DNA from: Sedimentisphaerales bacterium
Lineage (GTDB): Bacteria; Planctomycetota; Phycisphaerae; Sedimentisphaerales; SM23-30
NCBI GenBank assembly: GCA_963666285.1
Contig: OY762711.1
DNA: 64,000 nucleotides
Strand: one strand, 5' to 3'
Shown here: piece by piece, positions 1-64,000 of the stretch
How the letters are laid out: every line of letters begins with the position of its first letter
How positions within the stretch are numbered: the first letter of the stretch is position 1
Notes under the pieces: model-generated
Database searches by the model: none
Told to the model about the DNA's origin: nothing
The model's input: the letters and a program-made list of their open reading frames with translations, nothing else
Translations under genes and position numbers: made by a program

Positions 1-2
1 GT

Positions 3-284
3 GATAGTCACTCCAGTCATTTATCCGGCATAAAACATCCTGTCGATGGAGGTTTATTTGCTATTGATCAAGGTAAATGTCGATGTGATATCTGTGTTGA
101 TGTTCCTCTGGATAATTCTGAGATGCTGCCGGGTAGCGATTTAAATTTATCTGCATATTTCGCATTTTTGTCTGATTCGGTGGCCTTTAGTGAAATAATT
201 GATATGTTTCCGACACCTATAACCCGCGATTCATCCGAATTGCGGTTCCATTTTCCTTTAAGTACTGTCATTATGCGCAATTGA
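3..284 (+). CDS. 3' part of a small Cys/His-containing protein upstream of the czc operon (5' end outside window)
   Basis: Frame starting at nt 3 is open to TGA 282-284: DSHSSHLSGIKH...KCRCDICVDVPL...FPLSTVIMRN*. The CxxCxDxP motif and hydrophobic LSTVIM tail resemble small proteins that precede czcCBA-type operons. Not in the ORF track because the start is missing. Confidence 0.6.
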   Translation, partial: DSHSSHLSGIKHPVDGGLFAIDQGKCRCDICVDVPLDNSEMLPGSDLNLSAYFAFLSDSVAFSEIIDMFPTPITRDSSELRFHFPLSTVIMRN

Positions 285-440
285 TAGTACCCTCTTTTTT
301 TCAATCTACTTTTTATAATTTGCGGTCACAGTCTGCTATTCTGTTCAATTAATGCATTTATGCGTATATTTGGAATGGTTTAGACGGCTTTGGGCTGCAT
401 AAAGGGAATTACTTTAGATATTTGTATCAGAGGAGATTTT

Positions 441-1688
441 ATGTCTCGATTATTAATTGTTTGCCTGGTATTACTTACCGGTTCTCTTTTTGCGAATGAC
501 AATATATCAGGTTTTACCGAGCCTGGCGGTGAGCTTACACTTAAAAATGCTGTTGCTGCGACATTGCTTGGCAGTCCTCAATTACATGCCTATAGCAGCG
601 AAATACGTTCGGCACGTGCCAGGCAGTTACAGGCCGGGCTAACCGCTGACCCGGAGCTGGAATTTGAGTTTGATGAGTTTGGCGGCAATAAATCATTTAG
701 CGGACTTGATTCGATGGAAACCACTCTCAAACTGAGCCAGATAATTCAGTTTGGAGATAAGGTTGCGATCCGTGAAAAGGTATATTCTTATGATACTCTC
801 CTGGCGGAGCTGGAATATGCGTCTAAAGAGCTTGATATATGTAAAGAAGTTGCAGACAGTTTTATAAAACTGCTGGTTGTTCAGAAAAAAATCGAATTGG
901 CTGGTGAACAGGTTCAAATATGTAAAAAGATGGCTGATATGATTGATAAGCGGGTGCAAGCTGGAAAGACCGGTCCGCTTGACTATATGAAGGCAAAGAT
1001 GTTGCTGGCAAAGGCCGGGTTGGTTGAAAAACAGATTGTCGTGCATAAGGAATATCTGAGAAAGAAACTCGCATCACTCTGGGGCAGTCAGGAACCCCAA
1101 TTCGGCAGGTTGGCAGGTGATCTGGAAGAGTATAATAATGTGCCTCCGATTGCTGAGTTGGAAAAGATAATTGCCAATAATCCTGATATTAACCAATGGG
1201 CAGTAGAAATCCAGAAACGGCAGGCAAAGGCTGAACTGGCCAGGTCCCAGACCAGTCCGGATATAAAATTAAGCGGCGGAGTTAAATATTTTAACGAATC
1301 TGATGGGACGGCATTTGTTGTTGGGATAGGAATACCGCTAAGAAAACCGGTTCGTAATCGCCAGTTGGAATTAGAAGCCAGGCATGACCTCGAAACTGCT
1401 TCGCAGCAGCAGCGGAGCAACTATCTGCTTGTCTGGGGTGAGTTGAACAGGCTGCATAGTGAGTTGGCTAGTTCTTATGAGAAAGTGACAGTTATAAAGT
1501 CTGAGATTCTTAGTACGGCAAAGGAATTGTTTGAGGCGACAATGCTTTCGTATGAACAGGGTAAAGTGGATTATTTGTATTTACTGGATTCTCAGAGAAG
1601 TTACTTCTCTGTACAGGAGGAATATCTTGATGCTCTGGCAGAATACCATCTGAAAATGAATGAACTAGACAGGATAGCAGGCAATTAA
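441..1688 (+). CDS. czcC: TolC/CzcC-family outer-membrane efflux channel
   Basis: ATG 441 follows AGGAG. Signal peptide, two OEP-like repeats (LTLKNAVAATL..., SYEQGKVDYLYLLDSQR). First gene of a C-B-A cluster. Confidence 0.85.
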   Translation: MSRLLIVCLVLLTGSLFANDNISGFTEPGGELTLKNAVAATLLGSPQLHAYSSEIRSARARQLQAGLTADPELEFEFDEFGGNKSFSGLDSMETTLKLSQIIQFGDKVAIREKVYSYDTLLAELEYASKELDICKEVADSFIKLLVVQKKIELAGEQVQICKKMADMIDKRVQAGKTGPLDYMKAKMLLAKAGLVEKQIVVHKEYLRKKLASLWGSQEPQFGRLAGDLEEYNNVPPIAELEKIIANNPDINQWAVEIQKRQAKAELARSQTSPDIKLSGGVKYFNESDGTAFVVGIGIPLRKPVRNRQLELEARHDLETASQQQRSNYLLVWGELNRLHSELASSYEKVTVIKSEILSTAKELFEATMLSYEQGKVDYLYLLDSQRSYFSVQEEYLDALAEYHLKMNELDRIAGN

Positions 1689-1719
1689 AATTTGTAATGA
1701 AAATATATTGAGGTTTTAT

Positions 1720-3426
1720 ATGAGAAATAAAATAATATTATTAATGAGTTTATGTGTGGTATCGGTAACGCTGTTAATTATGGTTGTGGTGCCGTTAACA
1801 GCGGCTGAGGAAGTATGCAGCGAATGCAATACTTGTGCCGGAGTTGAGACACAGGATGCCCATTCTCATGATGAAGAGCTTGAGTCTGTGCATGATGGGC
1901 ATGTTGGCGAATATTCTGTTCATGAACTAGAAGCAGAGTCAACTGAAGGTCATGATGGACATGAGCATGAAGATTCAACTGGCGAAGATCACGCTGGTCA
2001 TGAAGAAGGTGCTATTCATTTAACTGCAGATGAAATTAAACTTATAGGAATTCAAGTTGTTGAAGTGGCCAAAGGTGAGATTCCCGAGTCTGCTAAATTA
2101 ACAGGTCAGGTGCAATTGAATGATGACAGGCTTGCGCATATCTCGGCATTGACGCCCGGCATTGTGCGACAGGTAAACAAAAGTACCGGTGACTCAGTTT
2201 CAGCAGGTGAGGTTTTGGCCTGGCTGGAAAGTGTTGAACTTGGACAGGCGAAGGTTGAGTACCTTGATATACTGGCAGAAGTCGGATGTTGTAAAACTCT
2301 ACTCGATAGAGCGCAAAATGTTAAAGACAATACAATAAAACTGATAGGTTTTCTGCGAACAAAGCCGACTTTGGATGAGTTAAAGAGTTTTGAGCCTTTA
2401 GAGATGGGTGAATATCGCAGTAAACTGGTTAAATCTTATGCAGAGTTTATTCTGGCCGGCAATGTATATGACAGGGAAAAAAAGTTGTTTAATCAGAAAA
2501 TATCCAGTCAGCAGGAATACCTGGATGCAGAAAATGCTCTAAAAAAAGCTGAGGCTGAGTATATCGCGGTCCAGGATATCTCTGAATTCCAGGTTAAGCA
2601 GGACTTGCTGGAAGAAGCGACCAATGCCCAAAGGATGGAGTTGGCTTTGAAGGGTGCCGAACGAAAACTTTACGTTTTAGGCCAGGATAAAAACGATATT
2701 AAAGGCCTGGTTCTTACAAGTTTGGTAAGCCGGGAAAATGAGGAATTTGACACATCCTGCCCTGATCCTGATTGTGAAGAATGTAAAAAGAAAGCTGCAT
2801 TGGTAAACAGCAGCAAGAAGCCGGCCATTTTTGAGCGGTTAGGCTGGTATCCGCTGCGTGCTCCTTTTGATGGTACAATAATAGAGAAGCATATTACTCT
2901 TGGCGAAAGGCTTGGTGAAGACCGATCAGCCTTTACTGTTGCTGATCTTAAGACCGTTTGGATTGACCTGGATGTATTTCCTAACGATCAGGCAAAAATA
3001 TTTAAAGGGCAAAAATGCCTGATAAATACCAATGGCAAAAGCTATCAGGGTAGTATAAGTTTCGTCAGCCCGGTACTTAACGCAAAAACACGAACTGCGA
3101 CTGCCAGGGTGGTAATCGGAAATAACGATTACGGCTTGAGACCAGGTCAGTTTGTTAATGCAGAAATTTATGGAGATACAGTTAAATATGACAGGGTGGT
3201 CCCCAGGGCGGCTGTGCAGACTGTTGCAGGCAGACAGGTGGTTTTTGTTAGTGATGGCGAAGATTATGAAATGAAGCCTGTTATCCTGGGTTATGGTAAC
3301 AGCCGGTTTGTTGAGATTGTTTCTGGTGTCAACTCAGGAGAGAAGGTAGTTTCCCAGGGGGCATTTGACCTGAAGGCTAAAGTTGTCACCAGTACTCTCG
3401 ATAGTCATGCCGGACATGGACACTAA
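1720..3426 (+). CDS. czcB: Heavy-metal RND periplasmic adaptor (CzcB/CusB family) with His-rich N-terminus and Cys-rich inserts
   Basis: N-terminal TM, His/Glu-rich linker, lipoyl-like halves (GDSVSAGEVL; LRAPFDGTIIEK), TRTATARV and LRPGQFV motifs, C-terminal HAGHGH. ATG 1720 follows GAGG. Confidence 0.85.
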   Translation: MRNKIILLMSLCVVSVTLLIMVVVPLTAAEEVCSECNTCAGVETQDAHSHDEELESVHDGHVGEYSVHELEAESTEGHDGHEHEDSTGEDHAGHEEGAIHLTADEIKLIGIQVVEVAKGEIPESAKLTGQVQLNDDRLAHISALTPGIVRQVNKSTGDSVSAGEVLAWLESVELGQAKVEYLDILAEVGCCKTLLDRAQNVKDNTIKLIGFLRTKPTLDELKSFEPLEMGEYRSKLVKSYAEFILAGNVYDREKKLFNQKISSQQEYLDAENALKKAEAEYIAVQDISEFQVKQDLLEEATNAQRMELALKGAERKLYVLGQDKNDIKGLVLTSLVSRENEEFDTSCPDPDCEECKKKAALVNSSKKPAIFERLGWYPLRAPFDGTIIEKHITLGERLGEDRSAFTVADLKTVWIDLDVFPNDQAKIFKGQKCLINTNGKSYQGSISFVSPVLNAKTRTATARVVIGNNDYGLRPGQFVNAEIYGDTVKYDRVVPRAAVQTVAGRQVVFVSDGEDYEMKPVILGYGNSRFVEIVSGVNSGEKVVSQGAFDLKAKVVTSTLDSHAGHGH

Positions 3427-3524
3427 TACAGGTTATCCGTAACTGATTCTATCTGATATGAAAATTATATAGGTATAATATGGACCGTCATATACAGAAC
3501 CACATAATATAAAGGTAAAATGCA

Positions 3525-6500
3525 ATGCATGTTAAATTGATAAATGTTTCAGTAAAGTATCGTCTTTTGGTTTTGCTGGCGATATTGTTTGTTACTTCTT
3601 TTGGCGTTTACGAATATAAACAGCTGCCCGTAGGTGCGTTTCCGGACATTTCTCCGGTAATGGTGCCAATATTTACAGAGGCTGATGGAATGGCACCGGA
3701 AGAAATAGAGCGACTGATCAGTTTTCCGATAGAATCTGTTATGAATGGACTTCCGAGAGTTGAACAGGTAAAATCTACCTCTGCTTTTGGCATGTCGGTG
3801 GTATATGTATATTTCAAAGATAATACTGATCTCTATTTTGCCCGACAGATAGTGGATGAGCGTCTGAACGAAGCTATGGCAAAAATGCCGAATCTGGTGG
3901 ATAAGCCCAAACTTGGGCCTGTTTCTACCGGTTTAGGCCAGATATTTATCTATTATCTTGAGGCTGATGATTCCGTTGACACAGAAGGTAAAGATAAATT
4001 AAGCTACCTTAGAGACCTTAACGACTGGGTTGTTAAATATCAGTTGCAAATGGTCAAAGGTGTAACTGATATTTTGAGTGTGGGCGGTTATGTTTTGCAA
4101 TATCAGGTTGATATAAATCCTAACCTGCTTATGCAGTACGAGCTGACTTTACAGGATGTTGTAGAGGCGATAAATTCTAACAATGCCAATGTTGGCGGTC
4201 AGTATATTGTCTCCGGCCAGGAAGAGAACCTGGTTCGCGGTATTGGCCTGGTAAAAAGCAGGGAAGATATCGGGGCAATAACAATACGAACATATAATGG
4301 TACGCCCGTTCGAATCAGTGATGTAGCTGAAGTTAAATTTGGTAGGGAAATCAGGCGCGGGGTAGTATCCCGTAATGGAGAACAGGAGGTAGTCTCTGGC
4401 ATTGTTATGCAGCTATACGGCGAAAACACATCTGAAGTTATTGAAAGATTGTATGATATAGTGCCTTTAGTTCAGGCATCGCTGCCCGATGGGGTGAAAA
4501 TTGTTCCTTATTATGAACAGCAGGAGCTGGTCCAGAAAGCGACACATACTGTTAAGACGGCTCTTCTGCAGGGTGCTGTGCTGGCAGCGATAGTGCTGTT
4601 CCTTTTCCTGGGGAATTTACGGACCGCTCTCGTGGTAGTGTTTGCTTTACCGTTCAGCTCGCTTATTGCGATTATCCTTATGCGTGCAGCGGGGATATCG
4701 GCTAATCTTATGTCGCTGGGCGGGGTAGCGATAGCGATGGGTATGCTTGTTGATGGTGCTATTGTCATGGCCGAAAATATATTTCGTCATTTGAATACAA
4801 ATGACCAGGATGATCTGAGGCATAGAACTGATATTATAATGGAAGCAGCGGTTGAAGTTGCCAAACCCATTATATTTGCATTGTTAATTGTGGTTGTTGT
4901 CTTTGTTCCTATCCTGACATTAGAAGGAGTTGAAGGTAAGATGTTTATTCCAATGGCCCAGACACTTTGTTTTGGCCTGTTGGGCTCATTGATATTTGCT
5001 GTTTTGATTGTTCCGCCTCTTTGCAGCTATTTACTTCATACTGGTGTTCATAAAGAGTTTTTTCTTTTTAGCTGGCTGAAAAAGCAGCATGATCCGCTAT
5101 TGTATTTTGCCGTAAAGCGCCCACTGGTCGTACTGTTGCTGGTGATAGGACTGATTGCTGTTAGTTGTGTTATGCTGCCAAATATCGGTACCGAATTTAT
5201 CCCGACTTTGGAAGAAGGTTCGATAATGATTGGTGTTACGATGGCACCTGGTATATCACTTGATAAAGCTGTTGATACTATTCAGCGTTTGGAACGCAGT
5301 ATAACTGAGTTTGATGAAGTAGAAGAGGTCGTCTCACGTATCGGAAGACCCGAGGCAGGCAGTCATCCGCATCCTGTGAATTATGCCGAGGTACATATCG
5401 AGCTGCTTCCGCAGAATCAATGGCAGTCAACCGGTTCCAAGGCTGAACTTATTGAAAAGATCGAGGCGAAACTCAAACATTATCCCGGTTTGCAGCTTAA
5501 TTTTACTCAGCCTATCCAGAATGCTTTTGATGAGCTGCTTAGCGGTGTCAAAGCCCAGGTTGCGATCAAGGTTTATGGTGAAGATCTTGACATTTTACAG
5601 AAAAAAGCTGCTGAGATCAAAAACACTATCGACAATATTGAAGGGTTGGCAGATTTGTCTCTGGAACAAAGCAACGGGCAGCCCCAGGTGCAGGTCATTG
5701 CAGATCGACAGGCTTGTGCAAGGTATGGAGTCAATATAAGTGAAATTCTTGAACTGGTAGAAGCTGCTGTCGGTGGTAAGGTGGTTGATAATGTTTATCT
5801 CAATACCAGGAGGTATGGTATACAGGTGCGATATCAGCAGCAGTTTAGAGATGACATTGAACAGATCAGTAACCTGATGGTAAATACTTCCGATGGCAGC
5901 CGTGTGCCTTTGAGCCATGTTGCCGAGGTCAAAAAAACGCTGGGTCCGATTCAAATAAATCGTGAGAATAACCAGCGCCGCTGGGTTATACAAGGTAATA
6001 TTCGCAACCGGGATCTGGGTAGTGTTGTAGCCGAGATCAAAGATCGAATAGCTGAAAAAATTGAACTGCCGGCCGGCTATCATGTTGAATACGGCGGCCA
6101 GTTTGAAAGTCAGGTGAGGGCAATGACACGGCTGGCAGTTATTATACCAGTTGTTATATTTATGATTTTCTTTATGCTGTTTCTTGCGTTTGGCTCAGTA
6201 AAAAGTTCATTGCTGGTAATGATAAATATTCCGCTTGCTCTGATTGGCGGTGTTTTTGGTTTGTACCTTATGGGAGAATATTTATCAGTACCTGCGGCAG
6301 TTGGTTTTATCGCTCTTTTTGGAATTGCTATCCAGGACAGTATGGTTCTTGTAACTTGTATTGGCCAGTTGTCGGAAAGTATGAATCTTCGTGATGCTGT
6401 TATCAACGGCTGCCATCAAAGGTTCAGGCCGGTTGTTATGACTTCAATTACGACGGTTCTTGGACTTATGCCGTTGCTGCTGGCCAGTGGTATTGGTGCA

Positions 6501-6611
6501 GAAGTGCAAAGACCATTAGCTGTTGTGGTAGTATTTGGCCTGATATCATCAACCTTCCTGACATTATTTGTTATCCCGTCATTTTATAATGTAATAATGA
6601 AAGAGAAATGA
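3525..6611 (+). CDS. czcA: CusA/CzcA-family heavy-metal efflux RND permease
   Basis: 1028 aa with AFPDISPVMV, APEEIERLISFPIE, NLMSLGGVAIAMGMLVDGAIVMAENI, GVEGKMFIPMA, RFRPVVMT and GAEVQRPLAVVV motifs. Confidence 0.93.
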   Translation: MHVKLINVSVKYRLLVLLAILFVTSFGVYEYKQLPVGAFPDISPVMVPIFTEADGMAPEEIERLISFPIESVMNGLPRVEQVKSTSAFGMSVVYVYFKDNTDLYFARQIVDERLNEAMAKMPNLVDKPKLGPVSTGLGQIFIYYLEADDSVDTEGKDKLSYLRDLNDWVVKYQLQMVKGVTDILSVGGYVLQYQVDINPNLLMQYELTLQDVVEAINSNNANVGGQYIVSGQEENLVRGIGLVKSREDIGAITIRTYNGTPVRISDVAEVKFGREIRRGVVSRNGEQEVVSGIVMQLYGENTSEVIERLYDIVPLVQASLPDGVKIVPYYEQQELVQKATHTVKTALLQGAVLAAIVLFLFLGNLRTALVVVFALPFSSLIAIILMRAAGISANLMSLGGVAIAMGMLVDGAIVMAENIFRHLNTNDQDDLRHRTDIIMEAAVEVAKPIIFALLIVVVVFVPILTLEGVEGKMFIPMAQTLCFGLLGSLIFAVLIVPPLCSYLLHTGVHKEFFLFSWLKKQHDPLLYFAVKRPLVVLLLVIGLIAVSCVMLPNIGTEFIPTLEEGSIMIGVTMAPGISLDKAVDTIQRLERSITEFDEVEEVVSRIGRPEAGSHPHPVNYAEVHIELLPQNQWQSTGSKAELIEKIEAKLKHYPGLQLNFTQPIQNAFDELLSGVKAQVAIKVYGEDLDILQKKAAEIKNTIDNIEGLADLSLEQSNGQPQVQVIADRQACARYGVNISEILELVEAAVGGKVVDNVYLNTRRYGIQVRYQQQFRDDIEQISNLMVNTSDGSRVPLSHVAEVKKTLGPIQINRENNQRRWVIQGNIRNRDLGSVVAEIKDRIAEKIELPAGYHVEYGGQFESQVRAMTRLAVIIPVVIFMIFFMLFLAFGSVKSSLLVMINIPLALIGGVFGLYLMGEYLSVPAAVGFIALFGIAIQDSMVLVTCIGQLSESMNLRDAVINGCHQRFRPVVMTSITTVLGLMPLLLASGIGAEVQRPLAVVVVFGLISSTFLTLFVIPSFYNVIMKEK

Positions 6612-6613
6612 TA

Positions 6614-9202
6614 TCAGTTAACCGGTATGCCGAGAAATTCGTAACTTAGCTTATTTTGCAGAGCTGATACCGTATTAAGCGAGTCCCGAAGTTTCTGACA
6701 TTCTGCCGCAGTTAGTTTGTCCAGCTCAAGTTCGTCATTGACCTCGCGCAGGTCGGAATGGCATATAATCTGGTTATAGAAACGCAGATACCATAAGTGG
6801 TCAAATACCAGGATATTATCTTTTAATGATTCACTGGAGAGTATTTCCTTTTCAGCCAGCATATTTAAACGATCCAGTGTGGATGGTTTACCGATATTAT
6901 ATTTTAATGCAAAGATACGGGCAAAATTAACGATCGGAACAATACAGTCTTTCAGGTTCAGACTTTTTACACCATCCTGGGTTTCTGTTTTCAAATAGCC
7001 AAAGGCATTTAGTGGTATATCGTAGCTTAAGCAGTTGCGTGCCATATGGAGATAGAATTCCGGGTTTTCTCGCGTAATTTCCATCATATGCCTGTGCAGC
7101 TCGTTTGTAAGTTCTTCACTGCCGTAAATACAGCTGATGTCAAAGAATGTATGAATATCCAGAACAGACTCATCAAACTTCTGGATTGTCTTATGGGTGA
7201 ATTTATCTTTCCATTCAGAAAGAGTCATACACCACCTCGGGTTAATTGCCATTATACCACCTGGACAGAATTTATACCCGGCCCGGTCAAGCATAGTACA
7301 GACTCTGTCTGCGAGCTTAAGGAAATATCGCTTTACTGAAGTTGTATCATCACTATTGATATCTTTAATGATTATTGCATTATCCTGGTCAGAGAACATT
7401 GTCATTTCACGGCGAGCGTTACTGCCTAGTGTAAGGAATGCAAATTCAGCTGGTGGTTCTCCAATCTCGTCTATTGCCATTTTTATCAGTTTGACCATTG
7501 CAGTTTCAAATATCTTGCAAAGCGAGTCGCGAATTGCCGATGATTTAACTCCGTGGAGAGTCATCTCCCGTACCATTGCCGGAATATTGCTTAGCGAATG
7601 GACAATATGTCCTATCGTGTCACCAGATTCAATTTCCAGCTGTATACCTGCCGGCAGTTCACTATAGTTCTGGATCTGCTGGTAAAGCTTGCCGTCATTA
7701 TCAAGGGTTGCCCTGGTGATTTTTCTTACTGATATAACATGTCCGTTTTTTTCGGATAGAAATATCTTGGATGCTGCCATTATAACATCAGTTTTAATAC
7801 CGGTTTTTGTCAGCAGCTGAGCTTCAAATTCTGCCGCTGATATGTCACCTGCAATGATTTTTTCCAGCTGGCCGATAGCATTTTTATTAATCCTGTTATT
7901 GGCCGGCAGGAGTTCCTTCCATATTGCTACCGATGCCAGTTCCTGTTCATTGTAGCCGGTCATTCTTTGTAATGTGATATTGGAATACATGTTTTTACCA
8001 TCGACAAGCAGGATATATCCTTCGTTCGACGCTTCCACAAGAGCTCGATACCTGTCCTTGGCTTCAATAAGGCCGCGTTCGGCATAAATTCGTTCGTTTT
8101 CTATTTTATAGCTTTGCGAGATTACATATAAAATGATGGCAAATAATACTATCGATATTAACAGGAACACCCAGAGCAGGTCGTAGGTCAGCCCTTGTAT
8201 TTCAGCTTCGACATCATGGATATATATACCTGTTCCTACTATCCAGTTCCATTCTGGAACCAGTCGTACATAAGATAATTTTGGCTCATGATGCTTTTCA
8301 TCGTCTTTCCATTGCCAGAGATATCTTAGATATCCTTCTCCGCCTTGCTCTTCAACTATTTTTACAAACTCAACAAATAACTTCTTTTTACTTTTGTCTT
8401 TTATATCAACGTAGTTTGTTAAATCTGCTCCGTTAAGTTCGGGAAGGTAGGGGTGCATGACCATTCGTGGGTGAGTGTCAGTTATCCAAAAATAGTCTTT
8501 GAGTTCCGGCCCGTACCGCATTTCGCCAACTTCTCTTGCTGCGGTTTGCTGAGCCTCCTCAAGCGTCATTTTACCGCTTTTACTTAATTTGATATAGTGC
8601 TCAATTACGCTGTCTGCTGCCAGGGTGAGCTCTTTTATCATCACCTTCCGGTCTTGCAGCATCTTATTCTGAAATACTGGTATGATCAGGGTAAAGATTG
8701 ATATGATAAACAGGGCGGTAGCAGTGAGAGTAGGAAGTACTATTTTAAGGTGGAAGCTTGTAAGATTTTTTTGATTTTTCTGTTTTTTCTTTTGATAGTA
8801 TTCTTTTCCCTTAAAATACTCTGCAAGCTCTACTTCGCTCAGTATTTGTTCCTGGGCAGATTTTTCTTCGCTTTCATGGTATTTTTCAGTAAAGGTTCCA
8901 TTTTTGAAATCATCTCGGCTTGGCAGATAGCCGTTGTAGTCGTCTTTAAGATGACATTCAAAAACGTTTTTTATGAGCTTTCGACTGTATTTTCCTTCAA
9001 ACTCATTATATGCATCTTCTAAAGCTTCTTTGCAATGACGGAACTTTCGATGTTCGTAAGGGTCATAGCTGTCTGTGTTGCCAGATCGTAGAAACTGTCC
9101 GAAGCTTTCATGGTCAAAGAAACCATCTATCCATTTATGGATATCTTCCGCTCTTGTGCCAAATAGCTTTTCTGTTCGTTCAGCATGTTCAGATATTTTC
9201 AT
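6614..9202 (-). CDS. Membrane sensor-nucleotidyltransferase: His-rich N-terminal domain + TM + single Cache + TM + PAS + DUF294/DUF294_C nucleotidyltransferase
   Basis: Cache motifs (RYG...YFWITD..PRMVMHPY.PEL.G; PKLSYVRLVPEWNWIVGTGIYIHDV), PAS (RYRALVEASNEG), pol-beta-type NTase motif GSNARREMTMFSDQDNA, CPGGIMAINPRWC, and C-terminal LNLK...PIVNFARIFAL...STLDRL. Confidence 0.8.
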   Translation of the reverse strand: MKISEHAERTEKLFGTRAEDIHKWIDGFFDHESFGQFLRSGNTDSYDPYEHRKFRHCKEALEDAYNEFEGKYSRKLIKNVFECHLKDDYNGYLPSRDDFKNGTFTEKYHESEEKSAQEQILSEVELAEYFKGKEYYQKKKQKNQKNLTSFHLKIVLPTLTATALFIISIFTLIIPVFQNKMLQDRKVMIKELTLAADSVIEHYIKLSKSGKMTLEEAQQTAAREVGEMRYGPELKDYFWITDTHPRMVMHPYLPELNGADLTNYVDIKDKSKKKLFVEFVKIVEEQGGEGYLRYLWQWKDDEKHHEPKLSYVRLVPEWNWIVGTGIYIHDVEAEIQGLTYDLLWVFLLISIVLFAIILYVISQSYKIENERIYAERGLIEAKDRYRALVEASNEGYILLVDGKNMYSNITLQRMTGYNEQELASVAIWKELLPANNRINKNAIGQLEKIIAGDISAAEFEAQLLTKTGIKTDVIMAASKIFLSEKNGHVISVRKITRATLDNDGKLYQQIQNYSELPAGIQLEIESGDTIGHIVHSLSNIPAMVREMTLHGVKSSAIRDSLCKIFETAMVKLIKMAIDEIGEPPAEFAFLTLGSNARREMTMFSDQDNAIIIKDINSDDTTSVKRYFLKLADRVCTMLDRAGYKFCPGGIMAINPRWCMTLSEWKDKFTHKTIQKFDESVLDIHTFFDISCIYGSEELTNELHRHMMEITRENPEFYLHMARNCLSYDIPLNAFGYLKTETQDGVKSLNLKDCIVPIVNFARIFALKYNIGKPSTLDRLNMLAEKEILSSESLKDNILVFDHLWYLRFYNQIICHSDLREVNDELELDKLTAAECQKLRDSLNTVSALQNKLSYEFLGIPVN

Positions 9203-9337
9203 ATACTAACCGTTGAGCAAAAATGCCCAGAAAAGTGCATAATTTAGACGTTTATAAATGCCGGACTTAATTTCAAAGTATTCACATACCCTATTATCGG
9301 GATGATATGGCTTTGTCAGGATTTTTTGAGATTATTA

Positions 9338-10039
9338 TCATCTCACCAGAAAGTCTTTAAGGATTTCCAGCATTATTTTACTGTCTGGTAGAACTTTAAG
9401 CGATTCAATGGCTTTTCTGGCTACTTCTTCTCCAAAATGCGCAGAATGTTTTTTGATCAATTTATGGGTAAAATTGGTGTTAAATTCCGGATGAGCCTGC
9501 AAACCAAGAATGTTATTCCCAACCGATATCATTGCATTGGGGCAGTGGTCGGCCTGAGCCAGAACTTTAGCCTCCGATGGCAGGATCGTAACCTGATCGG
9601 CATGGCTGAAGTGTAAATGCAGATTACTCGGCACAGGATCTGTAAACAGATGCCGGTTAAGGTGGAGGTTCAGACAGCCAATCCCCCATCCGCCCGGGGC
9701 CTTTTCTACTTTGCCTCCCAATGCTTTTCCGATCATCTGGTGGCCGAAACATATACCAATAAGCTTGCTTTCGCCATTATTATAGATATCCTGGATGAAA
9801 TTTCCCAGGTCATATATCCATAAGTCTGGATCGTAAGCACTGTTGTAAGAACCCATTACGGCATAGCCGGTGAAATCAGAAACCGAGGATGGTAAGTCTC
9901 CCCGTTTACAGTCAAATATCTCATATTCCGGCTTAAATCCAATAGAATTAAAGCTTTCGATCATCATTTCGCCAAATTCTGGTTCATTGTCCAGAGTTTC
10001 TGATACGTGTTCGCAATCTAGGATAGCTAGTCTTTTCAT
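9338..10039 (-). CDS. Class I glutamine amidotransferase (GMP-synthase-like, standalone)
   Basis: Catalytic triad motifs GICFGHQ and QAHPEF. Confidence 0.88.
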   Translation of the reverse strand: MKRLAILDCEHVSETLDNEPEFGEMMIESFNSIGFKPEYEIFDCKRGDLPSSVSDFTGYAVMGSYNSAYDPDLWIYDLGNFIQDIYNNGESKLIGICFGHQMIGKALGGKVEKAPGGWGIGCLNLHLNRHLFTDPVPSNLHLHFSHADQVTILPSEAKVLAQADHCPNAMISVGNNILGLQAHPEFNTNFTHKLIKKHSAHFGEEVARKAIESLKVLPDSKIMLEILKDFLVR

Positions 10040-10254
10040 TTTGTTTCTTTTATTGGGTTAATATGTCAAATAATAAATTTATATGTTAGATTCTAGCATT
10101 AAAATGCAGTTGGGTAAATATTTATACATTGCTTTTTTTGTCTAAAATTAGAATGTTAACTTGTTAATTTTATTATTTTTTTGTAACCTTTAGTTTTCTC
10201 ATGCGTCTAATATATTACTTGTTGTATTTTACTTATACGCTTTCATGGAATCTT

Positions 10255-11670
10255 ATGATGAAAAAACTAATGATTGTTCTTTTTATTTTAGTGCTGTTAG
10301 GTTTAATTGGCTTTGCAGCTATTAAACAGAGTGAGGCTAATAAAGACAGGTCGGTAAAGGTACGTGTAAATAAGCCTGAATTAGGAAAACTTGTTGAAAC
10401 CATTAGTGCTCCTGGTGAAATCAAACCACTTCATAGTGTTACTATTAGCGCTAAAATCTCAGGTAAGGTTATTGAACTGCCGTTTGAAGAAGGTGACGCC
10501 GTCTTTGGACCAGAATCTGGTCGTGAACCTTCAGTTCTGGTAAATATTGACAGTAGCGACCTGGAATCTGATCTTAATATCAGCCAGGCCCGTCGTGAAT
10601 CCCAGGTTATGCAAATTGAAGTTGCCAAGGTTGATATTGAAAACAGGGAATCCAGCCTTCGCGAAGCAGAAATTCAGCTTGCCCAAAAAGAAAAAGACCT
10701 GGAACGTAGTTTGAAGCTGCTGCAAAGTAACGATGTCACTGAAACTTCAGTTGAAGAGCTGCAGGTTGCTGTTGAACAGTTAAAGATCAAGGTTAAATCT
10801 AGCCAGAATGCAATTAAGGTTGCTAAAGTTGACTTGAAAGTGAGGGAAAATGAGCTAAAAATAGCTGATTCCAATATCCAGAGAGCCAAAGATGCCTTGG
10901 AATATGCCGAAATTTCTTCGCCTATGTCAGGTGTGATTACTCAGATTCATGTGAAAGCCGGCGAGATGGTAACTGGTGCCGTTAATTATACCGGTACTCC
11001 TATGATGGTTGTTGCCGATCTGTCAAAGATGCTATTAGCCGCAAAGGTTGACGAAATTGATATTGGCAAGGTTAAAGAAGGGCAAAAAGCCAAGGTTAAG
11101 CTTCATGCCTGGCCGGATGAAAGATTTGAAGGGGTTGTTCATAAGAAATCGCTGGTTTTGCTTGACAGCCGCACCGGTTCAAAGGTGTGTGATGTTGAGA
11201 TAATGCTGGATAATGCCGATGGCCGTATACTTTCGGGCATGACAGCTGATGCTGAGATTGAAATTAAAGTTCACGAAAACATTTTGACTGTCCCGTCACA
11301 GTCAGTTCTTGGTTGTGAGTGGGAAACGCTTCCTAAAGAAATTCGTGATGGCAGCGAGCTTATAAATAAGGAAAAAACATATACTCCAGTTGTTTTCCGT
11401 CTTATTGATGGCAAAGCTCATGCTACTCCTGTCAGGATTGGTCCAAGTGATCTTACAAATACTGTAATCGAAGCCGGACTTTCAATAGATGACCTGGTTG
11501 TGACAGGCCCTTATAAAGAGCTTGAACAAATGAATCATGGCAAGATAATCAAGGATGAGAATGCTAAAGAGGATAGGCAGGGCGATAAAGACTTCGCTGA
11601 CAAAGCTGATGACCAGGAGGTCGATAAAGATAACTCAGAAGATAGCCAATCAGAAGAACCGGTTCAGTAA
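10255..11670 (+). CDS. MacA-like periplasmic adaptor of an ABC exporter
   Basis: N-terminal TM, ISAKISGKVIEL, coiled coil, ISSPMSGVI, VDEIDIGKVKEGQ, GMTADAEI. The start is chosen at MMKK; the ORF track extends to 10201. Confidence 0.85.
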   Translation: MMKKLMIVLFILVLLGLIGFAAIKQSEANKDRSVKVRVNKPELGKLVETISAPGEIKPLHSVTISAKISGKVIELPFEEGDAVFGPESGREPSVLVNIDSSDLESDLNISQARRESQVMQIEVAKVDIENRESSLREAEIQLAQKEKDLERSLKLLQSNDVTETSVEELQVAVEQLKIKVKSSQNAIKVAKVDLKVRENELKIADSNIQRAKDALEYAEISSPMSGVITQIHVKAGEMVTGAVNYTGTPMMVVADLSKMLLAAKVDEIDIGKVKEGQKAKVKLHAWPDERFEGVVHKKSLVLLDSRTGSKVCDVEIMLDNADGRILSGMTADAEIEIKVHENILTVPSQSVLGCEWETLPKEIRDGSELINKEKTYTPVVFRLIDGKAHATPVRIGPSDLTNTVIEAGLSIDDLVVTGPYKELEQMNHGKIIKDENAKEDRQGDKDFADKADDQEVDKDNSEDSQSEEPVQ

Positions 11671-12383
11671 TGTTTGAAGGTAATATGCTAATTAAATTAG
11701 AACAAATACAACGTCAATATAAAATGGGTTCTGAAACTGTTCATGCTCTGGATTTTGTTGATCTTGAAATAAATGAAAATGAATATGTTGCAGTTATGGG
11801 TGCTTCCGGGTCAGGCAAGAGCACGCTCATGAATATTATTGGATGTCTGGACCGTGCTACCGGCGGTAAATATTTACTTGATGGCCAGGATACTACTCGG
11901 ATGAATGCCGCCCAGCTTGCTTCAGTTCGCAACAAGCAGATAGGTTTTGTCTTTCAGACTTTTGAACTGCTGCCCAGGACCAGCGCTCTGAAAAACGTCG
12001 AAATGCCGCTGATATACTCGAAAGGAACCGCCTGGCATAAACGCCGCAGCCTTGCGATGAAGGCCCTGGAAAAGGTTGGTCTTCAGGACAGGGTTACTCA
12101 TAAACCCAATCAAATGTCTGGCGGAGAGCGGCAGAGGGTAGCCGTTGCCAGATCTTTGATTTGTGAACCCAGTATTCTGCTTGCCGATGAGCCTACCGGT
12201 AATCTGGATAGTAAAAATAGCGAGATTATCCTGAACCTGTTCGATAATTTGCACAATGAAGGGCAGACTATTGTTATGGTCACTCATGAAGAAGATGTGG
12301 CTAAACATGCAAAGCGTATTATTCGCATGAAAGATGGCAGAATTGTTTCCGATGAAACCGGGGAAGGCGGTGCGGTTAAATGA
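11670..12383 (+). CDS. ABC transporter ATP-binding protein (MacB/LolD type)
   Basis: Walker A GASGSGKST, signature MSGGERQR, Walker B LLADEPTGNLD, H-loop VTHE. TAATG overlap with the upstream gene. Confidence 0.95.
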   Translation: MFEGNMLIKLEQIQRQYKMGSETVHALDFVDLEINENEYVAVMGASGSGKSTLMNIIGCLDRATGGKYLLDGQDTTRMNAAQLASVRNKQIGFVFQTFELLPRTSALKNVEMPLIYSKGTAWHKRRSLAMKALEKVGLQDRVTHKPNQMSGGERQRVAVARSLICEPSILLADEPTGNLDSKNSEIILNLFDNLHNEGQTIVMVTHEEDVAKHAKRIIRMKDGRIVSDETGEGGAVK

Positions 12384-13636
12384 TAATATTGCGTTTTGTC
12401 TATCATATATTTGTTTTTCTGATCCAGAGTGTCCTTCTTGCTCTTGGACAGATCAGGTCAAATAAAACCAGGTCTGTTCTTACTACCGTTGGTATTGTTA
12501 TAGGCGTTGCCTCGGTTACAGCTGTTATTGCTTCATTGGCCGGACTGAAAGCAAAGGTACTTACCGAGTTTCAGGGATACGGCAGCAATATGATCTGGGT
12601 TTCACCGGATAGGCCCAAGGAGGGACCCTGGAAAAATGTTTCCTGGGAGAAAATCAGACTCTATCCAAGTGAATTTGATGGTGTTCTGGATAAGTGCCCA
12701 TCTATTGAAGTCTATAGCTTATGTACCGATCACTATGGTATGTCGGCCAGTTTTAGCGATCAGCAGTTGGATAATGTGCGACTCAGAGGTATCGGCCATT
12801 CAATGTTCGAGATTGAAAAAAGGAAAATTGTTCTCGGCAGACCGTTTTCTGTTATCGATCAGGAACAAAAACGGCAGGTCTGTCTTATTACCAAAACAGT
12901 ACAGCAGCAGTTGAAATTAAATAAAGATTGTATTGGTCAGCTTATTGACATTCAGGGAAAGACTTTTAATGTTATTGGTGTTGTTGAAGAGAAAAACTCT
13001 GTGTTTGATATGGGCAATGCCGGCAAAGAGATCTTTATCCCTTTTGAAACGGCATGGAAATTATGGCGACCATGGATGCATGTTATGCTCAACAGCAAAG
13101 CTCCCGAAGTTACTGAAGAAGGACTTGCCGAGCTTCGTTTCTTTTTAAGGACTAAAAAACGTGTATATCCCGGTGATGCAGAGCCGTTTAGAGTTCAATC
13201 GCTGGAGAATGAATTGGAAAAATTTAACAAGCTTTCCAGTGCAGTAACAGCTATTGCTGGCGGGGTAGTTAGTGTTTCCTTGCTGGTTGGTGGTATAGGT
13301 ATTATGAATATCATGCTGGTTTCTGTTTCAGAACGTACCAGGGAAATCGGCCTTCGGAAAGCAGTTGGGGCCAGACCTTCTGCTATTATGCTTCAGTTCT
13401 TGATCGAAGCTATAGTGTTATGTTTGTTAGGGGGGCTTATCGGTATTGGTCTTGGTTATTTGTTGACCCTTGGAATCAGTAAAATACCTGATGCTCAACT
13501 TGAAAAAGCCTTTGTCCCTATGTGGGCTATATGGCTGGCGTTTGGTTTCTCTGCTTTTGTTGGTATTTTCTTTGGTTTTTTCCCGGCGTTCAAAGCGTCC
13601 AGGCTTGACCCGATCGCGGCTCTAAGGTATGAGTAA
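12380..13636 (+). CDS. MacB/FtsX-family ABC permease
   Basis: RSVLTTVGIVIGVASV; VGGIGIMNIMLVSVSERTREIGLRKAVGA; PAFKASRLDPIAALRYE. Confidence 0.93.
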   Translation: MIILRFVYHIFVFLIQSVLLALGQIRSNKTRSVLTTVGIVIGVASVTAVIASLAGLKAKVLTEFQGYGSNMIWVSPDRPKEGPWKNVSWEKIRLYPSEFDGVLDKCPSIEVYSLCTDHYGMSASFSDQQLDNVRLRGIGHSMFEIEKRKIVLGRPFSVIDQEQKRQVCLITKTVQQQLKLNKDCIGQLIDIQGKTFNVIGVVEEKNSVFDMGNAGKEIFIPFETAWKLWRPWMHVMLNSKAPEVTEEGLAELRFFLRTKKRVYPGDAEPFRVQSLENELEKFNKLSSAVTAIAGGVVSVSLLVGGIGIMNIMLVSVSERTREIGLRKAVGARPSAIMLQFLIEAIVLCLLGGLIGIGLGYLLTLGISKIPDAQLEKAFVPMWAIWLAFGFSAFVGIFFGFFPAFKASRLDPIAALRYE

Positions 13637-13663
13637 AACTTACTTTTTTGTTTAAGGTGTGTT

Positions 13664-15301
13664 GTGATAATGGTTAATAAAAAATATTATATATTTTTAC
13701 TTGTTGTGTGTTGTGCTGTTGCAGGTTGCGTTGAGAAAACTCGTCTGGATAAGTACGATACAACTAAGTTTAACACAAAACAGCTAAGTGTTATCGATAA
13801 GGTTGAACTTCAGCCGGCAGAAGACCAGTCTATGGACCGCGCCCCAAACTTTTTTAGTGAACCACAGGAGATTCCCAAAGAGCTTTCTATCGAAAAATGC
13901 CGTCAGTTAGCCTTGCAAAATAATCTCGATCTGAAAGTCAGCCTGATCGAACCTGAAATTGCCCGCGAAGATCTTAAGGCAGCCCATGCTGCTTTTGAAC
14001 CGCTATTTGTTTCAGGATTTAATTTTATTACAAATGATTTCCCTGATGAATATGACGAGACTGAACGTGTCAGTAGTTATGGCAGGTTAAATTTCCCGTT
14101 AGTTACTGGAGGTGATGTTAGTTTCTATTTCCCTTTTAGTAGAACTCAAAAAGAAGGTCAGGACTATTATTACACTGACCCTGTTACAGGTGAAACTACC
14201 TTAATTCAACAGCAAAACAGCTATTATGATACTGATTTTTCTATTAGCTTTTCTCAACCTCTGCTTAGAGGTGGAGGAATATCCGTTAATACTAACTATA
14301 TTCGCCAGGCAAGTTATAATGCTAAGTCCAAGCTGGCTCAGGCGAAACTTCAGGCAATGTGGATTCTTTCTGCCATTGATCGGGCATATTGGTATTTATA
14401 CGCGGCACAGGAAGTTCTTAAAGTGCGAAAGTTAGACTATGACCTGGCTAAGGCTCAATATGACCAGGCTAAACGAATGGTTGATGCCGGCCAGATGAAA
14501 GAAATAGAGGTTATCAGGGCCGAATCTGCCCTGGCTGAGCGGCTTAATGGCATAATTAAAGCTGATAATAACCTGAGAGATCGACAAAGAGATTTGAAAC
14601 TGATTATAAATTCTCCTGATATGGCACTGGAGTCAGATTTCGTCTATATTACTGATACTGAGCCTGTACCGGTTAAGTATAATGTTGATCAGAACGAAAT
14701 GCTGGAATATGCCATGAACCGACGTGTTGAACTGTTTCAGGTAGAGCTTTCGCTGGCTTCCAGTGAAAGTGCTATAGAGTATCAAAAGAATTCTCTGCTG
14801 CCTTACCTTGGTCTGGAATATACCTATAATATTAGTGGCTCTGGATATAATTCTAATGCTGCTTTTGATCAGTTAGATAATAATAGTTTTAAAGATTATT
14901 CTTTAGGGCTGTCTTTGCAAATTCCACTTGGTAATCAGGTTGCCAAAAGCAGCTATCGAAAGGCAATCCTGCAAAAACAGATTGTTGAAACGAATAAACA
15001 GTTGCAAATCAGGACAATTACCCAGGAAGTATTGAATGCTGTTGATGCTCTTGAGTCTAATTGGAATGCTGTTTTAGCTTCACAGAAAAGTGCCGAACTG
15101 GCTCTGCGTACTCTGGAAGCTGAGCAGCGGCAATTTAAGCTTGGCATGCAGACTTCAACCGAAGTCCTAAACGCCCAGACAAGATATGCCAATACATTGC
15201 TTTCCAGGTTGCAGGCGCTGGTAGATTATCAAATTTCTCAGGTTGACCTCTGTGCTGCTGTAGGTGGGTTGAATCAGGCTGCAAGACTTAGCTTTGATTA
15301 A
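13664..15301 (+). CDS. TolC-family outer-membrane channel (lipoprotein-type signal)
   Basis: Lipobox AVAGC; LALQNNLDLKV; SQPLLRGGG; AEQRQFKLGMQTSTEVLNAQ. Completes a MacAB-TolC-type cluster. Confidence 0.85.
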   Translation: MIMVNKKYYIFLLVVCCAVAGCVEKTRLDKYDTTKFNTKQLSVIDKVELQPAEDQSMDRAPNFFSEPQEIPKELSIEKCRQLALQNNLDLKVSLIEPEIAREDLKAAHAAFEPLFVSGFNFITNDFPDEYDETERVSSYGRLNFPLVTGGDVSFYFPFSRTQKEGQDYYYTDPVTGETTLIQQQNSYYDTDFSISFSQPLLRGGGISVNTNYIRQASYNAKSKLAQAKLQAMWILSAIDRAYWYLYAAQEVLKVRKLDYDLAKAQYDQAKRMVDAGQMKEIEVIRAESALAERLNGIIKADNNLRDRQRDLKLIINSPDMALESDFVYITDTEPVPVKYNVDQNEMLEYAMNRRVELFQVELSLASSESAIEYQKNSLLPYLGLEYTYNISGSGYNSNAAFDQLDNNSFKDYSLGLSLQIPLGNQVAKSSYRKAILQKQIVETNKQLQIRTITQEVLNAVDALESNWNAVLASQKSAELALRTLEAEQRQFKLGMQTSTEVLNAQTRYANTLLSRLQALVDYQISQVDLCAAVGGLNQAARLSFD

Positions 15302-15357
15302 AAAAATGCGTGAAAACTCCTTTTGAACTGTTATAATGTGAAATATATTTGTTGTAG

Positions 15358-19281
<3,924 letters not shown>

Positions 19282-19380
19282 GTTAAAATGTATCAATTAC
19301 TTGCGAACGTCTGATGTGCAAGTTACATCTAAGTTTTTTGCTTATTTATATATTTGTAATTGTTTAGATAATGTTAAAAT

Positions 19381-19418
19381 AAAGCAGGTGTTATTATTTT
19401 ATTGACACCTGCTTTTTT
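19381..19418 (+). terminator. Rho-independent terminator
   Basis: AAAGCAGGTGT...ACACCTGCTTT hairpin followed by a T run, downstream of the GH2 gene. Confidence 0.75.
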
Positions 19419-19736
19419 ATGTAAAGTTATTCATGCTAGTGTTTTAGGTCAAAGTATATAATTTTTGTTTGTATGGATTCTTTTCTATATGAGGGATTTT
19501 GCTTGTTTTTCAGTCGGTTGTCTTTATAATAATATTTTGAGGAGTTCTTATTATTTGTGTGTTCTCATAATACACAACTTTTATTTTTTTTGTTTTTGAA
19601 ATATACACTTTTAAAAAATGTGTATGTTGGATTTGTAAATACTTTTATTAATTGTGTTTATGATAGGGTTTTCCAGGTCTGGAGATCTGGGGAGAATATG
19701 TTTTATAGAGTGCAAGCTCTGAAAGGTGAGGAAACT

Positions 19737-20510
19737 ATGAAGAAGTTTGTGTTTATTTTTGCGCTTATTGCGTTTGTCAATTTCGTTAACGCGGCTGAAA
19801 CCATTACTCTGCTTGATTATTCTCAAAATTGGGGTAGCTATGTGAGAAATGGCGCTTCTCAAGAAATTAATACAGATCAGCCAAGAAATGGAAATGGGTC
19901 ACTGATGCAGTCTACTACTTCAGGGTCTGATAAAGCAATTGCATATTTTAATACTGGTACTTCATTAGGGACGCTTGGGGATTTTGCGGCAGGAAATACT
20001 GTAATTAGTTTTGATTATTATCGAGATGGTAGTAGTACTGCAGCTGCTCATTTGGCTCCTGCTTTTGAACTTGCAGTTAGTACTGATTCTGATACTGATA
20101 TAGAATATTATATTAAATGGGAAGCTGCATATAATAATGGCACGAGTTCAATTGTTACTGATATATGGAACTCTACTGGTAATATTGCTAATGAAAATTG
20201 GTGGATATGGGATGTGGTAAATGGGCAGGCAATCACATCGTATAATTATACTTTAGCTGATTGGTCTGTTGGTTCAATTTTACAAGATCTTAATGGTGAC
20301 GCTTCTGTTCTATATTGTGATATAAGTCTTGGTTCTGGCTGGAATGATTCATATTTGGGTTATGTTGATAATGTATCACTTACTGTTGCAGGTGGAACAT
20401 CTTATGTTTCAAATTTTGAATCAGTAGCTGCTGTGCCTGCTCCGGGAGCTATCTTGCTGGCCGGTCTTGGCACAGCTTGTGTCGGCAGAATCCGTCGCTT
20501 TACTAAGTAA
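19737..20510 (+). CDS. Secreted protein with PEP-CTERM-like (VPAPGA) sorting tail
   Basis: ATG 19737 follows GAAAGGTGAGG. Signal peptide MKKFVFIFALIAFVNFVNA; C-terminal VPAPGAILLAGLGTACVGRIRR (motif + TM + Arg cluster). Confidence 0.8.
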   Translation: MKKFVFIFALIAFVNFVNAAETITLLDYSQNWGSYVRNGASQEINTDQPRNGNGSLMQSTTSGSDKAIAYFNTGTSLGTLGDFAAGNTVISFDYYRDGSSTAAAHLAPAFELAVSTDSDTDIEYYIKWEAAYNNGTSSIVTDIWNSTGNIANENWWIWDVVNGQAITSYNYTLADWSVGSILQDLNGDASVLYCDISLGSGWNDSYLGYVDNVSLTVAGGTSYVSNFESVAAVPAPGAILLAGLGTACVGRIRRFTK

Positions 20511-20537
20511 TTCTTCTTACAAATATTTTTGATGTTT

Positions 20538-20571
20538 AATAACCGGCTGCTCTTATGGGTAGCTGGTTATT
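20538..20571 (+). terminator. Hairpin / probable terminator between the two PEP-CTERM-like genes
   Basis: AATAACCGGCTGCTC / GGGTAGCTGGTTATT inverted repeat (with G-U pairs). Confidence 0.55.
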
Positions 20572-20623
20572 ATTAATAACAATGGGTTTTTAAAATTTAT
20601 TTATTTGGAAAGGTGAGAATACT

Positions 20624-21709
20624 ATGAAAAAAATGATTGTATTGTTGTTGGCATTTTGTGTGTCAATTGTTTCAGCTGATACCTTTGAAGATGGTGGCAA
20701 CCGTCTTTTAGGTTTGCAAAATGATGATGGTGGCTGGGATTGGCCGCTTGATAATGGTGACCCGGCAACTGGTAGTGCAAATAACACTGCTGCTCCAATT
20801 GCGATGGGCCTTCTGGCTGCTTATGAGCAGACAGGCGATTCTGCTTATTTGGCAGGGGCTGTTGAAGCAGGTGAGTTTATCAAGGCTGTTTCTCCTCCAC
20901 ATTCAACAGGAAACGGTATTTTTATGTCAGAGTTGTCAAAGGTTACCGGTGACGCATCTTATGTTGCTGATGTAAAATCAGAGTTTTATGATGCTCTGGA
21001 AGGCGGTGTCTATGATAAAGATGGAACTGATTATGGAATTACTGGTTATGCCGACTATATCATTGGAAGAAGATCTGGTGGTTATACAGATCTCGCCGCT
21101 TGGGATATTGGTCTGGCCGCTGCCGGTGCTGTAAAAGTTGGCTGCGATCAAAGCGTATTGACTGATTGGGCAGATGCTTTGGATTCGGGTTTAGAATCTT
21201 GGGAATATGAGTATGGCTCTGCAGCTGGCTCTTCATATTATAATGTTCTTGGATTGGCTGGTGGTGTCTATGGTTTTGCTGCACTAGGTCAGGAAACGCT
21301 TGATCTAACAGGTTGTGATTTGGAAACGATTGGAATCACATCACTAACAGAACTGGCAGACCTTCTCGCTTCATATCAGACTGAAAGTGGTGGATTTTCA
21401 AAGTATTCTCAATATGTGAATTCTTTGTATGCTGGTGCTCAGGCAACATCTTATGCCATTTTGGCCCTTAGTGAAGTTGATTCTGTTAAATATGCATCAC
21501 AAATCAGCAAAGCAGCCCAGTGGCTAATGGATATCCAGCTTAGCACAGGTGGTTGGTCAGGTGCCTGGGAGGGGATTGGTAGTGAAAATAACGAAATTAC
21601 TGGTGAAGCTCTTTGGGCTACTTCAGTTGCTGTTCCTGCTCCTGGTGCTATTCTACTGGCCGGTCTTGGTACCGCATGTGTTGGTAGAATTCGTCGTAGA
21701 ATAAGATAA
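20624..21709 (+). CDS. Secreted protein with QW-like (prenyltransferase/squalene-cyclase-type) repeats and PEP-CTERM-like tail
   Basis: Signal peptide; repeats LQNDDGGW, YQTESGGF, IQLSTGGW; same VPAPGAILLAGLGTACVGRIRR tail. Confidence 0.78.
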   Translation: MKKMIVLLLAFCVSIVSADTFEDGGNRLLGLQNDDGGWDWPLDNGDPATGSANNTAAPIAMGLLAAYEQTGDSAYLAGAVEAGEFIKAVSPPHSTGNGIFMSELSKVTGDASYVADVKSEFYDALEGGVYDKDGTDYGITGYADYIIGRRSGGYTDLAAWDIGLAAAGAVKVGCDQSVLTDWADALDSGLESWEYEYGSAAGSSYYNVLGLAGGVYGFAALGQETLDLTGCDLETIGITSLTELADLLASYQTESGGFSKYSQYVNSLYAGAQATSYAILALSEVDSVKYASQISKAAQWLMDIQLSTGGWSGAWEGIGSENNEITGEALWATSVAVPAPGAILLAGLGTACVGRIRRRIR

Positions 21710-21739
21710 GTGATTAACAGTATTTTTTTATAACCAGTT

Positions 21740-21775
21740 AAACCGGTTGTCATATTTATGGCATCCGGTTTTTTT
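21740..21775 (+). terminator. Rho-independent terminator
   Basis: AAACCGGTTGTCATA / TATGGCATCCGGTTT followed by a T run. Confidence 0.7.
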
Positions 21776-22031
21776 ATTCGTTGTTTATTTGACTTTAACA
21801 TTAGTCTGCACTAAGATATTAATTGTAGTTCAATCTTTAAGTTTTTGTAAAATAAAGCCTTATGTCGCAAGTTTGTATTTTGGATTATTAGTTTTTTTTA
21901 TTTGAACTATGCATATCTTTTATCGTATAATCTGAATAAATAGATGTAAGCAGGTTTTAATAACTATTTGCTTATTCTAAAACAGTAAAGGCAAACCAGC
22001 GGTTTGCTCATTGGTATTAACAATAAATATA

Positions 22032-22088
22032 GTCTCCAAGCGAAGCGAGGATAAATCCAAGTGAGGCTTGGTCTCCAAGCGAAGCGAG
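22032..22088. repeat. 18-bp direct repeat GTCTCCAAGCGAAGCGAG (two copies, 39-bp period)
   Basis: Exact copies at 22032-22049 and 22071-22088, just upstream of the oxidoreductase gene. Confidence 0.8.
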
Positions 22089-22120
22089 TTCTAGTTCAGA
22101 CAAAGTCTGGCGAGGTTTGA

Positions 22121-23527
22121 ATGAAATACGATTATGACATTATTTGCATTGGTTTAGGTCCGGCAGGCATGGCGGTCTCTATTATGGGCAGCGAAATGGG
22201 CCTAAAGGTCTGCGCTATCGAAAAGAACAAGATCGGCGGCGAATGCATGAATTGCGGCTGTATACCCAGCAAAGCACTTCTGCGTATCGCCAAGTTCCGT
22301 CACAACCTCACCGGCTTTGCCAAAAAACGGCTAAGTGAAACGCCATTGCCGGAAGTTGGCGACATCTTCTCCAAAATTGCTGACGACCTCAAATATATCA
22401 ACGAAAAGAAAACCGTTAATATGTTCGATAAATGCGACCTCATCCTTGGCCAGGGGGCTGCAAGTTTTGTCGATGACCATACTGTCCAGGTTGGAGACCG
22501 AAAAATTACCGGCAAAAGAATCTATATTGCCGCCGGCACCAAACCGCAGATCCTGCCGATTGAGGGCATCGAAGATATAGACTATCTTACCAACGAAAAT
22601 GTTTTCAAACTTGAAAAGGTATCCCAAAGCATGATCGTTTGCGGTGGTGGGGCGATAGCCTGCGAAATGGCACAGGGCTACCAGCGGCTGGGCACCCAGG
22701 TTACCATGATCCAGCGTTCCGGTCATATCCTAAGCAAAAATGACCCGCAGGCCGCCGAACTGCTCGAAGAAGCTCTACGCCGCGAAGGTGTAAACCTCAT
22801 TACCGGCGATACTGTCAAATCCGCCCGCACAACCGCAATCGGCGTAGAGATAACAACCAGCAATGGCAAAATTTTCGAAGCCGAAAAGATACTGCTCGCT
22901 TCCGGTCGGGCAATGAACTTCGACAGCTTCAACCTCGAAGCCGCAGGTGTTGCCTATACCAAAAGGGGGATTACTGTCGACAAATACCTGCGTACCAGCA
23001 AAAAACACATCTATGCCGTCGGTGATTGTAACGGCTATCACTTGTTCAGCCATGCTGCCATGCACCAGGGCATGATCGCTCTTATGAATTCCATGATGCC
23101 TGGCCCGATGAAGATGAAGTTCCAGAAATTCGTTGTCCCCGCAACGATCTTTACCGAGCCGCAGATTTCGCAGGTTGGCCTGACCGAGCCTGAACTCAAG
23201 GAAAATGGTATCAAATATGAAACTCATATCGTTCGATATGATGGCTATGGCGCCGCTATCGCCGAAGATGTAGACGAAGGCTATGTCAAGGTATTCTGCA
23301 GCTCAACCGGCCGTATCTACGGCGTTGTCATCGTCGGAGAAGGCTCCGGCGAAATGATTAACGAATGGGCACTCGCCATCCAGTACAAGATTCGCATGCA
23401 CAAGGTCATGATGCTCCAGCATTCATTCCCAACCATGGGCTTCCTCAGTAAACGCGTCACCGAAGTATGGATGATGTCTAAAATGGGTTCCAGATTCATC
23501 CAGAAAATGTGCAAAAAAATGTTCTAG
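22121..23527 (+). CDS. Pyridine nucleotide-disulfide oxidoreductase (dihydrolipoamide dehydrogenase / MerA-like family)
   Basis: FAD motif GLGPAG, redox disulfide GGECMNCGCIPSK, GGGAIACE, TSKKHIYAVGD, dimerisation domain. Confidence 0.88.
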   Translation: MKYDYDIICIGLGPAGMAVSIMGSEMGLKVCAIEKNKIGGECMNCGCIPSKALLRIAKFRHNLTGFAKKRLSETPLPEVGDIFSKIADDLKYINEKKTVNMFDKCDLILGQGAASFVDDHTVQVGDRKITGKRIYIAAGTKPQILPIEGIEDIDYLTNENVFKLEKVSQSMIVCGGGAIACEMAQGYQRLGTQVTMIQRSGHILSKNDPQAAELLEEALRREGVNLITGDTVKSARTTAIGVEITTSNGKIFEAEKILLASGRAMNFDSFNLEAAGVAYTKRGITVDKYLRTSKKHIYAVGDCNGYHLFSHAAMHQGMIALMNSMMPGPMKMKFQKFVVPATIFTEPQISQVGLTEPELKENGIKYETHIVRYDGYGAAIAEDVDEGYVKVFCSSTGRIYGVVIVGEGSGEMINEWALAIQYKIRMHKVMMLQHSFPTMGFLSKRVTEVWMMSKMGSRFIQKMCKKMF

Positions 23528-23615
23528 ACTGGCAAAGCAAATAGTAGGCGGGCATATTTCGATAAATTGTTTGCGAACTGCCCGCCCGGATATTGTTTGC
23601 ACAATCCAAATATGC

Positions 23616-23720
23616 TATACCCTTTACAATTGAAATTGTCCGTTAGAGCGTGGTTTAAGTGTTTACAAGTTAAACACTTAATTTCCGAGCGACCGGGCAA
23701 AATCATATGCGAGGCGTATA
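23616..23720 (+). repeat. Copy 1 of a ~105-bp imperfect palindromic intergenic element
   Basis: TATACCC..TGAAATTGTCCGTTAGAGCGTG - inner hairpin - CCGAGCGACCGGGCAAAATCA; arms match the element at 55176-55279. Confidence 0.65.
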
Positions 23721-23721
23721 T

Positions 23722-23762
23722 AATACCCTTTGATTAGTTCAGACTGGTCAAAGGGTATTTTT
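23722..23762 (+). terminator. Rho-independent terminator
   Basis: AATACCCTTTGA...TCAAAGGGTATT followed by a T run. Confidence 0.7.
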
Positions 23763-23878
23763 ATATAGTTGTTGATTCTCGATATTGTGGCCCATAAAAT
23801 AGAGCGTAGGTTTTCTACTGAATGATGCTTGTTTTATTTGCAACTTTAATTCTGAAATAAATAATTGGTGTTAATGAT

Positions 23879-25697
23879 ATGTCAAAGGGAAATAAAATTA
23901 TAATTGGAATTGCTGTTGTTGTAGTTTGTTTTATTATAGCAGATTATTTTGGGTTTATTGGTTATGTTCACAAGGACGGACTAAAGCCGCTGCCGTTTAA
24001 TTTCAAGGTTTGCGATGACCAATGTGATGAATTGCTCACTGATATTAATATTGAGCAAATATTTGATAGCGGTTATTGCCATGATCTGAGATTCATTTCC
24101 GATGGCAATAACATATTTACCGGATATGTGCATGTTGGCTGGGGTGGTACTCAGACATTATTTTTCAATAAATGTAAAACCGTTCCACTTGCTGGCAAAG
24201 AGTTTTGCTTTAGATTTAGCAGTCCGGGATACAAATCTATAATAAAGAACATTGTTTATGAACAACTGAATAAGGGGAATATTATATATCTATCCAGGTT
24301 GGATGAAACCCAGCCCGTTGCTCTTACTGATATCGATGTTCCTGTGGATTCACCGAAGATTGTTCCTGACGAGGCCTATTATGATATTGATTTTTCGGGT
24401 TCCGGGTATATTATCGGGCAGCCTGTACCAAATGATAGATTTTCAACAAGTATCTGCTTTGAGAATTGGGGGCCTGTTTTGGTCTGGCAAAAGTTCGGTC
24501 CTATGACAGATAAGCCCATCGTATTGAATTCATGTAGAACTGGTACCCCCCAGTCAGTATCCGTATCCGCAGATCTATAGAGAAATTCAACTTGATATGC
24601 AAGATGCTGATGGCGATATTTTTATCTCTTTTGATCTATTGCCTGTCGACCTGGCCGACAGCAGCAACAGCTTCCTATTGAGATTACCTTGCCCGTGGCT
24701 TAATGATTTTATAACTATAAAAGATGGCTATATCAATATACGTAATAAGAAAAAGATCAAATATTCTGATTGCCGGATAATCCATTTTGATATTCTTCTA
24801 AATATCGATACCGGTGATTTTACCGTCTGTATTGACGGTTATTGTCAGTGTAAAAGTAGTATCAAATCCAAAAAACTCAGGCTTATTTCATTTTCTCTTT
24901 GCCGTCATGATAAATCTTCTGAACCTGACAGCAAAACTCATATAGGGCTCGATAATATTTATGTAGCCGCCAAAGCCCCGCCTGATTTCAGGATTATCGA
25001 AATGCCAGGCGACGATTTTATCCCATCTGAAATATTGACGCCTGCACCGGTCCCCGGCATATTTTACAATCTTGATTTTTCTAATTGTAACCAGGCTGAT
25101 GATTCTATTACTGGTTTGGGCAATTCGTCTGATCCTATCCGAATTATCTCCGGCCGTCCTGAAATTGTCAAACAGGACATTGCTGATCATCAGGAAAAAT
25201 CCGGCTTGGCCCTAAAGTTTAATACAAAAGGAAATACCGGCCCATTTTTCTCGGAAACTGTCCGGCTTGACCTGCCCCGTAAGTCAGAATTCTACTTCAT
25301 TTCATTTGATATCCGCACACATGAAATGAAAGATAGTGCAAATGAATTTTCCGTTTTATTCAATATGACAGAACTTTACGCTCTCTCTTTATGTAATAGT
25401 GGTTTTATGGATATCTTAAAGCATGAGTCGATAGATTACCAGGATGACAGGAACATGCATTTTGATATTATGCTTGATGTGCAAGATAGAACTTTTACTT
25501 TATTTCTGGATAATATCCTGCTGACCAGGGGGGGCGTTACCGGCGGGGATCTGAATTCAATACAATTCAAGCTGGCTTCCGGCTCCGGTTTGGATAACTA
25601 TGATGACAGTTCCGTCTTTTTAGATAATATATATATTTCTGATACTGTCCCGTATGAATTCTATTACAGGGTAGAGCCGTACAAAGATTATCGTTAG
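23879..25697 (+). pseudogene. Membrane-anchored protein with two internal repeats, split by a +1 frameshift into ORFs 23879-24580 and 24597-25697
   Basis: The end of ORF1 (YYDIDFS...GPVLV...PIVLNS) and the start of ORF2 (EIQLDM..IFISFD..DSSNSF) together form one copy of the repeat that is intact later in ORF2 (FYNLDFS...GRPEIV...LKFNT...ETVRLDL..YFISFD..DSANEF). Removing one C from C6 at 24546-24551 fuses them. Confidence 0.7.
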
Positions 25698-25838
25698 CGT
25701 TTTGCTTCCGCTTGGCAAGCCTTTGTAGTTGAAATGATTCTGCTAGCTTACGGCCAGATGATCAAAGTATAGCCTCTCGCTATCCGGTACAGGACCCGCA
25801 TACGTAAGTTTTTTTTATGGATGAATTTCTGTTTGATT

Positions 25839-25868
25839 AAAAAAACAGCCGCCCATCTCTGAGCGGCC
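25839..25868 (-). terminator. Probable terminator of deaD
   Basis: GCCGC..GCGGC hairpin preceded on + by an A run (T run on -). Confidence 0.55.
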
Positions 25869-25975
25869 GGTAGGATTATCTAAATATAACAAATTCAAAA
25901 AGGTTCTACTTCTGCGTTAGCTTTTAAAACAACGTTGCGAAGCAACAACCGCAACTCTTCGCTCTTCGTTTTTCA

Positions 25976-27769
25976 CTATTTAAAGCTGTCTTTCCTCACT
26001 CGTCTTCCGCCTTTATTTCCACCCTTACGGGCACCTTTAGGCTTTGCTGGTTTGCCCGCCCGTCTGTGTTTCGGCTTAGCTTTCATTGTTGCATCTTTCT
26101 TTCGCGGCTTAAAGAACGACTTATCCAACCTGGTAGTATTCAGCTTCTGCCCATCCAACTCAACTTCTTTCAGATGGTTCAATATCTCTTTCGGCATACC
26201 CTCAGGCAGCTCAACGCAGCTGTACATTTCCATAATCGATATCCGACCGATATGCTCTCGATCCAGCACGCCGACCTCTTCGTCTGATAATATATCCATT
26301 ATAATACCCGGGTTCACCTTATGTCGGCGGCCAATCTCGATGATGAAGTATTCCATTCCCTTGGCCGGTTTGCGAACCTTAAGTTCACCGTATTTACCGC
26401 TGGTATCATAACCCTGCGCCTCTAATTTTGCCTTGTCAGGTGTCTTTAACAGCAGTGGTTTTTTCTTGTGCATCATTTTAGCCAGTGCCGCTGCAACCTC
26501 TATCGCTGGGATATTGTGTTCTGTGCAATAGCTCTGCAATAGCTCGGTAAAGATCCCCATATCGTTCGCTGCAATTGTATCTGTGATCTTCTGCTTGAAC
26601 TTTGCCACCCGTTTGTCGTTTACCATCTCGGTCGTCGGCAGATCCATCATCTCGATTTTCTGCTTTGTCGCTCTTTCGATAATGTCCAGCATCCGCCTTT
26701 CACGCGGTGCTACAAACAATATCGCTTCTCCCTTTCTGCCTGCTCGACCTGTTCGGCCAACACGGTGGATATATGATTCCGCATCATACGGAATATCGTA
26801 ATTCACCACATGGCTTATCCGGTCAACGTCCAGCCCGCGTGCCGCCACATCAGTTGCTATCAATATATCAACTCTACCGGCTTTCAGCCAGCCTATCATC
26901 TGCTCTCGGCTGCTCTGGCTCATATCTCCATTAATCGCACCGCAGCTGAAACCGCGTGCATGCAGCTTCTCGTTTAGCAGTACCGTCTCGCTCTTGGTAC
27001 GCACAAAGATTATCATTCCGTCGATATCTTCAACCTCGAGTATCCGTGTCAATGCGTCCAGTTTATGCAGTCCGCTTACCGGCCAGTATCTCTGGCGGAT
27101 ATTATCAGCTGTAATATTTTTTGCTTTGATTGTTATCTCGACCGGCTCGTTCAGATGTTCCTGTGCAATAGCTCGGATCGGTTTCGGCATCGTCGCCGAA
27201 AATAATGCTGTCTGCCTGTCTTCCGGCGTCTGTTCCAGTATCCACTGAACATCCTCGATGAAGCCCATCTTCAGCATCTCATCAGCTTCGTCCAGTACTA
27301 GGTACTGGATATCGTCCAGGATAAGTGTCCCTTTTCTCATATGGTCCATAACACGTCCCGGTGTGCCAACCACAACATTTACACCCCGCTTGAGCAGCTT
27401 GATCTGCTTGCCGTACTCCTGCCCGCCGTAGATCGGTGCTATTGTAAATTTCTTCATTCCGCTGGCGTACGTCTGAAACGCCTCTGCCACCTGGATCGCC
27501 AGTTCGCGGGTGGGTGTCAGGATAATAGCCTGTGGGTATTTGGCGTTTACGTCAATTCTTGACAATATCGGTAATGCAAATGCTGCTGTCTTGCCGGTTC
27601 CTGTCTGGGCCTGGCCCACCAGGTCTTTGCCTTCCATCAGCGGCGGTATCGTTAATGCCTGGATTTTGGTTGGTGTCTCATAGCCGCATTCGTTAAGGGA
27701 TTTTAATACAGATTTGGTTAGATTGAGGTCGTCGAATGTTACTTCGGGTGCGGTTTTTTCGCTTGTCAT
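25976..27769 (-). CDS. deaD: DEAD-box RNA helicase DeaD/CsdA with C-terminal DbpA-type RNA-binding domain
   Basis: Q motif GYETPTKIQ, AQTGTGKT, PTRELA, TPGR, DEAD, SAT, ARGLD, HRVGRTGRAG; basic C-terminal tail. Confidence 0.95.
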   Translation of the reverse strand: MTSEKTAPEVTFDDLNLTKSVLKSLNECGYETPTKIQALTIPPLMEGKDLVGQAQTGTGKTAAFALPILSRIDVNAKYPQAIILTPTRELAIQVAEAFQTYASGMKKFTIAPIYGGQEYGKQIKLLKRGVNVVVGTPGRVMDHMRKGTLILDDIQYLVLDEADEMLKMGFIEDVQWILEQTPEDRQTALFSATMPKPIRAIAQEHLNEPVEITIKAKNITADNIRQRYWPVSGLHKLDALTRILEVEDIDGMIIFVRTKSETVLLNEKLHARGFSCGAINGDMSQSSREQMIGWLKAGRVDILIATDVAARGLDVDRISHVVNYDIPYDAESYIHRVGRTGRAGRKGEAILFVAPRERRMLDIIERATKQKIEMMDLPTTEMVNDKRVAKFKQKITDTIAANDMGIFTELLQSYCTEHNIPAIEVAAALAKMMHKKKPLLLKTPDKAKLEAQGYDTSGKYGELKVRKPAKGMEYFIIEIGRRHKVNPGIIMDILSDEEVGVLDREHIGRISIMEMYSCVELPEGMPKEILNHLKEVELDGQKLNTTRLDKSFFKPRKKDATMKAKPKHRRAGKPAKPKGARKGGNKGGRRVRKDSFK

Positions 27770-27797
27770 TAATTCTCCGGGTTTTTGGTCTTAGAGC

Positions 27798-27889
27798 CTT
27801 ATTGCTCATATCAGGTGTGTTAACTTTAGGCGGGGAGGCAGTAAAAAAGTTCTGAGCGTAAGCGAACACGTTAGCTTATTGCTCATATC
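27798..27889 (-). promoter_or_regulatory. 15-bp direct repeat in the deaD upstream/leader region
   Basis: CTTATTGCTCATATC at 27798-27812 and 27875-27889. Confidence 0.5.
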
Positions 27890-28154
27890 TTGTCACTTTT
27901 TACTGTAACCGTGTAAACGGTTATCTTATTTGGGGTTAAGTGTCAAGTCTTTGAGCTGCTTTGCCTAAAGATGCCGACAGAGTGTCTTATCTGCCGGATT
28001 ACCTGATACCTTACCCGGTTTGTCCAATCGGCATAACTATTACGCCATTGGATATTTATTCCCCATTCGAACGAAGCATTATACATTATTTATCCGGGAA
28101 TTGATAGAGAATTATTATTTTTGCTTTATCTGAAAATATTTTTGGAAAATCATT

Positions 28155-28183
28155 TTGACAACCTGGCAACAAAGATATAACAT
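28155..28183 (+). promoter_or_regulatory. Putative sigma70 promoter of the SulP gene
   Basis: TTGACA-17 nt-TAACAT about 40 nt upstream of the ATG. Confidence 0.45.
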
Positions 28184-28222
28184 TCAGACTTATTTTTGTT
28201 GAGACTAGAAAGGTAGAAATAC

Positions 28223-29893
28223 ATGTTAACTCCAAAGCTCTTTACTGAGTTGCGTCAATATTCTTTTGCAAAGGGGACTGCCGATTTACTGGCCGGTATG
28301 ACTGTAGGGGTTGTAGCACTTCCGTTAGCTATGGCTTTTGCTATCGCCAGCGGGGTAGGGCCCGAACGCGGGCTATTTACCGCTATTGTTGGTGGTTTTA
28401 TTATTTCCCTTCTGGGCGGCAGCAAAGTACAGATAGGCGGCCCGACCGGGGCGTTTGTCGTTTTAGTTTACTCGATTATGGAGCAGTTTGGCTATGAAGC
28501 CCTTACTGTATGTATACTTATCGCAGGCATAATCCTTGTTCTCTTTGGTATTTTCCGGATGGGCGGTATGATCAAATTCATTCCCTTTCCGGTTATTACC
28601 GGCTTTACTTCCGGCATAGCGGTCGTTATCTTTTCCACCCAGATACGCGACCTGTTTGGGCTTTCCATGGAAACCGTTCCCGCTGATTTTATTAGTAAAT
28701 GGCGTGCGTATGTTATTGCCGCCGGCTCGGTTAACTATCATGCCGCCGGTCTTGGCATCGGATCTATCTTGTTCATTGTTATACTCAAACGCTTATCACC
28801 CAAGCTGCCGGGCATGCTTATCGCTATGATACTTGCTGCCGTTGTTTGCTCTGCATTTAATATGCCCGTCGAAACCATTTCCAGCAGATTTGGCCAGCTT
28901 CCGGCTATGCTGCCCAAACCGGCCGCTCCGCATTGCAGCTGGAGCCAGCTGCCTCAACTCTTTCAGCCGGCCTTTACTATTGCTCTGCTGGCCGCTATCG
29001 AATCGCTGCTCTCGGCAACTGTTGCTGATGGTATGATCAGTGGTCGCCATCGCTCTAATGCCGAACTTATGGCACAGGGGGTAGCTAATATCTTCTGCAG
29101 TGTTTTCGGCGGCATACCGGCGACCGGCGCCATCGCCAGGACCGCTACCAATGTCAAAAGTGGTGCCAAAACCCCGGTTGCCGGCATGGTCCATGCTGTT
29201 ACCCTGGCTCTTTTGCTCCTGTTTTTTGGTCGTTATGCCGGTACCATCCCGCTGGCTGCTCTGGCGGGCATACTTGTTGTTGTCTGTTATAATATGTGTG
29301 AGGCTCATCATTTCAAAACAATATTAAAAGGGCCTGCCAGCGATGCTCTGGTATTGCTGCTTACTTTTGCCCTTACTATACTCATCGACCTCACCGTTGC
29401 TGTCGAGGTGGGTGTTGTATTCTCTGCCCTTATCTTCGTCCGGCGTATGGCCGATCTGAGCAATGTAGGAGTAATCACCCGTGAGTTTGGCAGCGATGAT
29501 GATATAGATAAACAGGTCAAGACAGGTGCACCAATAGAAGTGCCTGCCGGTATAGAAATCTTCGAAGTTAACGGACCGTTTTTCTTCGGTATGATCGATG
29601 TATTCCGCAACGCTACCAGGGACTATCGATCCAGTGTTGCCCCGATTATGGTTGTTCGTATCAGAAATGTGCCGCTTATTGACGCAACCGGCATTCATGT
29701 CCTTCGCGAGCTCAATAATCGCTGCAACAAAGAAGGTACTACCCTCGTCCTCTCCGGAGTTGGCATGATACCGTATCAGGCCTTGAAGCAAAGTGGGCTG
29801 CTCGAAGAAATAGGTCCGCAAAACGTCTGCCAGAGCATTGAACTGGCAATAGAACGTGTCGATGAGCTTCTGGGCGAAAACAAAAATGAATAA
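28223..29893 (+). CDS. SulP/SLC26 anion (sulfate/dicarboxylate) permease with STAS domain (DauA/YchM-like)
   Basis: DLLAGMTVGVVALPLAMAFAIASG, QIGGPTGAF, IPATGAIARTATN; STAS domain GPFFFG...IDATG. Confidence 0.93.
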   Translation: MLTPKLFTELRQYSFAKGTADLLAGMTVGVVALPLAMAFAIASGVGPERGLFTAIVGGFIISLLGGSKVQIGGPTGAFVVLVYSIMEQFGYEALTVCILIAGIILVLFGIFRMGGMIKFIPFPVITGFTSGIAVVIFSTQIRDLFGLSMETVPADFISKWRAYVIAAGSVNYHAAGLGIGSILFIVILKRLSPKLPGMLIAMILAAVVCSAFNMPVETISSRFGQLPAMLPKPAAPHCSWSQLPQLFQPAFTIALLAAIESLLSATVADGMISGRHRSNAELMAQGVANIFCSVFGGIPATGAIARTATNVKSGAKTPVAGMVHAVTLALLLLFFGRYAGTIPLAALAGILVVVCYNMCEAHHFKTILKGPASDALVLLLTFALTILIDLTVAVEVGVVFSALIFVRRMADLSNVGVITREFGSDDDIDKQVKTGAPIEVPAGIEIFEVNGPFFFGMIDVFRNATRDYRSSVAPIMVVRIRNVPLIDATGIHVLRELNNRCNKEGTTLVLSGVGMIPYQALKQSGLLEEIGPQNVCQSIELAIERVDELLGENKNE

Positions 29894-29964
29894 GCAAATA
29901 ATGGTTGTTATGCATGTCCCGATGCATATCCCGGCTGCTTATAAAAATTTTACGTTTCCAAAAC

Positions 29965-31767
29965 CTAAAACTCGTCGATTATCTGTTCCTTTTGCTCTCT
30001 CCTGTAGTCAAACCACTCCTCCTTGATCAGTTCAGGTGCCATTGCTATAACTTCCTTAGCGGCTTTATTATAGCTTTTGCCGCTTTCCTCCATCACCTCG
30101 GCATAAAATGTTGTCGCATATTCTAATGTGTAAGTATTCTTTAATTTTGAGTGGTTCTTAATTAGAATAGCTATGCTTCGTTTTATGTTTGTTATACCTT
30201 CGTCAAAATCGTCCATTTGCCAGTTTATTTCTGCCAGGTCTAGCAGGTTATATGCTATATTCAAATCATCCTCCGGCAAATAGCCTGAATTAACCTCTAA
30301 TGCCTTGGTAATATGTTTTTTTGCCAGAGAATTTTTATCAGCATACATATATATTCTACCCAGGTCACCATGGCATAAAGCTATAATATTGTTAACTTTT
30401 ATATAGGATTTCTCGGCGGCATCCAATACTTCTTTAATTAGCTTTTCGGCTTCATCTGTTCGAAAGTCATCAGTATATACTCTTGACAACCATATCTTTG
30501 TATTCCAGACAAATATATGATCATCTCCAAAACTGTTTCTGGTGATCTCAAGGGATCTCTTAAATGTTGCCTCCGCCAGAGTATTCCACTCATAATGATA
30601 ATATATTATACCCATACCGCATAAACTGTCGGCAAATGATGGGTGATCGGTACTGTGATATTTACCATGAATCTGGAGATTTGTATTTGCATAGTTTTGC
30701 GCTTCAATGAAGTTGTCTGCTTCCATGCAGTACCTCTCCATATTGCCCAGGCTGAAATCTATCTCCGGGTGTAATGCCCCGTATGTTTCCTTGGCCATTT
30801 CCAGTGAGCGTCTGCATAAATCTTCTGCTTCATCGAAGTTTTTAAGATCGAAATAAAGACTTATCTGCAGGTTCAAATAATTAATAAGGTCTCGTCTGTT
30901 AACTGTTTCTGATTCTTTTATAATCGAAAAATACCTGCCCGCAATTGCTTTCATATCTTTTGTATTATCTGTCAGGATAGCCAGGTATTCCAGCGGGCAT
31001 AAATGGTATAGTATGTTTGTATTATCTTTTCCGTATGATGCTTCCGCAGTTGCCACTGAACTTTTAGTTGTTGTTTCAGCTTTTTTCAGGTCGTAGGTTA
31101 TACAGTATAGAAATGCCATTACGTTCAATACTTCAGCAGTCTTGGCATGGTTCTCGCCATATTCACTTTCTGCCAGCTTGAGAGCTTCATTTAATACTTT
31201 ATTCGCTTCCTCGAATTTTGCTCGTTCGAACAAAATTTCGCCAAGATACCTCAGTTCCTCTGCTCGAAGCTTTTTCTCACTTCCCGGGCAGTATCCTAAT
31301 GCTTCCCGGTATGACTCTTCTGTTAGTTTATATTCTGGTATTGCTTTATGCAGTGTGGCTTTTATATTCAGAGTGTCAATTATGGATTTCCTGCTGGCAT
31401 CTGACGGCTCCGTCTGGCTTTCAAACTCCTTGCGTTCCAGTTCTAGACCCTGGGCTATCAGCTTATGTGCTTCCTCAAATTCTCCTTTTTCGATTGCGGC
31501 CCTGGTTTGATTTTTCAGCTCATTAACTTTAGAATTTCCAGATTCTATTCCTTTCCAGTTATCCAGAACTACCTGGTAATAGAACGGGATTTTACTATTG
31601 GATTTTTCATACTTCTCGTTTACAACTTTTAATATTTCTTCTGCAGTGATATTATCTAAGTCAATTTCTTCTGCGCAGATAGCTTTCCCGACATTAATAC
31701 ACAAAGTGTAAAGTATTACCAGTAAAAACACCAACCTGAATTTATCCACATATTTCCCAGATATCAT
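29965..31767 (-). CDS. Secreted/membrane tetratricopeptide-repeat protein
   Basis: N-terminal hydrophobic segment and about nine 42-aa TPR units (ALKLAESEYGENHAKTAEVLN; SLEMAKETYGALHPEI; SLEITRNSFGDDHIFV). Confidence 0.8.
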   Translation of the reverse strand: MISGKYVDKFRLVFLLVILYTLCINVGKAICAEEIDLDNITAEEILKVVNEKYEKSNSKIPFYYQVVLDNWKGIESGNSKVNELKNQTRAAIEKGEFEEAHKLIAQGLELERKEFESQTEPSDASRKSIIDTLNIKATLHKAIPEYKLTEESYREALGYCPGSEKKLRAEELRYLGEILFERAKFEEANKVLNEALKLAESEYGENHAKTAEVLNVMAFLYCITYDLKKAETTTKSSVATAEASYGKDNTNILYHLCPLEYLAILTDNTKDMKAIAGRYFSIIKESETVNRRDLINYLNLQISLYFDLKNFDEAEDLCRRSLEMAKETYGALHPEIDFSLGNMERYCMEADNFIEAQNYANTNLQIHGKYHSTDHPSFADSLCGMGIIYYHYEWNTLAEATFKRSLEITRNSFGDDHIFVWNTKIWLSRVYTDDFRTDEAEKLIKEVLDAAEKSYIKVNNIIALCHGDLGRIYMYADKNSLAKKHITKALEVNSGYLPEDDLNIAYNLLDLAEINWQMDDFDEGITNIKRSIAILIKNHSKLKNTYTLEYATTFYAEVMEESGKSYNKAAKEVIAMAPELIKEEWFDYRREQKEQIIDEF

Positions 31768-32020
31768 AATTCTCTCCGTGAAAAGTTCTTAACCAAATTA
31801 TTATCAAACAACAACTCAATTATCGCTGAAATCTATCTCAGAGTCAACTTTTATATTTACTGGATACTTCACAGATACCAATTGTCACTGTTGCATAACT
31901 GTTGCATATTTGAATAGTGCAATAGTTGGCTATATTATGTTGATATTCTGCTGCTTAGCAACTTTCCGGCCCATATGTCATATCTATTATGGCTTCCAAC
32001 CTTCTCAATGTCAGTTTGAG

Positions 32021-34162
32021 TTATTTTGTCTTACTCCATACCGTTACTTCCGTTCTCGTATGCTGAAACTTCCTCTTGGTCTCTCGTATCACCATTTCCA
32101 TCTCCACCGGTTCAGCTGCCATCTCAAAATGCTCTCCTAATATATCCCCCAATGCCTCCAGCGTCGTATACGGCTCGCCATCTTTCCGATACCCTCCCAG
32201 CCAGTTCTCTTTCCCGGTAAACGCTTCATCCCATGAGTAGGGCGATGCTATTATCAGCAGCCCGCCCGGGTTGATCTGCTCATGTATCATCTCCAGGAAA
32301 CGCTTCGGGTATGCCAGTCGGTCAATTAGATTACTCGCCAGAACCAGATCATACCCGGTATACAATGCCTTCAGATTACACGCATCCGCCTGGTATAGCT
32401 CTACTCGTCTGGCTGCCTCTTCCAGGCCCAGCTCTGCCAGTTTCACTTCATGGTAGCTCTCCAGCTCGCCTTCCTCCAGCCTGGTATATCTCAGGTAGCC
32501 TTCCTCTTTCAGCTCTACTCCCGGACGGATTATCCTCGCCGAAAAATCCAGACCTGTCACATTATCAAACTCTCTCGCCAGCTCAAAACTCACCCGTCCG
32601 ACCGCACACCCGATATCCAGTGCCTTACCCTTGTGCTTGCCCGCCATCTGTTCCAGGCAGAATTCCGCTATTCGCTTCGGATAGCTTGCTACCCCGAAAT
32701 ATTCCGCCCCAAAATGAAACTCGCAATATTGGGTAATAATCGGGTCACTCTCATAAACATCAGCCTTAACGACCGCCTCTGAATTACTTTCTATATATCG
32801 CAGCCCGGCATGCTGGTAGAAATGCCGCCGGAACGCATACCGGCTGTCCCGGATAGCCTCGTTTCCGGTTGATATCCACGAGCCGCCTTTCATCAGGTTA
32901 TGCCTGCCGTCAAATGTCGGTACCGAAAAATCATCATAGATCGGGTGAACCCTAAAGCCTCGATAACCAGTTATCGGCGTCTCTGTCCACTGCCACACAT
33001 TACCGACAATATCATAAAACTCGCCAAACGCAAATTTGTCAACCGCACACGACGAACTATAATATTCCAGGTTAATATTACCCGGTGCTTCTTCCCAGTA
33101 TGGCTGATCGGTTTCCATATGGCTGTCTCGCAGGTAGTACCATTCTTCCTCGGTCGGCAGTCGCAGCTTCTTACCTGTAGCCTCGCTTTTCCAGTTACAG
33201 AACGCCTTTGCTTCCAGCTGGTTTACCTCAACCGGCCAGTTCCACGGCATATCGACCTCTTCCGCCACACATCTCAGCTTATATCTTCCGCCTTCTTTTC
33301 GCCAGAATCGCGGCATATCCGACTTTTCATATTCCTTCCAGCTCCATCCTTCATCAGTCCAGTATTTCTGCTTTCCGTACCCGCCCGCCTCGATAAAATT
33401 CAGGTATTCTCTGTTACTTACCAGGTACTTACTCGCCTTGAATCTATTGATCTCTGCCTTATGGCTGCCGTATTCATTATCCCATCCATACAGCTCGTTA
33501 TCATCCTTACCCAGCATGATATCTCCCGATGCTATATATATAAGTTCATTTACCGGGGCTTCTCCCGCTTCAATGCATATCTCCCACAGCGGATGCTTTC
33601 TGACATGCTCCAGCGGTAGCTGCCTTATCAATACCGACGAGGTCTCTAGATGTATTCTGGAATGCTCGATCCCCATCAATATCGCCCACCACGGACTATC
33701 CCAGTCAATAGGCATCGTCAGCGGCATGTTTTTTATCAAACCGGCTACGAGTTCGCGTACCTTATCCCGATACGACTGCACCGCCTCAACTGCCGGCCAG
33801 TCATAATGCGACTCATCCAGATCGTCCCAGCTCATCTCATCTACACCCACCGCAAACATGGATTCAAACTTCGGATCAGTCCGCTTATCAATTACCTTTG
33901 CCATTAGCAGCTTATTCACATAAAACACCGCCGTATGGCCAAAATAGAATATCAGAGGATGACGCAGCGGATCTGCCCTCAGGTAAAACGTCTCATCATA
34001 ACGTAGCATCTCCAGCAATGCCTCATCTATATCAAAAGACTTTTGAAAATATGCCAATATCTCCCGACGCTTATCCTCGGCATCACCGCTATCAAGGATA
34101 ATTGTCTTTGTCTGACGTAAACTCAGATCAGTCCGCCACTTATCTGTTGGTCTTTCTCGCAT
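32021..34162 (-). CDS. ovoA: 5-histidylcysteine sulfoxide synthase OvoA (DinB + FGE-sulfatase + C-terminal methyltransferase)
   Basis: LRHPLIFYFGHTA, FAVGVDEMSWDDL, GIEHSRIHLETSSVLIRQLP (Fe ligands), YGWDNEYG, RYAFRRHFYQHAG, and SAM motif ALDIGCAVGR. Confidence 0.93.
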   Translation of the reverse strand: MRERPTDKWRTDLSLRQTKTIILDSGDAEDKRREILAYFQKSFDIDEALLEMLRYDETFYLRADPLRHPLIFYFGHTAVFYVNKLLMAKVIDKRTDPKFESMFAVGVDEMSWDDLDESHYDWPAVEAVQSYRDKVRELVAGLIKNMPLTMPIDWDSPWWAILMGIEHSRIHLETSSVLIRQLPLEHVRKHPLWEICIEAGEAPVNELIYIASGDIMLGKDDNELYGWDNEYGSHKAEINRFKASKYLVSNREYLNFIEAGGYGKQKYWTDEGWSWKEYEKSDMPRFWRKEGGRYKLRCVAEEVDMPWNWPVEVNQLEAKAFCNWKSEATGKKLRLPTEEEWYYLRDSHMETDQPYWEEAPGNINLEYYSSSCAVDKFAFGEFYDIVGNVWQWTETPITGYRGFRVHPIYDDFSVPTFDGRHNLMKGGSWISTGNEAIRDSRYAFRRHFYQHAGLRYIESNSEAVVKADVYESDPIITQYCEFHFGAEYFGVASYPKRIAEFCLEQMAGKHKGKALDIGCAVGRVSFELAREFDNVTGLDFSARIIRPGVELKEEGYLRYTRLEEGELESYHEVKLAELGLEEAARRVELYQADACNLKALYTGYDLVLASNLIDRLAYPKRFLEMIHEQINPGGLLIIASPYSWDEAFTGKENWLGGYRKDGEPYTTLEALGDILGEHFEMAAEPVEMEMVIRETKRKFQHTRTEVTVWSKTK

Positions 34163-34374
34163 GCCTTATTCCCATTGTTGTTTTGATACTTTTATAATTT
34201 GAACAAATTCCATATGTTTTTATCATATTATTGACACCTGATACTAAACAAGTCAATGCCGTTTTTCAATATAAATTAACATTGATTTCACCTGAAGCTT
34301 TATTTATCATAGTTTTTGTCAGTGGCGGGTTGCTTGCCATTAATTATTGGTTAATTTTTTTTGCTGGGCTGTTT

Positions 34375-35532
34375 ATGAAATCAATTTTAATAATCTTGTT
34401 TATAATGGCTTTTGCTGTCAGTTATCCTTTAGCTCGAGTTGTAATTAATCAGCAGAAAGCTGGCATAGAAAATGACATTGCTGAAGAAAGAAAAAAGTCC
34501 TGGCAGCGTATTTTTGCTGATATCATAATGTTTTTACTAATCGCTTTTTCTTTTCTCCTGGTAATTGGTTCCATGGGAGCTTGGATTAATGCAAGAGGAA
34601 TGAATTCTTTTTCAACAGAACAATTTACTAATGGATTAATAGCGTACATGAATGAGCATGGTGGTAGCTATCCTGACTCAGAAAAGTGGTGCGATTTATT
34701 ATATGAATATGACTCTGGTGTTTTTCAGTATAATTTATTGCATGATAATGATACTGGTGATAATCTTACTCGTTTTATTCTAAACGATGAAGCTGTCAAA
34801 CTTGGTAAAGAAGCACCTTCTGATATGGTTATGCTTTTTCAAGGTGATCAGGGTTGGAATCAATCTGGTGGCCGGGAAATGATAAGTGATGAATACAATC
34901 ATCTTTATGTTGTGTTTGTTGATGGAAACTTCGATTATATTACAAATAAACAGGCCAAATTTCTGCGATGGAATATAAATGAACCTATAAATGATATTAA
35001 TCCAAACAAAATCATGTTGATAATTCCCGGTATTATCTTTGGTGTTTTATGTCTTTATATTATTTTTAACTTTCGATATTTAAAAGTTTCTGCCGATATT
35101 TTTAGTGTTATTATACCTGTTCCAGTGGTATTAGGAGCTGCTGGAGGTTTTGTCGCAGAAATTGCTTTTTATGCGACAACCCATGGTTATCCAAAACTGG
35201 TAGGGGTTTATTCCGGACTTATTTCAGCTCTGCTGCTAGCGATATGTTATATGTTGCATATTGTAAAAAACAAAGCAAAAGGCGAAGTAAAGTTTCATCT
35301 CTATCTACCTTGGGTCAGTGTCTTCACGGGTGTTCTATGCTCATCTCTTATCCATATGTATTTGATGTATAGTTATTATGTCAATGATTATTCTTACCTT
35401 ATTGTTGGATGTGGCTTCGGCTTTCTTGCCGGGTTGCTGGTATATATCTATCCTGATATCAATATCCTTAGACCACAGTATATCAAAAGCAGTTATAATG
35501 CCGAACGGGTAAGTTGTGAAGATGTTCAATAA
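34375..35532 (+). CDS. Hypothetical multi-pass membrane protein with a periplasmic domain resembling planctomycete DUF1559-associated regions
   Basis: Two N-terminal TMs, YMNEHGGSYPDSEKWCDLL and QGWNQSGG...VVFVDG, then about five TMs. Confidence 0.6.
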   Translation: MKSILIILFIMAFAVSYPLARVVINQQKAGIENDIAEERKKSWQRIFADIIMFLLIAFSFLLVIGSMGAWINARGMNSFSTEQFTNGLIAYMNEHGGSYPDSEKWCDLLYEYDSGVFQYNLLHDNDTGDNLTRFILNDEAVKLGKEAPSDMVMLFQGDQGWNQSGGREMISDEYNHLYVVFVDGNFDYITNKQAKFLRWNINEPINDINPNKIMLIIPGIIFGVLCLYIIFNFRYLKVSADIFSVIIPVPVVLGAAGGFVAEIAFYATTHGYPKLVGVYSGLISALLLAICYMLHIVKNKAKGEVKFHLYLPWVSVFTGVLCSSLIHMYLMYSYYVNDYSYLIVGCGFGFLAGLLVYIYPDINILRPQYIKSSYNAERVSCEDVQ

Positions 35533-35602
35533 GCACGCCCCCGACACACTGAAAGTCAAACTGCAAACATGTGTAGATTTGCCTTGGGAAGATTAGAATT
35601 CA

Positions 35603-36121
35603 ATGAAATATAATTTTGACAACATGACTATTTCGTCAATGAGAGTAGATACACAAAACGAGCTTAAACATATCTTAAGTACAAATAAATATAGTTTTTC
35701 AATCTCTGATAATGAATATGCGACTAAATACACATTACTCAAAGTCAGGATAGATTGTAAAGCACATGTTGTCATATATTGCGGATTATTTTATGGCGGT
35801 TATACCCCGTTTGAACCAATGGTCATAAACCATCCAAACAATAACCACATTTGGCTTGCCATGGATAGTGCTGTATACATTGTTTCTTTTGACAAGTTAA
35901 AGGTTATCAAAGAGATTTCTGTACCGTTATATTGGGACGTAGTTATTGGAAATAAATATCCTCTCATTGTTGTTCATGAGCAGGGGGCGACAGCTTTAGG
36001 TAATGATGGCAATATAATGTGGTCTGTCGAAGGCAAAGATAAGCTAAATCATTTTGAAGTAGATAACGGCAATATAAAACTGACTTTTGGCAATGGAGAT
36101 ACGAAAATTCATGATATCTGA
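35603..36121 (+). CDS. Hypothetical protein
   Basis: 172-aa AT-rich ORF, beta-rich; no family recognised. Confidence 0.55.
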   Translation: MKYNFDNMTISSMRVDTQNELKHILSTNKYSFSISDNEYATKYTLLKVRIDCKAHVVIYCGLFYGGYTPFEPMVINHPNNNHIWLAMDSAVYIVSFDKLKVIKEISVPLYWDVVIGNKYPLIVVHEQGATALGNDGNIMWSVEGKDKLNHFEVDNGNIKLTFGNGDTKIHDI

Positions 36122-36217
36122 ATGGCGTGTTGATTCTTTTTGACTGTGCTGTTCTACCTGTATAACCATAATTTAAAACGTTGTCTTTTATGTTTGACTT
36201 TTTATTTAATATCATAG

Positions 36218-38248
36218 TTACTCCTGCCGATTTTTGCCGTATACGGCATAGAACAGCTCGTGTACTACCTCTTTCATCTGTTCGGCCTGTGCCGACAATT
36301 GTTCTGCTGCTGAGGCACTTTGTTCTGAATTGGCCGCATTTGCCTGGGTCGATTTTTCTATCTCAAACATGGCATTTCTTATCTGCTCGATGCTGCTTGT
36401 CTGCTCCTGGCAGGAAGAGTCAACCTCGCCCAGCAGGTTTGCCACTTTTCCAACTGATTCTGATATCTCGGTCAGGTTATGGTTAACTTCCTGGCATATG
36501 GTTACACCATTAGTGGAATTTGCCACAGATTCCTCGATCATCTGCGAGGTGTTTTTTGCCGCTTCTGCCGATCTCATCGCCAGGTTGCGAACTTCCTCTG
36601 CAACTACGGCAAATCCTTTTCCGGCCTCTCCGGCACGCGCAGCTTCTACTGCCGCATTCAGTGCCAGCAGATTAGTTTGAAACGCTATTTCATCTATTAC
36701 CTTTATGATCTTGGAAGTCTCTTCTGATGAATTCTGGATTCTTGCTATTGCATTATTCATTTTCTCCATAGAATCCGTACCGTTTTTAGCTGTTAATGTT
36801 GTTGACCCTGCCAGGCTGTTTGCTCCCTGGGTATTATCTGCATTCTGCCTCACCATATCAGACATCTCCTGGATATTGGCGGTTGTTTCCTCCAGCACCG
36901 ATGCCTGCTCTGTCGCACTTTCTGCTAATTGCTGAGATGCCGTCGAAACCTGGCCGGCTGCAGCATCAACCTGTTCCGAACCAGCCTCAAGCGACTCGAT
37001 TACATTCAGCAATGGTTTCGCTATCCGGCGGGCAAGATATGATGATATTATACTGCTGGCAATAGCCAGTACTATCAATATTGTCAGGAACAGCTTGCTG
37101 ATTTCAGAAAATATCCCTTTTATTGAGTCAAAACTGGTCGCCATAACGGTATGAGTGTCAGAATAGTCATTCTCGTATCCTTCTACTGCTATTATCCAGT
37201 CCCATGGCTCGTAATATGATATCGCCGTCACTACGGTCTGCGGCTCTTCGCCACCTGTTTTTTGGCTGTTGTGAATCTGCCAGTCGATCGGAATTGTTGT
37301 CCCGGTATGACCTTTCATTGTTATTGCTTTATTTACTATTTCTTCAATATACTGGTTGCCTTCTGCATCGTTTTTGCTTAATGCATCTGTCCCATCATGC
37401 TGGCCGCCTTTAGATATAATATATTTTCCCTTCTGATTTCCTGACCCTCCTAACACATAAACATGACCGCTCTTACCTACTGTTATATCCGTTATGCCGT
37501 TTCTCAGGCTGTTAACATTTTCCTGCTTCACTCCGACATAGAGCATCCCGACCAGCTCGCCCGATTCATCCTTTATCGGTTCGTATGCTGTTATATACCA
37601 CGCATTAACCACATAGGCTCTGCTGCGGTATGTTTCACCTTTAAGTACCGTCGAAATAACAGGGTTCGTCGTTCCATCTGGATTAGTCGCTGGTATAAAA
37701 GTACCAACTGCTCTTTTCTCGTCCAGCTTCTTTACATTAGTGCATACTCGCAGCATGTCACCTGCTTTATTCATTCGCTGGAATATGGTACAGGTTCCGC
37801 CGACCAGCTCCTGGGTTTTATCAACTATTGGCGACCTGGTTGACATATCAGTATTTTGCCCGAGCCACGTGCTGCCTACCAGCATCTTTGGCAGCTCCGT
37901 TTTTGCCGCATTTTTCGTATACTGGTTCACCGCGTTCCAGCTGACGGTTTCATCCGATAATGACACTTTCCCGGTATTTACCATGAGATCACGTGCAACA
38001 TTGAGATCGTAATTAACTTTCTGCTGTACCGCTTCATGGCCGGCTCTGCACAAATAATAAACATCTTTTGCTATTATTGAGGTAGATTGTTTTGCCGATT
38101 CCTGTTTAAGCTGCTCGCTTTTAACTGTGCCTGAGTTTATCGCATTGTGAATATCTTTCATCTTCACTGTCAATATAAACACTAGGCATAAACATGCAAG
38201 TATTAGCGGGCAAACAGAGTTAAGTAGTATTTTTCGTTGTAAAGACAT
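36218..38248 (-). CDS. Methyl-accepting chemotaxis protein with Cache 3/Cache 2 fusion sensor
   Basis: [37 protein letters not shown]; signalling hairpin [40 protein letters not shown]. Confidence 0.93.
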
Positions 38249-38842
38249 TTTGTACTCTCACTATTAAAAGGTGTATTAATAAAATAATTAGTAGCCTGGT
38301 ATAAAATGCGAAGCATGAACTGACTTCCAGTTCCTTGTCTTATATCGTTATAATTTCTTTGTACTTTTACAGGAATGCCGACTCAATAATCAGCTTGTTT
38401 TTTATATATTAAACCTATCCTTTTTGATTTCAATATCTTACTACTGTTTTATATTACATGTTTTTACTTATCTGCTTATATATTTCTTGATAAAGTATTT
38501 TTTATAGGACCTAAAATATAAGATGAAAACCAATTATATGCGGGGAATGCCTGTCCTCTTTTCAATCGAAAAGAAGTTACGCGGACAAGTGCATATACCT
38601 TCTAATCTGTTAAACTGAAAAAACTCGATAAGACTTGTTGTGACTGGAGCCAAGCAGCAGGCAGTTGTAAATTGAATGGGGTATCTATGCGTTAATCTTT
38701 CATCTGGAACAGACTCATTTCGCCCGTAGGGCAGGCTAATTCAGACGAAGGCAAATTATAATTATCCCGATTGTTGAGCGTAGCGAAATCCGGGTTCATC
38801 AGGAAGTCCTAACTTCGTTCATAGTATTTTTCTCTATACTTG

Positions 38843-41128
38843 TCATGTCCTGGCCGGCAGCCATACTGATATCGTTGTTCCGACTTCCGGTTTCGATTCA
38901 ACCTCAATTGCGCCATGATGGTTATTTACCACGATATTATAAACTATATCCATCCCCAGTCCCGTTCCTTCACCAGCCGGTTTGGTAGTAAACAGCGGCT
39001 CAAATACCTTATTCTTTACCTCTTCGCTCATCCCGCAGCCGTCATCCCGTATTTTAACTAATATGCCGTTATCTTTTGCGGTTACATCTATTGTCAGGGT
39101 GCCGCCATTTCCCATCGCATAAATGGAGTTTTGTATCAGGTTTGTCCATACCTGGTTGAGTTCATCCTGCGATCCTATTATCTCCGGAAGATCTCCGCCA
39201 TAATTCAGCTCAACGTTTATGAAATTCTTTGTTGAATTCTGGAATAGCAGCAATACATTATCCAGGCACATACGAATATCAACCGGCTTGAACGGCAGTT
39301 GCTTACCCTGGTCATCTGTATCTTTCCTGATATACTGCTTCAGGGCATTTACTATCTTAGATGCCTTACTTACCGCAATTGCGATTGTGTCGCATGCTGT
39401 AATTGAATTAATTATTTCTGATAATATTCCCAGCTTTTCCAGGACATCTTCATGCCGCAGGGCAGGAACCAGCGGCTCTATATTATCGTAGATCTTCATA
39501 CTTATCAGTTTATTACTTATCTCGTATGCATTTGGCACATTAAACTTTTCGAGTGTAGCTGTTATCTCTTCGCAGAGCTTTCTTCTCTCTCTTGTTGTAA
39601 GGGTCACACTGCTGGCACAGCTGCTGAAGCTCTTTTCAAGTATTCTGCCAAATTGCACGCCAAAAGGAGATTTCAGAAATCCTGCCAGTTTATCAATATT
39701 CACAGTTATCTTTTGTAAGTTATTCAGCAAAATTTCATTCGAAGCATCTATCGCTCCCAGCGGGTTATTAATCTCATGTGCTATCCCGGATATCAAATGT
39801 CTCAACGCTCCCATCTTCTCAAATAATATCAGCTGACTTTGTGTCTTCTGTAAGATTGAAAGTGTTTCTTCCAGCTCGTTTGTCCTGTCTTTTACCAGCT
39901 GCTCCAGGTTCTCTCTGTATTTCGTAAGCTCGGCTTCGGCTTCCTTAAACGCTGTTATATCCTGCAGTGTGCCGTTTATTGCCGTACATACGCCGTTTAC
40001 CATGGTTCGCTGACCGATCGCTCTGCACCATTTTACATTACCTTTTTGGGTGGTAAATTGTGCTTCATATTCCATCTGCCCGCCGTTTTCTATCAGGTCA
40101 TTAATCTTTTTAGCTACAAAATCTCTGTACTCCGGCAGATAGTATTGAATATGGTCATTAGACCCGGGTATCGACTGGTCGTATTCAAATTCTGCAATAT
40201 CATATACTCCCTTGGTCCAACTGGACCTGCCTGTAACCATATCAATTTCCCAGCCGCCGATCTTGGCTATCTTACCTACGGCATTAAGAAGCAGCTCTGC
40301 CTGCTTTCTTTTGGTGATATCTGTGTGAGTACCAAGTATTCTTACCGGGCTGCCGGTACCGTCTTTCTCGACTATCATCCCTCTCACCAGTATCCAGGCA
40401 TACGTTCCGTCCTTGCGACGCATCTCAAATTCATAATTCCACCTGGCATTCGCATTGATCGCTTCCCAGACGCCTTTTTCAACATAATCTCGATTTTCGG
40501 GACGAAGCAGGCTTATCCATGTGTCATATGTATGCGGCAATTCGTCCGGTTCATAACCTAGCATTGTAAACCATCTGTCGCTATATGTGATCTTTTGCTC
40601 TTTTACATTGAAATCAAAAAAACCATCGTTAGATGCTTTCAGTACCAGCCTGTGTTGCAGGGTTATTTCTCTAAGGTTATTTTCTGTTTCTTTTCTTTCT
40701 TTTATTTCTTCAAGCAGTTGCAGGGTACGCTGGTCAAGGCTCTGTTCTATACTTTCCTGGTGTTTCTGGTTTAGTCTCCTTTGATATCTTTCTTCCAGGA
40801 TTACACCGACAGCAAAGAAAAAGTTGTTAATATAATCCTGGTATGGTGAAAATTTGTCATGATCATCAATTTTCAGCAAAAACACTCCGTGGTCTTTTTC
40901 CTGGACTGATAGCGGAAATCTTACCATGTTTTCAGGAGTTATCTCTGTCTGGTGTGATTGATAGTCGCATTCGCCTATTCCCGGCAAATCGGTTATACCT
41001 TTGTTCACAAAGTTTATAATGGAATCTTTTGTCGGCAGGTTATATAGAACGCTCTGCATGAGAAGCAGCTGGCCCAGCCACTTCGCTTCAAGTTTTATCT
41101 CTGTATCGCTGTTAGTTTCAATAGACAT
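38843..41128 (-). CDS. Cytoplasmic PAS/PAC sensor histidine kinase
   Basis: Two PAS_3/PAC domains; H-box GIAHEINNPL; N-box LNQVWTNLIQN; DDGCGM, FEPLFTTK, GTGLG. Confidence 0.92.
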   Translation of the reverse strand: MSIETNSDTEIKLEAKWLGQLLLMQSVLYNLPTKDSIINFVNKGITDLPGIGECDYQSHQTEITPENMVRFPLSVQEKDHGVFLLKIDDHDKFSPYQDYINNFFFAVGVILEERYQRRLNQKHQESIEQSLDQRTLQLLEEIKERKETENNLREITLQHRLVLKASNDGFFDFNVKEQKITYSDRWFTMLGYEPDELPHTYDTWISLLRPENRDYVEKGVWEAINANARWNYEFEMRRKDGTYAWILVRGMIVEKDGTGSPVRILGTHTDITKRKQAELLLNAVGKIAKIGGWEIDMVTGRSSWTKGVYDIAEFEYDQSIPGSNDHIQYYLPEYRDFVAKKINDLIENGGQMEYEAQFTTQKGNVKWCRAIGQRTMVNGVCTAINGTLQDITAFKEAEAELTKYRENLEQLVKDRTNELEETLSILQKTQSQLILFEKMGALRHLISGIAHEINNPLGAIDASNEILLNNLQKITVNIDKLAGFLKSPFGVQFGRILEKSFSSCASSVTLTTRERRKLCEEITATLEKFNVPNAYEISNKLISMKIYDNIEPLVPALRHEDVLEKLGILSEIINSITACDTIAIAVSKASKIVNALKQYIRKDTDDQGKQLPFKPVDIRMCLDNVLLLFQNSTKNFINVELNYGGDLPEIIGSQDELNQVWTNLIQNSIYAMGNGGTLTIDVTAKDNGILVKIRDDGCGMSEEVKNKVFEPLFTTKPAGEGTGLGMDIVYNIVVNNHHGAIEVESKPEVGTTISVWLPART

Positions 41129-41757
41129 TATGCCTTACCAATTTCCTTTAGGTATTCTTCCGGTTTCATATAGAATGGATTTGAGACAACCCGTCCTTTT
41201 ATTATCATAAATGGGTGGACTTTCAGGATGTCCATAACCAATGCGCCGTCAAATGTGTTCGCGTCATACTGACATACCGCGGTTACCGGGCATCTCTTCA
41301 GTAGCATACTTACTTTCGATTCATATTCCAGCAGCCGTTCTCCGCCTTTTATATGTTGTATTTCCGTTGTCATTTCTCCAATTACTCTGGCGCCGCTAAA
41401 ATTCATTTCCTGGCTTTCTTTATGAAATTTCTCCAGCAGGTTAAGCATTCTGTCCGGCTCGAAGCAGTCATGGTCGAAATAGACATCTCCTGTTCTTGCA
41501 TGAACCAGCCTGCCTTGTTCCTTTACTTCCTCCAGCGATATTCCATATTGTTCCAGGTAGTAAGAAAAAATCTTATCGTTGACCTTTTCTGAGAAACAGC
41601 TTACCCGTTCGCCTGATTTCAGACCTGAATATACAAACTGCAGCAATGCTTCTTCGCGTTCCTCATCACTGTTGAATATCTGGCATGCATGTACGCCCGG
41701 CCGAAACTTCTGGTCGGTAAAACCCAGATTGATGTTATGATCACATGTTTGAGCCAT
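41128..41757 (-). CDS. Standalone MEDS (DcmR-type sensory) domain protein
   Basis: GVHACQIF...GLKSGE, GARVIGEM, LLEYESKV, AVCQYDANTF, ILKVHP, NPFY. TAATG overlap with the kinase gene. Confidence 0.85.
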   Translation of the reverse strand: MAQTCDHNINLGFTDQKFRPGVHACQIFNSDEEREEALLQFVYSGLKSGERVSCFSEKVNDKIFSYYLEQYGISLEEVKEQGRLVHARTGDVYFDHDCFEPDRMLNLLEKFHKESQEMNFSGARVIGEMTTEIQHIKGGERLLEYESKVSMLLKRCPVTAVCQYDANTFDGALVMDILKVHPFMIIKGRVVSNPFYMKPEEYLKEIGKA

Positions 41758-42244
41758 TTGTTTCCCCAATATCTGTTTTTTTTGCTAATGCGTACATTTT
41801 TATAATCGCCATTATTCTAATACTAAATTACCTGTATGAAGCAATATTTACTGAATTTTGGGTAACTCAATGTAATTACTAGATTTATATGTGCTAGCAA
41901 GAACATGCTGCACAAAGACAAAACAAGAATGTCTAACAAAAGTATATATCTTTATCTCTTCAGATGCAAGCCTGTAGAATAATATCAATGATTTGTGAAT
42001 GTTCGGGTTTACTAAAGAATTATCTTAAAGTTGGTTCAAATATGAATTGCATGTGCAAAGTATATCTATTCTGATATTATGAATGATTGGAGTCTAAACT
42101 TTCTATGTTAAGATATTGTCATCTATTATTAGATTGATAACTATCAATCATACTGGCTCATTCCAAATCGCATGTTTTTCCCTGATTTCTCCAGGTGCAA
42201 TTCGTCTTCAGGCAAAGTTTGGTCAGATCCGGGTAAGGCCAATA

Positions 42245-42278
42245 AAAAAAGCCCCATCCAACTTAATGAACGGGGCTT
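42245..42278 (-). terminator. Rho-independent terminator of the hydrogenase operon
   Basis: AAGCCCC...GGGGCTT hairpin with an A7 run on + (T run on -), about 100 nt past the last gene. Confidence 0.7.
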
Positions 42279-42377
42279 ATATATTCTAAAGTTCAGCCGG
42301 GCAGACTATTTGCGGTTTCGAATATACCGCCCGTTAATCTTTCCAGTTGAATTCATCTCCGGGAGAAGCGAGGCTGG

Positions 42378-42743
42378 TTAGGCAAAAATCTTATTTAACT
42401 CTGCCTTAACCTGCTCGTAACGTACCGGCTTGATCAGGATCGTATCAGCTTTAGTCCAGCTCTGCTCTTCATCTGTCATAGAGTCAAACTCGATACAGCT
42501 TGTCATTATGACATGTGTATCTGCACTCTTCTGCTTGATATGATAAGCCAGTGTAAAGCCTGAATCAGCATGTTCCATCTTCAGGCTGAGAATAGCTACG
42601 TCAAAAACCTGCTGAGCCAGCTTAGCGTCTGCATCGGCTCTGTTCTCGGCAGTTACAACTTTATAACCGTCGGCGACCAGTTTCGGCTCTGTTTCAGCTA
42701 CGAACTGAGTATCGCAATCGACTAGTAATATTGTCTTACTCAT
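42378..42743 (-). CDS. Single-domain receiver (CheY-like), atypical: phosphoacceptor Asp replaced
   Basis: Receiver fold pattern ILLVDCD...FDVAILSLKME...SGF...IKP. Ser is at the position of the conserved Asp. Confidence 0.75.
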   Translation of the reverse strand: MSKTILLVDCDTQFVAETEPKLVADGYKVVTAENRADADAKLAQQVFDVAILSLKMEHADSGFTLAYHIKQKSADTHVIMTSCIEFDSMTDEEQSWTKADTILIKPVRYEQVKAELNKIFA

Positions 42744-42800
42744 TTATTTTATTCCTTATTTTTAAGAATTTACTTTTATTTAGTTCTTTTTCTTGCTGTC

Positions 42801-44519
42801 TTATTTAATTGTCTCACGTTTGGCGTAGTGTGTATGCAGCAGGTGATGACTCTTCTCGCTGAGCGGCTCGCCCAGGAAGTCTTTATAAAGCTGCATAACT
42901 TCTTCGTTCTTATGAGATACTCGCAGCTCGCTTGCGCCATCCAGGTCATACAGGCAGCTCATACGCACAAGAGCTGCTTCTTTGTCTGTATTATACGGCT
43001 GACCGCCACCGGCGATACATCCGCCCGGACAGGTCATAACTTCTATAAAGTGATACTGCTTTTCACCGCTCTTGACTTTTTCCAGCAGTGTCCGTGCACT
43101 CTGTAGGCTGCTTGCTACTGCTACGTTAACGTCAAGGTCGCCGATTTTAACCGTAGCTTCCTTTACGCTGTCCATGCCGCGAAGAGGCTCGATATTCAGC
43201 TCTTCCAGTTCGTTACCGGTTATCAGGAAGTATGCCGAACGTACTGCAGCTTCCATTACACCACCGGTCGCACCAAACAGCTTACCGGCTGTTGATCTTT
43301 CGCCAAATGGAGAGTCAGCTTTTTCAGCCTCGATCTTGTTCATGTCCAGGTTATACATGCGTATCAGGCGGCCCAGCTCACGGGTAGTCAATACCGCGTC
43401 AACATCAGGCACACCATCCGGGCACATTTCCGGTCTCTGGCATTCAAACTTCTTGGCAGTACACGGCATGATAGATACACTAAAGATCTTTTTAGGATCA
43501 AGCTCATTCTTCTGGGCAAAGTAGCTCTTGATTATTGCACCCATCATCTGCTGAGGGCTCTTACAGCTAGACACATTATCGATCATTTCAGGGTAGAACT
43601 GTTCAACGAACTTAATCCATCCCGGTGAACAGCTTGTCAGCTGAGGCAGGGCACCGCCGTTCTTAATACGGTGTACCAGCTCTGAACCTTCTTCCATAAT
43701 GGTCAGGTCAGCGGTAAAACTTGTGTCAAATACATAGTCAAAACCTAAACGGCGGAACGCAGCTGTCATTATACCGCAGATATCCTGTCCCGCAGGCATG
43801 TTAAATTCTTCTGCCAGGGTTACTGATACCGCTGGGGCATGCTGAACCACAACTGTCATCTCAGGATCGTTCAGGGCATCTACTACCTGTTTGATATGGC
43901 TCTGCTCACGCAACGCTCCGGTAGGACATACCAGGATACACTGACCGCAGTTAATACAGCTCGATACATTCAAACCTTCATCAAACGCACAGCCGATATG
44001 AGCCTTGCTGCCGCGGTCGATAAAATCTAGAGCACTTACTGTCTGAACTTCTTCACAAACTCTTACACAGCGACCGCAAAGAATACATTTTTCCGGGTCA
44101 CGTACAATTGATAGACTCGATGTATCTTCCGGGTACTTGCTCTTTTCACCGCAGAATCGACGTTCGCGAACACCGTATTCTTCTGCCAGGGTCTGCAGCT
44201 CGCAGTTCCTGTTACGCACGCAGTACAGACAGTCGTCAGGATGGTCTGCCAGCAGCAGCTCGATAATGGTCTTACGAGCTCTTACCACGCGTGGGGTATG
44301 TGTCTTTATCTTCATTCCCTCGTTTACAGGGAACGCACATGATGGGGTCAAGCCGCGACCGCCTTCTACCTCTACCACACACATACGGCATGCTCCGCTT
44401 GGGAACCTGTCTGCCATATGGCATAGTGTCGGAATATTGATACCTGCATCACGAGCCGCCTCCAGGATTGTCTGGCCCGGCTTGGCTTCTACAGTTTGAT
44501 TGTTGATTTCTATTTTCAC
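42801..44519 (-). CDS. hydA: Group A [FeFe]-hydrogenase catalytic subunit (HydA/HndD)
   Basis: H-cluster motifs TSCSPGW, MPCTAKKFE, EVMTCPGGCIAGGGQP; N-terminal 2Fe-2S, HxxxCxxC and 2x[4Fe-4S] motifs; GTG start. Confidence 0.96.
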   Translation of the reverse strand: MKIEINNQTVEAKPGQTILEAARDAGINIPTLCHMADRFPSGACRMCVVEVEGGRGLTPSCAFPVNEGMKIKTHTPRVVRARKTIIELLLADHPDDCLYCVRNRNCELQTLAEEYGVRERRFCGEKSKYPEDTSSLSIVRDPEKCILCGRCVRVCEEVQTVSALDFIDRGSKAHIGCAFDEGLNVSSCINCGQCILVCPTGALREQSHIKQVVDALNDPEMTVVVQHAPAVSVTLAEEFNMPAGQDICGIMTAAFRRLGFDYVFDTSFTADLTIMEEGSELVHRIKNGGALPQLTSCSPGWIKFVEQFYPEMIDNVSSCKSPQQMMGAIIKSYFAQKNELDPKKIFSVSIMPCTAKKFECQRPEMCPDGVPDVDAVLTTRELGRLIRMYNLDMNKIEAEKADSPFGERSTAGKLFGATGGVMEAAVRSAYFLITGNELEELNIEPLRGMDSVKEATVKIGDLDVNVAVASSLQSARTLLEKVKSGEKQYHFIEVMTCPGGCIAGGGQPYNTDKEAALVRMSCLYDLDGASELRVSHKNEEVMQLYKDFLGEPLSEKSHHLLHTHYAKRETIK

Positions 44520-44652
44520 GATTATTTACCTCTATTTATTATGTTTATTTTGGTAACTTGTTAGCTCAGGCAATTTTTTAATCTCCGCTAAAAGCGTTAA
44601 TTCTGGCATGTGCGATATCAAATGTCCGCCCTTATGCCTTAATGCCTGTCCT

Positions 44653-46605
44653 TTAGCCTACCTTCACAGCATTAAACTTACAAACATCTATACAAGTTCC
44701 GCATGCGATACATTTATCCATATTGATAACGTGCGGCTCTTTTACACTGCCTTCGATAGCACCAACAGGACACTTCTTGGCACATATTGTACAGCCTTTA
44801 CATTCTTCTGCTGAAATCTCATAGGTCAACAGGCTCTTGCATGCGCCCGCCGGACACTTACGGTCATAGATGTGGGCTTCATATTCGTCACGGAACCAGC
44901 GTAGGGTACTCAGGATCGGGTTAGGGGCTGTCTGGCCCAGACCGCATAGGGAGGTATCCTTGATTACTTCCGCCAAACGTTCGATATACATTATTCCCTT
45001 GAAGCGGGCTAGTGTTTCTTCGTCTGTTGACTCGCTGCCGCGATTGTGAGTGATTCGCTCCAAAATCTCCAGCATACGGCGTGTTCCTTCACGACAAGGT
45101 ATACACTTTCCACAGCTTTCACGCTGGATAAAGTCCATAAAGAACTTCGCTACGTCTACCATACAGGTATCTTCGTCCATAACTACCAGGCCGCCGGAAC
45201 CCATCATAGCTCCAACAGTCTTTAGTGATTCATAATCGATCTCGATATCGAGATGCTGGGTCGGGATACATCCGCCTGACGGGCCGCCGATCTGAACGCC
45301 TTTGAACTGACGATCGTTCTGGATACCGCCGCCGATATTAAAGATAATATCACGGAGTGCTGTTCCCATTGGTACTTCTACCAGACCGGTACGATTGATC
45401 TTGCCGGAAAGGGCAAATACCTTGGTTCCCTTACTGTTATCTGTACCGATACTCGCAAACCAGTTAGCTCCTTTGTTGATGATATTTGCCAGGTTGGCAA
45501 ATGTTTCAACATTGTTTACTACGGTTGGTTTGCCAAACAGACCGGAGATCGCCGGGAACGGTGGTCTTGGTCTTGGCATGCCGCGCTTACCTTCGATACT
45601 ATGGATCAGGGCTGTTTCTTCACCACAGACAAAAGCTCCGGCACCTTTCTTGATTACTATCTCAAGGTCGAAGCCGGTGCCCATAATGTTCTTACCCAGC
45701 AGTCCCCAGGCATGAGCCTGTTTGATTGCTTCTTCAAAACGCTCGATTGCCAGCGGGTATTCAGCTCTCAGGTAGCAGTATGCCTTGGTTGCTCCAATTG
45801 CATAAGCACCGATTGCCATACCTTCCAGTAGCTTGTGTGGGTCGCCTTCGATTACCGCACGGTCCATAAATGCACCCGGGTCTCCTTCATCAGCATTACA
45901 TACCATATATTTCTGACTGGCTTCTGCGTTTAGGGCAAATTTCCATTTCTGGCCGGTCGGGAATCCGCCGCCGCCGCGACCGCGTAGACCGCTCTTTAAT
46001 ACCTCTTCGCAAACGTCGGCTCTTTCCATCTTCAATACTTTGGCAAACGCCTGGTAGCCGCCGCCTGCTATATATTCATCAATACGAGTAGGGTCGATAG
46101 AACCACAGTTCGCCAGTACCAGTCTCTGCTGCATCGCCATGAACGGATGTTCGTCAACGTATGGCATACCGGCATAAGATTCCTGGGAATCGTCACGCAC
46201 TTGGCCAAAAACTGTTTCAGCCGGGATATTACCGCTCATGCACCCGTCCATAATCGCTTCTACTGTGTCAGCAGTAGCTTTCTGGAAGGTTACACGGGTT
46301 TTGCCCGGCATTTGTACTTCTATGGTTGGCTCTACCGCACAAAGACCTACACAGCCGACTTCAATTACGTCTGCGTCGATCTTTTTTCCTTCCAGGTAGC
46401 TGTTAATTTTGGTTAGGGTTGCTCCTGCTCCCGCTGCCAGGCCGCAGGTTCCGGTACCTACAAGTATTGTTGGTTTGGTTACCTTCTTACGCGTCAGGGC
46501 GGCAATTTCATCTGCCAAACCGGCATTGTCACCGTTAATGGTCGCCAGTAGTTTATCGTTTACCTTATCCAGTCCGTGGCGGCATTTTGTATCTTTTGCT
46601 ATCAT
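44653..46605 (-). CDS. hydB: NuoF-like FMN/NADH subunit (HydB/HndC) with N-terminal thioredoxin-like 2Fe-2S and C-terminal 2x[4Fe-4S]
   Basis: GLRGRGGGGFPTG, CNADEGDPGAFMD, GAGAFVCGEET, GGPSGG, ESCGKCIPCREG, CKGCTICAKKC/CIACGTCIDVC. The start at 46605 overlaps the hydC stop (TAATG). Confidence 0.95.
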   Translation of the reverse strand: MIAKDTKCRHGLDKVNDKLLATINGDNAGLADEIAALTRKKVTKPTILVGTGTCGLAAGAGATLTKINSYLEGKKIDADVIEVGCVGLCAVEPTIEVQMPGKTRVTFQKATADTVEAIMDGCMSGNIPAETVFGQVRDDSQESYAGMPYVDEHPFMAMQQRLVLANCGSIDPTRIDEYIAGGGYQAFAKVLKMERADVCEEVLKSGLRGRGGGGFPTGQKWKFALNAEASQKYMVCNADEGDPGAFMDRAVIEGDPHKLLEGMAIGAYAIGATKAYCYLRAEYPLAIERFEEAIKQAHAWGLLGKNIMGTGFDLEIVIKKGAGAFVCGEETALIHSIEGKRGMPRPRPPFPAISGLFGKPTVVNNVETFANLANIINKGANWFASIGTDNSKGTKVFALSGKINRTGLVEVPMGTALRDIIFNIGGGIQNDRQFKGVQIGGPSGGCIPTQHLDIEIDYESLKTVGAMMGSGGLVVMDEDTCMVDVAKFFMDFIQRESCGKCIPCREGTRRMLEILERITHNRGSESTDEETLARFKGIMYIERLAEVIKDTSLCGLGQTAPNPILSTLRWFRDEYEAHIYDRKCPAGACKSLLTYEISAEECKGCTICAKKCPVGAIEGSVKEPHVINMDKCIACGTCIDVCKFNAVKVG

Positions 46606-47072
46606 TACGCACTTTCCTTTCCGCGATATCCCGCAATGACCTCTTTTACTTTTGTACTGTCCATTGCTGCGTAAAATTCTCCATTGATGCTTATTACTGG
46701 TGCCAGGCCGCACGCTCCGATACAAGCTACAACTTCGATTGAGAATAATCCGTCTGCTGAGGTCTTACCTGCTCCGCAGCCGCATTCTTTCTCTAATGCT
46801 TCCAATACGCTTAGCGACCCTTTTACATGACACGCTGTTCCGCGGCATACCTGGATATGGAACTTACCTTGCGCTTCGAAGGTAAACTGGTTGTAGAATG
46901 TAGCAACACCAAAAATCTTGCTCGCCGGCAAATTCAGGTGCTCTCCCACGGCGATGACCGCTTCTCTTGACAGGTAACCGTCCAGTTCCTGGATATCCTG
47001 AAGGATAGGGATTAAGCTGTCCCTGCCTGCATTCGGATACTGTTTCAACACTTCATTTACTTGTGTACTCAC
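46605..47072 (-). CDS. hydC: NuoE-like 2Fe-2S subunit (HydC/HndA)
   Basis: LIPILQDIQ, GVATFY, VCRGTACHVKG, VACIGACGLAP. Confidence 0.95.
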   Translation of the reverse strand: MSTQVNEVLKQYPNAGRDSLIPILQDIQELDGYLSREAVIAVGEHLNLPASKIFGVATFYNQFTFEAQGKFHIQVCRGTACHVKGSLSVLEALEKECGCGAGKTSADGLFSIEVVACIGACGLAPVISINGEFYAAMDSTKVKEVIAGYRGKESA

Positions 47073-47195
47073 TTGATGAACCTTTCTTTAAGCTATTTGA
47101 ATGTTATTCAAAAACATTTACTTCTATTTTTCTTCGCCCTCAGACGATTTTTATTAGCTGTTGTGTTCGCAGCAATCTTCCCTAATACCTAGGCC

Positions 47196-47843
47196 CTAAT
47201 ACCTAATACCTTCTTTGCCTCGGGCAAAATAGTGTACTTTCTCGAGTGCTATCCCCAAATTGATGTTCTCTACATAAACATCGCCTGGCACCTTTAGTTG
47301 TACCGGGGCAAAATTCATGATACCTTTGATATTACTCTCTATGAGCTTGTCGGCTACGCTCTGTGCTGCGGTTTCGGGAACCGCCAGGATAGCCGAAGTT
47401 ATATTGTATTGCTTTGTTCTTTCGGAAAGTTCGTTCAGATTGTAACATCTGCACCCATAAAAAACATTGCCCACCTTATCTCTATCTTCGTCAAAACAGG
47501 CGGTAACATTAATATTAAAATTCTCTCGACCGATATAAGACAGGATTGCACGTCCGATATTACCTATTCCGATAATTGACGTTGTCCCTTTGCAGTTGCC
47601 GTATAGAAATCTGGTTATACTTTCCTGTAGACCGGAAATGTCATATCCTTTTGATGGACTACCCGCATAACCAACCTCCATGATATCCCTTCGCAGCTGT
47701 GCAGCTGACACGCCCGCACGCTCTGCTAGCTCATGCGAGAATATACTGCTTATTCCGCTGCTTTCCAGCTCCGCCAGCACGCGTCTGTACAGGCATAACC
47801 TGGCAACTATCTTTTCTGATATCATTTCTGGCATAATTATCAC
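47196..47843 (-). CDS. rex: Redox-sensing transcriptional repressor Rex
   Basis: RLCLYRRVL, SHELAE..GVSAAQLRRD, G.P.KGYDI, Rossmann GIGNIG, GIMNFAPV. Confidence 0.9.
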   Translation of the reverse strand: MIIMPEMISEKIVARLCLYRRVLAELESSGISSIFSHELAERAGVSAAQLRRDIMEVGYAGSPSKGYDISGLQESITRFLYGNCKGTTSIIGIGNIGRAILSYIGRENFNINVTACFDEDRDKVGNVFYGCRCYNLNELSERTKQYNITSAILAVPETAAQSVADKLIESNIKGIMNFAPVQLKVPGDVYVENINLGIALEKVHYFARGKEGIRY

Positions 47844-48083
47844 ACTTACAATATTTTTTCGCCGTTAGGCGGAAATATCAGTTGTGAGTGTTAGCGAACA
47901 CTATAGCTCTTCACGTTTTACTGATAATATTGTGTTAGGGCGGGTTCTACCTTTTCTCTTCCTGATTTTTGCTGTTGCTAAATTATACCCTTGTTCGTTG
48001 TTTCCCCAGCAGGGGTATATTAGCCTTCGCCATCAGGCGATAAAATCATAGGTCGCATCGGCGACATCACAACTATTATTGGC

Positions 48084-48135
48084 TTGTTATTAAAATAACA
48101 TTGTTATTTCAGTAACACTGTTATTTTTTTCACAA
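48084..48135. promoter_or_regulatory. Three abutting Rex-type operators
   Basis: TTGTTATTAAAATAACAT (48084-48101), TTGTTATTTCAGTAACAC (48101-48118), CTGTTATTTTTTTCACAA (48118-48135). Each resembles the Rex box TTGTGAA-N4-TTCACAA. Confidence 0.75.
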
Positions 48136-48145
48136 CCAAGTCGCT

Positions 48146-48174
48146 ATTCTATACCTTTAATATCAATTAGTCAA
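48146..48174 (-). promoter_or_regulatory. Sigma70 promoter of the rex-hydCBA operon
   Basis: On the minus strand, TTGACT (48174-48169) - 17 nt - TAGAAT (48151-48146), immediately upstream of the Rex boxes. Confidence 0.7.
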
Positions 48175-48572
48175 GTAAATATCCGATAAAATTGTATCAA
48201 ATATACAGAAAATACTAAATATAGCTATATTAATAGCAGAAAAGTGCCATAAATTCAATTTAAAAGACCTCGCAACAAACCTGCCAGGCCTTATTTCTCT
48301 CGTTTTTATTGTCAAAAAACCACCAAAAAAAAGATAGAATTGATCATTAATTCTGGCGAATAGCACCAATTATTAGAACAATTATCCTCATAACCAGTGT
48401 TATGCTGGATAGTACCAGGCCTGTTTTTGACATTTTATTGGGCCATCCGCCGCCTTTCTTCGTTCCGGTATATGCCGATACTGCTATAATAAATCCAATT
48501 TTCGGGAATATTGAACATGGAATTCGCCTAATACCAATTATATGTCTCAAATTGTCCACAGATCAGTTTGAG

Positions 48573-49043
48573 TTAGTTATCAAGGTCACTTATTGATTCA
48601 CCCATTTTTTTCTTATTCGATAGGTCAAAGGCGTATATTATACTTTTATTTTCACCGGCTCCAAATATATTTGGGAATACACGCTTTATTTTATAATAGA
48701 GTACTTTTCTATCGCCGGAAATACGGATGTCGACTATCTGGGAGTAATCCGAATATTTCCATAGAATTAATGGTATGGGGTCAAGTGGATATTGTAAGGT
48801 TATAGTAGCGGGGCTATTGTCATTCGTTCCGGCATTCAATATTACTGTTTTTCCCTCTAACTGTATTTCGTGACTCCATTCCAGGGCCTGGTATTTTCTT
48901 CCACCTGTTTTTTCTGCTGATAATGGTATGGAATTATTGTAACCATTGATTATATGGCTATTGGCTTGATTGCTGCAACTGCATCCCGACATCCAGAATA
49001 TCATAAGGCTAATGCTTAATAATCTTGCATATAGTTTATTCAT
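48573..49043 (-). CDS. Hypothetical lipoprotein
   Basis: Signal with lipobox MSGC; 156 aa. Confidence 0.6.
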   Translation of the reverse strand: MNKLYARLLSISLMIFWMSGCSCSNQANSHIINGYNNSIPLSAEKTGGRKYQALEWSHEIQLEGKTVILNAGTNDNSPATITLQYPLDPIPLILWKYSDYSQIVDIRISGDRKVLYYKIKRVFPNIFGAGENKSIIYAFDLSNKKKMGESISDLDN

Positions 49044-49331
49044 ATTTAATTTTCCATCATTATGAGTATGAAATAGCTAGCCTGAAATTACATCCAATCA
49101 TTTATAGTTTATTTTGTCCATAATGTCCATGATGTTTGTCATTTACAGGCTATATATTGCCAGTGGGCTTAACTGGTACCTTGTTTCCTGATATATTGTT
49201 TGCTATAATGCATTCACAGATGGCGAGAATCTCTGCTTTCTGATGTGTTTTTACAATTGAGTATTTTTTGATTGAAAGTGACCAATTGGTCTCTTCGTAT
49301 TGATGTAATAAATTTTAAGGCAAATACTGTT

Positions 49332-50750
49332 ATGAAAAAATTAACCTTAAACAAAGTAATTGCGATAATTCTTTTATTAATTGCCATTATTGTTATTTTC
49401 CCATTTGTTTATGGCCCGGACGGCACTGAAATTATCCAAAAGGCTCGTGATGCCGGCATACTAATCGACCAGACCCGGCTTGAAGCCATGTATCTGACTG
49501 CTGCTTCTGCTACTGACAACGCTGCCCCCGAACTTGAGCTATTGTTTGAGGAATTTGTTGAATGGTGCGATTTCTTCGATAATTGTTCTCTGGATGGTTC
49601 ATATCAGTTCCAATATACACCCGGAACCGAACAGCTCGCCGAGGAGGCTCGCTCTTATCGCAGATATCCTGAACCGGCCTTTAATATCTCCGGCATATCT
49701 GCCCAGGAACTGGCTAATCTGGATTATTATATATCCGCTCAGAAAGATCGGTTCGAAAAAATCAACCCGATCATTGATCGCTGTGGCAATTTCTATTATG
49801 AGGACTGGACCGACTGGACAGAAGGCCTTTCCGGGCTCGGTCTGCTGAAAGCTGTTGCTAGACTCGAAAATAAACAGAGCAGCTATTATAGTAATAACAA
49901 TCAACCCGAAGAGGCTATCAAATGTATCGAAAGATTGTATAAAATCGCTGACTTCGCCTCTGGCACAAATGAACAAATGGGGCAGCTGGTTAGTTCCGGC
50001 GTTTACGGCCTTGCCCAGTATTCCGCTATCGAACAGATTGCTCTGCATCCCGATAGCAAAACATTATCTGCTCTCGAAAAGATAATGCCTCAGTTTAACG
50101 TAAAAGACAAAAGCATAAAATCACTGACTATTACTGAAACAGCTATGTACGAAATTGATTTATTTGGTTTAGATAGCTTGATGGAGTGGACTCACAATAT
50201 TAAATATGTCAAATATAGCAACGCCAATAACTATCTTGAGTTTCTCATCGATTTTAAAACCGAATTTGAAGCCAGGGATATAGATCACTATTCCACTATA
50301 TATGAAGACTTGCGGAATAAGCATCTACCCGGCGAACAAGGTCTGATTACTAGACTTTTGAATAGAAAAGTATACAATAGATATCCGAGCGATGCTAGAA
50401 TGATTGAAATATTCCTTCGCGTCGAAAATATCAGTAGAATCATTCAGATTGCCATTGCCCAGGAAAAATATCTCCGATCCAATAACAGCTTTGCCTCGGA
50501 CCTTTCAACTCTTAAAGCTGATTTCCCGGACCTCGATCTTATCGACCTGCTCGCCCAAAAGCAGGGTAGTTCCTTCGGCTATGAACTCATCACCGATCCC
50601 GATGGCCGCCAGGGCTTTATCGTCTCTTCTGACTTTCTCGATGAACTTGATCCCAAAACCGATACCGACCCGCTCGAAGATGCCCGAGGCAGCCTCGGCT
50701 CATTCTGGAGCGGCGGACCATATCGCTTCGTACTGAAAATCATAAGGTAA
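49332..50750 (+). CDS. Hypothetical membrane-anchored helical protein
   Basis: N-terminal TM after MKKLTLNK; patterns DNAA, QLVS.G and IAIAQEKY....P/SDL..L recall planctomycete hypothetical proteins (by eye). Confidence 0.65.
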   Translation: MKKLTLNKVIAIILLLIAIIVIFPFVYGPDGTEIIQKARDAGILIDQTRLEAMYLTAASATDNAAPELELLFEEFVEWCDFFDNCSLDGSYQFQYTPGTEQLAEEARSYRRYPEPAFNISGISAQELANLDYYISAQKDRFEKINPIIDRCGNFYYEDWTDWTEGLSGLGLLKAVARLENKQSSYYSNNNQPEEAIKCIERLYKIADFASGTNEQMGQLVSSGVYGLAQYSAIEQIALHPDSKTLSALEKIMPQFNVKDKSIKSLTITETAMYEIDLFGLDSLMEWTHNIKYVKYSNANNYLEFLIDFKTEFEARDIDHYSTIYEDLRNKHLPGEQGLITRLLNRKVYNRYPSDARMIEIFLRVENISRIIQIAIAQEKYLRSNNSFASDLSTLKADFPDLDLIDLLAQKQGSSFGYELITDPDGRQGFIVSSDFLDELDPKTDTDPLEDARGSLGSFWSGGPYRFVLKIIR

Positions 50751-51081
50751 AACGTTTGATTTTACCCCGGCTTTTTATTCTCCGGACCACATCTCTAATG
50801 TATATAAATAGCTGCGGCCCAAACTCTGAAAAGATATTTGGGCCGAGCATTTGATTGTGGTATATACCTGTTTACTTTCGCACTTTTCAAGTTGCAATAA
50901 ACGCCTAAAAGGGCCTTCCTATTGCAGTCTGGATTAAATATACTTTCGAGAATTAGCTCGGAAATACAATTAAATGTAAAGTTTTTCATTCACAAGGCCC
51001 TGTTCCGGACTTTGCGAGTAATGTTGAACAGTCAAAAGTACGAAAGCGTACTACCTGATACTGCTTACGCAGTGTGGAATA

Positions 51082-53859
51082 TTATGGGGCACTTACATTA
51101 GTTGCGATACTGGTGGTTGTAAATGATGTCGTCAACGTACCCGGTGAATACGTTCCACCTGTGTACAAACCATCGGTGTTGGTTCCGGTTGAGCTGCCGC
51201 CGTTATACAGTTTGTAGGTTGTGCCAGATACCAGGTCAGGTGACGAAAAGACACATGACTTATAAGCTTTAGCTGGTGTAAAGGTCAGAACCTCTGTTCC
51301 GGCTGATGTCTCGATATGTATCAGGCTGCCGGCAGATTTCCAGGAATTATAGGTAATCTTTATAGAACGCTGTGTTGATGTTGTACTCAGCGACTGTGCC
51401 ATCTGCGAACTGCCTACTCCTACAAGTATACCGCCGCTTATATTACAGCTGCCGTCAAAGTCCACCGCATTATTATTATCTGCTGTCGGGCCGTTAACCA
51501 GGGTTGTACCACCTGTTATCACGATTGAACCGTTAGCATCAAGCCCGTCTCCCGCAGCATTCACTACGATATTGCCGCCATTTATATATAGGAAGTAATT
51601 ACCGGTATCGCCGCCTGGAGGAATGCCGCCGCCGGGACGATGCCATGGATCGTCACCGCCGCTGCTGTCGTTTCCACCGGCAACGTTAAGCCCGTCATCG
51701 CTGGCCGTAACATGTATATTACCGTCATTGATAGTGACAATCGCAGCCTCGATACCTTCATAGCTGTTTGTAACCGTTATTGTTCCGCCGTTTATATCGA
51801 TAGTACTGTCGGCATGAATACCGTCATCGCCGGAAGCTATCTCAAATGTCCCGCCGTTGATTGTTATTCCCTCGTTCGTATGAATTGCATCATCAGCACA
51901 GCTCATAGCAAACGTTCCGCCGTCAATTGTCACGCCAACCGCTGCTTTTATTCCCTTAGCAGAAAGGTCATCTGAAATATTTGCATTATAACCACCGCCG
52001 GAGGTTATATCAAACACGCCGCCGCTGATAGCGACAGTATTATCTGCTGTTATAGCGTCCTCATCAGAGACTACAGTTATATCTCCGTCAGAGATTGTAA
52101 TATCAGCACTTTCGATTCCTTCATAGCTGTCTGTTATATTAACTGCACCGCCTTCGATTTCGATTGTCAGGTCCGCGTGGATACCGTCGCCGCCTGAGGC
52201 AACAACAGTTGTTCCGCCGCTGATTGTCACGGCATTATCAGAATGCAGCCCGTCATCAGCACAGTTAAGGTTAATTGTCCCGCCTTCGATTTCAACGCTT
52301 ACCAGGCCTTTAATTCCTTTTGCTGACAGATCATATGAAATCGTTGCATTATGACCGCCGCCTGATACAATTGTTATATCTCCTCCCTCTACGGTTACCT
52401 CTGATTCTGCTGCAATACCGTCTCCACCGGATGTAATATCCAGCGTGCCGCTCTGAATTGTAATATAGCCCCAGTTAGGGTCTTCATTGTCTGATACCAG
52501 CCCGTCACCTTCAGTTACCAGGGTAAAGTTACCATCCTTGATCAGCAGGTTGTCCTTGCCGCGAATACCGTCATCTACTGACGTAATGTTAAGTGTACCG
52601 CTATAAACTACCAGCTTATCTTTACATACGATTGCATCGTTGTAGTTTCCTTGAACGTTAAGTGTTCCGCTGCCGGAGATTGCCATCGAATCATCGCTGA
52701 ACAAACAGCCGCTCGGCTCGTTTACTGTCGGATCGTCATATACATATTCCGAAGCATCAAACAGATAGTTCTGTGTCTGATCGGCAAGTACTATTGAGGT
52801 AAACGATGCGTCAACCACATAGATCGGGGCGCTCGTAGAGTTGCTTATATTGACACCGTCCAAAATAATTTCCACCAGTCCGTTTGTCGGTGAATTTACG
52901 ACCAGCTGACCGTTGGTTAGTGTACCGCTCACATTGTAGCTGCCGTCCGTTGTTATTGTGGCGGTGGTCCCGTCAACTGTTACGCCGGTTCCTTCTACTG
53001 TAATAGAATCTCCATTCAGGATAATCTGTGTTGTGCCGGCTTCCTCAATACTGCGTCCGCAATACACATCTGCCGCATTACCTTCACCGCTGTAGCAGCT
53101 GGCAAATACGCCGAAATCCAACAGGTCTACATCATAATCCTGGTCGGCATCAACCGGGATAAGACCGTATTCATCCAGAGTCAGACCGCTGCCGGTTGGT
53201 AGCGGATCATAAGATATTCCCTCTCCGGTAAAACAGGTAACAAACGTTACCAGGTCGCTCAGGCCGACATCACCATCCATATCATAATCGCTCAAGGCAT
53301 AACCGACTATCCGGCCCGGGCTTGCAATATCGCCTCCGGTTGACATACGCGAACCATACGCATCTGCAACTGTGGCCAGTATCCAACTCATCTGGGCCAG
53401 TGTTTCACTATAGTCTGCTTCCGGTATATTACAGCTTGCATTTTGGGTGCGAGGTGTGCCGGGGTTGTCCTCGTCGCCAAAGGTCAACTCATCCACCAGG
53501 TTATAGACAGAATCATAAAGATTAATCTGGTCGTTTCGGCCCAGGCTTGTTGCTGCCTCGCCTATTATGGTTACATCAGTCAGTCCCCAGGCTGTGGCAA
53601 AGTCTGTTGCTACCGCTTCGGTTAAAATAACTGATTCTCCCGCTTCTACCACGCCGAAAGCACTCAGGTCAACCGTTCCCGGCACCTGGCTCTTATCGTC
53701 GTAACTCCACCCGGTCATATCTACCGGGTCTGTCCCTACATTGGTAAATTCAATAAATTCGCCATCTGTCCCGCTGTACATCCACTCGGTAATCACCATT
53801 TGTCCCGAGGCAAACGAGCAGAAAAACACAATCAAACCTAGCGCAAGAATGTTTCGCAT
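51082..53859 (-). CDS. Secreted protein: lamin-tail domain + dockerin/EF-hand-like motifs + Cthe_2159 (DUF4353)-type beta-helix carbohydrate-binding domain
   Basis: ITEWMY...EFIEFTN.G..PVDMTGW (LTD); DYDMDGDVGLSD and DADQDYDVDLLD; ITTDGSYNVSGTLTNGQLVV, DGIRGKD, SYEGIE, DGLDANG, DFDG repeats. Confidence 0.85.
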   Translation of the reverse strand: MRNILALGLIVFFCSFASGQMVITEWMYSGTDGEFIEFTNVGTDPVDMTGWSYDDKSQVPGTVDLSAFGVVEAGESVILTEAVATDFATAWGLTDVTIIGEAATSLGRNDQINLYDSVYNLVDELTFGDEDNPGTPRTQNASCNIPEADYSETLAQMSWILATVADAYGSRMSTGGDIASPGRIVGYALSDYDMDGDVGLSDLVTFVTCFTGEGISYDPLPTGSGLTLDEYGLIPVDADQDYDVDLLDFGVFASCYSGEGNAADVYCGRSIEEAGTTQIILNGDSITVEGTGVTVDGTTATITTDGSYNVSGTLTNGQLVVNSPTNGLVEIILDGVNISNSTSAPIYVVDASFTSIVLADQTQNYLFDASEYVYDDPTVNEPSGCLFSDDSMAISGSGTLNVQGNYNDAIVCKDKLVVYSGTLNITSVDDGIRGKDNLLIKDGNFTLVTEGDGLVSDNEDPNWGYITIQSGTLDITSGGDGIAAESEVTVEGGDITIVSGGGHNATISYDLSAKGIKGLVSVEIEGGTINLNCADDGLHSDNAVTISGGTTVVASGGDGIHADLTIEIEGGAVNITDSYEGIESADITISDGDITVVSDEDAITADNTVAISGGVFDITSGGGYNANISDDLSAKGIKAAVGVTIDGGTFAMSCADDAIHTNEGITINGGTFEIASGDDGIHADSTIDINGGTITVTNSYEGIEAAIVTINDGNIHVTASDDGLNVAGGNDSSGGDDPWHRPGGGIPPGGDTGNYFLYINGGNIVVNAAGDGLDANGSIVITGGTTLVNGPTADNNNAVDFDGSCNISGGILVGVGSSQMAQSLSTTSTQRSIKITYNSWKSAGSLIHIETSAGTEVLTFTPAKAYKSCVFSSPDLVSGTTYKLYNGGSSTGTNTDGLYTGGTYSPGTLTTSFTTTSIATNVSAP

Positions 53860-54334
53860 ATGAAACCCCTTATACTTAAAAGACCTATTCATGTATAACA
53901 CACTATCTAACAAAGCTTTATCTCTCATCTCTCTTCTTTTCCTTTACCCAAAATCTCTCTCTTTACTCATATTATCTGTTCTATGTAGAAAATATATCGA
54001 CTTTTTCCCAGAACTACTACTAAATAAACGACAGGGCAATGCCCTTTCATGTGAAAAAAATATAAATTTTTCGTTATTTATTCGCTAATCATTTCCCAGC
54101 ATATATTTGTTCTGTATTACCGGCAATATCTACCTGTGTTTTTTACTATTTTTTAAAAAAGATATTTTATGGGTTGATGTTTTCTGTCTTTAACTAATTA
54201 TAAATGTGAACGATCTGTGTAATAATCATGCGCACTTTTGCAAAAAAACTTGCATAATTTGTGCTTTACGTCTTTCTGTTTAGGTTTTTGTTTGTTTTTA
54301 GTCTTTACTCTAAGTATATATTGAAAGGTCAGTT

Positions 54335-55174
54335 ATGTGTAGTAAACAGCATTTGAAAAAGGGTTTCACGTTAATCGAGTTATTGGTTGTTATCTCCATT
54401 ATTGCGTTATTGGTGTCGATTTTGATGCCTGCATTGGGAAAAGCCAAGGATCAGGCCAAAAAAACTGTCTGCTCTTCAAACCTCCGCAGTCTAACAATGG
54501 CGATGAAATACTATTGTGATGAAAATGATGGGCACACTCCTAGCTCCACCAATACCTGGAGTGATGGTGGCGTCACCAAGGCTGGTTGGTGTGGGCTAAC
54601 CTGCGATTCTACAGGTGCTCTCTACGATCCGCAGGAGCAGGTTCACGGCTTTACTACTGATGAGTATACTGGTCTTGAAAGAGGGCAGCTTTGGAAATAT
54701 GTTGATTCCAGCGAAATGTGGCGATGTCCCGCAGATCCAAAGAAAGAGCAGCTTAGAAGCTACTGTATGAGTGCCCAATGGTGGGGTACACATACCACCA
54801 CCGGTGATATGGTCTATTATGATACTGCTACTGCCGGTCTCGTATTAGATAATATTGACAGAATTAAGAGAGCATCCGAGCGTTTCACTTTCGTTGACCA
54901 GCTTGGCATGAACCTTGACGCTTATTATGCGATCTGGTATAGTCAGACTAAATGGTGGAATATACCAAACTACAAACATAGCGGTGGGTCTGTCAACGCT
55001 TTTGCTGACGGTCACGTTGAAGGCTATAAAATGCTGAGCGAAACAGTCAAAGCTGCCGAAGATGCTTATGCTGCTGCTGCTTCTGTTACCGATTTTAAAA
55101 TGCCGCAGACTGATATGCCTAGCGTCGATCTTGAATACTATCAGCGGGCAACCTGGGGTAAACTTGGTTGGTAA
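54335..55174 (+). CDS. Prepilin-type N-terminal cleavage/methylation protein with H-X9-DG motif (DUF1559-like)
   Basis: KKGFTLIELLVVISIIALLVSILMPAL, CSSNLR, RCPAD, HSGGSVNAFADGHV. Confidence 0.92.
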   Translation: MCSKQHLKKGFTLIELLVVISIIALLVSILMPALGKAKDQAKKTVCSSNLRSLTMAMKYYCDENDGHTPSSTNTWSDGGVTKAGWCGLTCDSTGALYDPQEQVHGFTTDEYTGLERGQLWKYVDSSEMWRCPADPKKEQLRSYCMSAQWWGTHTTTGDMVYYDTATAGLVLDNIDRIKRASERFTFVDQLGMNLDAYYAIWYSQTKWWNIPNYKHSGGSVNAFADGHVEGYKMLSETVKAAEDAYAAAASVTDFKMPQTDMPSVDLEYYQRATWGKLGW

Positions 55175-55175
55175 T

Positions 55176-55279
55176 TATACCCATAATAGTTGAAATTGCC
55201 CGGTCGAGCGTGTAAATGATTAATTACTATTATTTACCTACCGAGCGATCGGGCAATTTCATACACTATAGGCTGTATT
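55176..55279 (+). repeat. Copy 2 of the ~105-bp imperfect palindromic intergenic element
   Basis: TATACCC..TGAAATTGCCCGGTCGAGCGTG - inner hairpin - CCGAGCGATCGGGCAATTTCA. Confidence 0.65.
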
Positions 55280-55281
55280 TT

Positions 55282-57357
55282 ATGAAAAACTTATTCTCTC
55301 TGCTATTGACCGTTCTGATTTTTTCGATTGCTATTATCCCGCTCGCGAATGCAGAACCGCCAGACAATAAGAGTGACATTACCGTTGCCGCATACTATTA
55401 CCCTTGCACCCACCCGGACCCGCGCTGGGACAAAGCAAAATATCCCGGCTTTACCGAATGGGATTTGATTCGCAAAGCCAAACCTCGCTTTCCCGGCCAT
55501 AAACAGCCCAGGGTGCCTCTATGGGGCTATCTTGATGAATCAGACCCGGACGTAATGGCTAAAAAAATTGCCGCCGCCGCTGATTATGGCGTCGATGCGT
55601 TTATCTTTGATTGGTATTATTATGACGATGGGCCGTATCTCGAAAGGGCTCTGGACAACGGCTTTCTAAAAGCTGAAAATAACGACCGCGTTAAATTTGC
55701 CCTGATGTATGCCAATCACGACTGGTACGACATACAAGGCTACAATCCGGTTGGCCGGTTTAAGCTGCTCTATCCGGGGCGGATTAAACCTCAAACCTGG
55801 GAAACCATTACTGATCTGGTCATCAACCGTTATTTCAAACATCCCAGTTATTGGAAAATTGACGGCAAACCTTATTTCTCGATATATGAAATTCAGCTCT
55901 TTCTGGAAAGCTTCGGTAGCGTAAAGGCTGCCGCTGACGCCTTGGATCGGTTCCGTCAAAAGGCTGAGTTCGCCGGTTTGCCTGGCATACATATCAATGC
56001 TATTCTATGGGGACAACCAAACCTGCCCGGCGGCAATACCCCGACCGACTGGCCTTATCTATGCCAGGCTCTCAAACTCGATAGTCTTACCGGCTATACT
56101 TGGGTTCATCATGGTGCTCTGAACTACGGCACATTTCCTGTTTCAGACTACAACTGGGGGCGGGACCGTTATTTGGCCTTTCTTGACAATGCATTCAATC
56201 AATATCCCGTACCTTATTTCCCTAATACAACTATTAACTGGGACAACAGCCCGCGTGCCCATCCCGATGCCGATTGGTCCGGGCCGGCCGCTCATGTTGT
56301 CAACCCGGTCATGCAGGGCAATACCCCCTCGGCATTCAAGCAGGCAACACAGATTATTATCAAGCGGTTGATGAATTCAAACGTTGAGCCAAAGATACTT
56401 ACGGTTAACGCCTGGAACGAATGGCCAGAAGGCAGTTGCCTGGAGCCGGAGCAGGAATATGGTTACGGCTACCTGCAAGCGATACACGAACTCAAACAGC
56501 CGACTGTTATGCTAGTTGCGCCTGATGATTTTGAAACTGGCTGCCGGGTTAAAACAGACACTGTCTTAACCTGGGAAGAGCTCATTCCCGGTTCGATTAA
56601 AGATCCGGCCTTCAATGTCTACCTGGGCTCCGATAAGGCAAAGGTTACTTCATTAGACCCTGCTGCTTTGGTCAGTACCAGACAAAGTTCTTTCTTTTTT
56701 ACCCCTAACCTCGCTCCCGGCACACTTTACTACTGGACAGTAGCAGCATATATCGACAAAGCCGACCCTAAGCCGATCGTAGTTGCGAAAACCCGCTCAT
56801 TCAAAACGGTTTATAAAGATGAACATTGGACTGATGCTCCTTGGACCGATGATTCTGATTCCGGGATCAGTACCGGCAAGGTTTACACTCATAAGGTCAA
56901 CTTTAATGCCGACGAAACGACTTCTACTGTCATCAACGGCGTTGCTTTCGAAAATGATAACGACCGAAAAGGATCAAACTGGCATCTAACCGGTGCTCCT
57001 GCTAAAACCGGCAGCAGCCATCACATCGCCGGAAACTGCGGCTCGTTAGTAAATGATTTCTACTACGATACCCCGGCAGTTTTAACTCTTACCGGGCTTA
57101 CTCCCGGCATTGAATATATACTTACAAACTATACTCGCGGGTGGGGCAGTGCAGGTACCAGGTACGTTCAGGTAAAAACCGATACTGATGGCCGCATAAC
57201 TGCTTTTGACCAGAATACTGCTGGCGACGGCAATGGCCGCTTATTCAAATTTCAATATACTGCTCCTGACTCCGGCCGGCTTACTCTTACATTCACACCT
57301 CTTGATCCGTCCAGTACCTGGCACCACTACGCTTTCACCAACGAAGTCTTACCATAA
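55282..57357 (+). CDS. Secreted GH99-like/WbsX-family glycoside hydrolase with C-terminal accessory domains
   Basis: VAAYYYP, FTEW, PLWGYLDE, GVDAFIFDWYY, YWKIDGKP, WDNSPR, NAWNEWPEGSCLEP. Confidence 0.82.
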   Translation: MKNLFSLLLTVLIFSIAIIPLANAEPPDNKSDITVAAYYYPCTHPDPRWDKAKYPGFTEWDLIRKAKPRFPGHKQPRVPLWGYLDESDPDVMAKKIAAAADYGVDAFIFDWYYYDDGPYLERALDNGFLKAENNDRVKFALMYANHDWYDIQGYNPVGRFKLLYPGRIKPQTWETITDLVINRYFKHPSYWKIDGKPYFSIYEIQLFLESFGSVKAAADALDRFRQKAEFAGLPGIHINAILWGQPNLPGGNTPTDWPYLCQALKLDSLTGYTWVHHGALNYGTFPVSDYNWGRDRYLAFLDNAFNQYPVPYFPNTTINWDNSPRAHPDADWSGPAAHVVNPVMQGNTPSAFKQATQIIIKRLMNSNVEPKILTVNAWNEWPEGSCLEPEQEYGYGYLQAIHELKQPTVMLVAPDDFETGCRVKTDTVLTWEELIPGSIKDPAFNVYLGSDKAKVTSLDPAALVSTRQSSFFFTPNLAPGTLYYWTVAAYIDKADPKPIVVAKTRSFKTVYKDEHWTDAPWTDDSDSGISTGKVYTHKVNFNADETTSTVINGVAFENDNDRKGSNWHLTGAPAKTGSSHHIAGNCGSLVNDFYYDTPAVLTLTGLTPGIEYILTNYTRGWGSAGTRYVQVKTDTDGRITAFDQNTAGDGNGRLFKFQYTAPDSGRLTLTFTPLDPSSTWHHYAFTNEVLP

Positions 57358-57778
57358 TATATTCGCTTGTCAAAGATTGCGTTCTATAGACTCAGTGGTA
57401 TGGTTAATTCAGGTCGCCAAGGACCTATAGATTTATGCGTTCACGCGGTCTGTAGTGTCGTAGTTTGTCCAGCTGGGAGTTTTGGGTGACACCTTACCTC
57501 TCTCTCTTCTCTTTTTTTTATCCTCTACAGTCAAGAAAATCGATATTTTCTAAGATTCATACCTGTAACTTATATTAAATTATACGGAAGGATTTATGTT
57601 GATACGGTTGGATTTCTTAACGAATGTTGCGAGAATTGCATTGAATTTCTAAATTAACAATTAAGAAAAAACCTTGATTTTCTAAATTGAAAGTATTAAA
57701 ATATGCTTGAATTTCCTATTTGTAATCTCAAATTTTTATATAAGTATTTAATATATATAACCTTAAAGGTATTGTCTT

Positions 57779-59092
57779 ATGAAAAGACTAGCAGAAAAAC
57801 GGATATTAACCTGGAAAAATTCAGATAATAGAAAGCCATTGATAATACGCGGAGCACGGCAGGTGGGGAAAACCTGGCTGGTAAAAGAGGTCCTGGCCAA
57901 AGAATTTGAACATTTTGCCATGGTTGATCTTGAAACTCGAAGGGATCTGCATCGATATTTTGAGAGAAACCTTGTGCCTGGAGACATCTTAAATGGAATT
58001 GAACAGATAACCGGCCATATAGAGCCGGGAAAAACATTGCTTTTTTTAGATGAGATCCAGGCATGTCCGAGGGCAATAACTGCTTTACGGTATTTTTACG
58101 AAGAAATGCCGGAATTGCATGTTGTAGCTGCGGGCTCTATGTTGGAATTTGCTTTTAGTGAAATTTCTGTTCCGGTGGGACGAGTGCAGTATTTACATAT
58201 TTACCCAATGACATTTTATGAGTATTTGCTGGCGACAGGTAGAGAAACTATGGCAGATGCAACATTGAAATGTCAAAAGGATGTCGATCCGTATCAGCAG
58301 GAAGATATTCTGGAGGAGTTAAGAAAATACTTTTTTATTGGCGGCATGCCTGAAGCAGTAAAAAGGTATAAAGATACAGGTTCGCTCGTTAAAGTATTCG
58401 AAACTCAATCTGAGATACTGGATTCATATAGAGATGATTTCGCGAAATATACTCCAAGGGTAGACATAACATGCCTTGATGAAGTGTTTTTAGCCGCATC
58501 AAAATCTGTTGGCGAACAGATAAAATATGCCAGGCTCTGTGATAGTTTTACTGGTGTAACAAACCATAAGGCTTTTGACCTGTTGGTTAAGGCAAAGGTT
58601 TTACATAAAGTGCCTTCTTGTGATCCATCCGGCTTACCTTTGGGTGCTAGTGCCCGGCAAAAGAAGTTTAAGGCTTGTATGCTTGACATTGGCCTTTTAC
58701 AGCGGCTTTGCCAAGTGCCGGTAGATATTGAAATGAATCAAAAAGATTTACTGGCGATATATAGAGGGCAATTGGCAGAACAGTTTGTCGGTCAGGAAAT
58801 GCTTGCCTGGCACAACCGGGAGCTATACTACTGGGCCAGAGGAGCCAGAGGCAGCAGTGCTGAAGTAGATTACCTTACTGTTATTGATGGGGAAATATAC
58901 CCTGTTGAAGTTAAATCCGGGCCAAGCGGTAAACTTCGCAGCATGCACCAGATGCTCAAGGAATATCCGAATTGCCCGGGAGGGTTTGTGTTATATAGTG
59001 GAACATACGAGCAGATACCGGAGCAGAAAATAACATTCCTGCCGCTTTATGCAGTAGCAACGATAGGTAGTAGAGAGCAGGTAATGTTGTGA
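57779..59092 (+). CDS. AAA_14 ATPase with C-terminal DUF4143 (PD-(D/E)xK-like)
   Basis: RKPLIIRGARQVGKT, LFLDEIQ, AAGS, VPVGRV, IGGMPE, AEVDY...PVEVKSG. Confidence 0.9.
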   Translation: MKRLAEKRILTWKNSDNRKPLIIRGARQVGKTWLVKEVLAKEFEHFAMVDLETRRDLHRYFERNLVPGDILNGIEQITGHIEPGKTLLFLDEIQACPRAITALRYFYEEMPELHVVAAGSMLEFAFSEISVPVGRVQYLHIYPMTFYEYLLATGRETMADATLKCQKDVDPYQQEDILEELRKYFFIGGMPEAVKRYKDTGSLVKVFETQSEILDSYRDDFAKYTPRVDITCLDEVFLAASKSVGEQIKYARLCDSFTGVTNHKAFDLLVKAKVLHKVPSCDPSGLPLGASARQKKFKACMLDIGLLQRLCQVPVDIEMNQKDLLAIYRGQLAEQFVGQEMLAWHNRELYYWARGARGSSAEVDYLTVIDGEIYPVEVKSGPSGKLRSMHQMLKEYPNCPGGFVLYSGTYEQIPEQKITFLPLYAVATIGSREQVML

Positions 59093-59394
59093 TTCTTTTA
59101 CTGCTTCTTCTTCCTTTTGAAGCATTTTCAAATCGTTGTCTAACATGATTATGTAATACCAGGTTACTTTATGATTTTTATTCAGGAAAAAGTAATAAAA
59201 CATTCTAACAAGCCGGAGGCCGACAGATTTTATAATTACTCATTTGCCGTAATAGGCAAATAAGTATCTGAATCTAAATGTTGGGTAATTCAAGTAGATA
59301 GCCGCTTTATTTTTTGAAGAGTATAATATGTTTTTGTAATCTAATGGTGAACTCTGAAAATTGCTATTGATGCGAGAGTTTAAGATTTTGGTTG

Positions 59395-59423
59395 TTGACA
59401 AGGAATATAAAATAGTGCATATT
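59395..59423 (+). promoter_or_regulatory. Putative sigma70 promoter of the antiporter gene
   Basis: TTGACA-17 nt-CATATT. Confidence 0.4.
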
Positions 59424-59528
59424 GGGCTATATTCACTGCTTTATGTGACGCATGTCAGCAGGCATAAGAAAAACTATTCGCTCAAAATGAATTTTCAGAG
59501 ATTGCCTGAATATTGATAAGGTAATGGG

Positions 59529-60509
59529 ATGATGATGGTGTATCCAGTTTTGGCTTTGATGGTTGGTCTGGCTCTTTTGGTATGGAGTGCCGACCGTTTT
59601 GTTGAGGGAGCAGCCTCAACTGCTAGATATTTTGGCATGCCGCCTTTGCTGATCGGCATGGTGATTGTAGGATTCGGAACCTCCGCTCCGGAAATGGTGG
59701 TTTCGGCACTGGCTGCCTTTGAAGGTAGCCCGGGGATCGCTCTTGGCAACGCTTACGGATCCAATATTGCCAACATTGCTTTGATATTGGGGGTGACGGC
59801 ATTGATCAGCCCGATTATGGTGCATTCTACTGTATTGCGCAAAGAGCTGCCAATTCTGACGTTATTGACCGTTCTAAGCTTAGTGCTGATTGTTGACTTT
59901 GAATTGTCCAGGTTAGATGCGATTATACTCCTGTTGGTATTTAGCGGCCTGATGGTATGGACCATTTTCCAAGGGGTTAAAAGAAAAGCGGATTCTCTGG
60001 CAAAAGAGGTGGAAGATGATGCCGCTGATAAAGAAATGCCGGTTAAACGGGCTGTTTTCTGGCTTATTGCCGGTTTATTGATGCTTATTGCCAGCTCTCG
60101 GATTCTCGTTTGGGGGGCGATAGAAATTGCTAAGATTTTTGGGGTGAGCGACATGATCATAGGTTTGACTATCGTTGCAGTGGGCACTTCTTTACCGGAG
60201 CTGGCGTCATCGGTCATAGCGGCTCGAAAGGGTGAGTATGATATCGCTCTGGGTAATATCCTTGGCTCAAACCTGTTTAATACTCTGGCTGTTGTAGGCA
60301 TTGCAGGTACTATTCATCCTTTTGCTGTGGGATATGATACACTCTCCAGGGATATGGTTGTCATGGGAGCTTTAACCGTTTCGCTTTTCCTGATTTGTTA
60401 TGGTTTTAGGGGACGGCAGGGACGTATAAACCGTATTGAGGGGGCAATGTTGCTTTTTTCGTATGTTGTTTATTCGGCGTGGCTAATAATCGGTGTGGTT
60501 CACCAGTAA
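59529..60509 (+). CDS. yrbG: Calcium/sodium antiporter (YrbG / CaCA family)
   Basis: Alpha-1 GFGTSAPE...GNAYGSNIAN and alpha-2 AVGTSLPE...GNILGSNLFN repeats. Confidence 0.92.
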   Translation: MMMVYPVLALMVGLALLVWSADRFVEGAASTARYFGMPPLLIGMVIVGFGTSAPEMVVSALAAFEGSPGIALGNAYGSNIANIALILGVTALISPIMVHSTVLRKELPILTLLTVLSLVLIVDFELSRLDAIILLLVFSGLMVWTIFQGVKRKADSLAKEVEDDAADKEMPVKRAVFWLIAGLLMLIASSRILVWGAIEIAKIFGVSDMIIGLTIVAVGTSLPELASSVIAARKGEYDIALGNILGSNLFNTLAVVGIAGTIHPFAVGYDTLSRDMVVMGALTVSLFLICYGFRGRQGRINRIEGAMLLFSYVVYSAWLIIGVVHQ

Positions 60510-60912
60510 GAACCAGACTCTGAAGTATAGGTTAAACGCATCTTGCTATCTCGGACACACTAGTGGAAATATGTACATATAAAATTACATAACCCTTGTA
60601 AGGATATAAGGACTTTTTTAGATATGCTGTTTCTCTGGAAACAGTTTTTATTGAGTGGGAAACTAGGCAGAAATTGGACAGGGGACTGGGGAGGTTTGTC
60701 TTGGAATGGACAAGGCTGAGTGGGGGAGATTTATCAAGTCATTATTGTAATGTCTGGGGATGGGCATTAAAGTATAAGTTGATATCCCATCGTTATTTAA
60801 GTCTTTTAGGAAAGTATATATATTATGAGTATGATAAAGTTGCTGGTGAAAAAAATAAAGTTAAAATAATGTATGTTAAGAAATATTGTGAGATAGCATT
60901 ATAACTATAGTG

Positions 60913-61413
60913 ATGAAAATAACAGAAAATAAAATTTTAGAGATTTTGCTCAAGAGTCGTATGAAACTTACTGCTTATATACGTACTATTGTAGGGGATT
61001 TTCATTGTGCAGAGGATGTTTTCCAGGATGTTTCCATGAAAGCAATTCGCTCAAGTGAACAATTTAAAGATATAAAACATCTCGAGCGTTGGCTTTGGGT
61101 TGTATGCCGCAACGATGCGTTAATTAAGCAGAGAGAACAAAAGAAATTACCTGTTTTTATAGACAAAGATATATTGGATTCAATTCATGATGAGTTCCAG
61201 AAAACAAACCTTTATGATTTAAATGATACAGAAATAAAATTAGAGAAATGTTTAGGTAAGTTAACAGGTTTCTCCAGAAAACTGATCATGTTGAGATATC
61301 GTAAGAACTTAACTGGGCAAAAGCTAGCAAAAGAGCTGAATAGAAAAGTAGAGTCGATCTATGTAGCTTTGAGCAGGACTCATAAGACTTTACGAGAATG
61401 CATGAAGAGGTAA
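60913..61413 (+). CDS. ECF-type sigma-70 factor (planctomycete/verrucomicrobial type)
   Basis: Region 2 LTAYIRTIVGDFHCAEDVFQDV...WLWVVCRN; region 4 CLGKL...LIMLRY...LAKEL...VYVALSR...LRECM. Confidence 0.9.
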   Translation: MKITENKILEILLKSRMKLTAYIRTIVGDFHCAEDVFQDVSMKAIRSSEQFKDIKHLERWLWVVCRNDALIKQREQKKLPVFIDKDILDSIHDEFQKTNLYDLNDTEIKLEKCLGKLTGFSRKLIMLRYRKNLTGQKLAKELNRKVESIYVALSRTHKTLRECMKR

Positions 61414-61436
61414 TTAGCCAAAATGCTGGATAAAGT

Positions 61437-63170
61437 ATGAACCAGAAAAACGACAAAGAAATAAAAGACAAATTGGAAGAATTTGATTCACTTGTATATG
61501 CCTACTTTGATGGTATGGTAGATATACAGCAAATGGATGTCTTAAAACAATATTTGAGAGAAAAGTCATATGTTCGCAGGTTGGTAGATCTTTGTAGGCA
61601 CGACCAGTTGATTTATGAGTTAATGTCTTATGATGAACAGACGTTAGGTGATATTGAAACAAAAGTCTTTAGTGAAATCAAAGACGAAGGTAGTGTTTTA
61701 AAGGATTTAATTGCGTTAGAGCAGAATTCACCTGCAATTGAAATCCATAGCGAAGAGAAAAATATTGAAATCATATCAGAAATAGTTGAAAAAAAACAAT
61801 CTACGGGGAAATTTATTAAGTTGTATAATCGGATGATTTATATAGCTGCTGTATTTATGGTCATATTTATCGTTTATGCTAATGTTTTCCCCCCGCAATT
61901 ATCTGAAGAAGTAGCAACAGTGGTTGATCAATTGGATGTTAAGTGGGATATTTCTTCAGCTAAGCTAAAAAATGGTGAAAGAATACTAACTAATCAGTTG
62001 CCTTATAAGGTTGAGAAAGGGATAGTTAAGTTTTCTTATGATGAAGGAGTCGATGTTGTTATAGAAGGGCCAGCAGAGTTTACCGTAGAAAAGAAAGGTA
62101 TAACAATATCCAAAGGTCTTTTGTACTCGTATGTTTCAGAAGTTGGTCAAGGATTTACTGTAGATACTCCCAATAATCGGTTTATTGACCATGGCACAGA
62201 ATTTGGTGTTTATGTTGATCAAAATGCAACATCAGAGCTTCATGTTTATACTGGTGCAGTGCAATATTACTCCGGAATAAAAGGAGCTCCTAAGGCCAGT
62301 AAGACAATTAGAGCAAATAATGCTAGAAGGTTTGATGCAGATTCTGGGCAAATTCAAAATATACGAGTTGAAGAGAATTTCTTTGCCAGAGATGTAAATT
62401 CAAAAACAGGTATAATATGGCGTGGTCAGGATATAGATTTGGCAGATATTGTTGGCGGTGGTACTGGCTTCGGAGGTGGCGAGCTGGAAAGCGGTATTGA
62501 CGTTGAAGATGGTCAGTGGAAGAATAAGGAAGTGCTGTATAGACAAAACTTGAGTGTCGGATGGATAAGATATAGTGACAATAAATATAATAAGGTTCCA
62601 ACTATAGATTATATTGATGGTGTATTTGTTCCATATGATGCTAATGGTCCGGTTCAACTTTCATCAAAAGGGCATAAATATTCTGGTTTTCATGTAGGTA
62701 GTAACGAGCACTGGAACAATATTTGCTTTGGTGCCTGGCATGAATCAAGTCATGCACCTAAGCATAATTTGAGCTCTGAAGGTATAACTTATGGTTTAGA
62801 TAGTGATACGGCTGCAATTACAATACATTCCAATCAGGGAATTACTTTTGACTTAGATGCGATCAGGAAAAATATACCTGAAAGAAGAATCTCTAAATTT
62901 ACAACAAAAGTAGCGATTTCAGAATCGATATTATTTTTTGGCAAGGAAGACGGTGTCGAAGAAAATCCTTCAAAGGTTGACTTCTGGTGTTTTGTCGATG
63001 GCGAGCTAAGAGATAAGCAAGAAGGTATTACATATAGAGACGGGCTGGTTGAAGTTGAAATAGTCCTGGATGACAACGAAAGATATTTAACGCTCGTTGT
63101 AACAGAATCTGATGATAAATGTAGTTTTGACTGGGCTTTTCTTGCAAGACCGGTATTGGTTGTAGAATAA
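61437..63170 (+). CDS. FecR-domain anti-sigma factor with C-terminal NPCBM-like domain
   Basis: Cytoplasmic N-domain, TM (YIAAVFMVIFIV), FecR motifs GVDVVIEGPAEF, GFTVDTP, DHGTEFGV, LHVYTGAV; DLADIVGGG; HSNQGITFDLDAIR; RYLTLVVT..D...DW. Confidence 0.85.
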   Translation: MNQKNDKEIKDKLEEFDSLVYAYFDGMVDIQQMDVLKQYLREKSYVRRLVDLCRHDQLIYELMSYDEQTLGDIETKVFSEIKDEGSVLKDLIALEQNSPAIEIHSEEKNIEIISEIVEKKQSTGKFIKLYNRMIYIAAVFMVIFIVYANVFPPQLSEEVATVVDQLDVKWDISSAKLKNGERILTNQLPYKVEKGIVKFSYDEGVDVVIEGPAEFTVEKKGITISKGLLYSYVSEVGQGFTVDTPNNRFIDHGTEFGVYVDQNATSELHVYTGAVQYYSGIKGAPKASKTIRANNARRFDADSGQIQNIRVEENFFARDVNSKTGIIWRGQDIDLADIVGGGTGFGGGELESGIDVEDGQWKNKEVLYRQNLSVGWIRYSDNKYNKVPTIDYIDGVFVPYDANGPVQLSSKGHKYSGFHVGSNEHWNNICFGAWHESSHAPKHNLSSEGITYGLDSDTAAITIHSNQGITFDLDAIRKNIPERRISKFTTKVAISESILFFGKEDGVEENPSKVDFWCFVDGELRDKQEGITYRDGLVEVEIVLDDNERYLTLVVTESDDKCSFDWAFLARPVLVVE

Positions 63171-63250
63171 AATAGCTCGATTTCAAGTATTCGTCAAATA
63201 TGTTTAGGCAGTATGGTTTCTTAATAATGAATAAAAGAAGAGAATGGTAT

Positions 63251-64000
63251 ATGAGAGCGCCAAGCGAAGCTAATGTAGTCAAGCCGGCCAATCCGGCATG
63301 GGTAAGGGCTAGCCACCCGCCCATTACAGCACCGGGCGTGCAGAGAGGTAACGAACTGTACGAAGCCCCGGGAAAGGAGTTTGTCAGCCACAACGCAAGT
63401 GAAGGTGTTGAGCCCCGAAATTATTCCTTATCGCATCCGGGCCAGGGTTTTCATATGCCTGAAGCCAATATCGATATATGCGAAATACGGCGAGCATCTA
63501 TCGACGAGCCGGGGTCTGAGTCCGTAGCGGGCAAACGAACTGACTGCATTGGAACTTGGGAGAACCGAAGTGCTCCGAAAGGAAGCGGCCAAGGAGCTGA
63601 AACCGTGACGCGGCCGTATGGCATTTTGGTAGTCGGACTGACTCATAGTAGAGGAGTAAACAGGGTAATGCCTGTTGAGTTTCGAAGTTTGAGGCACTCG
63701 AAGGGGTCAGCATTAATGTGTAAAGGCGAAACAGGATATTGGCCAGGCACTGAACTGGAAGAAACCATGAACGTTCCACAGCGTCTTCTATCGGATACTT
63801 CTACAAGGCACATTACTTTGCCTTATGTAGCCGTCAAAGTGAGCATTAATGAAGAGCCGGATGAGGGAAATCTTCAAGTCCGGTTCAGTGAGGGGCATGC
63901 GTTTCCTTGCACAAAATATAATGAAACTCAGAATTTGTTAAATTAATGAAAGGAGGCGACATGCCTACTCGACAAAAAAGAGGTTTTACATTAATTGAAT
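63251..64000 (+). CDS. Intron-interrupted prepilin-type (GFTLIE) gene, 5' part: join(63251-63254, 63974->64000)
   Basis: Ligated exons read ATG AAA AAA AGA GGT TTT ACA TTA ATT GAA = MKKRGFTLIE, the class III signal start of DUF1559-like proteins. It follows the ECF/FecR pair and runs off the window. Confidence 0.8.
63255..63973 (+). mobile_element. ORF-less group IIB self-splicing intron (719 nt)
   Basis: 5' GAGCG-CCAAG, with CCAAG pairing CTTGG (63555-63559); EBS1 TCATAT (63451-63456) is complementary to 5' exon ATATGA; D2 63564-63630; D3 63638-63710; short D4 63711-63851; D5 GAGCCGGATGAGGGAAATCTTCAAGTCCGGTTC (63854-63886, AGC triad, GAAA loop); D6 with bulged A 63967; 3' end AC. Confidence 0.9.

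Follow-up and report, generated by a model that had tools for sequence, protein, structure and literature searches.

Results

A group II intron one base past the start codon of a prepilin-type gene

We analyzed a window of 64,000 nucleotides (nt) from contig OY762711.1 of a Sedimentisphaerales bacterium. Near its end, all on the plus strand, genes for an ECF-type sigma factor (60910-61413) and a FecR/NPCBM-domain protein (61437-63170) are followed by a 719-nt group II intron (63255-63973) that lacks a reverse transcriptase (RT); the two genes are upstream neighbours and not part of the element. It interrupts a prepilin-type gene one base past the ATG. The 5′ exon has this host ATG at 63251-63253 and ends in ...ATATGA (63254). 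The intron begins with GAGCG at 63255 and ends with CGAC (...CCUACUCGAC) at 63973, and the bulged branch A at 63967 is the seventh base from the 3′ end, which is AC. The 3′ exon begins AAAAAAGAGG at 63974 and fills the remainder of the window (63974-64000). The predicted ligated junction is ...GGTATATGA^AAAAAAGAGG, and the gene runs past the window as a spliced open reading frame (ORF) of 271 codons.

The identity of the intron was examined with covariance models (Rfam cmscan), a check that the initial annotation of this DNA had proposed. The group-II-D1D4-6 model (RF02005) matched 63288-63524 over its full length (1-225) with 112.2 bits (gathering 49, E 3.6e-32), and the Intron_gpII model for domains V and VI (RF00029) matched 63852-63973 with 52.3 bits (gathering 40), ending on the proposed last base of the intron. 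A consensus fold of four RT-less relatives (RNAalifold) contained 162 pairs, 41 of them with a compensatory change, and recovered the closing helix of domain I, domain II, domain III and domain V. Domain I (63260-63559) is closed by CCAAG (63260-64) and CUUGG (63555-59). Domain V (63854-63886) was also matched by RF04357 and RF04336 besides RF00029, and its pairs are invariant or compensated. The domain IV remnant, placed approximately at 63700-63850 by an alignment of the copies w, v9, F1 and F2, can be aligned in part to the region around the RT start of full-length relatives (F1). No ORF of at least 60 codons with RT similarity was found in the 719 nt, and the sole long ORF in the region is a read-through frame at 63200-63946. 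The 5′ GAGCG, where the consensus is GUGYG, is present in all 11 copies of the genome; relatives mostly have GUGYG, with GAGUG in three others (L077, L177, L178). The presence of an EBS2, described below, supports an IIB-like assignment. These results uphold the RT-less, IIB-like intron that had been proposed initially, and every coordinate given for it agreed with the sequence.

The ligated exons encode an in-frame prepilin leader, as had been predicted. Both PF07963 (N_methyl; 29.6 bits, cut-off 21.2) and TIGR02532 (32.1 bits, cut-off 16.3) matched from residue 1 of the 3′-exon reading, which carries the G-F-T-L-I-E leader/cleavage motif at its very N-terminus. The host had been taken for a DUF1559-type gene, but no Pfam match to DUF1559 was obtained for it at E <= 0.001.

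Near-identical copies and RT-bearing relatives in the same genome

Eight copies of the 719-nt intron are present in the genome, with at most three differences (positions 244, 542 and 633), along with one 648-nt deletion variant (v9). All eight follow ATGA and precede A, and all retain a D5/D6 match above the Rfam gathering score. In three DNA contig sets the intron at the window locus appears as a repeat at about eight times the depth of its flanks; none of the contigs in these sets joins across the intron, and an empty site did not appear among them, although contigs cannot show absence. By sequence comparison, near-identical copies at eight different sites indicate recent mobility, and for this reason the initial description of the intron as possibly domesticated appears unlikely.

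The genome also carries two 1929-nt relatives (F1 and F2) with an intact 443-aa RT (TIGR04416, 340 bits), in which YADN replaces YADD in F2. The Pfam annotation of this RT consists of RVT_1 only, with no endonuclease domain. Its sequence matches in the PDB were to LtrA (4e-45) and a 427-aa group II RT (7e-44), both of which are non-discriminating for RT class. F1 and F2 are about 85% identical to the RT-less copies in domain I, with different EBS1 and EBS2. Their presence makes a maturase acting in trans plausible, as had been suggested.

Exon-binding sites and target pairing

EBS1 (UCAUAU, 63451-63456) is located in a hairpin loop that is unpaired in the Rfam model, and it pairs at all six positions with IBS1 (AUAUGA, 63249-63254), which consists of the host ATG and the first base of codon 2 together with the two bases before them. 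Covariation supports this pairing. The EBS1/IBS1 combinations in relatives are UCAUGG/CCAUGA (L045, L161), CCGUGU/ACACGG (L047), CUGUUUU/AAAACAG (L048), ACAUUU/AAAUGU (L073), CCAUUA/UAAUGG (L164) and GGGACA/UGUCCC (L078). The EBS2 loop (63418-63431, AAAUUAUUCCUUAU) is likewise unpaired in the Rfam alignment and has a core resembling an anti-Shine-Dalgarno sequence (UUCCUU, 63424-63429). Within it, the EBS2 candidate at 63420-63426 is complementary over 7 bp, including two G-U pairs, to the IBS2 candidate GAAUGGU (63242-63248), which occupies positions -13 to -7 of the 5′ exon. The register is the same as that of clear pairs in the relatives L045, L047, L048, L077 and L078. These assignments and the splice junctions are as given in the initial annotation. 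AAGGA is missing upstream of the window copy, which also depends on the two G-U pairs for its EBS2 pairing.

The segment containing the EBS2 loop differs between RT-less and RT-bearing copies. Complementarity to this loop averaged 6.5 bp at the eight insertion sites compared to 5.09 bp at 968 gene-start-like NATGAA sites (P=0.007) and 4.21 bp at all NATGAA sites (n=23136), from which 6.5 was reached in none of 100000 resamples. By our own grouping, 7 of 12 families that target ATGA carry UCCUU in their EBS2 loop, and none of 6 others does.

Insertion at start codons across the lineage and in unrelated host genes

Forty-six distinct 5′ junctions were collected from relatives and metagenomes. 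Of these, 34 are ATGA, two GTGA, one CTGA, one ATGT, two ATGG and six other, whereas ATGA is absent from the junctions of six sister introns whose domain VI is short. Distant loci (L082-L150 and L187-L240; 41-47% RT identity), whose boundaries could not be defined by regular expression, were excluded from all counts. The related introns occupy many different genes in other phyla. A DNA search across the phylum (401 genomes, D3-D6 part) returned, outside this genome, matches of domain V size only and hence added no unbiased RT-less relatives to the survey. We found no description of the lineage in the literature searched.

At seven of the eight copies in this genome, joining the exons opens ORFs of 86-515 codons, and the genes concerned are unrelated; as background, 26.7% of 6259 TATGAA sites open at least 80 codons. 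Five of the eight host ORFs have clear families. Besides the window gene, the hosts are a transglutaminase-like protein, an RND adaptor, a BD-FAE esterase, a DUF3472+GH16 hydrolase, two unknown ORFs and one non-coding site. Start-codon junctions without a long ORF numbered five among 20 that could be evaluated (c5, v9, F2, L077 and L163). Judging from junctions and hosts, the intron belongs to a specialised start-codon lineage and is not aimed at DUF1559 or prepilin genes. The initial annotation had raised a specialised lineage, and this is upheld for start codons, but its inference that the starts of DUF1559-type genes are the target did not hold, since only one copy in eight is in a prepilin-type gene.

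Intron-less homologues were sought for the host genes. The host of copy c3 has one in the same genus (51% aa identity, 378 vs 379 aa) that begins AAGGAA-N8-ATGAAGTTA, and the predicted ligated c3 junction reads AAGGAA-N7-ATGA|AGCTA. The homologue starts ATGAAG, exactly matching the junction predicted from sequence. For the hosts of c8, c7 and c2 such homologues were partial or none, and for the window copy the 3′-exon protein has no close orthologue in five relatives (best 41% identity).

A Shine-Dalgarno-like tract and an in-phase AUG in domain VI

Domain VI of the intron forms an extended hairpin (63889-63971) with a predicted minimum free energy of -29.6 kcal/mol (z -5.76), and none of 200 shuffles was as stable. 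It contains a Shine-Dalgarno (SD)-like sequence, AAAGGAGG (63949-63956), followed by an AUG (63961-63963) that is 13 nt from the 3′ splice site and in phase with the 3′ exon. An unspliced start at 63961 would yield MPTRQ-KRGFTLIE. In the predicted hairpin, both the SD and the AUG are base-paired, the SD with the anti-SD-like UUUCCUU at 63902-63908.

These features are shared by the lineage. Among 41 readable long domain VIs, which include one known duplicate (L045=L072), every one has an ATG 13 nt from the 3′ end and in phase with the host gene, in 40 an SD-like tract precedes it by 4-15 nt, and 37 are followed by a 3′ exon starting with A. In the six short-D6 sister introns, the position of the AUG is taken by ACG or GGG, and the SD-like tract is missing from all six. 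The length of domain VI ranges from 50 to 126 nt, and its partner strand covaries (UUCCUU/AAGGAA vs CUCCU/AGGAG); likewise, the change from ACG to AUG is mirrored by CGU to CAU on the opposite strand. In view of the fold model, the SD and AUG could be no more than one side of a structural helix. A phase match of the AUG taken alone has a 1-in-3 chance, and the ATGA target, the long domain VI and the AUG may derive from one ancestor, hence from one evolutionary event.

An open frame across the ribozyme

The frame set by the host ATG is open for 229 codons in the copies of this genome, a property found in about 1 in 20,000 shuffles. It ends at tandem stops, UAA UGA (63944-63949), of which the last base of UGA is the first A of the SD-like tract, and the distance from the stop at 63944 to the AUG at 63961 is 17 nt. 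A similar upstream frame in the RT-bearing relatives ends on the RT start codon. Neither this end-to-end frame nor the domain VI signals are mentioned in the initial annotation.

The host-phase frame is matched by 252 database proteins, and the precomputed Pfam annotation was empty for all 120 that were listed among them. That the 231-codon frame encodes a real protein was considered and rejected, as the residues conserved in it fall on segments that are conserved in the ribozyme (the 3′ part of D1, D3 and D5).

Discussion

We propose that the window contains an RT-less, IIB-like intron that arrived by retrohoming in a prepilin-type gene, one base past its ATG, and that it belongs to a lineage which is tuned to translation starts and brings a spare SD and AUG in domain VI. 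We consider this joint reading probable. The intron, its copies, the target rule and the domain VI signals with their phase are observed directly; mobilisation in trans, splicing and use of the domain VI AUG are inferred. EBS1 pairs with (N)NAUGA and EBS3 takes an A, and many members have an anti-SD-like UCCUU core in the EBS2 loop. Exon-binding sites tuned in this way would therefore land the intron on many unrelated gene starts, mostly those of secreted proteins beginning M-K. The eight copies were most likely spread by the RT/maturase of the two 1929-nt relatives, and splicing by the same RT/maturase is probable; action in trans is an assumption here, since the RT-bearing relatives have other EBS1 and EBS2 sequences. 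Splicing would restore ATG-AAA and the N-terminus MKKRGFTLIE. The most likely purpose of the domain VI signals would be that the host protein is also made from unspliced RNA, with MPTRQ replacing MK. If the host protein can be obtained without splicing, the insertion would be nearly harmless.

A simpler account is that of an ordinary selfish RT-less intron, in which the ATGA preference is due solely to inheritance of EBS1, the domain VI helix yields the purine tract and AUG as by-products, and the host is expressed only after splicing. The pairing of the SD tract and AUG in the predicted hairpin and the possible origin of the traits in a single ancestor are consistent with it, and RT-less copies are known to occur alongside RT-bearing relatives, as far as the accounts in PMC4424553 and PMC2882425 go. 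It is harder to reconcile with an AUG in 41/41 and an AGGA/GGAG-type tract in 40/41 long domain VIs despite a length of 50 to 126 nt and a covarying partner strand, with a sister clade that has none of the three traits, and with a host-phase frame open far above chance. We regard this account as unlikely. A further reading is that the insert has decayed, no longer splices and has merely put the prepilin-like gene out of action. Decay might be read from the GAGCG 5′ end in place of GUGYG, and the host, as one of a large paralogue family, could be dispensable; however, eight copies with at most three differences all score above the D5/D6 gathering threshold, seven of eight host ORFs are intact, and the 5′ GAG recurs in L077, L177 and L178. 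These observations make decay very improbable.

We give hardly any weight to either of two further explanations. One takes the lineage as domesticated or as specialised for gene starts among DUF1559/prepilin paralogues. The window copy does lie within a prepilin-type gene, and such genes are very numerous in relatives, with 11 to 72 matches per genome, but the hosts of the other seven copies are unrelated, DUF1559 was not matched, and related introns reside in many genes of other phyla. The other is a host-recruited switch, in which the intron fold would mask the host SD and AUG through EBS2 and EBS1, and splicing or unfolding would control the output of secreted proteins. EBS1 and EBS2 do pair with the host start codon and SD region, and domain VI sequesters its own SD; recent copies at unrelated genes, one of the sites being non-coding, are a better fit to a parasite.

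The open frame raises the possibility that the intron is designed for translation across its length as well as for splicing. A ribosome initiating at the host AUG would read 229 codons over the whole ribozyme and halt at UAA-UGA by the domain VI SD; its passage would melt the hairpin that hides the SD and AUG, and a restart 17 nt downstream would yield host protein without splicing. In the RT-bearing relatives, such a relay would couple RT synthesis to host translation. We advance this relay tentatively and think it somewhat more apt to be wrong than right. If true, the relay together with exon-binding sites that mimic the anti-SD and the initiator anticodon would amount to a retroelement able to locate translation starts and to restore them.

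In the prevailing view, bacterial group II introns persist by keeping out of genes. If our proposal is correct, homing to SD+ATG+A with its own ribosome site and AUG would give a retroelement a new, near-costless entry into coding genes, and it would explain the multiplication of an RT-less derivative inside genes for secreted proteins. It would also provide testable rules for retargeting, with EBS2 as a would-be mimic of the anti-SD. For annotation the lineage is a hazard, as gene callers will take the domain VI AUG for the start of such genes or report the ribozyme as a "hypothetical protein" of 231 aa.

The closest known parallel in target choice is a specialised subgroup IIB1 clade at initiation and termination codons, represented by Avi.groEL and EcKTE56.groEL (Michel et al. 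2007, cited after Gomes et al. 2025, PMC12584367). It is the one such clade known, for whose preference the explanation is "currently unknown" according to the same account. In both cases insertion is in or next to start or stop codons; there it leaves the gene usable by swapping the stop for another stop (PMC12584367), and here it would leave it usable too. As portrayed in PMC12584367, the Avi.groEL clade is proteobacterial, has a 5′ insertion of 300-700 nt and encodes a CL1-lineage RT with a C-terminal endonuclease domain. The window intron, which the initial annotation had likened to this clade, is only 719 nt long with the D1 model starting at intron position 34 and no 5′ insertion, and the RT of the present lineage has 443 aa with RVT_1 only. 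Its members occur in planctomycete-type and other phyla, and their distinctive device is the SD and AUG of domain VI. The intron is accordingly no relative of Avi.groEL.

Other systems resemble the present one in part. Group IIC introns recognise a generic functional signal (a terminator hairpin or attC) instead of one unique sequence (PMC12584367), and the outward promoters of IIC-attC introns, judging by the title of PMC3001079, express the downstream cassette, which parallels expression signals supplied by the intron. These introns are described as lacking EBS2, recognising a DNA hairpin and supplying a promoter (PMC12584367; PMC3001079), whereas in the present lineage a target of SD+ATG+A would be read by EBS2, EBS1 and EBS3, and a ribosome site and start codon would be supplied. 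TeI3/TeI4 of Thermosynechococcus elongatus likewise comprise near-identical RT-less copies beside RT-bearing relatives able to act in trans, and they have diverged in target specificity by way of EBS changes (Mohr et al. 2010, PMC2882425). They are, however, mostly in intergenic regions, IS elements and other introns, and the portions of PMC2882425 available to us describe no start-codon rule or host-gene translation signals for them. More generally, bacterial group II introns without an RT are rare, and related RT-bearing introns nearly always accompany them in the genome (Zimmerly and Semper 2015, PMC4424553), as is the case here. In the relevant part of that review they are treated as splicing-only elements that have lost mobility, whereas the eight copies at eight sites found here point to recent spread.

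An RT-less group II intron behind a start codon

The prepilin-type gene in the window is interrupted one base after its start codon by a 719-nt group II intron at 63255-63973 (+). Sequence inspection places the end of the 5' exon at ...GAATGGTATATGA, the intron between GAGCGCCAAGCG and GACATGCCTACTCGAC, and the start of the 3' exon at AAAAAAGAGGTTTTACATTAATTGAA. The intron begins with GAGCG, not GUGYG, and contains no RT gene. Its identity, proposed in the initial annotation, was borne out by Rfam covariance models: group-II-D1D4-6 gave a full-length match at 63288-63524 (112.2 bits, gathering 49, E = 3.6e-32), and the D5/D6 model matched 63852-63973 (52.3 bits, gathering 40), its final position falling on 63973. 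The coordinates assigned earlier to the D1 closing helix, D5, the branch A (63967), EBS1 (63451-56), IBS1 (63249-54) and the EBS2/IBS2 candidates all agree with the sequence, and both EBS lie in loops that are unpaired in the Rfam model. When four RT-less relatives (the window copy, the 648-nt deletion variant v9 and the related loci L044 and L049) were folded to a consensus, D1, D2, D3 and D5 were recovered, with 41 of the 162 pairs maintained through two-sided changes.

Copies in the genome and their host genes

In the genome, G000, where the window spans G000:C1:1344001-1408000, a DNA search found eight 719-nt copies, in two groups of four. Any two of them differ at three positions at most (244, 542 and 633). 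The search also found v9, which carries a 71-nt deletion, a 3' fragment, and two 1929-nt relatives, F1 and F2. The latter show 85% identity over D1 and each encodes a 443-aa RT (TIGR04416, 340 bits) whose sole Pfam domain is RVT_1, indicating that an endonuclease domain is absent. All eight copies are directly preceded by ATGA and directly followed by A. Joining the exons in silico produced ORFs of 271, 512, 379, 86, 153, 333 and 515 codons, and one of just 5 codons for copy c5; as background, 26.7% of the 6259 TATGAA sites in G000 open at least 80 codons.

The host genes are mutually unrelated. The window host is a prepilin-type protein (PF07963 and TIGR02532, each matching from the first residue of the 3'-exon reading); the others encode a transglutaminase-like protein, an RND efflux adaptor (c3; TIGR01730, 236 bits), a BD-FAE esterase (c7), a DUF3472+GH16 hydrolase (c8) and two ORFs without a family. 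Since the hosts are unrelated, the earlier suggestion that the lineage targets DUF1559-type genes is unsupported, and Pfam gave no DUF1559 match in the window host protein. The expected recurrence of copies and the RT-bearing relatives were found, but the copies recur at ATGA, and only one of the eight is at a prepilin-type start.

Several further features were seen in and around these loci. The RT active-site motif is YADD in F1 (G000:C1:910721-912649) and YADN in F2 (G000:C1:5395339-5397267), one G-to-A change apart; judging from this motif, F1 alone may be competent as a reverse transcriptase, and F2 could still serve as a maturase. A truncated copy at G000:C1:4809701-4809800 (-) consists of a D5/D6 of the RT-bearing type standing alone (RF00029, 53.2 bits), its 5' part unrecognisable. 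A third group II RT match with one in-frame TAA (G000:C1:3875013-3876035 (-), TIGR04416, 315 bits) is probably a broken intron from another lineage. Copies c8 and c7 are in neighbouring genes on one strand, 2.9 kb from each other (G000:C1:3630865-3634538), and c5 and c2 are 7 kb apart (G000:C1:5266367-5274238); insertions may cluster locally. The non-genic copies c5 (G000:C1:5266367), v9 (1613560) and F2 (5397267), as well as the related locus L069, are flanked by purine-rich repeated sequence (repeated AGGATGA, AATTATGAATGCTGAATTATGA, GAAGAGAG...) with several SD-plus-ATGA-like motifs inside, and v9 and F2 share an identical 22 nt of 5' flank. These flanks may serve as decoys or landing pads. 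Directly upstream of the prepilin-type gene, on the same strand, are genes for an ECF-type sigma factor and a FecR/NPCBM-domain protein (window 60910-63170), and they may be transcribed as one unit. Run X3, a second sample of the same study, compared with L001:1169-1916, gave a 1196-nt contig (about 115-fold depth) comprising 332 nt of the window-locus 5' flank, the first 416 nt of the intron and 448 nt of unlike sequence upstream; the 5' flank may have a different context in that sample.

Splice junctions and the start-codon target

The predicted splice junctions are upheld by two lines of evidence. Among relatives, EBS1 covaries with the last six exon bases, the EBS1/IBS1 pairs being UCAUGG/CCAUGA (L045, L161), CCGUGU/ACACGG (L047), CUGUUUU/AAAACAG (L048), ACAUUU/AAAUGU (L073), CCAUUA/UAAUGG (L164), GGGACA/UGUCCC (L078) and UCUUAA/UUAAGA (F1). 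In addition, the c3 host has an intron-less homologue in a same-genus genome (51% identity, 378 versus 379 residues) that starts AAGGAA-N8-ATGAAGTTA (M-K-L), matching the predicted ligated c3 junction AAGGAA-N7-ATGA/AGCTA (M-K-L). No empty site for the window's own gene was found among five relatives, the best homologue being 41% identical.

Relatives were collected from 100 related genomes (16 of 101 genomes, G000 counted, had a match), a species-representative genome collection and metagenome contigs. Only introns with placeable ends were kept, and loci with 41-47% RT identity were left out as pattern-based end-finding missed their ends. Of 52 distinct 5' junctions, six belong to sister introns with an ordinary 33-nt domain VI (short-D6; RT 50-59% identical), whose exons end in TCCC, GGGA, GACA (three times) and TTGA. 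The remaining 46 comprise ATGA (34), GTGA (2), CTGA (1), ATGT (1), ATGG (2) and six others (F1, L047, L048, L050, L052, L063). Among the 20 ATGA/GTGA junctions with sufficient 3' flank, 13 open at least 80 codons, two more are open up to the contig end (67 and 45 codons) and five are short; the L044 host gene starts with a twin-arginine signal. Recorded taxa are Phycisphaerae, Pirellulales, Lentisphaeria, Victivallaceae, Melioribacteraceae and Ignavibacteriales, and close RT homologues (~80% identity) are listed in databases under names including Sedimentisphaera, a Methanosarcinaceae MAG and Patescibacteria. The short derivatives L052, L063 and L070 (relative genomes G012 and G018) have decayed or been miniaturised: only about 300-400 nt separate their 5' end from D5, and other sequence takes the place of the EBS1 hairpin region.

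The EBS2 loop of the window copy, AAAUUAUUCCUUAU, pairs as initially read (AUUAUUC with GAAUGGU, two G-U pairs) and, by its sequence, looks like an anti-Shine-Dalgarno. Clear EBS2-IBS2 pairs of relatives place IBS2 at about -15 to -7. Within -18 to -7, the best run complementary to the EBS2 loop averages 6.5 bp over the eight G000 insertion sites, versus 5.09 at 968 gene-start-like NATGAA sites (P=0.007, resampling) and 4.21 at all 23136 NATGAA sites (observed mean reached in 0 of 100000 resamples). AAGGR occurs upstream of 6/8 insertion sites, versus about 26% of start-like TATGAA sites. By our own grouping, a UCCUU core is present in the EBS2 loop of 7/12 ATGA-targeting families and 0/6 others. 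The resemblance is common, not universal, because other families have a specific EBS2, for example UAAAAUUU with GAUUUUA (L045, L060).

A candidate ribosome site and AUG in domain VI

Domain VI of the window intron contains an SD-like AAAGGAGG (63949-56) and an AUG (63961-63), 13 nt before the intron 3' end. Reading AUG CCU ACU CGA C/AA across the junction, this AUG is in host-gene phase, as it is at every ATGA site, because the intron splits codon 2 after its first base. The 47 distinct 3' junctions compared, in which one known duplicate is counted (L045=L072), include 41 where domain VI is enlarged to 50-126 nt. ATG is at -13 in 41/41 of these, an AGGA/GGAG/GAGG tract lies 4-15 nt upstream of it in 40/41, and A is first after the splice site in 37/41. 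The six short-D6 sisters have ACG or GGG at the AUG place, C or T after the splice site, and no SD-like tract upstream of that place. The ACG-to-AUG change has its counterpart across the helix, where the 5' strand changes from CGU to CAU.

The window domain VI is predicted to fold as a single long hairpin (-29.6 kcal/mol, z -5.76) in which UUUCCUU is the partner of the tract and CAU that of the AUG; this arrangement recurs in relatives, where the partners covary (UUCCUU/AAGGAA, CUCCU/AGGAG). Such pairing would mask both signals in the folded ribozyme. A start that is regulated or coupled fits this masking, and so does the rival reading in which tract and AUG are only one strand of a helix.

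An open frame across the intron

The host-ATG frame is stop-free through intron positions 3-689 (229 codons) and ends at UAA UGA (63944-49), 17 nt before the domain VI AUG; the last A of the UGA is the first A of the AAAGGAGG tract. The other two frames contain 14 and 20 stops, and the host phase of relatives 9-14. Only 1/20000 intron shuffles was as open (analytical estimate 6e-6). In L044 (80% identical, from another family of the order) the equivalent frame is open over 98-688 with the identical stop place, and that of v9 would be open except for its deletion. The 231-residue reading matched 252 database "proteins", a number that gives no frequency since such a query detects open-frame copies only. 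One match (230 residues, 69% identity) starts on its host's ATG, and matches of about 195 residues (57-66% identity) form a group whose members all end at the ...LLN stop. A functional protein was rejected, as its conserved positions are those of conserved ribozyme segments. Among RT-bearing introns with enlarged domain VI, 8/14 have an ORF of 115-152 codons through D1-D3 that ends on or overlaps the RT start (in L046, L076 and L162, stop at 478 and RT ATG at 481); 0/5 short-D6 introns have a comparable ORF. These sequence patterns support, though they do not prove, ribosome passage along the intron by termination and restart.

Proposed mechanism and comparison with known systems

We propose that the intron inserts by reverse splicing guided by EBS1, EBS2 and EBS3, and that it would splice and spread with RT/maturase supplied in trans. 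The need for such a maturase, anticipated earlier, holds as an inference from group II biology: the intron has no RT, and F1 and F2 encode one. RT-less copies beside RT-bearing relatives are a known pattern (PMC4424553), as is trans-mobilisation in T. elongatus (PMC2882425, PMC8643678). For translation, we make a bold proposal from the anatomy of the sequence. The domain VI AUG could yield host protein from unspliced RNA, here with the prepilin leader MPTRQKRG in place of MKKRG. In the G000 copies this restart would be coupled to translation from the host AUG. While the precursor is folded, pairing by EBS1 and EBS2 may hide the start region of the host gene, which would set ribosome binding against splicing.

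A full-text literature search, with most subscription journals outside its range, returned no description of a domain VI ribosome site with start codon, of ATGA homing or of read-through frames. The original observation is confirmed, and its intron, junctions and requirement for a maturase in trans stand; DUF1559 targeting and kinship with Avi.groEL do not. The nearest described case is the clade of proteobacterial IIB1 introns found at start or stop codons (Avi.groEL, EcKTE56.groEL). According to Gomes et al. 2025 (PMC12584367), a 300-700-nt insertion at the D1 base defines that clade, and its RT is of the CL1 type and includes an endonuclease domain. The present lineage differs in having neither that insertion nor an endonuclease domain in its related RT.

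Follow-up and report, generated by a model that had tools for sequence, protein, structure and literature searches.

The window (the whole 64,000-nt stretch of DNA analysed) ends inside a host gene whose start codon is followed, after one more base, by an intron. In its spliced form the gene begins MKKRGFTLIEL.. and encodes a 271-aa protein, which extends past the window and has a prepilin-type N-terminal domain (TIGR02532; 32 bits, cut-off 16.3). The features of the locus are listed below, each with the evidence on which it rests.

63235..63243, + strand: purine-rich host Shine-Dalgarno (SD)-like stretch AAGAAGAGA, about 8 nt upstream of ATG 63251 (sequence)
63250..63254, + strand: end of exon 1, IBS1 UAUGA, comprising host ATG 63251-53 and the first base of codon 2 (copies, alignment)
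63251..63946, + strand: exon-1 frame without stops, 231 codons plus TAA (ORF list, shuffles)
63255..63973, + strand: group II intron, ORF-less, 719 nt (Rfam; eight copies)
63288..63524, + strand: Rfam group-II-D1D4-6 match, part of domain 1 (Rfam)
63424..63429, + strand: candidate EBS2 UUCCUU in a domain 1 internal loop, complementary to AAGGAA in the 5' flanks (by eye)
63643..63647, + strand: EBS1 UCAUA, in which CAU reads the start codon (pairing, covariation in L031)
63854..63886, + strand: domain 5 (Rfam alignment, fold)
63889..63973, + strand: domain 6, enlarged, 85 nt (Rfam alignment, minimum-energy (MFE) fold)
63896-99, + strand: CAUG, predicted to pair with the domain 6 ATG (MFE fold)
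63900..63908, + strand: CGUUUCCUU, 5' strand of domain 6, predicted SD-masking strand (MFE fold)
63944..63948, + strand: TAATG, in which the exon-1-frame stop overlaps an exon-2-frame ATG (sequence)
63949..63956, + strand: intron-borne Shine-Dalgarno sequence AAAGGAGG (sequence; motif kept in relatives)
63961..63963, + strand: intron-borne ATG, 13 nt upstream of the 3' splice site and in exon-2 phase (sequence; relatives)
63974..64000, + strand: start of exon 2, prepilin-type gene running past the window (TIGR02532)

We identified the element as a group II intron by its Rfam matches, the pairing of EBS1 with IBS1 and a predicted bulge in domain 6 (D6). Its limits (63255-63973) follow from the ends shared by its copies and from the alignment with relatives. 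RF02005 (group-II-D1D4-6) matched at 63288-63524 with 112.2 bits (cut-off 49) and RF00029 (domains 5/6) at 63852-63973 with 52.3 bits (cut-off 40); beyond these two matches, no Rfam family exceeded its gathering score in the window. EBS1 (63643-47) and IBS1 (63250-54) form five of five possible pairs, and in the relative L031 the two elements covary (IBS1 ACG with EBS1 CGU). The MFE fold predicts A 63967, the seventh base from the 3' end, as the bulged branch A. The 5' end is GAGCG in every copy of the source genome and in the metagenome relatives L207, L209 and L251; aligned relatives have GUGCG or GUGUG (consensus GUGYG). At 63973 the intron ends in ..CCUACUCGAC, and this ..CGAC agrees with the 3' AY rule of group II introns. 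With the splice junction written as a slash, junctions in other genomes read ..ATGA/GUGCG on the 5' side (..ATGA/GAGCG in the source genome) and ..CUACUCGAC/A on the 3' side. The initial annotation of this DNA had correctly placed ATG 63251 in exon 1, but the actual exon 1 consists only of the host ribosome-binding region and ATG-A.

The genome contains eight copies with the same ends and a 725-nt block in common (window 63250-63974). As just three sites vary among all eight, they count as one evolutionary sample. Further copies in the source genome are own_L009, which is decayed and ORF-less, and L010/L011, an 85-86% identical pair carrying a gene for a 443-aa reverse transcriptase (RT)/maturase (TIGR04416, 339 bits). 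This RT has its own ATG, which is preceded by four stops in the exon-1 frame; that frame is closed after five codons. We infer that the ORF-less window intron is probably mobilised in trans by an RT of the L010/L011 type.

Seven of the eight copies lie before ORFs of 86-515 aa, whose spliced starts read MK.. or MN.. and are mostly signal peptides, and an AAGGA/GGAG-like stretch stands at a matching distance upstream in all eight insertion sites. EBS1 pairs with (U)AUGA, so that insertion splits codon 2 after its first base. We also scanned metagenome contigs with a pattern that fixed just ATGA and the intron 5' end, and found an SD-like motif at positions -16 to -4 in 60/76 metagenome relatives compared with 7/71 control windows. 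We conclude that translation start sites are the homing targets of the lineage. Since the intron begins 1 nt past the host start codon, which has an SD-like stretch upstream of it, ribosomes are bound to enter. As a counterpoint, ribosomes crossing a ribozyme should hinder its folding.

The exon-1 frame in the window copy and its relatives

The frame that enters the intron at ATG 63251 had been described as open, and it is: 231 sense codons are followed by TAA 63944-46 and TGA 63947-49 (the listed ORF spans 63200-63946). In the 725-nt block, which has a G+C content of 0.50, stops number 0 in the exon-1 frame compared with 20 and 15 in the other sense frames. The probability of a stop-free frame was 5e-6 by mononucleotide expectation, and in the shuffle test that the initial annotation had proposed, none of 20,000 dinucleotide-preserving shuffles was stop-free (mean 11.0 stops, minimum 1). 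The statement that the peptide has no RT/maturase motifs likewise held, no Pfam family being found in the 231-codon product. Domain 5 (D5) is read in the same phase (..EEPDEG..QVRF) in the window copy and in L111, an RT-bearing intron of the sister clade described below.

From the open frame the initial annotation had derived the proposal that selection keeps the intron translatable. A sister clade and one database protein (P0002, see below) speak for this proposal, whereas most relatives, in which the frame is closed early, do not. Homologues with stops had been named in advance as the observation that would tell against it, and most homologues are of this kind: in a metagenome sample of 57 loci (ATGA sites with at least 500 nt of intron each), the frame stops within 49 codons in 54, the commonest first-stop codons of the sample being 5, 11, 20, 30 and 36, and in the remaining three the first stop lies at codons 152-166. 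No open frame was found among the 18 complete introns of this sample. All 13 relatives of the first comparison were closed after 5-51 codons, among them own_L009, L010/L011 (5 codons) and the ORF-less L032 from a related genome; the ORF-less L225, L243 and L136 were likewise closed. Over their first 480 nt, relatives have 3-6 stops in the exon-1 frame compared with 8-17 and 3-12 in the other frames. The exon-1 frame is thus stop-poor in relatives anyway, which makes the open frame of the window less surprising. In an anchor-based frame comparison long open stretches were common, and indels after the anchor confounded the rest.

On the tree, the branch of the window copy has a length of 0.022 compared with 0.13-0.14, and with so short a branch the copy is no demonstration of stops being removed. 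Stop removal by parsimony, based on two stops common to own_L009 and L010/L011, was considered and rejected, as the tree leaves the three lineages unresolved.

When a protein collection was searched for homologues of the 231-aa product, 252 matches (102 representatives) were returned. One of them, P0002 (230 aa), shares 70% identity with it across 230 residues and agrees with it in the first and the last residue. Another 36 clusters, 190-201 aa long and at least 0.58 identical in pairwise comparison (median 0.80), reach the stop of the window frame (..INEEPDEGNLQVRFCEGH..LLN), but their first codon is an ATG within domain 1, not the host ATG. Judged from these protein sequences, most ORF-less relatives in the window's own clade open the frame from an internal ATG, without the host ATG. 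Only 17 shorter pieces matched the C-terminal part. In a neutral simulation the share of frames still open was 11% for an identity of 0.80 and 3.5% for 0.69, and the 36:17 ratio of clusters to short pieces is no more than about double the rough neutral expectation; because gene calling and length windows bias the numbers of open and broken proteins, these counts are suggestive only. The contigs of a second organism carry the ORF-less form, and 0 of 8 listed differences create a stop; they showed no exon-exon joint. A search of sequencing runs for RNA from the source organism found none, the four RNA runs compared containing at most 0.08 of the sampled words. Across 401 genomes of the phylum, a six-frame search found, outside G000, only short, stop-containing matches in five genomes. 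Searching 132 genomes around a Scalindua-type entry yielded matches in five genomes, none of them full-length, and the genomes of four named loci gave no useful match to the ORF-less clade of the window.

The frame is under constraint in a sister clade

A sister clade in the same Rfam family includes L081, an ORF-less intron of 647 nt in a Dehalococcoidia MAG, and L111, an RT-bearing intron of 1967 nt in a Syntrophoarchaeum MAG. Both have one in-frame stop, a TGA that overlaps the D6 AUG. We used the L081 peptide as query in a six-frame search, reading through stops, of 79 genomes from the class of the L111 genome, and obtained matches in 30. All seven near-full-length matches (59-70% identity) were free of stops. 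When matches of at least 140 residues were considered (49-70% identity), 21 of 26 had no stop, four had one and one had three.

We then compared complete ORF-less introns of 593-686 nt, one from each of seven genomes, with 79-94% nucleotide identity to one another. Each has a single in-frame stop, which overlaps the D6 start (AUGA or GUGA), while the other frames contain 15-20 and 9-13 stops each; in the summed count for the seven introns there are 0 stops in this frame compared with 124 and 81. Their lengths are all 2 mod 3, with differences of 15, 30, 39 and 93 nt, and in L081 a deletion of 43 nt, 31 columns distant, compensates for an insertion of 1 nt. Variable columns were spread over the codon positions without third-position bias (55/186, 64/185 and 52/186). 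If the new base at varied sites were random, 4.3 stop-creating changes would be expected, and none was seen (P ~0.013). The alignment check suggested with the initial annotation, run in this clade, therefore gave the pattern that had been anticipated: the frame stays open despite substitutions and indels, and without codon-position bias. We conclude that such a frame is under selective constraint in the sister clade.

The RT of those members that have one is itself encoded in this frame, which is open for 652 and 653 codons in L111 and L323, respectively. Among clusters with a ribozyme-coded N-terminus, 50/68 are 569-661 aa long and contain RVT_1, compared with 443 aa for the unfused RT, although a search with the N-terminus can only find proteins that have the ribozyme-coded extension. 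The sister clade also has closed members (L136/L329, L328, L331, L341 and L342). Behind three of the seven ORF-less introns there are just 7-19 codons, so host expression cannot be the force that preserves the frame in every copy.

The start region in domain 6

On unspliced RNA, ATG 63961 gives MPTRQ-KRGFTLIE... The last intron base serves as one codon base, as does the A of exon 1, and the D6 ATG is therefore in exon-2 phase. We examined 71 related 3' ends, which come from many bacterial phyla and from archaea. An ATG is found at -13 (46) or -16 (19), both in phase, in 65 of them; an SD-like motif precedes it in 61/65, and A is the first base of exon 2 in 62/71. In minimum-energy folds of the relatives, the AUG is fully paired in 50/58 distinct D6, and in 38/54 the SD has 75% or more of its bases paired. 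The MFE fold of the window D6 pairs CGUUUCCUU (63900-08) with the SD and CAUG (63896-99) with the AUG. Since SD and ATG are both predicted to be paired, a ribosome translating through this region would unmask them.

The initial annotation had pointed out that the last A of TAA 63944-46 is the first base of ATG 63946, in the prepilin frame, and the sequence agrees. It had also listed three other TAATG sites in the window, and all three are real junctions of long ORFs: at 11668 on the + strand (500 and 237 codons), at 41126-30 on the - strand (218 and 761 codons) and at 46603-07 on the - strand (160 and 650 codons). As regards the role of the intron's TAATG as a coupling site, the adjacency of stop and start stands, whereas the in-frame overlap is not conserved in relatives. 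ATG 63946-48 sits 15 nt upstream of ATG 63961-63, and the two share the reading frame of the prepilin exon; in relatives, the equivalent of ATG 63946 is 16-17 nt from the D6 ATG and hence out of frame. The exon-1 frame ends 2 nt upstream of the intron SD and 14 nt upstream of ATG 63961, such that the upstream frame closes beside a downstream start with its own SD (TAA 63944-46, SD 63949-56, ATG 63961). By its sequence context, ATG 63961 is the better candidate restart site of the two.

Proposed translation through the intron

These features suggest a mechanism for unspliced RNA. Ribosomes would load at 63251 and read the whole ribozyme in one stop-free frame, and in passing they would melt the 5' strand of D6 that is otherwise paired with the intron SD and ATG. 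Termination at TAA 63944-46 would be followed by a restart at ATG 63961 (or 63946). The product would be a prepilin with the leader MPTRQKRG in place of MKKRG, and if cleavage takes place, as is usual, in front of the FTLIE motif, this altered leader would presumably be lost in any case. With a readable intron and a restart in D6, host protein could thus be made without splicing. Ribosome traffic would keep translated transcripts from ribozyme folding, and only untranslated ones would splice and move.

We infer that ribosomes may run through the window intron and restart, and that the open frame of the window's family may be kept by selection and not inherited by chance. Whether run-through and restart are the selected function of this family we consider evenly balanced. 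More tentative, and in our estimate short of even, is the wider proposal that a start-codon intron lineage of bacteria and archaea has made its ribozyme a translated spacer cistron with an unmasked restart in D6, whereby host protein would be made without splicing, ribosome traffic would decide on folding, splicing and mobility, and the RT would be fused to the frame in some archaeal members.

The open frame may alternatively be a neutral by-product: in a ribozyme with a stop-poor frame, one recently amplified master copy was open by chance, run-through has no role, and host protein comes only from spliced RNA or from ribosomes that initiate independently at the D6 start. We regard this as a serious possibility, though not a likely one. 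The low number of exon-1-frame stops in relatives (just 3-6 over 480 nt) and the open stretches of 110-166 codons in many of them, in any exon-1 phase, would make such an accident easier, but the family's stop density of about 4 per 160 codons still gives a Poisson probability of roughly 0.003 for no stop in 231 codons, and stop-free shuffles were 0/20,000. The frame also ends exactly at the conserved D6 start region. Early in-frame stops in 54/57 sampled loci and 13/13 close relatives, the approximately neutral rate at which diverged copies of the source genome acquire stops, and the three variable sites among eight copies all fit the neutral account, as does the fact that the locus had been singled out as striking, which amounts to outlier picking. 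P0002, however, has kept its start and stop at 70% identity, where the simulation leaves about 3.5% of frames open, and a like architecture is demonstrably constrained in the sister clade.

The lane might also be a functionless relic of an ancestor in which the RT was read from the host start codon through domains 1-3, left behind by an in-frame deletion of the RT. Such fused architecture exists (L111 and L323, 652/653 codons; the 50 clusters of 569-661 aa), and the window copy shares its D5 phase with L111. We nevertheless consider a relic unlikely: the nearest autonomous copies have a separate RT start with four in-frame stops upstream, the RT remnant in domain 4 (..LNWKKP*) lies, by eye, in another phase than the open frame, and ORF-less introns of the sister clade kept the frame after RT loss through 6-21% nucleotide divergence and several indels. 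That the 231-codon frame encodes a functional protein overlapping the ribozyme is highly improbable, even though the ORF is long and has database homologues (252 matches, 102 representatives). No Pfam family was found in the window peptide, P0002, P0005 or the L081 peptide, the sister clade lacks a third-position excess, and compensatory changes in D5 entail radical residue changes (EEPDEGNLQVRF compared with EEPVAGNPHGGF). These compensated variants alter six residues at once, indicating that the RNA and not the protein is conserved, and we rejected a real protein on these grounds.

Translated introns are known from yeast mitochondria, where the RT frame of the cox1 group II introns aI1 and aI2 is continuous with the upstream exon and runs through domains 1-3. 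The sister clade resembles them in that its RT is fused to an exon-entered frame through domains 1-3. The introns described here differ from aI1/aI2 in that they occur in bacteria and archaea, follow an exon made up of just a start codon and one further base, and close the frame within D6, where the intron supplies a start for the host gene; moreover, ORF-less members, that of the window included, keep the lane without an RT. The window intron thus lacks the exon-fused RT present in L111 and L323 of the sister clade. In prokaryotic operons, termination-reinitiation coupling takes place at overlapping or adjacent stop and start codons (ATGA, TAATG). In the intron, too, the upstream frame terminates no more than 15 nt from a following start or overlaps it, and RNA pairing is predicted to mask that start; unlike in operons, the upstream cistron is a catalytic RNA that has no protein function, and the gene's own start is joined to a replacement start.

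A specialised IIB1 lineage located in or next to initiation or termination codons was described by Michel et al. (2007), as summarised in PMC12584367. According to that summary, the defining feature of the lineage is an insertion of 300-700 nt close to the 5' end of domain 1, its examples include Avi.groEL and EcKTE56.groEL, and groEL introns replace the stop codon that they split. The window intron shares with this lineage the tie of a group II intron to start or stop codons, but it has no 5' insert: it is 719 nt in total, its domain 1 match begins 34 nt in, and it aligns from the first base. The 2007 account, as relayed in PMC12584367, yielded no description of a D6-borne start or a translated ribozyme for the IIB1 lineage. 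Group IIC-attC introns carry internal, outward-oriented promoters (PMC3001079) and thus also supply an expression signal to a downstream gene as mobile introns; there the signal is a promoter and the target attC hairpins, whereas here the signal is an SD with an in-phase start codon and the targets are start codons. Introns usually bar ribosomes by an in-frame stop just past the 5' splice site (PMC3073962). Most relatives follow this early-stop rule; the window's family and the sister clade reverse it along the full length of the intron. For bacterial introns, the relevant passage of PMC4424553 lists only three target specificities. A full-text literature search, with passages from PMC12584367, PMC4424553, PMC3073962, PMC8643678, PMC3753933 and PMC2882425, returned no D6-borne SD/ATG and no translated ribozyme from bacteria or archaea; a published description may still exist, and Michel et al. 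(2007) may bear on the point.

The stop-free lane is the new element of the finding, exon-fused intron frames and introns at start or stop codons being already known kinds. The prevailing view is that bacterial group II introns stay away from coding genes, since folding of the ribozyme is disturbed by coupled translation. The lineage described here sits on the start codon itself and brings a replacement start, and at least one of its branches keeps the whole ribozyme stop-free in the entering frame, with the RT read from the host start codon. For genome annotation, such introns yield spurious 'hypothetical proteins' and chimeric gene models. If the proposed mechanism is true, it would give a mobile intron a harmlessness that is independent of splicing, would link translation directly to splicing or mobility, and would represent a prokaryotic parallel of the exon-fused intron genes of mitochondria.

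Reading frames across the ribozyme in relatives and in database proteins

In several relatives of the window intron that carry a reverse transcriptase (RT) gene (L175, L083, L030/L042/L049, L183, L031, L214 and L246), we found an open stretch of 115-166 codons across domains 1-3, and the RT start codon lay 0-20 nt from the end of this stretch.

Junctions between the domain 1-3 open stretch and the RT start in four RT-bearing introns
L175: aATGAtg
L083: TAATG
L030: TAA-ca-ATG
L183: TAA-c-ATG

Judged from these sequences, translation of the RT looks coupled to the upstream reading frame in these relatives. In a raw count over 47 introns with an ORF of RT size, an open segment of at least 80 codons was listed as ending near the RT start in 14.

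Peptides encoded by the ribozyme have also entered protein databases, where P0131, P0146, P0150 and P0187 are chimeric gene models. The N-terminal start of P0131, labelled a glycosyltransferase, consists of ribozyme-coded residues and the RT N-terminus. For P0146 and P0150, a host ORF continues in frame into an ORF-less intron and ends at the stop located at the D6 start codon. Five other database matches (P0002, P0039, P0041, P0046 and P0047) have a variant domain 5 helix, EEPVAGNPHGGF in place of EEPDEGNLQVRF, which is fully compensated; the variant is a clean case of RNA covariation made visible by the translated frame. Contigs of a second organism, coded B (runs X8 and X10), hold an ORF-less form of the window intron. 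Of the eight differences listed between the two, five fall on third codon positions and four are synonymous in the frame entered from exon 1, numbers too small for testing.

Insertion sites, D6 variants and neighbouring genes

Splicing of L008, one of the eight near-identical copies in the window's own genome, would yield a frame of only five codons, and L008 is the sole copy among the eight without a plausible gene-start position. This copy (G000:C1:5266366-5267090) adjoins a GGATGAA tandem repeat.

The D6 ATG is replaced by ACG in L083 and in four introns of a single WOR-3 MAG (L072, L088, L089 and L117), and by TTG in L132. The first exon-2 base is C in four of the five ACG-bearing copies. 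5' ends were available for two of these five, L117 and L083, and no ATGA precedes the intron in either. In exon 2 of L135, on an ANME-1 contig, a second ..CTATGGGCTCTACTCGAC is present 14 nt past the 3' end ..CTACTCGAC. It forms the 3' terminus of a further intron of this type, in a nested or tandem insertion.

Two ORFs immediately precede the prepilin gene that the intron splits; their resemblances were judged by eye from the translations:

within 60910-63170: 167-aa ORF, resembling an ECF-type sigma factor
within 60910-63170: 577-aa ORF, putative anti-sigma factor by its position

A possible second exon-binding site and alternative start codons

An internal loop of domain 1 carries a possible second exon-binding site:

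63424-63429: UUCCUU, complementary to AAGGAA

In the 5' flanks of L001-L008, AAGGA occurs 4-9 nt upstream of UAUGA at six of the eight insertion sites. UUCCUU is a candidate EBS2 that could pair with the host Shine-Dalgarno sequence, or AAGGA in these flanks may simply be the Shine-Dalgarno sequence present at any start site.

In the sister clade, exon 1 ends in GUGA (L319) or UUGA (L323) in place of AUGA. These ends contain alternative start codons, and in both introns the EBS1 pairing would be kept through G-U.

Follow-up and report, generated by a model that had tools for sequence, protein, structure and literature searches.

A group II intron inserted at translation start sites carries an in-phase Shine-Dalgarno sequence and start codon within domain VI

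Introduction

The usual explanation for the tolerance of group II introns by bacteria is that these introns either avoid genes or splice out. In bacterial translational coupling by a masked Shine-Dalgarno (SD) sequence, a stop codon overlaps a start codon, as in TAATG, and the ribosome arriving from upstream opens the hairpin. The intron described here bears on both subjects; it lies near the end of a stretch of 64,000 nucleotides from a Sedimentisphaerales bacterium (assembly GCA_963666285.1, contig OY762711.1), which is called the window below.

Among published introns, the IIB1 start/stop-codon clade (Michel et al. 2007; Avi.groEL, EcKTE56.groEL), as described by Gomes et al. 2025 (PMC12584367), comes closest, and the present intron has no more in common with it than its position at a start codon. 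As far as that description goes, insertion in or beside an initiation or termination codon does little harm to the host frame in both cases (here ATGA|A, in 8/8 copies). The clade is characterised there by an endonuclease-containing RT of the CL1 lineage, a subdomain Ia of 300–700 nt near the 5′ end of domain I and proteobacterial housekeeping hosts, and its groEL introns recreate a stop codon (PMC12584367). In contrast to the C-terminal endonuclease of that clade, the related RT found here comprises 443 aa with RVT_1 only. In contrast to the long subdomain Ia, the present intron measures 719 nt in total, and its 5′ end can be aligned with those of its relatives position by position, with no insertion. 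The hosts described for the IIB1 clade also differ from those found here, which are mostly secreted-type genes of non-proteobacterial lineages. The IIB1 description in PMC12584367 makes no mention of a start site inside domain VI (D6).

Three further kinds of intron invite comparison within the scope of the reports cited. ORF-less group II introns of Thermosynechococcus elongatus proliferate with an RT that a related intron of the same genome supplies (Mohr et al. 2010, PMC2882425); like these, the present intron lacks an IEP, occurs in many near-identical copies and has RT-bearing relatives in the genome, and unlike these it targets start codons, contains an SD and ATG of its own and has a frame that is open through the ribozyme. 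Group IIC-attC introns contain internal, outward-oriented promoters (PMC3001079) and thus likewise represent mobile introns that supply expression signals to a downstream host gene, although they do so with promoters and at attC sites, and not with an in-phase translation start inside D6. Most group I introns possess an early in-frame stop that excludes ribosomes (Edgell et al. 2011, PMC3073962), which is the opposite of the frame that stays open through this intron. With masked-SD coupling, finally, the locus shares a stop 4 nt before the SD, an overlapping ATG and an anti-SD strand inside the upstream frame, except that the upstream 'gene' is here a ribozyme.

A full-text literature search, the coverage of which did not extend to Michel et al. 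2007, found no paper on an SD and start codon in D6, and the terms 'start codon', 'Shine-Dalgarno' and 'ATG' have zero occurrences in the review of Zimmerly and Semper 2015. On this comparison, the intron is best described as belonging to a lineage of group II introns specialised for start codons, and what is new, and testable, is the through-intron frame together with the apparent coupling layout.

Results and discussion

Intron identity and boundaries

The intron and its flanking exons comprise the following features:

63251..63254, plus strand: end of exon 1, host start codon ATG plus A, the first base of codon 2; with 63249-50 it forms IBS1 ATATGA
63255..63973, plus strand: group II intron without ORF, 719 nt, GAGCG...CUCGAC (Rfam and eight copies with the same ends)
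63424..63429, plus strand: candidate EBS2 UUCCUU (loop position from alignment), complementary to the SD-like AAGGA(A) 5′ of the target ATG
63451..63456, plus strand: EBS1 UCAUAU, which pairs with IBS1 AUAUGA and covaries with the exon end
63854..63887, plus strand: domain V (D5), the catalytic hairpin, with the AGC triad at 63855-57 (Rfam alignments and fold)
63974..64000, plus strand: start of exon 2 of a prepilin-type gene (..KRGFTLIE), which continues past the end of the window

Two Rfam models matched the intron above their gathering scores of 49 and 40, namely RF02005 (D1–D4) at 63288-63524 with 112.2 bits (E 8e-32) and RF00029 (D5–D6) at 63852-63973 with 52.3 bits (E 3e-8), the latter with a long insertion within D6. 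The intron starts with GAGCG compared with the consensus GUGYG; aligned relatives start with GUGCG, GUGUG or GAGUG, and in relatives from other genomes the canonical GTGCG or GTGTG stands directly after ATGA. The 3′ end is GAC at 63973, and A63967, which is bulged in the minimum free energy (MFE) fold and lies 7 nt from the end, is a branch-point candidate.

The 5′ splice site was placed at 63254|63255, after ATGA, so that the intron sits one base into codon 2. This junction is based on the covariation of EBS1 with the exon and on the boundaries of relatives, as intron-less orthologues were not found. EBS1 resides in one homologous loop (intron positions 192-199), which complements the last 5–7 exon bases in 15/18 introns with differing exons. 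A 5′ splice site straight after ATG was ruled out, as spliced host ORFs would then meet early stops (by eye) and the GUGCG of relatives follows ATGA. Similarly, the sequence CUCAUAGUAGAGG (63643-55) was rejected as EBS1, since it does not vary among relatives whose exons differ. The EBS2 candidate may pair with the SD-like AAGGA(A) of the host; AAGG or AAGGA is found 5′ of 7/8 insertion sites in the genome, at variable spacing.

A search for RNA runs that contain this locus returned none. Among DNA contigs of 4 runs, none bridges an intron-less site, and just collapsed repeat copies and loose paralogue ends were obtained. In genomes of the same genus and the same family, a search with exon 2 for an intron-less orthologue of the window gene matched the conserved prepilin N-terminus only, and the homologues of an esterase gene that also hosts the intron were only 38–42% identical.

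Target site and host genes

The genome (6.35 Mb; G000) contains 8 full copies of the intron, which fall into three sequence variants and are 99.6–100% identical; such near-identity points to recent mobility. Each of the 8 copies is preceded by TATGA and followed by A. Since EBS1 UCAUAU pairs with ..AUAUGA, insertion takes place one base into codon 2 of ATG-AAx genes. For seven of these 8 copies, an ORF of 86–515 aa follows in the phase set by ATGA|, and 5 of the 7 host ORFs scanned carry Pfam domains in this frame: N_methyl, transglutaminase-like, HlyD, DUF3472 with GH16, and BD-FAE (the esterase). The host genes are mutually unrelated. Copy c7 and the RT-bearing copies of the same genome lie outside genes.

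Pairing with EBS1 hardly accounts for this distribution. TATGAA occurs at 6259 sites in the genome, of which 394 (6.3%) combine an SD-like 4-mer with an ORF of 80 or more codons, versus 6/8 insertions; something besides EBS1 therefore steers the intron to gene starts.

A start site in domain VI

The 3′ part of the intron contains the signals of a translation start:

63890..63970, plus strand: expanded domain VI, 81 nt, with the anti-SD in its 5′ strand (63900-08) and the bulged A63967 (fold)
63946..63948, plus strand: upstream in-frame ATG, overlapping the stop of the through-intron frame (TAATG; read from sequence)
63950..63956, plus strand: SD sequence AAGGAGG in the 3′ strand of D6 (read from sequence)
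63961..63963, plus strand: D6 start codon ATG, 13 nt before the 3′ splice site, in phase 1, which corresponds to ATGA| (phase)

A preliminary description of this locus had reported a long D6 with the SD AAGGAGG and in-frame ATGs at 63946 and 63961, and all of its coordinates hold, D6 having 81 nt. Both ATGs are 15 nt apart and belong to one frame. The fixed insertion phase places the D6 ATG of every copy in frame with exon 2. The distance between the SD and ATG 63961 is short here (4–5 nt), which counts against use of this start.

Sequestration of the SD and the start codon in the folded D6, which the same description had proposed, was reproduced in the MFE fold of 63850-63980: D5 and the 81-nt D6 are formed, the SD strand pairs with the anti-SD strand CGTTTCCTT at 63900-08, and CAUGCC pairs with GGCAUG. 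The energy of this fold was -47.5 kcal/mol compared with -25.8 ± 3.4 kcal/mol for shuffled sequences (z -6.4), and 0/200 shuffles were as stable.

The predicted spliced product of the window gene starts with M-K-K-R-G-F-T-L-I-E and that of the unspliced route with M-P-T-R-Q-K-R-G-F-T. The spliced leader resembles those of the 20 GFTLIE paralogues for which an in-frame ATG lies upstream; two of these paralogues read M-K-K-K before G. The D6-started prepilin-type ORF (locus L001) encodes 274 aa with the N_methyl domain PF07963 at residues 4–28 (Pfam, E 2.9e-8), and signal-peptide-like starts were recognised by eye in 5 host genes other than the prepilin one. As most hosts thus have cleaved leaders, the mature product would stay unchanged, and the earlier view that the same mature protein arises by either route fits these findings.

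We favour, as a probable reading of the locus, a start-site-homing ORF-less intron whose in-phase SD and AUG in D6 would let unspliced RNA yield the host protein, the start probably being unmasked by ribosomes that come through the intron. The interrupted gene would then probably be translatable without splicing.

The pairing of the D6 helix might also be regulatory. If folding hides the start and unfolding conditions favour its use, splicing and translation could be switched so as to tune expression or mobility. The SD and the ATG are indeed paired in the splicing-competent fold, and ribosome transit through the open frame described below would exclude folding of the ribozyme. Both routes, however, lead to nearly the same protein, hence there is little to switch, and no ligand- or condition-sensing element was seen. 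As the host genes are unrelated, they argue for a generic damage-limiting device and not for regulation, and we regard a splice-versus-translate switch as unlikely.

Conservation among relatives

Whether homologous introns keep the SD, the ATG and the frame had been set beforehand as a test of the spare start, and this test was run on two samples of relatives. The first was obtained by an RT protein search of genome contigs (the best 80 of 495 relatives) and the second by searching metagenome contigs with an 18-nt pattern of the D5–D6 junction from which both SD and ATG are absent (at least 120 stretches). Exclusion of the own genome and of 27 junction matches lacking a recognisable 3′ end left a pooled set of 123 distinct sequences of D6 plus exon 2. 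D6 was called long at 55 nt or more, an SD was counted 3–12 nt upstream, and an ATG at position -13 or -16, which are in the same phase.

A long D6 with ATG and SD was found in 38/123 sequences, all in the same phase, which answers the test in favour of conservation; copies and relatives are kin, so that these and the following counts are not independent. Three of the 123 have a long D6 with ATG and without an SD motif, 19/123 (19/60 long D6s) have a long D6 without an in-phase ATG, and 63/123 have a short D6, among which 5 show an ATG at -13 or -16 and 0 an SD. The first base of exon 2 is A in 36/38 members of the long-D6 class with ATG and SD versus 28/85 of the rest. In this class, the ATG frame of exon 2 stays open over 100 codons or more in 13/28 cases versus 0/28 and 2/28 for the other frames, and in 15/28 it does not reach 100 codons; for the other introns, the three frames are open over this length in 2, 4 and 3 of 43 cases. 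Among introns with both ends known, exon 1 ends with ATGA in 8/10 of those with ATG and SD in D6 (the exceptions being ACGG and ATGT) and in 0/5 of those with a 31-nt D6, which have other targets.

The distribution follows the relatedness of the RTs. Relatives with at least 64% RT identity (L017–L023, L026) all possess an expanded D6 that contains AGGA or GGAG as well as an ATG at -13, and those with 51–59% identity (L024, L025, L027, L077) have a 31-nt D6, ACG or GGG at -13, and other targets. The paired ATG/CAU replaces ACG/CGU of the short-D6 relatives, so that both sides of the pair were changed. A separate subgroup (6/35 distinct D6s) carries GAGGTG and an ATG at -16, in the same phase. 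In MFE folds of the 35 distinct D6s of the class, the ATG is fully paired in 31/35 and the SD in 18/35, with a mean of 85% of SD bases paired. RNAalifold analysis of 16 D6s gave 16 pairs in two helices that are kept; compensatory changes were found at 5 pairs, all of them in the SD/anti-SD helix.

A natural test is provided by a 5′-truncated copy in genome G024, which lacks the 5′ splice site and EBS1. In the frame of its D6 ATG follows an ORF of at least 468 aa, which extends to the end of the locus and has a signal-peptide-like start.

A different explanation of these data would be a structural by-product, in which the AUG is merely the basal helix of D6 and the purine run one strand of a helix, the hosts being expressed solely after splicing. 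As ATG and the purine-rich strand are structural elements of D6, some conservation is expected without any coding role. Moreover, both elements are base-paired, D6 expansions of 115–124 nt without an in-frame ATG occur, and 5/63 short D6s have an ATG at -13 or -16 and no SD. A by-product does not explain, however, why the purine strand is always the 3′ strand, 5–11 nt before the ATG (35/35 distinct D6s of the class, which was selected for presence of an SD), and why its partner strand covaries with it. Nor does it explain the linkage of ATG and SD with the ATGA| target, with A at position +1 (36/38 vs 28/85) and with ORFs in that one frame, the independent ATG at -16 that preserves the phase, or the ORF behind the 5′-truncated copy. 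We thus consider a by-product decidedly improbable. SD, ATG, phase and pairing recur in diverged relatives, which places the D6 start beyond chance. The proposal that a spare start makes the intron phenotypically silent is accordingly in line with, and supported by, comparative evidence, from which use of this start is predicted.

An open frame through the ribozyme

The frame that begins at the host start codon continues through nearly the whole intron:

63251..63946, plus strand: through-intron open frame from the host ATG, 231 sense codons, ending with TAA at 63944-46, followed by an in-frame TGA at 63947-49

The first 230 intron codons contain 0 stops in this frame versus 14 and 20 in the other two, and a zero-stop frame arose in 0/20,000 dinucleotide-preserving shuffles (mean 11 stops). 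The frame is open in 8/8 genomic copies. Its terminal stop, the TAA of TAATGA, precedes the SD by 4 nt and ATG 63961 by 15 nt, and overlaps ATG 63946. The anti-SD (63900-08) lies inside the frame, an arrangement that corresponds to translational coupling of a start whose SD is masked. The position of TAATGA 4 nt before the SD suggests coupling by termination and reinitiation.

Most relatives lack an open frame of full length: reading from the host ATG meets a stop at codon 4 in the RT-bearing and decayed copies of the same genome, and at codon 29 in 8/10 members of the clade. Frames crossing the ribozyme are open for at least 121 codons in 7/11 elements of the D6-ATG clade versus 10–30 codons in 5/5 short-D6 relatives. 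The translation of the through-intron frame nevertheless had 252 matches among database proteins, which are ascertained by the openness of the frame. One of these, with 230 aa, is 69% identical and has the same M-R-A-P start and the same end. About 40 clusters of ~195 aa, which start at an internal ATG, were found among the 120 matches listed, and more than 60 clusters of 131 aa among the matches listed stem from RT-bearing introns. Eleven of the 13 ORF-less-type protein sequences compared share the terminal position ..LLN, directly ahead of the SD of D6. In the nucleotide sample, the corresponding frames of RT-bearing introns end at or beside the RT start, either with an 11-nt overlap (ATG...TGA) or with a stop before the SD of the RT. 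There was no excess of shorter proteins of 30–126 aa; this range gave 176 matches, most of the 120 listed having 105–126 aa. A phylum-wide six-frame search of 400 other genomes yielded 4 matches, all weak and all with stops, and hence supplied no unbiased sample. With moderate confidence, we interpret the through-intron frame as the likely result of selection for ribosome transit, which is most complete in the ORF-less family.

Transit might also serve the intron itself, if loading and passage of ribosomes shield its RNA from decay or premature termination, rescue of the host being incidental. Such a role would agree with ribozyme-crossing frames that are open in the D6-ATG clade and not in short-D6 relatives, with the ~131-codon frame of RT-bearing relatives that ends at or beside the RT start, and, by its title, with a report named 'Group II intron-ribosome association protects intron RNA from degradation' (PMC3851717). 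It gives no account, however, of the phase of the D6 ATG with exon 2, nor of the exon 2 ORFs in that frame, and appears very unlikely to be the whole function of the signals. That the 231-codon frame, long, open and with its 252 database matches, is a real intron-encoded protein is extremely improbable, as its conserved residues follow conserved ribozyme motifs such as D5, no precomputed Pfam domain was present in any match listed, and the start varies in relatives between the host ATG and an internal ATG.

Proposed mechanism and significance

According to the reading that we favour, that of an in-phase D6 start which spares the interrupted gene, EBS1 would guide the non-autonomous intron into translation start sites (ATGA|A). 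The AUG would be provided by the basal helix of D6, 13 nt before the 3′ splice site, with the SD 4–5 nt upstream. Because AUG and SD are in phase with exon 2, host protein would be made from unspliced RNA, with M-P-T-R-Q replacing M-K. In the folded ribozyme, SD and AUG would be paired and hidden; ribosomes from the host's own start would cross the intron frame, terminate at TAATGA and reinitiate at the D6 start. Both this coupling and the use of the D6 start by ribosomes are what we infer from the layout. The cost would be 231 junk codons translated per protein, and transit of ribosomes should block folding of the ribozyme.

A broader and more tentative proposal, which we regard as possible though rather doubtful, is that the whole lineage evolved for ribosomes to drive through, a relay of stop–SD–start junctions returning the ribosome to the host gene in phase. 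The order of this relay would be host ATG, ~29 codons, an internal frame of ~131 codons over D1–D3, the RT gene and the D6 start, and in the ORF-less derivative it would have been fused to a single frame of 231 codons. If the relay is true, insertion at start sites keeps the translational control of the gene and escapes polarity, and splicing is needed solely for mobility.

Targeting of the most sensitive spot of a gene, compensated by an in-phase ribosome binding site and start codon of the intron's own, would represent another route to harmlessness. It would account for gene models that start with M-P-T-R-Q or M-S-T-R-Q, and it entails a warning for annotation, as the ~100 nt 'leader' 5′ of such starts would be a ribozyme. 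The arrangement would also offer a natural design for gene-targeting introns that spare the function of their target. If the coupling works, the usual rule of keeping ribosomes out of self-splicing introns is reversed, and the interplay of translation, folding and splicing becomes testable with simple reporters.

Related introns in the genome

The same genome carries a decayed copy with a 71-nt deletion and two relatives of 1929 nt, which are 85% identical to the intron over D1–D3, show 2 differences mutually and each encode an RT of 443 aa. One 5′-truncated RT-bearing copy and one 5′ fragment are also present. A Pfam scan of the 443-aa RT detected RVT_1 only, at residues 93-322, and no endonuclease or HNH domain. 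The features of an ORF-less intron mobilised in trans are thus found together, namely the lack of an RT ORF, RT-bearing relatives in the same genome and 8 copies, and the 443-aa RT of the 1929-nt relatives presumably mobilises the ORF-less intron in trans. The small endonuclease-less bacterial classes, each with RNA and RT features of its own, include IIE and IIF, for which a ribozyme size of 450–700 nt without the IEP is given (PMC3753933); the RT-bearing relatives, at ~600 nt excluding the ORF, lie in this range.

Reading frame upstream of the reverse transcriptase

Relatives of the intron that encode a reverse transcriptase (RT) carry a further frame of 126–146 codons spanning D1–D3, at intron positions of about 98–497 (loci L017, L020, L022, L167 and L189). 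Its ATG lies about 15 nt past the stop codon of the host frame, in the order stop, GAGG, 9 nt, ATG, and the frame ends on the start codon of the RT or next to it. Among the database matches listed (proteins P0054–P0120), a length of exactly 131 aa recurred in more than 60 clusters. The frame resembles a leader ORF that is coupled to the RT.

Variants of D6

A sister group of the intron possesses a D6 of only 37 nt with neither SD nor ATG (L132, L143, L146, L169, L173, L175, L204, L210 and L234). In the 3′ exons of these nine loci, an SD-like GGAGG or GAGG follows the intron directly, with an ATG 6–12 nt further on. As the intron thus lies immediately 5′ of the SD-like motif, the target of this group is the ribosome-binding site itself and not the start codon.

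A distal module, ..GGTTTGAATATTGTGGCACTC..CCGAAAGG..GAGAAACAGAGAAAACAAA.., is common to D6s of 115–124 nt (L017, L019, L023, L026, L099, L101 and L110, as well as L136, L155, L166, L223 and L239); it occurs together with SD and ATG and also without them. Another variant, at L156, L200, L202, L212 and L222, has AAAGGAG separated by 8 nt from a CTG or TTG at position −13 relative to the 3′ splice site; at L222 the host's own ATG, which keeps the same frame, lies in exon 2, 8 nt from the splice site.

Genomic surroundings of the intron copies

The following surroundings of intron copies were recorded in the genome containing the window (G000):

Window 60910–63170: two ORFs (167 and 577 aa) immediately 5′ of the prepilin-type gene that carries the intron
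G000:C1, around 910721, 5397267, 5748538, 1613560 and 5266367 (loci L008–L013): purine-rich repeated intergenic elements
G000:C1:3630865–3634538: intron copies c3 and c4

The purine-rich elements (GAAGGATGA.., AATTATGAATGCTGAATTATGA / AATTAAGA) house the RT-bearing copies, a decayed copy and copy c7. The intron target motif is present several times within these repeats, which may serve as landing pads for the intron.

By eye, the two ORFs upstream of the prepilin-type gene look like a putative sigma factor/anti-sigma pair. Copies c3 and c4, separated by 3 kb, occupy the starts of neighbouring genes encoding a DUF3472+GH16 protein and a BD-FAE esterase.
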